From: a virus
Taxonomy: Duplodnaviria > Heunggongvirae > Uroviricota > Caudoviricetes
DNA: 13,771 nucleotides
Reading direction: 5' to 3' (one strand)
Virus record (IMG/VR): IMGVR_UViG_2778261544_000002
Positions 1 through 13,771 of this stretch are shown one piece after another (positions within the stretch are counted from its first letter, which is position 1; the number at the start of each line of letters is the position of its first letter). A model generated the notes under the pieces. That model was not told the DNA's origin, searched no databases, and worked only from the letters and a program-made list of their open reading frames with translations. A program made the translations under genes and the position numbers.

Positions 1-415
1 CTGCTCTTGTTGCGGCTGACGTTGCTTCTGTCTCGCTGGCTGCTGCTTTTGTTTCGCTCGCCTTTGCGTTAGTTTCACTGGTTTTTGCAGCTTTTTGGCT
101 ATTAGCTGCCGCTGTTGCAGAACCAGCTGCAGCACTCTCGCTTTCGGCTGCTGCATCCTGACTGCTTTTCGCCGCAGTTTCGCTGGCTTTGGCATTCGTT
201 TCGCTGGTCTTCGCTGCCGTCTGGCTGGACTTTGCGTTGGTTTCGCTCGTCTTTGCGGCTGTCTCGCTGTTTTTCGCGTTGGTTTCTGATTTTTTGGCTG
301 CTGTCGCGGAGTTTGCCGATGCAGTCTGTGAGGTCGCTGCCGCCTGTGCGCTGTTAGCTGCATTCGTTTCTGAGGTTTTCGCCGCGTTCTTCGATGATGC
401 CGCTGCAGTTTCGGA
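1..415 (-). repeat. In-frame degenerate 21-bp (7-residue) repeat array inside stf
   Basis: From about residue 131 of Stf the protein reads as successive heptads: SETAAAS SKNAAKT SETNAAN ... SETNAKN SETAAKT SETNAKS SQTAAKT SETNAKA SETAAKS. On the plus strand the motif gtttcgctgg recurs at 187 and 208, and gtttcgct at 250 (21-bp period). Boundaries are approximate. Confidence 0.7.
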
Positions 416-805
416 TTTCTTTGCCGCCGCTGCGCTCTGAGAGGCGGCTTCGGCGTTGCGTGCCGCTTCTTCCACCATTTCCTCAAAACGGCGCAATGCC
501 TCCGGCATGACATCATCTTCCGTCATGGCACCGAGAAAATCATTCAGCGTACCTGGTCTGGAACCTTCATAGACGGTAATGGTCCCGGCATGTGAAGGCG
601 GAAAACCTTCAACCAGCAGGGTGACGCTGTACTGGCCATACTCAACATCCATGCTGTAACGCCCGGCTTCATCAGGATTTTCAGAGGCCACCGTGTTCAC
701 CAGTACCGTGGTGCTGTTACGCTTTGCCTTCAGTTGAATAGTGCAGTTCTGTATTGGTTTTCCCGCACCATCTTTCAGCACACCTGAGATTTTTACTGCT
801 GCCAT
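1..805 (-). CDS. stf: Side tail fiber protein Stf, N-terminal part; 3' end of the gene lies beyond the window start
   Basis: ATG at 805..803 preceded by GGAG (minus strand TTTTGTGGAGTGGATATG). Translation MAAVKISGVLKDGAGKPIQNCTIQLKAKRNSTTVLVNTVASENPDEAGRYSMDVEYGQYSV... matches my recollection of the lambda Stf (orf-401) N-terminus, followed by an Ala/Ser/Thr-rich repeat region. Reading frame stays open to position 1 as far as I checked by hand. Not in the ORF track because no stop lies in the window. Confidence 0.85.
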   Translation of the reverse strand, partial: MAAVKISGVLKDGAGKPIQNCTIQLKAKRNSTTVLVNTVASENPDEAGRYSMDVEYGQYSVTLLVEGFPPSHAGTITVYEGSRPGTLNDFLGAMTEDDVMPEALRRFEEMVEEAARNAEAASQSAAAAKKSETAAASSKNAAKTSETNAANSAQAAATSQTASANSATAAKKSETNAKNSETAAKTSETNAKSSQTAAKTSETNAKASETAAKSSQDAAAESESAAAGSATAAANSQKAAKTSETNAKASETKAAASETEATSAATRA

Positions 806-816
806 ATCCACTCCAC

Positions 817-843
817 AAAAAAGCCCGCCTGAACCGGCGGGCT
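817..843 (-). terminator. Intrinsic terminator downstream of lom
   Basis: Perfect 8-bp stem (plus 822..829 agcccgcc pairing with 836..843 ggcgggct), 6-nt loop, then a 5-U run on the minus-strand transcript (plus 817..821 A-run). Confidence 0.75.
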
Positions 844-869
844 GTCATAACACTGTGTTACCTGGCTAA

Positions 870-1469
870 TCAGAATTTATAACCGACACCCACGATGAAA
901 CCGTCAGTGCGCCAGTCACCACTGCCGGAACCTTCATAAGCAAGGTCAATGGCCACGGATTCGGTCGGGTTAAACTGCACGCCAGCTCCCCACGCCAGAG
1001 ACGTGTTGCTGTGGCGACCGTCATCACTCCCGGTCAGCACATCGTGCGTTTTCCCCTTGTTGTCAGTTACGCGGAGATAATCCCCGGAGAACGTCGAAAC
1101 ACGGCTGTAAGCCACACCCGCCATCGCATAAGCACTGAACCATTCATTCACGCGTACAGACGGCCCCGCCATCACGCTGAACCAGCGGTTACGCACTGAA
1201 TCTTCATGCCAGCGGGTATCGCTGTAATGCGTTTTTTGCTCATCTTTGGCATTGGCATAACTGAATGACGTCACCAGCCCCAGCGTGTCCGTAAATTCAT
1301 AACGGTATTTCACGTTAATGCCCTTCAGGTCATCACTGCCTGGCATATCAGTATGGGTCTGAAGATACCCGGCGCTTAGTGTGGACTGATGCTCTGCTGC
1401 GCTCGCTGGCGTACCAGCGGCGACCAGCCAGACTACTGCAGACAGAATAACAGCACATAATTTACGCAT
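870..1469 (-). CDS. lom: Lom/Ail/PagC-family outer membrane beta-barrel protein
   Basis: 199-aa ORF, ATG at 1469..1467 with GAGAGG upstream. N-terminal signal peptide MRKLCAVILSAVVWLVAAGTPASA; C-terminus AYEGSGSGDWRTDGFIVGVGYKF is identical to lambda Lom as I recall it. Position directly downstream of J matches lambda. Confidence 0.9.
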   Translation of the reverse strand: MRKLCAVILSAVVWLVAAGTPASAAEHQSTLSAGYLQTHTDMPGSDDLKGINVKYRYEFTDTLGLVTSFSYANAKDEQKTHYSDTRWHEDSVRNRWFSVMAGPSVRVNEWFSAYAMAGVAYSRVSTFSGDYLRVTDNKGKTHDVLTGSDDGRHSNTSLAWGAGVQFNPTESVAIDLAYEGSGSGDWRTDGFIVGVGYKF

Positions 1470-1493
1470 AATTACCTCTCGCTTTTCTGCAAT

Positions 1494-1517
1494 AAAAAAG
1501 GCACCATTTCTGGTGCC
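1494..1517 (-). terminator. Intrinsic terminator between J and lom
   Basis: Perfect 7-bp stem (plus 1500..1506 ggcacca pairing with 1511..1517 tggtgcc), loop GAAA on the minus strand (GNRA type), then UUUUUUAUU on the minus transcript. Lies 22 nt after the J stop. Confidence 0.75.
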
Positions 1518-1536
1518 CGTATCTGGGTTATAAAAT

Positions 1537-4500
1537 TCAGCTAATCGTGATGCCTGCAGTGGCTTTCTTCATCACCACAACCAGCAAATCGCTGATACTT
1601 GCTGTGGGATACCAGCCATTTACCAGCCATGCCGATACAGAAAATTCCAGTGTCATGACACCACTGCCTGCAGGCATATCAATAACACCCGTATATATCA
1701 GCGTATTATCCAGAGCCGTTCGGTTATAAATTTCAGCACCGTTTTTTCGTACTATCAGACGGCATGAGGAGTAGATATCAGTATGATCTTGCTCATGTTT
1801 AGCGCCACTGAATGCCACCGCCGGGATAACAATTTGCCGGTCAAACGGCTGATCGTCATAAACCCTGACGGTAATGGTTCCTGATGGCCACCGCTCCGGT
1901 GCACGGGAGTCCCGGGGGAAAGCTTTGCCCACTGTTTTAACGAGATCGCCTTCAATCTGGTTCGCAGACAGTTTTCCCAGAACCCGGCAGTTCTCGTTAA
2001 TCGTGACGTTGTTGAGCGTCCCGGAGTTCGCATTCACGTTACCGCTGATATCGGCATTTTTCGCCGTCAGCCGCCCGTCCGGTGTCAGGGAAAATGCCGG
2101 AGGATTACCGCCGCTGGTAATGGTGGGAGCCGTCAGATATTTCAGGAACACTTCATTCATGTATATCTGATCGCCCTGCCCAACAAACATCGGCTTTGTG
2201 TTGCCATTCGCAGGATTAATCATCGCAATCCTGTCTGCCGCCAGCAGCACCTGACTCTGCATGCCGTCAGGGGTGTTTTCAATACCGGCACCAATACCCG
2301 CGATATAAAGGCGTCCGTCCTGCATCTGCTGCAGCTTCACAGCCCACATGCTGTTCAGGTTATTATTTGTATCAACCTGAACCTTCTGTATCTGCTGGAT
2401 CGCTGCACTCTGGTCTTCCAGTTTCTTATTGACGGTCTGCGTGATTTCATTACTGACATCCGTGATGGACGTTCTGATTTCCGCCAGGTCAGGCGCAAGC
2501 TGACCGTTATCAATCTGCGTCCACAACTCCTGAGCCAGATGGGTTTTCCCTATCTCTCCTTTGAAAAAATCCAGATAGCCGGATGCATCATCACTCGGCT
2601 GGCCAACAGCCTCCACGAATGCCGATTTGCCAACAGTATTCACACTGCGGATATAAAAATAATAATCATGGCCCGGCTTGATATTGATACTGGCAGCTAT
2701 CCAGTACAGCGCCGTGCCAAGATAGCGGGCTGTAGTTTCAACCTGCCTGATATCCGCAATCCGCTTTTCCAAGAACCAGAACTCAAACTGTACCGTCGGA
2801 TCATAAACGGCAAGATGGGGCGTGGCGGTTATCTGAAAATAGCCCGGCGTCAGCTCAATCCGCGACGGCGCTGCCGGTGCGGCAATCCGGAACGATACCG
2901 ATGCAGGATCGCCCTGCTGCCCCCAGGCATTTGCCGCCCGGACTGTCAGCCTGTAGCTTCCCAGCGCCAGCTGCCTGAAGCGGTATGTGGTTTCCGTCGT
3001 CCGGGCCGTGCTGACCAGCCGCTCACTGCCGTCATCCGCTGCCACGGTCAGGCGAAGCATAAAGCTCACACCCTTCACCACCTTCGGCGTATCCCAGCGC
3101 GCCAGCACCTGATATTCCCCGCTGTCTGCAGTGACTTCTGCGGTCAGGTGCTGCACCGCTGGCGTCGTGACACCATTCACCGTGCCACTCTGTTCGCCGT
3201 CAAAGTACGCCCCGTTATCCACGATGGCCTCTTTTTCCGGCACATGCTGCACGGCGGTGATGGCATACGTGCCGTCGTCGTTTTCACGGATACTCACGCA
3301 GCGGAACAGTCGCTGGCGCAGCGTCGGCAGCTTCAGCCCCCATACGCTGTATTCAGCAACACCGTCAGGAACACGACTCACTTTTACCTTCACGCCGTCG
3401 GTGACGGACTGAACCTCCACGCTGACCGGATTGCCACTTCCGTCAACCAGGCTTATCAGCGTGGTACCGGAGGATGGCAGCGTGATTTCACGGTCGAGCG
3501 TCAGCGTCCGGGTCTGGCTGTTCACCGCTAGCACACGACCACCGGTGCTGATACCGGCATAGTCATCATCACAGATTTCAATAACATCGCCCGGTACATG
3601 GCGAAGCCCTTCTGCGCCGACGCTGAAATCCACGGTCTGCGTTTCCAGCAGTTCCGTTTTAATCAGCCACAGCCCGGCGCGGTGTGCCTGCCCCCGGCTG
3701 GTACAGCCAAAGGCATCCATCTTCGTGACGTTACGACCGTAACGGAGAATAGCCTGCGTATCTTCAACAAGCTCTGTCGCCGTCTCCCAGCCGTTATTCG
3801 GGTCAATCCAGTTCACCTCAACGGCATTATGGCGGTCCTTCAGGGCGCTGAAGCTGTAGCGGAACGGCGCGCCATCATCCGGCATCACCACATTACTGCG
3901 GTTATAGGTCCACACCTTATCCGATGGCCGGTCCTGCACGAACGTCAGCGTCTGCCCGTTCCATACCGGCATACAGCGCATCGCCGAGCAGAAATCACTG
4001 AGCACATCCCACGCCTTACGCTGCGTGGTCAGGTAGGCATTACAGGTGATGCGCGGCTCCGTGCCGCCAAAACCGTCCGGCACTGACTGGTCGCAGTACT
4101 GGCCGATGACATACAGCGCCCATTTATCCACATCCGCCGCACCAAGACGTTTACCCATGCCGTAGCGCGGGTGGGTCAGCATATCCCACAGACACCAGGC
4201 CGGGTTGTTGCTGTATGCCGGCTTAAACGTTCCGTCCCAGATACCGCTGTATTGCCGCGTCTGCGGGTTATAGTTCGACGGCACCTGCAGAATGCGCCCG
4301 CGCAGATGATAATTACGGCTCACCTGCTGGCTGCCGAACTGCTCCGAGTCCACCTGCACGCCGACCAGTGCCGTGTTCGGGTAGCACTGTTTCACATCGA
4401 TAATTTCGGTGTATGACGACCAGAGCGTTTTGTTCTGCAGCTGGTCTGTAGTGCTGTCCGGCGTCATCCTGCGCATCCGGATACTGAACGGGCGCGGCGG

Positions 4501-5016
4501 CAGGTTACCCACCACCACCGAGGCCAGATACTGTGAGGTGGTTTTGCCTTTAATGGTGATGTCTTTTTCCGTCACCCAGCCACCGTTACGCTGTATCTGA
4601 ACCAGCAGGCGGACTTCCGATGGATTCCTGTCCCCCTTTGAGGTAGTTTCCACCAGTGCCTGCACACCGAAGGTAAAGCGCAGACGGTCGATGTTTGCCG
4701 ACGTGATGGTGCGGGTGATCGGCGTGTCATATTTCACTTCCGTACCCAGCACAGTCTCGGAGCCGGAGGATTCAAAACCTTCCGGCGGTGTCTGCTCCTG
4801 CTCACCTGCCCGGAACACCACCGTGACGCCGGAGATGTTGGTATTCCCCTCACTGTCCAGCACCGGCGTACTGTTCAGCAGCACGCTTTTTAATCCATCC
4901 ACCGGACCTTCAACCGGCCCTTCGCTGATGGCATCGATCACACTCAGCAACTGCGTGGACTTCAGGTTGTCCTTCGCTTCGCGCGGGGTATGCCCCTTAC
5001 TGCTTCCTTTACCCAT
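1537..5016 (-). CDS. J: Tail tip / host specificity protein J (central tail fiber)
   Basis: 1159-aa ORF, ATG at 5016..5014 preceded by GAGGA. N-terminus [34 protein letters not shown]... and roughly the first 800 residues are near-identical to lambda J as I recall it; the C-terminal third is homologous but diverged and about 27 residues longer. Confidence 0.95.
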
Positions 5017-5038
5017 TCCTCACGCTCCATAAATGACA

Positions 5039-5058
5039 AAACCGCCCGCAGGCGGTTT
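5039..5058 (-). other. Intergenic stem-loop between I and J
   Basis: 8-bp stem (plus 5039..5046 aaaccgcc pairing with 5051..5058 ggcggttt) with a 4-nt loop in the 59-nt I-J spacer. On the minus transcript it is followed by UGUCAUUUAU, which is only moderately U-rich, so function as a terminator is uncertain. Confidence 0.45.
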
Positions 5059-5076
5059 CACATAAAACATTTTGCA

Positions 5077-5724
5077 TCAGCGACCAATCACCACAACCTG
5101 ACCACCGTCCCCTTCGTCTGCCGTGCTGATCTCCTGAGAAACCACACGTGATCCCACGCGCATTTCACCGTACAGAACAGGCAAAACATTGCCCTGGGCA
5201 ACCATGTTATCCAGTGACGAGAAATACGTGTTCTGCTTACCGTTATCCGTACTGGTCGCTGTGGGCGTCCGGGCTTTCGGTGCCAGCATCTGCGCCACTC
5301 CGCCCAGGATCATACTGGCCCCTGCTGCATACATACCCGATACAGCCGCGGCCCCCAGCCAGCCCACAGGGTTCCACCATGCCACCGCAATCAGCGCCGC
5401 ACCCAGCACTGCCTGAAAAACACCGCCACTTTTAGCTCCCGCCAGACGCGGCACAATGTGGATCACGGCACCATTTGCCAGCGGCTCATTAAGACGGGCA
5501 GATAATTCATTTTCGCCTGCATCACGCCCGGCAATGCGTACCTGGTACCAGCCGTCGCTCAGTTTCTGACGAAACGCCGGGATCTGCATGGCCAGCGCCC
5601 GGATGGCTTCGGCTCCCGTTTTCACACGAAGGTCGATGCGGCGGCCAAATCGTTGTAAATCCCCGTAAAGGCAGATGCGTGCCATGCCCGGTGACGCCAG
5701 AGGGAGTGTGTGCGTCGCTGCCAT
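5077..5724 (-). CDS. I: Tail assembly protein I (ubiquitin-like N-terminal domain)
   Basis: 215-aa ORF, ATG at 5724..5722. N-terminus MAATHTLPLASPGMARICLYGDLQRFGRRIDLRVKTGAEAIRAL and C-terminus VAQGNVLPVLYGEMRVGSRVVSQEISTADEGDGGQVVVIGR match lambda I as I recall it. Overlaps the 3' end of K by 103 nt in another frame, as in lambda. Confidence 0.9.
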   Translation of the reverse strand: MAATHTLPLASPGMARICLYGDLQRFGRRIDLRVKTGAEAIRALAMQIPAFRQKLSDGWYQVRIAGRDAGENELSARLNEPLANGAVIHIVPRLAGAKSGGVFQAVLGAALIAVAWWNPVGWLGAAAVSGMYAAGASMILGGVAQMLAPKARTPTATSTDNGKQNTYFSSLDNMVAQGNVLPVLYGEMRVGSRVVSQEISTADEGDGGQVVVIGR

Positions 5725-6365
5725 TTGTCTGTATACCTCTCTCGTTTGCTCAGTTGTTCAGGAATATGGTGCAACAGCTCGCCGTCGCCACAGTAAATGG
5801 CGGCATGATTCGGCACCGATGAACCAAAACAGCACAGCAGCACATCGCCCGGCTGCGCCGCTGACAACGGCACCTGATACAGCCCTGTGGCCTCCAGATT
5901 ATCCAGATAGAGATTCTGACCGTTACGCCACCAGTCATCCTCGCGGTGAAAATCCGGCATCTCAATCCCAGCCAGATGGTAAGCATCCCGGAACAGCGTG
6001 TAACAGTCTGTCACCCCGTGCTCAAAGCGCCGTCCGGTAAGATGCGGCACACAGCGGAACTTGTGAATCGCTCCCCGACAGACCAGCCACCACGGCAAAT
6101 CACTCTGCACCTGCAGCCGCCGGTCGGCTTCACTCAGCCAGGGCAGACCACCGGGATGACTGTGGACCAGCGCGACAATCTCACCCTGCATTTCTGCCTG
6201 CAGCCAGTCCTCCGGAGCCATCCGGAAATAATCCTCCGGCTCACCGGAAATATTCACGCAGGGAAAATATCTTTCCCCCTCCGGCGCTCTCACCACGAAG
6301 CCGCACGACTCCGCTGGCGCACATCGCCGGGCGTGCGCCAGAATCGCTGATTCTGTCTCTGTCAT
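5622..6365 (-). CDS. K: Tail tip assembly protein K (JAB/MPN metalloprotease-like domain plus NlpC/P60 domain)
   Basis: Start chosen at ATG 6365..6363 (MTETESAILAHARRC..., 247 aa), 4 nt after the L stop. JAMM-type motif HSHPGGLPWLSEAD (HxH-x7-S-x2-D) and an NlpC/P60-like Cys/His set (GVTDCYTLF, NHAAIY, LLHHIP) are read directly. Alternatives: internal ATG at 6221..6219 (MAPEDW..., 199 aa) with GGAGGA 10 nt upstream; the ORF-track start at 6440 overlaps L by 70 nt and is rejected. Confidence 0.75.
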   Translation of the reverse strand: MTETESAILAHARRCAPAESCGFVVRAPEGERYFPCVNISGEPEDYFRMAPEDWLQAEMQGEIVALVHSHPGGLPWLSEADRRLQVQSDLPWWLVCRGAIHKFRCVPHLTGRRFEHGVTDCYTLFRDAYHLAGIEMPDFHREDDWWRNGQNLYLDNLEATGLYQVPLSAAQPGDVLLCCFGSSVPNHAAIYCGDGELLHHIPEQLSKRERYTDKWQRRTHSLWRHRAWHASAFTGIYNDLAAASTFV

Positions 6366-6369
6366 GGGA

Positions 6370-7068
6370 TTACTGCGAAAGTTTGTTAATGGAAAGGTAG
6401 CCGCCAAAATTGCCGACGTTATTGCGGAACTTGCAACCACTCAGGCATTTGCTGCATTTATCCTTCGTGATATCGGACGTTGGCTGGTCATATTCATCCG
6501 CGACAGCCGGGCCATCATAACCGCACTCATCGCCGCGGTAGATCCAGGTGCAGGTGTTGGCCAGCATGATGCGCCCCGGAAAAACAGCGCCATCCGTTTC
6601 CGTCGGTGTGGACAGCACAAAAGAGGCACTGACCGCGCTCAGTTCGCTGCACTGTTCGATGCGCCAGCGGCTGATCACCTCCTGCTCCGGATCGGCGTCA
6701 CTGTTTCCGTTGACGAAGTTCACCGCATCCAGAAAACGGGCGTAAACCTTACGCCGGACCACCGTTCCGCCGACCAGACTCTGCAGATCTTCCGCCATCC
6801 CGGTGACCATGCCGTACAGATTAGAGACTTTAAGCGTTGGCCTTGCACTGGCTCCTTTGCCGTTCATCTCAAATCCGCTTCCCTGAATGGGATAAGCCTG
6901 ATACTGCCGCCCCTGCCAGGTGACTGGTTCACCTTTTTCGTTCTGCTCATTACAGAAGAAATAACGATCTCCGCCGACCTCTGTCAGATCAATTTCCCAG
7001 AGCACGACCAGCGCGGATTGCTCCGTTTTAGTGCACTCATTGAGTGTTTCCTGCTGTATATCCTGCAT
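6370..7068 (-). CDS. L: Tail tip assembly protein L
   Basis: 232-aa ORF, ATG at 7068..7066 sharing one base with the M stop (TGATG). Same length as lambda L; Cys-rich C-terminal region (CGYDG ... CSKCLSGC) consistent with the metal/cluster-binding region described for lambda L. Confidence 0.9.
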   Translation of the reverse strand: MQDIQQETLNECTKTEQSALVVLWEIDLTEVGGDRYFFCNEQNEKGEPVTWQGRQYQAYPIQGSGFEMNGKGASARPTLKVSNLYGMVTGMAEDLQSLVGGTVVRRKVYARFLDAVNFVNGNSDADPEQEVISRWRIEQCSELSAVSASFVLSTPTETDGAVFPGRIMLANTCTWIYRGDECGYDGPAVADEYDQPTSDITKDKCSKCLSGCKFRNNVGNFGGYLSINKLSQ

Positions 7069-7409
7069 CAGTGAGTGACCTCTTCAAAGGTACAGTTAAA
7101 ATCGGTATACATGGCATTATCCGAAATGCTCCACTCCCTGCAGACAACCCGGACAGTCCTGTTGTGTTTTGGCGGACGCCACAAAAAAGCACGAATCCCG
7201 GCATGACGGGATAAAAAACTGTCCAGCGCGGCACGGGAATATTCATCTGTGACACGAAATACCGGTTTAAACGTTTTCAGATCCGCATTCAGACCACCAG
7301 CCCGTCGCTGTTCATATCCGTCACCAAACTTTACCGTAATAACTGATGGCTTTCGTGTCGTCTCCATCCCCTCTCGGGGGATCCAGTTAAAAACTTCAGG
7401 CTCAGGCAC
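7068..7409 (-). CDS. M: Minor tail protein M
   Basis: Conserved FGDGYEQR core and an FNW...GME N-terminal segment align with lambda M as I recall it. Start most likely GTG at 7409..7407 (113 aa), with GGAGGA 7 nt upstream and overlapping the H stop; alternative ATG at 7424..7422 has no Shine-Dalgarno. The ORF-track start at 7454 is a TTG. Confidence 0.7.
   Translation of the reverse strand: MPEPEVFNWIPREGMETTRKPSVITVKFGDGYEQRRAGGLNADLKTFKPVFRVTDEYSRAALDSFLSRHAGIRAFLWRPPKHNRTVRVVCREWSISDNAMYTDFNCTFEEVTH

Positions 7410-13771: not shown

Follow-up and report, generated by a model that had tools for sequence, protein, structure and literature searches.

A lom cassette and its flanking intrinsic terminators in the J-stf spacer of a lambdoid Escherichia coli prophage

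The window, a stretch of 13,771 nt, covers the tail-gene end of a lambdoid E. coli prophage in reverse orientation and has an HK97-like tail module. Copies about 97.7% identical to the window are carried by many E. coli chromosomes, for example SMS-3-5, and phages PhiR46_1 and 2G7b show 97% identity to it across the J-lom-stf feature. Every gene of the J-lom-stf segment is located on the minus strand, and the elements follow one another in the order J, terminator T1, lom, terminator T2, and stf. The features of this segment and of two further junctions of the tail operon were as follows.

1..816, minus strand: ribosome-binding site (RBS) and 5' part of the side tail fibre gene stf (PF08400); the gene runs off the window
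817..843, minus strand: T2, lom's own intrinsic terminator, AGCCCGCC-GGTTCA-GGCGGGCT followed by a T-run (scans, fold)
818..1490, minus strand: whole lom cassette, 673 bp, delimited as an indel against lom-less phages; the junction is ambiguous by 1–2 T
848..860, minus strand: palindrome TAACAC-A-GTGTTA in the spacer between the lom stop and T2 (read from the sequence)
870..1469, minus strand: lom, encoding a 199-aa precursor of an Ail/Lom-family outer-membrane beta-barrel (PF06316, PDB matches)
1470..1490, minus strand: lom leader GCAGAAAAGCGAGAGGTAATT, the left end of the cassette, with the Shine-Dalgarno sequence (SD) GAGAGG at 1480..1475
1494..1518, minus strand: T1, intrinsic terminator distal to J, GGGCACCA-GAAA-TGGTGCCT followed by T6 (scans, covariation)
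1537..5016, minus strand: J, tail tip attachment/host specificity protein (ORF, Pfam and PDB matches)
10644..10667, minus strand: weaker co-oriented hairpin with T8 at the junction of the T and tape-measure genes (consensus scan)
12085..12107, minus strand: co-oriented intrinsic terminator between the tail-completion and tail-tube genes (consensus and strict scans)

The J gene ends with a TGA stop codon at 1539..1537. Its product matched seven Pfam J-domain families, including Ig_GpJ_C at residues 1029–1159, and J chains in the PDB matched it at E = 0. The stf gene has the SD GGAG at 814..811 and starts with the ATG at 805; the N-terminus of Stf matched PF08400 (phage_tail_N, 8e-68). A tandem array of 42-nt repeats (14 aa, KTSETNAK-type) was found in an Ala/Ser/Thr-rich region of the N-terminal part of Stf (window 168..286).

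The lom gene starts with the ATG at 1469 and ends with the stop codon at 872..870. The Ail_Lom family PF06316 matched Lom over residues 1–199 of 199 (1e-128, 427 bits with a cut-off of 23), and the PDB matches (window 873..1469) were Lom (9wso), OmpX, and Ail, solved eight-stranded barrels. A Sec signal peptide, MRKLCAVILSAVVWLVAAGTPASA followed by AE..., with cleavage between ASA and AE, and a C-terminal aromatic beta-signal (...VGVGYKF, the last residue being Phe) were both present in Lom. The assignment of Lom to the Ail/PagC family, proposed in a first-pass annotation made from the sequence without database searches, was therefore supported, and lom is an accessory outer-membrane beta-barrel gene of the Ail/Lom family. 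The Ail, PagC, and OmpX barrels are homologous to Lom but are encoded by chromosomal or plasmid genes with their own regulated promoters, whereas the copy in the window lies inside a phage late operon. The entry 9wso is the structure of lambda Lom; it contains two Lom chains, one of them named chain C, and therefore may be a complex. It was not co-listed with the PDB entries of J or Stf.

Lambda Lom is regarded as a moron product improving adhesion (PMC3594210, citing Vica Pacheco 1997), and its gene belongs to the small set that the lambda prophage expresses (PMC7067206). Lambda lom is already treated as a prophage-expressed moron and conversion factor (PMC3594210, PMC7067206), the latter being the candidate role suggested earlier for the lom gene of the window. 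Genes for lom were reported in many Stx and non-Stx lambdoid phages (PMC8065619, PMC3430580), and LomW is described as a protein of uncharacterised function (PMC6692519).

In a consensus scan of the window, the three highest-ranking terminator-like sites were T2, the one at 12107, and T1. Exactly the same three sites were recovered by a strict scan (stems of 7 or more perfect pairs with no fewer than 4 G-C pairs, loops of 3–8 nt, and a T-rich tail), all of them on the coding strand and all intergenic, compared to a mean of 0.055 sites expected from 200 dinucleotide shuffles. The hairpins that the first-pass annotation had placed after J and after lom are therefore real, and all its coordinates and spacings were found to be correct when re-read on the minus strand. 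Both T1 and T2 possess the features of intrinsic terminators: a G+C-rich stem, a short loop, an immediate U-run, and the same orientation as the genes. No family was matched in an Rfam scan of the window.

The T2 hairpin (843..822) consists of 8 perfect pairs, 7 of which are G-C, with a 6-nt loop and U6, the T-run extending to 817; its hairpin-only energy was −17.6 kcal/mol. The distance from the T2 U-tract to the stf start codon is 11 nt, in agreement with the earlier reading. T2 was nearly invariant across about 140 loci, and its few changes were one-sided or loop-adjacent; the support for T2 is therefore thermodynamic and positional, not covariational. In lom-less phages, T2 is absent.

The palindrome at 848..860 is perfect; most lom loci keep it, and it is deleted or replaced in a few of them (L111, L202). 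An alternative lom 3' region, with a different hairpin in place of T2, was observed in locus L034 (2098..2260) and 12 similar loci. In this group, a second terminator (AGCCCG...CGGGCT + T7) stands directly before a different stf allele, so a terminator upstream of stf is kept whatever its sequence. A mosaic breakpoint was located inside lom (window 870..1040 vs. lambda, L001).

The T1 hairpin (1518..1499) is formed by 7 Watson-Crick pairs and a terminal G-U pair closed by a GNRA loop, followed by T6 at 1499..1494, and its hairpin-only energy was −13.6 kcal/mol. Covariation was assessed in 17 distinct sequences chosen without use of the hairpin pattern. Compensatory double changes, A-U to G-C and C-G to U-A, occurred at two of the eight pairs, G-U being seen as an intermediate, and 100% of the T1 cells were paired vs. 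34–63% in slid controls. The GNRA loop was retained across relatives as GAAA, GCAA, or GGAA, and the closing pair was flipped from A-U to U-A in the more divergent relative Stx2_14040. An IMG/VR scan was performed with a pattern that allowed 64 arm combinations and did not force complementarity; among the matches listed, 118 of 122 T1 hairpins were fully Watson-Crick. A conserved AU-rich stretch, AAUUUUAUAACCC, is present upstream of T1. Phages with and without lom both keep the AU-rich sequence AATTTTATAACCCAGATAC that separates T1 from the J stop (window 1519..1536, minus strand), and they do so despite differences in the final J codons. It may serve in RNase E-type processing, or it may belong to the terminator module and nothing more.

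The edges of the lom cassette were defined by comparison with the lom-less lambdoid phages Lambda_2E9, ev017, PhiR11_1, and 4A7. In these phages the J stop is followed by AATTTTATAACCC..., the T1 hairpin, TTTTTTATT, and then TGTGGAGTGAATATG, which contains the stf RBS and start codon. In phages with lom, TTTTTTATT is followed by the leader GCAGAAAAGCGAGAGGTAATT, the lom ATG and the rest of the gene, T2 with its CTTTTT end, and the same TGTGGAG. The empty site reads TTTTTTATT / TGTGGAG, vs. TTTTTTATT / GCAG ... CTTTTT / TGTGGAG in the filled site. Delimited in this way, the cassette runs from the 21-nt leader through the lom ORF to a 3' region of 52 nt that holds T2, and T1 lies outside it. The leader is missing from lom-less phages; it was invariant in 80 Lom-selected loci and differed at 3 of 104 sites in the T1-pattern scan, among the matches listed. 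In the same IMG/VR scan, 104 of the 122 T1 sites among the matches listed continued into the lom leader and 18 directly into stf, and no other cargo was found in the J-stf slot of these 122 listed sites. Three diverged lom alleles (window/434, Stx2_14040, and lambda types) have three leaders, all of which begin right after TTTT(TT)ATT.

Since lom-less phages keep T1 joined directly to the stf RBS, T1 is a terminator of the J-stf backbone that is present with or without lom. It still covaries in lom-less lineages and therefore would function independently of lom. The description of T1 and T2 as joint brackets of one lom cassette, given in the first-pass annotation, does not agree with the retention of T1 between the same flanks in lom-less phages. 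As to the direction of the indel, the aligned junctions could reflect either an insertion of lom or a deletion of lom and T2 between the two T-runs.

Three loci were considered as carriers of other J-stf cargo and rejected. The first (L128, 4261..6500) contains a tandem duplication of a J 3' fragment, T1, and lom. In the second (L164, 10508..13960), the lom leader is interrupted after GCAGAAAAGCG by an IS element whose ORFs are IS66-like, and a copy of the T1 region flanks the element on either side. In the third, PPompW_EH1992 (L209, 2732..3058), lom is truncated, and the T3SS effector genes espO and nleG come after it.

The third site of the strict scan (12107..12091) has the structure ACCCGCC-GCT-GGCGGGT + T5, and the stop of the tail-completion gene is at 12128. 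Given the position of this terminator, the true start of the tail-tube gene is the ATG at 12067 (SD AGGAG), not the mechanical ORF start at 12119. The weaker hairpin at the T/tape-measure junction (10667..10652) has the structure AACCGC-TTCG-GCGGTT + T8, and its fold z-score was not significant. The compact co-oriented layout of hairpin, T-run, SD, and start codon thus occurs at two further junctions of the tail operon, which makes the terminators a general feature of the operon and argues against the lom-specific insulation that had been suggested. The late tail operon is punctuated by at least three or four co-oriented intrinsic terminators, T1 and T2 included.

Promoters were searched for with a consensus scan and with a PWM scan in which all combinations of −35, spacer, and −10 were scored. 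The consensus scan of the minus strand near lom gave no promoter-like site. Among starts between T1 and the lom SD, the best PWM score was 1.3, compared to 8–10 for the top sites of the window. Both scans agree with the earlier reading, which had seen no convincing sigma-70 promoter in the stretch from T1 to the lom start. Upstream of the lom ATG, no more than 21 nt belong to the cassette, too short a stretch for a promoter. Judging from the sequence, the lom cassette is without a recognisable sigma-70 promoter; a weak, activator-dependent, or alternative-sigma lom promoter may be compatible with the PWM result.

The best upstream PWM match, TTGATA-16-TGTCAT (1682..1655), lies inside J and recurs at the same place in phages 434 and lambda. 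It was rejected as a J-internal promoter. Its ATTGAyATGCC motif codes for I-D-M-P of J and is conserved to the same degree in phages without lom, so the conservation reflects coding constraint; in addition, the −10 part is variable, and any transcript would still meet T1. Two more candidates were weighed by eye, a leaderless lom start and transcription beginning at TATAAC immediately ahead of T1; both were rejected because of the poor −35 and because the transcript would still contain T1.

The GC content of lom was 0.538 (GC3 0.565), that of the window 0.535, and that of the last 600 nt of J 0.517. No anomaly in the base composition of lom was found in comparison with the window and the 3' end of J. 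With a GC content close to the window average, lom bears no compositional mark of recent import.

The same gene order, J-lom-orf401 (stf), with a hairpin and T-run at both the J/lom and lom/stf junctions, is found in phage lambda (NC_001416, 18903–19650). Between lambda and the window, nucleotide identity is 83% over T2, the last ~170 nt of lom, and the stf start, whereas outside this part Lom has diverged so far that protein identity is 45% overall. T1 of lambda is different and weaker (CGTCCG GGAA CGGGCG, −9.0 kcal/mol, U4) and is followed by the −10-like motifs TATTAT/TATAAA; neither the weaker T1 nor the −10-like motif is present in the window. The J-distal terminators of the lambda late operon (t'J series) were reportedly mapped by Luk and Szybalski in the 1980s.

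Phage 434 (OL657226) and the relatives PhiR46_1 and 2G7b are identical to the window in T1, the lom leader, and T2. The 434 group differs from the window in the J C-terminal and stf alleles, the feature itself being the same. Both terminators and both RBSs are already annotated in the 434 record OL657226, with the same sequences as in the window. Overall, the literature and GenBank already contain lom itself, its location in the J-stf interval, its classification as a conversion gene and moron, and both terminators.

We consider it probable that lom is a late gene transcribed by Q-antiterminated RNA polymerase, carried on a 673-bp cassette 3' of the backbone terminator T1 and having no recognisable promoter of its own. 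The cassette, consisting of the leader, the ORF, and T2, sits in the J-stf spacer directly 3' of the pre-existing T1. Following the lambda late-gene paradigm, Q-modified RNA polymerase would read through all the terminators of the late tail operon during lytic growth, and Lom would be made late, along with J and Stf. While the prophage is repressed, any polymerase that is not antiterminated would stop at them, so that T1 would shield lom and stf from upstream transcription and T2 would keep any lom transcript out of stf. Expression of this lom in the lysogen would depend on leakage through T1 or on a weak non-consensus start and would probably be low. Against a purely Q-dependent reading, lambda lom was reported to be expressed in lysogens, which implies some Q-independent start.

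A less likely explanation, although one with several points in its favour, is that lom is a self-contained moron, constitutively transcribed in the prophage from its own promoter in the 3' end of J or overlapping T1, with T1 and T2 as insulators. In the sense of Juhala and Hendrix, a moron is extra DNA with its own promoter and terminator, a differing composition, and expression from the prophage (PMC3594210). The first-pass annotation had described the locus as a classic moron layout, and this stood in part. DNA containing lom is present or absent between the same two genes in related, otherwise collinear phages, and lom has its own downstream terminator, T2, which is a part of the indel; in addition, lambda lom was reported to be expressed in lysogens and to increase adhesion (PMC3594210, PMC7067206). 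The two textbook features that were not seen are a promoter and a differing composition. The 21 nt of cassette-specific DNA upstream of the ATG contain no consensus promoter, the one decent −35-like motif in J is explained by a coding constraint common to lom-less phages, and a promoter inside J would have to be read through T1 with its −13.6 kcal/mol hairpin and U6. T1 also persists and covaries in phages without lom, and the GC content of lom (0.538) is practically that of the window (0.535).

The founding example of a moron is gp15 of HK97-type phages (PMC3594210). Like lom, the gp15 moron (homologue in HK633) is small, co-oriented, located in the tail operon, and provided with its own terminator before the next gene, and related phages differ in whether they carry it (PMC3594210). 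However, gp15 of HK633 has ~60 nt of promoter-sized DNA after the preceding stop, with no upstream terminator, and its own terminator lies just before the tape-measure gene, whereas lom follows a terminator and has a leader of no more than 21 nt. The departure of lom from the classic case lies in the very feature that the first-pass annotation had emphasised. The T/tape-measure junction of the window (10644..10676) is an empty version of the slot that carries the gp15 moron in HK97-type phages such as HK633.

It is rather unlikely that the hairpins act mainly as elements of RNA stability, processing, or translation context and not as terminators, protecting the 3' ends of the J and lom mRNAs or, as stem-loops ahead of the RBSs of stf, lom, and the tube and tape-measure genes, setting protein yields within the antiterminated late transcript. 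Such a role would agree with the fact that every junction variant (T1-stf in lom-less phages, T2-stf, the stf hairpin of the L034 group, and the tube and tape-measure junctions) keeps a hairpin and a U-run ending 2–12 nt before the next SD, as well as with the conserved AU-rich stretch preceding T1. However, the hairpins show every canonical mark of an intrinsic terminator, among them a conserved run of U5–U8 for which a pure stability hairpin would have no need, and a role of this kind is compatible with termination, the two not being mutually exclusive.

Still more doubtful, by a little, is the suggestion that lom is a promoterless late lytic gene placed between the receptor-binding genes J and stf whose selected role is directed at the phage itself. 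By analogy, Lom could, for example, remodel the outer membrane of the dying or lysogenic cell and thereby limit re-adsorption or superinfection. Llp of T5 and Cor of phi80 and N15 also sit next to receptor-binding genes. In this reading, terminator-ended cassettes would come and go by way of their T-runs, with the backbone terminators as favoured landing points.

Chance inverted repeats without function can practically be dismissed: short hairpins are common and the fold z-score of the T/tape-measure hairpin was non-significant, but three co-oriented intergenic strict sites against 0.055 per shuffle and the compensatory changes in T1 refute this explanation, and the elements are conserved across hundreds of phages.

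For annotation, the refinement is that T1 belongs to the phage backbone and the mobile unit consists of the leader, lom, and T2, without a visible promoter. The lysogenic expression of lambda lom is therefore no ground for assuming that a 434-type lom is expressed in lysogens too. This caution is relevant where lom homologues (LomW) serve as vaccine antigens or are counted as virulence factors.

Two minor observations concern the genes upstream of the J-lom-stf segment. The lambda-type G/T slippery site GGGAAAG is absent from the G/T junction of the window. The SD of the tape-measure gene is just 1 nt from the ATG at 10635, and for this reason the real start of this gene may be the GTG at 10629.

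Follow-up and report, generated by a model that had tools for sequence, protein, structure and literature searches.

The window, a 13,771-nt stretch of DNA from a Caudoviricetes virus record (IMG/VR IMGVR_UViG_2778261544_000002), is the tail-tip region of a lambdoid E. coli prophage. Its genes stand in the lambda order, M-L-K-I-J-lom-stf, as judged from Pfam matches to M, L, K (JAB and NlpC/P60), I, Lom and the N-terminus of Stf. The gene for the tail tip attachment (host specificity) protein, J, occupies positions 1537..5016 on the minus strand and is an intact ORF of 3480 nt, encoding 1159 aa according to the ORF list and its translation. The same strand also carries, upstream of J, homologues of I, K, L and M, the tape measure protein and the tail chaperones. 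Directly downstream is a homologue of lom (870..1469, minus strand), specifying an Ail/Lom outer-membrane protein of 199 aa that matches Pfam Ail_Lom over its full length (E = 1.3e-128); the succession of J and lom is that of lambda, PhiR46_1, Sakai and phi330. The side tail fibre gene (1..805, minus strand) is represented by the N-terminal 268 aa of Stf (by translation; Pfam phage_tail_N, E = 8e-68), and ends at the window edge. In such phages, Stf is the second determinant of host range. From L into J the DNA is collinear with that of lambda; M and the genes further upstream are not lambda-like, and the lambda-like DNA (92% identity) runs from the start of L to approximately J aa 830 (2520-7088) and ends there. 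The entire window matches many E. coli chromosomes at ~97.7%.

Membership of J in the gpJ family is established by its domains: six J-specific Pfam families score above their curated cut-offs, in the correct order, comprising FNIII-A_GpJ (aa 86-207), Phage-tail_3 (aa 330-498), Ig_J (aa 610-714), Ig_J_second (aa 716-818), Phage_Tail_Tip (aa 872-1000) and Ig_GpJ_C (aa 1029-1159). BLASTP aligns the protein with lambda J over its full length at 1966 bits, and the exact sequence is already in RefSeq as WP_089639667.1, within a 90%-identity cluster of 34,633 sequences. Because the hub region is 97% identical to that of lambda J, for which structures have been solved (PMC11101478), J is predicted to form, as a trimer, the central fibre of a siphovirus tail and to trigger DNA ejection upon receptor binding.

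When J is aligned with lambda J (from J02459; 1132 aa), aa 1-820 are identical at 797 of 820 positions (97.2%) with no gaps, which upholds the impression of the first-pass annotation that the first ~800 residues are near-identical. The span singled out in that annotation, 1537..2556, is the 3' end of the ORF, encoding J aa 821-1159 and the stop codon. The helical segment following the motif GYLDFFKG, which ends at aa 820, had been described as different and about 27 residues longer, and so it is: across aa 821-890 a mere 13 of 42 alignable residues match and 28 residues are additional, one lambda-only residue further on bringing the net difference to +27 (1159 vs 1132 aa). Identity to lambda recovers to 73.9% over aa 891-1001 and is 42.4% over the last 158 residues (aa 1002-1159). 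Heavy substitution at the C-terminal end was therefore correctly perceived, but not its extent: it had been placed in the last ~130 residues after PFDRQIV (aa 1057-1063), a motif that is followed by only 96 residues (32.3% identical to lambda J); strong divergence sets in at ~aa 1002 and affects ~158 residues.

This pattern of divergence is far beyond chance, and its block boundaries are sharp at the level of DNA, where J was compared with its counterparts in lambda, 434B, phage 21, PhiR46_1, VT1-Sakai (Sp15 of E. coli O157:H7) and phi330 by a 90-nt sliding comparison. The comparison identifies the divergence as mosaicism, that is, modular recombination rather than gradual divergence. The hub domains and two FNIII/Ig domains (aa 1-820; 2557..5016, minus strand) constitute a lambda-type module: DNA identity over J nt 1-2430 is ~96% to lambda, 434B and PhiR46_1, ~95% to phage 21 and 77% to VT1-Sakai. 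The variable part of the alpha-helical shaft (AHS; aa 821-890; 2347..2556, minus strand) is of the phage-21 type, with 97.6% identity to phage 21, 98.6% to PhiR46_1, 91.9% to Sakai and 32% to lambda and 434B (nt 2461-2670). The beta-prism central straight fibre (CSF; aa 891-960; 2137..2346, minus strand), which lies within the Phage_Tail_Tip match and is moderately diverged from lambda, has 93-100% DNA identity to phage 21 and PhiR46_1. It is succeeded by a 41-residue linker (aa 961-1001; 2014..2136, minus strand) that is kept in all classes of receptor-binding domain (RBD); over nt 2881-3003 its DNA is 100% identical in Sakai and PhiR46_1, 89% in lambda, 87% in phage 21, 84% in 434B and 81% in phi330. 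The remainder of the protein is the Ig-like RBD (aa 1002-1159; 1540..2013, minus strand), which contains the Ig_GpJ_C match, belongs to the VT1-Sakai / 1A2 / PhiR46_1 allele class and is predicted to bind OmpC; its DNA (nt 3061-3480) is 98% identical to PhiR46_1, 93% to Sakai and 47-59% to all the others. Diverged blocks flank the linker in lambda, 434B and phage 21, and aa 961-1001 are a likely recombination junction, a natural crossover site for the swapping of RBDs.

The helical segment of the first-pass annotation is the AHS, which in lambda spans aa 809-861 and which cryo-EM of lambda has defined as a trimeric bundle of helices, flipping and partly refolding upon receptor binding (PMC11101478). 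The 28 extra residues amount to four heptads and are common to phage 21, PhiR46_1, Sakai and phi330. The possibility that the longer shaft is an unusual insertion was considered and rejected: among 5426 complete E. coli genomes, the long form is found in 3553 (at 6980 places) and the short lambda form in 2571 (3859 places). The long shaft is thus the commoner allele rather than an oddity, a frequent variant in length that is not known to affect specificity.

The RBD falls into a discrete class. A tblastn search of 50,697 phage records with the last 160 aa of J returned 52 records at 95-99% identity (including PhiR46_1, PPompW prophages, VT1-Sakai, Stx2a_WGPS2 and JLK-2012), 81 at 60-80% (including phage 21 and BP-4795-like phages) and 105 below 60% (including lambda and 434). 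Taking ~>=95% amino acid identity across the last ~160 residues as the mark of the VT1-Sakai / 1A2 class, J belongs to it, at 97% identity to reconstructed 1A2, 97% to PhiR46_1 and 96% to VT1-Sakai. It falls outside the lambda-type LamB-binding class (42% in protein over aa 1002-1159, 50% in DNA), outside the class of phage 21, whose native receptor is LamB (66% in protein, 57% in DNA, despite the 98% identical shaft), and outside the OmpC-binding class of A8 and phi330 (63% and 64%, respectively), in which the first hairpin is 5 residues longer than in J; identity to 434 is 45%. The A8 and phi330 RBDs are 99% identical to each other. The best match to J in the PDB is 9wca, 'A8 gpJ 713'; a literature search yielded no paper accompanying 9wca/9wcb. 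A bioRxiv study of receptor prediction covers the GpJ of Drexlerviridae and explicitly leaves out the lambda C-terminal domain (10.64898/2026.04.02.716166).

The functionally characterised member of the class is 'gpJ 1A2', an engineered chimera (Brödel et al., Nature 2024; Eligo) that has the short lambda shaft (PMC11338833). Lambda-1A2 particles require plasmid-borne OmpC for delivery into delta-lamB delta-ompC cells, and 1A2 works with the EDL933 variant of OmpC but not with that of K-12 MG1655; together, 1A2 and A8 cover 21 of 23 natural OmpC variants (PMC11338833; restated in 10.1101/2025.02.28.640725). The main text and Fig. 1b were relied on here, with which the source data for Extended Data Fig. 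2c conflict, the 1A2 values being those of panel b. The 1A2 C-terminus was taken as DNA from Supplementary file 1 part 7 of PMC11338833, a machine-read PDF text with many single-base errors, from which ~172 of the last 177 residues were recovered directly across reading frames; seven residues were filled from Sakai, and the position corresponding to aa 1109 is ambiguous. The recovered residues match the VT1-Sakai sequence. Past lambda aa 964, nearly every codon of 1A2 differs from that of J at its third position while the protein is unchanged. The 1A2 insert looks recoded, and this, together with the reading errors, renders a DNA comparison uninformative, so that 1A2 was compared as protein in a frame-tolerant manner.

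Since its RBD is 97% identical to a domain that is OmpC-dependent in a lamB-deleted host, OmpC is the most likely receptor of this J allele. The first-pass annotation had proposed a different receptor or a LamB variant and had called for alignment against J homologues of known receptor specificity. That alignment (42% and 66% to the LamB binders lambda and phage 21, 97% to OmpC-dependent 1A2) places the RBD in a distinct allele class and makes the first of the two suggestions, in the form of OmpC, the well-supported reading. Use of OmpC is not peculiar to 1A2. Three further RBD classes of J are reported to do so: A8, which accepts OmpC of K-12 as well (PMC11338833); phi330, from the Keio ompC knockout and its complementation (PMC12502783); and 434 (PMC3509688, which also gives LamB as the receptor of lambda). 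Nevertheless, sequence identity alone is no proof of receptor: phage 21, a native LamB user, gains use of OmpC by a single RBD mutation (PMC11336670), and the RBDs of A8, an OmpC user, and phage 21 are 82% identical.

Exchange of C-terminal modules of J, together with a switch of receptor, is textbook lambdoid biology, and the composite that emerges for the J of this prophage is an intact lambda-family tail tip protein built of at least three exchangeable blocks. Its docking on OmpC rather than LamB, which extrapolates from 1A2, we regard as quite probable. Block 1 (aa 1-820) supplies the lambda-type hub and FNIII region, fitting the adjoining lambda-like L, K and I; block 2 is the phage-21-type long alpha-helical shaft with its beta-prism fibre; block 3 is the VT1-Sakai/1A2-type Ig-like RBD, joined through the universally conserved 41-residue linker. 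In lambda, the RBD enters LamB by four distal loops (PMC11101478). In J, the distal loops of the RBD trimer would dock in the OmpC trimer instead, as the 97%-identical domain of 1A2 does, and the ensuing relay would be that of lambda, from which mechanism and domain names are taken (PMC11101478): the base of the RBD would open, the fibre twist, the helical shaft flip and the FNIII strings dissociate, whereupon the tube would open.

The RBD loops of J are not identical to those of 1A2. Five substitutions in three loops separate J from both 1A2 and Sakai (Q1076K, D1077E, S1118H, V1120H and G1134N, the residue of J being given first), with T1109S additionally in Sakai; variable loops hold all of them. 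The first loop, aa 1074-1080 (HEQDHTD; 1777..1797, minus strand), has Q1076 and D1077 against K and E in 1A2 and Sakai; its counterpart in the alignment is the phi330 hairpin E953-S962 (ENFNSNNQQS), which is 5 residues longer and which an AlphaFold3 model predicts to point into the OmpC barrel (PMC12502783). The second, aa 1116-1121 (AGSGVM; 1654..1671, minus strand), has S1118 and V1120, both of which are H in 1A2 and Sakai; this PAGxGx motif varies in every class (AGRGNV in lambda, AGHGHV in phage 21, AGQGTL in A8). The third, aa 1130-1137 (WLVNGWYP; 1606..1629, minus strand), has G1134 for N and aligns with the phi330 hairpin A1015-P1020, predicted in the same model to contact the OmpC barrel at its rim (PMC12502783). 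These contacts come from a published AlphaFold3 model of another class, the equivalences being drawn by alignment of phi330 residue numbers; an AlphaFold2 prediction of J aa 990-1159 from the single sequence had a mean pLDDT of 56.7, too poor to place the substitutions.

The five substitutions are probably a within-class polymorphism that tunes which OmpC variants are recognised. Since all five lie in variable loops, 97% identity to 1A2 guarantees neither the receptor nor the range of OmpC variants, and since two of the three substituted loops match predicted porin-contact hairpins, that range may differ from the range of 1A2; what the loop differences diminish is confidence in a shared OmpC-variant range, not in a shared class. 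PhiR46_1 has the same residues as J at all five positions. It is conceivable, if rather doubtful, that the sub-allele common to the two (HEQDHT / AGSGVM / VNGWYP) recognises other natural OmpC variants than the HEKEHT / AGHGHM / VNNWYP form of 1A2 and Sakai. Such a shift might, for example, gain OmpC of the K-12 type or add a second porin. If the notion is correct, a few loop residues would amount to a natural code of specificity, one that can be read to match lambdoid J tips with OmpC alleles.

The same loops provide the case for another proposition, that the substitutions have shifted this sub-allele to another porin or outer-membrane protein, such as OmpF, or to the binding of multiple receptors. 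Every difference from 1A2 falls in a variable loop, and two of these loops correspond in the alignment to hairpins predicted to make contact; one to a few RBD mutations bring evolved phage 21 and lambda to OmpC or OmpF (PMC11336670); and the J protein of Gifsy-1 binds OmpC, OmpX and BtuB (PMC12312913). However, 1A2 has the same framework and most of the same loop residues, and the 17 synonymous and 6 non-synonymous codon differences that separate the RBD from that of Sakai look like ordinary within-class polymorphism. The sub-allele is also common, being present at >=99% DNA identity in 111 genome records as well as in an isolated phage, PhiR46_1. On balance, a shift to another receptor is unlikely.

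A quite improbable reading is that LamB, perhaps in a variant form with whose surface loops the RBD has coevolved, is still the receptor. It draws on phage 21, which shares the long shaft and is 66% identical in its RBD while using LamB natively (PMC11336670), and on the fact, already noted for A8 and phage 21, that overall similarity does not part LamB users from OmpC users. The far closer relative, 1A2, nonetheless functions in lamB-deleted cells and requires OmpC there, and identity to the two known LamB binders, lambda and phage 21, is only 42% and 66%, respectively. Least credible, and very improbable, is the suggestion that J belongs to a defective prophage remnant whose receptor specificity is without present function: the window is a 13.8-kb contig with tail genes only and numerous J copies of the class are broken (a mutation splits J in the VT1-Sakai annotation, and many database members are partial), but every neighbouring tail gene in the window, like J itself, is an intact ORF that Pfam matches over its full length, and the plaque-forming PhiR46_1 has a J gene that is 96.5% identical in DNA.

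With OmpC retained as the most likely receptor, the relationships of J to its named counterparts can be set out in terms of blocks. Lambda gpJ (P03749; PDB 8IYK, 8XCJ, 8XCK) resembles J in length class, gene order, complete domain architecture and linker, and presumably shares its receptor-triggered opening mechanism; it differs in having 28 residues fewer in the shaft, ~40 unalignable residues and the diverged RBD, with LamB as its receptor in place of the OmpC predicted for J. Phage 21 J (OL657228) shares the lambda-like N-terminal module and the long shaft (98% in DNA) but has an RBD of a different class. Phage 434 J (OL657227) likewise has the lambda-like N-terminal module, and OmpC as receptor, but its shaft is of the short lambda type and its RBD class is unrelated. 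A8 gpJ (PDB 9wca/9wcb) and phi330 J (PV189401) have Ig-like RBDs with experimental OmpC dependence and framework motifs in common with J, yet form a separate class, with A8 accepting the K-12 OmpC that 1A2 does not. The RBDs of 1A2 and VT1-Sakai are of the same allele class as that of J over aa 1002-1159, 1A2 being experimentally OmpC-dependent and LamB-independent; the VT1-Sakai protein, however, is of another type in its N-terminal 800 aa, and its gene is frameshifted.

The closest full-length relative among deposited phages is the J of PhiR46_1 (PV340565), an ECOR-derived temperate phage plated on ECOR13, whose gene has the same three blocks and 96.5% DNA identity along its entire length. 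Its RBD differs from that of J by four conservative replacements (E1008Q, V1012I, L1025I and T1157S). The paper on SNIPE, in which the PhiR phages were used, reports ManYZ dependence and not outer-membrane receptors, and in the literature examined no report of the PhiR46_1 receptor was found. The tape measure genes are dissimilar: that of PhiR46_1 is lambda-sized (2562 nt, 853 codons), and the window has a 1077-aa protein of the HK97 type.

Both J and its type of RBD are already known, the type being a common one in E. coli prophages and a near-identical domain having been functionally characterised. RBD DNA of at least 80% identity is present in 3378 of the 5426 complete E. coli genomes. When the last 360 aa were searched against a protein database, at least 120 matches were returned; those listed are all >=95% identical, and many entries are at 100%. 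J is accordingly a clean example of the swapping of receptor-binding tips by lambdoid prophages at a conserved linker, of little import beyond annotation. What it does offer is that a lambda-looking J can be assigned to a likely receptor, OmpC, by way of the engineered gpJ variants that are now used for DNA delivery, and that its natural five-residue loop difference from 1A2 is a modest lead on a possible determinant of OmpC-variant recognition, which would be of help in predicting host range and in designing lambda-based delivery particles. Three features of the locus go beyond the first-pass annotation: the modular recombination in J, the standing of the long shaft as the commoner form in E. 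coli prophages, and the occurrence of the allele in databases and in the isolated phage PhiR46_1.

Overall identity is no guide to the receptor class of a J-family receptor-binding domain (RBD) except where it is very high, because the RBDs of the OmpC-binding A8 (PDB 9wca) and phi330 J proteins are 81-82% identical to that of phage 21, whose native receptor is LamB, and because a single mutation suffices for phage 21 to use OmpC (PMC11336670). In VT1-Sakai, the Stx1 prophage of O157 Sakai, the J gene (AP000400, 1548..5020) specifies the RBD class nearest to the characterised 1A2, an engineered, OmpC-dependent gpJ chimera. The annotation divides this gene into two overlapping CDSs, "truncated by a mutation"; J of the window is intact.

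The likeness to lambda is confined to window 2520-7088, which spans L through the N-terminal part of J only, at 92% DNA identity, and it ends at the M/L junction, near 7088. M and the genes upstream of it in the window are similar to those of phi330 at 71-75%. The 1077-residue tape measure protein (7402..10635, minus strand; Pfam Phage_HK97_TLTM, TMP_3 and Tape_meas_lam_C) is of the HK97 type and not of the type of lambda H, which has 853 residues. For lambda-like phages, a recent paper connects tape-measure clades with dependence on ManYZ and with sensitivity to the SNIPE defence (PMC13190303).

Immediately downstream of J, as in lambda, lies a full-length, 199-residue homologue of the Ail/Lom outer-membrane proteins (870..1469, minus strand; Pfam Ail_Lom, E = 1e-128). 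The other host-range determinant beside J is the receptor-binding end of the side tail fibre, Stf; stf extends past the end of the window, which therefore holds only its N-terminus (1..805, minus strand), starting with a "prophage tail fibre N-terminal" domain. An Ala/Ser/Thr/Lys-rich repetitive tract follows that domain (1..480, minus strand; it includes ..AKTSETNAKSSQTAAKTSETNAKASETAAKSS..), with periods of 21 and 42 nt (TRF) and a strongly negative AT skew (-0.65). Between lom and stf (~806-869), an inverted repeat rich in GC precedes a run of T residues on the coding strand (the plus-strand sequence reads AAAAAAGCCCGCCTGAACCGGCGGGCTGT); by eye, this looks like a terminator.

What the first reader, a model, noticed from the sequence alone, without database searches (positions are those of the whole stretch)
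5077..6365. Ubiquitin-like I paired with JAB plus NlpC/P60 K, and K probably starts 48 codons upstream of the usual annotation
K carries a complete JAMM motif (HSHPGGLPWLSEAD) and a C-terminal NlpC/P60-like Cys/His set. If K started at the internal Met (MAPEDW, the start I recall being annotated in lambda), HxH would sit only about 20 residues from the N-terminus, too close for a complete MPN fold. The ATG at 6365, 4 nt after the L stop, restores about 48 residues including candidate upstream Glu residues. As I recall from comparative analyses, I is a ubiquitin-like beta-grasp protein; here it has Gly-Gly (AKSGG) after the N-terminal domain, so K-mediated processing of I is plausible.
Basis: partly seen in the sequence, partly recalled or inferred. 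Interest (0 to 1): 0.6.

Follow-up and report, generated by a model that had tools for sequence, protein, structure and literature searches.

The report
Lambda-type tail proteins K and I
This is the ordinary lambda-type tail-tip gene pair: K, a 247-residue double peptidase, and I, a protein with a ubiquitin-like tag that K removes. The shorter 199-residue K in the lambda reference traces to one missing base in the 1982 sequence.

Summary
On the minus strand, K is one open frame of 247 codons from ATG 6365, 4 nt after the stop of L, to TGA 5622. It holds a complete JAMM motif (E19, H68-S-H70, S78, D81) and an NlpC/P60 triad (C121, H187, H199). I (5724-5077) has a ubiquitin-like domain ending in G100-G101.

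The long K start is strongly supported:
- Pfam matches the whole JAB domain only in the 247-aa form.
- The first 48 residues are as conserved as the rest of the domain and contain the invariant catalytic Glu.
- Substitutions there fall mainly on third codon positions.
- AlphaFold2 (pLDDT 97) places residues 1-48 in the MPN core.
- In 255 of 259 unique K genes from several phage groups, the start lies within -4 to +5 nt of the L stop.

The 199-aa K in the lambda reference is not a start-codon choice. J02459/NC_001416 lacks a G after nt 14266. Four other lambda-type records carry that G and encode the 247-aa protein.

The ubiquitin-like/JAB pairing was predicted in 2006. A 2025 conference report says gpK cleaves gpI. 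I rate the finding correct but already known, with interest of about 0.25.

The parts
6370..7068 (-). Gene L (minor tail / tail tip protein L, 232 aa). Its TAA stop at 6372-6370 lies 4 nt before the K start.
   Evidence: ORF list; Pfam Phage_tail_L PF05100, 331.8 bits.
5622..6365 (-). Gene K, full length: 247 codons plus stop. It is 97% identical (239/247, no gaps) to the K of a lambda record that carries the extra G (PV340536).
   Evidence: The RefSeq records of mEp460 and of an E. coli prophage, and the GenBank records of phage 434 and lambda PV340536, all annotate the same 744-nt gene.
6222..6365 (-). K codons 1-48, the part missing from the 199-aa annotation: helix 3-15 and strands 21-27 and 30-36 of the JAB/MPN domain.
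   Evidence: On its own it matches Prok-JAB profile positions 3-51 (24.1 bits, E 3.5e-5). Variable sites by codon position are 11/3/27. pLDDT is 97-98.
6309..6311 (-). Codon for E19, the JAMM catalytic glutamate (motif P17-A-E19-S-C21-G22).
   Evidence: Invariant in 259/259 unique K genes. It aligns with the E-x-CG of the solved JAMM proteins 2KKS, 2KCQ and 5LDA.
6123..6164 (-). HSHPGGLPWLSEAD: the zinc ligands H68, H70 and D81, and S78, of the JAMM motif H-x-H-x7-S-x2-D.
   Evidence: H68, H70, S78 and D81 are invariant in 259/259.
6219..6221 (-). Internal ATG (M49), equivalent to the K start annotated in lambda. GGAGG lies 11 nt upstream.
   Evidence: This position is Met in only 71/259 unique K genes (L 115, I 43, P 29). 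Among 77 lambdoid DNAs it is ATA, CTG or ATC in 3.
5694..6035 (-). NlpC/P60 (C40) papain-like domain of K, residues 111-224, with C121 (6003-6005), H187 (5805-5807) and H199 (5769-5771).
   Evidence: Pfam PF00877, 49.2 bits. C121 and H187 are invariant in 259/259 and H199 in 257/259. Foldseek matches MepS/Spr, LytE and Acd33800.
5077..5724 (-). Gene I (215 aa from ATG 5724). It overlaps the 3' end of K by 103 nt in another frame (5622-5724).
   Evidence: It is 82% identical to lambda gpI. It matches the PDB chains of lambda gpI (8IYK, 8XCG) at E 3e-101.
5422..5685 (-). Ubiquitin-like (MoaD/ThiS-type beta-grasp) domain of I, residues 14-101.
   Evidence: Pfam Lambda_tail_I, residues 14-97. The AF2 model has low confidence, but its top Foldseek hits are all MoaD, Urm1, ubiquitin or SUMO (TM 0.66-0.70 on the target).
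5422..5427 (-). G100-G101, the C-terminal Gly-Gly of the ubiquitin-like domain and the predicted K cleavage site (G101|V102).
   Evidence: Family motif P92-x3-[G/A]-[S/A/R]-K98-x-[G/A]100-G101-[LVM]-[FL]-Q. G101 is present in 239/240 unique I proteins. In the lambda tail structure gpI is resolved from residue 101 onward (PMC11101478).
5080..5421 (-). Structural part of I, residues 102-215: two hydrophobic helices and a C-terminal beta region that plugs the tail tip lumen in lambda.
   Evidence: By homology to lambda gpI residues 101/134-223, seen in cryo-EM maps (PMC10721106, PMC11101478, PMC12617516).

Best explanation
The region encodes the lambda-type tail-tip assembly pair K and I.

K is a 247-residue, non-virion, two-domain peptidase. 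Translation starts at ATG 6365, 4 nt after the L stop. There is no Shine-Dalgarno sequence, so initiation is probably coupled to termination of L. Residues 1-105 form a complete JAMM/MPN+ zinc isopeptidase (E19, H68, H70, S78, D81). Residues 111-224 form an NlpC/P60 cysteine peptidase (C121, H187, H199).

I is made as a precursor with three parts: a MoaD/ubiquitin-like domain (residues 14-101) ending in Gly-Gly, two hydrophobic helices, and a C-terminal plug domain.

The JAMM domain of K cuts after G101 once I has joined the J/L tip complex. This removes the ubiquitin-like tag and leaves the plug part in the tail tip.

Shown here: the reading frame, the start, both domains and their catalytic residues, the fold of K, the conserved Gly, and the conserved L-stop/K-start junction. 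Taken from the literature: the cleavage itself (conference report), the absence of K from virions, and the position of the I C-terminal part in the tip. Inferred: the exact scissile bond, translational coupling, and the role of the NlpC/P60 domain, which is unknown.
For: - Pfam matches the whole JAB profile (positions 4-103 of 114, 52.9 bits) only in the 247-aa form. The 199-aa form scores 23 bits, below the cut-off of 25.
- In 106 homologs below 62% identity, residues 1-48 are 34% identical to the query, against 37% for residues 49-105. E19 is conserved in 95%, G22 in 97% and N38 in 96%. Position 49 is mostly Ile.
- A tblastn search that ignores annotation shows 1723 of 1751 phage records covering at least 80% of the 247 aa. 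In the sampled rows, all but the weakest match start at query residues 1-11, down to 27% identity.
- In 77 unique lambdoid DNAs, variable sites in codons 1-48 fall 11/3/27 by codon position, like the rest of K (16/6/33 and 22/9/65). ATG 6365 is present in 77 of 77.
- In 259 unique K genes from lambdoid, T1-like, HK97-like, Pseudomonas and Rhizobium groups, a start codon lies -4 to +5 nt from the L stop in 255. All JAMM residues and C121/H187 are invariant; H199 is present in 257/259.
- The AF2 model has pLDDT 97.4 and pTM 0.91.
- Foldseek matches P. furiosus JAMM1 5LD9/5LDA over 107-110 columns at rmsd 2.7-2.8. It also matches AMSH, CSN5 and Rpn11, and MepS/LytE for the C-terminal half.
- The PDB profile search aligns K from position 3, including the E-x-CG motif.
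- For I: Pfam, G101 in 239/240, and MoaD/ubiquitin top fold hits.
- Literature: Iyer et al. 2006 predicted JAB cleavage at the terminal Gly (PMC1779556). A. [quoted passage not shown]
Against: - There is no direct N-terminal or ribosome-profiling data for K in the material I could reach.
- ATG 6365 has no Shine-Dalgarno sequence, whereas the internal ATG 6221 has GGAGG 11 nt upstream. Some internal initiation therefore cannot be excluded.
- The cleavage is known to me only from a conference summary, not from a paper with data.
- The scissile bond is inferred. G96 is also well conserved (213/240), and the cryo-EM statement 'from residue 101' is not precise enough to choose between the two glycines.
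- My AF2 model of I has low confidence (mean pLDDT 47.8; 54-69 in the ubiquitin-like domain).
Confidence: 0.88

Rival explanations
1. K starts at the internal Met (ATG 6221) and is a 199-residue NlpC/P60 protein, as in the lambda reference. On this view the upstream 144 nt are an untranslated spacer.
For: The J02459/NC_001416 annotation. GGAGG lies 11 nt upstream of ATG 6221. Some records copy this call, including OM418626, OR974322 and the 199-aa database clusters.
Against: The reference call follows from a missing G after nt 14266. Four other lambda-type records have the G and an open 247-codon frame. Only 4 of 122 phage records and 0 of 3945 E. coli genome records share the reference version. 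The 'spacer' shows third-position substitution bias and carries invariant E19, G22 and N38. Position 49 is not Met in 188 of 259 K genes. A 199-aa product would lack three secondary-structure elements of the MPN core.
Confidence: 0.03
2. Both forms are made in lambdoid phages: the 247-aa enzyme, and a shorter product from internal initiation at M49 that keeps only the NlpC/P60 domain.
For: ATG at codon 49 and the upstream GGAGG are present in 74 of 77 lambdoid DNAs (sequences).
Against: Three lambdoid sequences have ATA, CTG or ATC at codon 49. Other clades have L, I or P there. The GGAGG is explained by the E-P-E codons, and it can pair in a local hairpin at 6250-6233, although that hairpin is no more than chance would give. 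Residues 49-105 would be an unfoldable half of a domain.
Confidence: 0.08
3. The JAB domain of K mainly serves as an anti-defence deubiquitinase. It would strip ubiquitin-like proteins that host Bil-type systems attach to the central tail fibre, rather than process I.
For: Proposed as speculation in the discussion of Hor et al. (bioRxiv 10.1101/2023.09.04.556158). K acts on the J-containing tip complex.
Against: K is nearly always followed by an I gene whose ubiquitin-like domain ends in an invariant Gly (313 of 320 loci had I; G101 in 239/240). That fits a built-in substrate. The 2025 report states that gpK cleaves gpI. The two roles are not mutually exclusive.
Confidence: 0.07
4. K starts further upstream, at GTG 6440 or TTG 6407 inside L, as the mechanical ORF list and some records suggest (BP-4795 at 882 nt, mEp515 at 828 nt).
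For: The frame is open back to 6440. Two phage records annotate such starts.
Against: Homolog N-termini cluster within a few residues of M1. The start sits next to the L stop in 255 of 259 genes. In the 35 nt upstream of ATG 6365, 5 of 9 variable sites fall on L's third codon positions. Pfam Phage_tail_L covers L to residue 230 of 232.
Confidence: 0.02

Closest known systems
Bacteriophage lambda gpK (tail tip assembly protein K; TAPK of Iyer et al. 2006)
   Same: It shares 97% identity over all 247 residues with the K of a lambda record that carries the extra G. The gene order is the same (H-M-L-K-I-J-lom), and so are the JAB plus NlpC/P60 architecture and the 103-nt overlap with I.
   Different: Nothing of substance differs. 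The apparent difference (247 versus 199 aa) comes from a base missing in J02459/NC_001416.
Bacteriophage lambda gpI (tail tip assembly protein I; TAPI; PDB 8IYK, 8XCG, 9E7M)
   Same: It is 82% identical. It has the same N-terminal Lambda_tail_I/ubiquitin-like domain ending in AKSGG, the same hydrophobic helices and the same C-terminal plug region.
   Different: It is 215 aa rather than 223 aa, because the segment between the two hydrophobic helices is 8 residues shorter.
Prokaryotic JAMM/MPN+ proteases that process ubiquitin-like proteins (P. furiosus JAMM1 with SAMP2, PDB 5LDA; Rpn11, CSN5 and AMSH in eukaryotes)
   Same: It has the same fold (TM 0.65 on the target, rmsd 2.7-2.8 over about 110 columns) and the full E...HxH...S..D motif. 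The substrate is a beta-grasp protein ending in Gly-Gly.
   Different: K is fused to a second peptidase domain. Its substrate is a linear fusion (tag plus structural protein), not an isopeptide conjugate. No E1 or E2 is present.
NlpC/P60 (C40) peptidoglycan endopeptidases (E. coli MepS/Spr, B. subtilis LytE/CwlO)
   Same: It has the papain-like fold and a Cys-His-His triad.
   Different: K has no signal peptide and was not found in virions, so a cell-wall substrate is unlikely. Its substrate is unknown.

Membership tests
JAMM/MPN+ metalloprotease (Pfam Prok-JAB PF14464) | Sequence match above the curated threshold over the whole domain | tested here: met
   52.9 bits against a cut-off of 25, profile positions 4-103 of 114, with the 247-aa form only.
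JAMM/MPN+ metalloprotease (Pfam Prok-JAB PF14464) | Complete catalytic motif E-x(n)-H-x-H-x7-S-x2-D | tested here: met
   E19, H68, H70, S78 and D81 have the correct spacing. All are invariant in 259/259 relatives.
JAMM/MPN+ metalloprotease (Pfam Prok-JAB PF14464) | MPN fold | tested here: met
   AF2 pLDDT 97.4. Foldseek matches 5LD9/5LDA, AMSH, CSN5 and Rpn11 with probability 1.00.
JAMM/MPN+ metalloprotease (Pfam Prok-JAB PF14464) | Zinc-dependent cleavage after the C-terminal Gly of a ubiquitin-like protein | not testable with these tools
   Reported for lambda gpK/gpI only in a conference summary (PMC12908700).
NlpC/P60 (C40) papain-like peptidase (PF00877) | Sequence match above threshold, and the fold | tested here: met
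   49.2 bits against a cut-off of 23, residues 111-224. Foldseek and PDB profile hits to MepS, Spr, LytE and CwlO.
NlpC/P60 (C40) papain-like peptidase (PF00877) | Catalytic Cys-His-(His/Asn/Gln) triad | tested here: met
   C121 and H187 are invariant in 259/259; H199 is present in 257/259.
Lambda gpK orthologue (tail tip assembly protein K) | Position between L and I in a tail module, and high identity to lambda K | tested here: met
   Gene order lom-J-I-K-L-M-H on the minus strand. 239/247 identical to lambda K.
Lambda gpK orthologue (tail tip assembly protein K) | Required for tail assembly, absent from virions | not testable with these tools
   Known for lambda.
TAPI / Lambda_tail_I ubiquitin-like domain (PF06805; ThiS/MoaD-type beta-grasp) | Sequence match above threshold | tested here: met
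   83.3 bits against a cut-off of 23.8, I residues 14-97.
TAPI / Lambda_tail_I ubiquitin-like domain (PF06805; ThiS/MoaD-type beta-grasp) | Beta-grasp fold | tested here: inconclusive
   The model has pLDDT of only 54-69 in this domain. Even so, all top Foldseek hits are MoaD, Urm1, ubiquitin, NEDD8 or SUMO (best E 2e-3, TM 0.66-0.70 on the target). hhalign against MoaD was not significant. The PDB sequence search reached no ubiquitin-like protein.
TAPI / Lambda_tail_I ubiquitin-like domain (PF06805; ThiS/MoaD-type beta-grasp) | Conserved glycine at the C-terminal end of the domain | tested here: met
   G101 in 239/240 unique I proteins. G100 is G in 120 and A in 111.

The most novel reading that the evidence does not exclude
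The second, fully conserved active site of K (the NlpC/P60 triad C121, H187, H199) has a proteolytic substrate of its own in tail assembly. The obvious candidate is the tape measure protein gpH. The protease that cuts gpH to gpH* and the cleavage site are both still unknown (PMC12617516). K would then be a two-substrate maturation protease of the siphophage tail tip. Nothing here tests this. It rests only on the invariance of the triad, the absence of K from virions, and the fact that only the JAB domain is needed to explain I processing.
Probability: 0.08. Interest if true: 0.6.

Novelty: already known. Interest (0 to 1): 0.25.

Why it matters
The biology is established. The ubiquitin-like I and JAB plus NlpC/P60 K pairing was predicted in 2006 and reportedly confirmed by experiment in 2025.

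The practical value is a correction to the reference. The RefSeq and GenBank lambda genome, and by my recollection the UniProt gpK entry P03729, still show a 199-residue K that lacks the catalytic glutamate and half of the JAB domain. The cause is one G missing after nt 14266.

This has already misled published analyses. A 2020 review that used K at 199 aa and I at 190 aa reported only 'a peptidase domain' for K. It saw neither the JAB domain nor the ubiquitin-like domain (PMC7291167).

The NCBI annotation of I in E. coli prophages (182 aa, from a GTG start) truncates the ubiquitin-like domain in a similar way.

Tried and rejected
I used single distant K proteins instead.
The permitted shallow alignment gave a poor model.
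- The PDB sequence search with the I profile found only gpI homologs and no ubiquitin-like proteins.
- I considered docking I into K using a natural K-I fusion (P0037). I dropped it because the structure tool returns no coordinates, so the distance from the Gly-Gly to the zinc site could not be read.
- Literature searches for ribosome profiling or an N-terminal sequence of gpK found nothing usable. The Casjens and Hendrix lambda review is not held.
- The mass-spectrometry table of PMC10721106 gives only one gpI peptide at 9.9% coverage and does not say which, so it cannot show whether the tag is absent from virions.
- K-I fusion proteins in the databases are singletons with indels in the overlap. 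I treated them as errors or pseudogenes, not as programmed frameshifts.

Full report
**What is in the window**

The window carries a lambda-type tail module on the minus strand. The genes are lom (870-1469), J (1537-5016), I (5077-5724), K (5622-6365), L (6370-7068), M and H (7402-10635), followed by the tube and chaperone genes. It is 97% identical to prophages in E. coli chromosomes and 95% identical to temperate coliphages.

**Observation check**

- L ends with TAA at 6372-6370. Four bases later, ATG 6365 opens a 247-codon frame that closes at TGA 5622.
- HSHPGGLPWLSEAD is residues 68-81 of that frame. It would be residues 20-33 of a protein starting at the internal Met (MAPEDW, ATG 6221).
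- I has AKSGG at residues 97-101.

Pfam finds Prok-JAB at K residues 4-98 and NLPC_P60 at residues 111-224. It finds Lambda_tail_I at I residues 14-97.

**Where K starts**

Six independent lines agree on ATG 6365.

1. Domain coverage. The 247-aa form matches Prok-JAB profile positions 4-103 of 114 at 52.9 bits. The 199-aa form matches only positions 63-103 at 23 bits, below the cut-off of 25. The 48-residue extension alone matches positions 3-51.

2. Conservation in distant relatives. An exhaustive HMMER search found 2752 relatives. In 106 full-length relatives below 62% identity, residues 1-48 are as conserved as residues 49-105 (34% against 37% identity to the query). E19 is present in 95%, C21 in 90%, G22 in 97%, N38 in 96% and F47 in 92%. 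Position 49 is mostly Ile.

3. An annotation-free check. A tblastn search against 50,697 phage genomes gave matches covering at least 80% of the 247 residues in 1723 of 1751 records. In the sampled rows, all but the weakest match begin at query residues 1-11, down to 27% identity.

4. Substitution pattern. In 77 unique lambdoid DNA sequences, the variable sites in codons 1-48 fall 11/3/27 on codon positions 1/2/3. The later parts of K give 16/6/33 and 22/9/65. ATG 6365 is present in all 77, whereas codon 49 is ATA, CTG or ATC in three.

5. Gene junction. I took stop-to-stop frames from 320 loci covering lambdoid, T1-like, HK97-like, Pseudomonas and Rhizobium phage groups. In 255 of 259 unique K genes, a start codon (ATG in 251) lies -4 to +5 nt from the stop of the upstream L gene. 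The JAMM glutamate follows 17-23 residues later in the 230 genes where the simple E-x-[C/S]-G text pattern was found. E19, G22, N38, H68, H70, S78, D81, C121 and H187 are invariant in all 259. Position 49 is Leu in 115, Met in 71, Ile in 43 and Pro in 29.

6. Structure. AlphaFold2 with a 104-sequence alignment gives mean pLDDT 97.4 and pTM 0.91. Residues 1-48 form helix 3-15 and strands 21-27 and 30-36, at pLDDT 97-98. Foldseek aligns 107-110 columns to the 130-residue Pyrococcus JAMM1 (5LD9/5LDA, rmsd 2.7-2.8). That is possible only if the N-terminal 48 residues take part. It also finds AMSH, CSN5 and Rpn11, and MepS/Spr and LytE for the C-terminal half. A profile search of PDB sequences aligns K from position 3 with solved JAMM proteins, matching E19 to their E-x-CG glutamate.

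ATG 6365 has no Shine-Dalgarno sequence. Given how tightly the start is placed next to the L stop across all clades, I infer translational coupling. That step is inference.

**Why lambda shows 199 residues**

In J02459/NC_001416, the frame that opens at the ATG 5 nt after L's TAA reads MTQTESAILAHARRCAPAESCGF... and then runs into a stop after 76 codons. The annotated K lies in another frame.

Four other lambda-type records differ from the reference by exactly one base over 1481 nt. They are LC730321 (48,503 nt, one more than the reference), PV340536, KT232076 and lambda imm434 OM418626. The difference is an extra G after nt 14266 (GGAGGC-G-TATTTCC), and it restores a continuous 247-codon K.

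The reference version is very rare:
- Only 4 of 122 matching phage records share the reference 80-mer. Two are the reference itself. The other two are an 'UNVERIFIED' strain record (OR474059) and an isolate record (OR974322) whose K and I coordinates match the reference exactly.
- None of 3945 E. coli genome records has it.
- A MutaMouse genome paper lists '14266 C>CG' among variants fixed in all copies of its lambda gt10 transgene, without comment on K (PMC6760142).

The 199-aa K was therefore the only ORF the 1982 sequence allowed. The missing base is most simply a sequencing error, but I did not prove that.

Databases are now mixed:
- The RefSeq records of mEp460 and of an E. coli prophage, and the GenBank records of phage 434 and lambda PV340536, nt.
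- OM418626 and OR974322 keep 600 nt.
- KT232076 nt.
- BP-4795 and mEp515 start inside L.

**I and its link to K**

In 240 unique I proteins from the same loci, the end of the N-terminal domain reads P92-x3-[G/A]96-[S/A/R]-K98-x-[G/A]100-G101-[L/V/M]-[F/L]-Q. P92 is present in 240/240, K98 in 238/240 and G101 in 239/240. The hydrophobic helix follows directly.

My AF2 model of I is poor (mean pLDDT 47.8). Its secondary structure does fit a beta-grasp, and every top Foldseek hit is MoaD, Urm1, ubiquitin, NEDD8 or SUMO. I therefore rate the fold as consistent rather than proven here.

The literature fills in the mechanism:
- Iyer, Burroughs and Aravind (2006) identified the ubiquitin-like domain of TAPI and the JAB plus NlpC/P60 domains of TAPK. 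They predicted cleavage at the C-terminal glycine.
- Cryo-EM studies see gpI only from residue 101 or from 134/135 onward. One virion study did not find gpK by mass spectrometry, and another did not resolve it in its maps.
- A report of the October 2025 phage conference says A. [quoted passage not shown]

**Most likely mechanism**

K is translated from ATG 6365. Its JAMM site cuts I after G101. The NlpC/P60 site is intact but its substrate is unknown.

**Rivals**

- The 199-aa-only reading is contradicted by the evidence above.
- A minor internal isoform cannot be excluded, but it is not conserved.
- An anti-Bil deubiquitinase role (Hor et al.) may be an additional function.
- Starts inside L are not supported.

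**Verdict**

Most current annotations already use the long K. The useful by-products are the identification of the single-base cause of the short lambda K and the observation that I is now the more commonly truncated gene.

Noticed in passing
L001 (NC_001416) locus 1267, which is lambda nt 14266/14267; equivalent to window about 6231-6233: The lambda reference sequence lacks one G that is present in four other lambda-type records, in lambda gt10 (MutaMouse) and in every E. coli prophage copy. The missing base frameshifts K and explains the 199-aa annotation.
   Followed up: yes
window 5625-5724 (the I start region): The start of I is annotated in three ways: ATG 5724 (215 aa here, 223 in lambda), ATG 5685 (202 or 200 aa), and GTG 5625 (182 aa here, 190 in lambda). 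NCBI's annotation of E. coli prophages and of mEp460 uses the GTG start. That form matches Pfam Lambda_tail_I only from profile position 26 (52 bits against 83), so it loses the first two strands of the ubiquitin-like domain. Distant I homologs begin at the equivalent of M14. BP-4795 has CTG at position 14, which favours ATG 5724 in lambdoids.
   Followed up: partly
window 5622-5724: K and I overlap by 103 nt in different frames. Variable sites there show no third-position bias (8/10/13). The ATG of I is formed by the last base of K214 and the first two bases of the near-invariant W215 codon of K, so its presence may be partly a by-product of K's constraint.
   Followed up: partly
P0013, P0037, P0091, P0117, P0082, P0066 (database proteins): K-I and L-K 'fusion' proteins of 310-430 aa occur in the databases, nearly all as one- or two-member clusters (one has 11 members). 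The K-I fusion sequences I read show indels in the K/I overlap. These are probably assembly errors or decaying prophages, not programmed frameshifts.
   Followed up: partly
L086 (Morganella phage IME1369_01) 1839-2420: The annotated 'tail assembly protein I' is only 133 aa. The frame is open 65 codons further upstream and encodes the whole ubiquitin-like domain, from MEAQTVVRLQFAGYL to the GAKSGG motif. This is another truncated I annotation.
   Followed up: partly
window 6233-6250 (minus strand): A 7-bp hairpin (UUUCCGG-UGAG-CCGGAGG) contains the GGAGG upstream of the internal ATG 6221 and could mask it. The scan found no more such sites than in shuffled sequence, so this may be chance.
   Followed up: no
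window 5030-5062 (minus strand), between I and J: A G+C-rich inverted repeat (AAACCGCC-TGCG-GGCGGTTT) followed by TGTCATTT sits in the 60-nt I-J spacer. The phage 434 record annotates a terminator between its I and J genes. My simple scan did not flag it.
   Followed up: no
window 7402-10635 and 10676-11364: The tape measure gene H encodes 1077 aa here against 853 in lambda. The lambda slippery heptamer GGGAAAG is absent from the chaperone (G/T-like) gene junction in this window.
   Followed up: no
L091 (Vibrio phage pVa-7), L094 (Moraxella phage Mcat4), L092 (mEpX1): In some phages K is not directly followed by I. Opposite-strand genes or a small extra ORF lie between them, so the K-I adjacency is common but not universal.
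   Followed up: no
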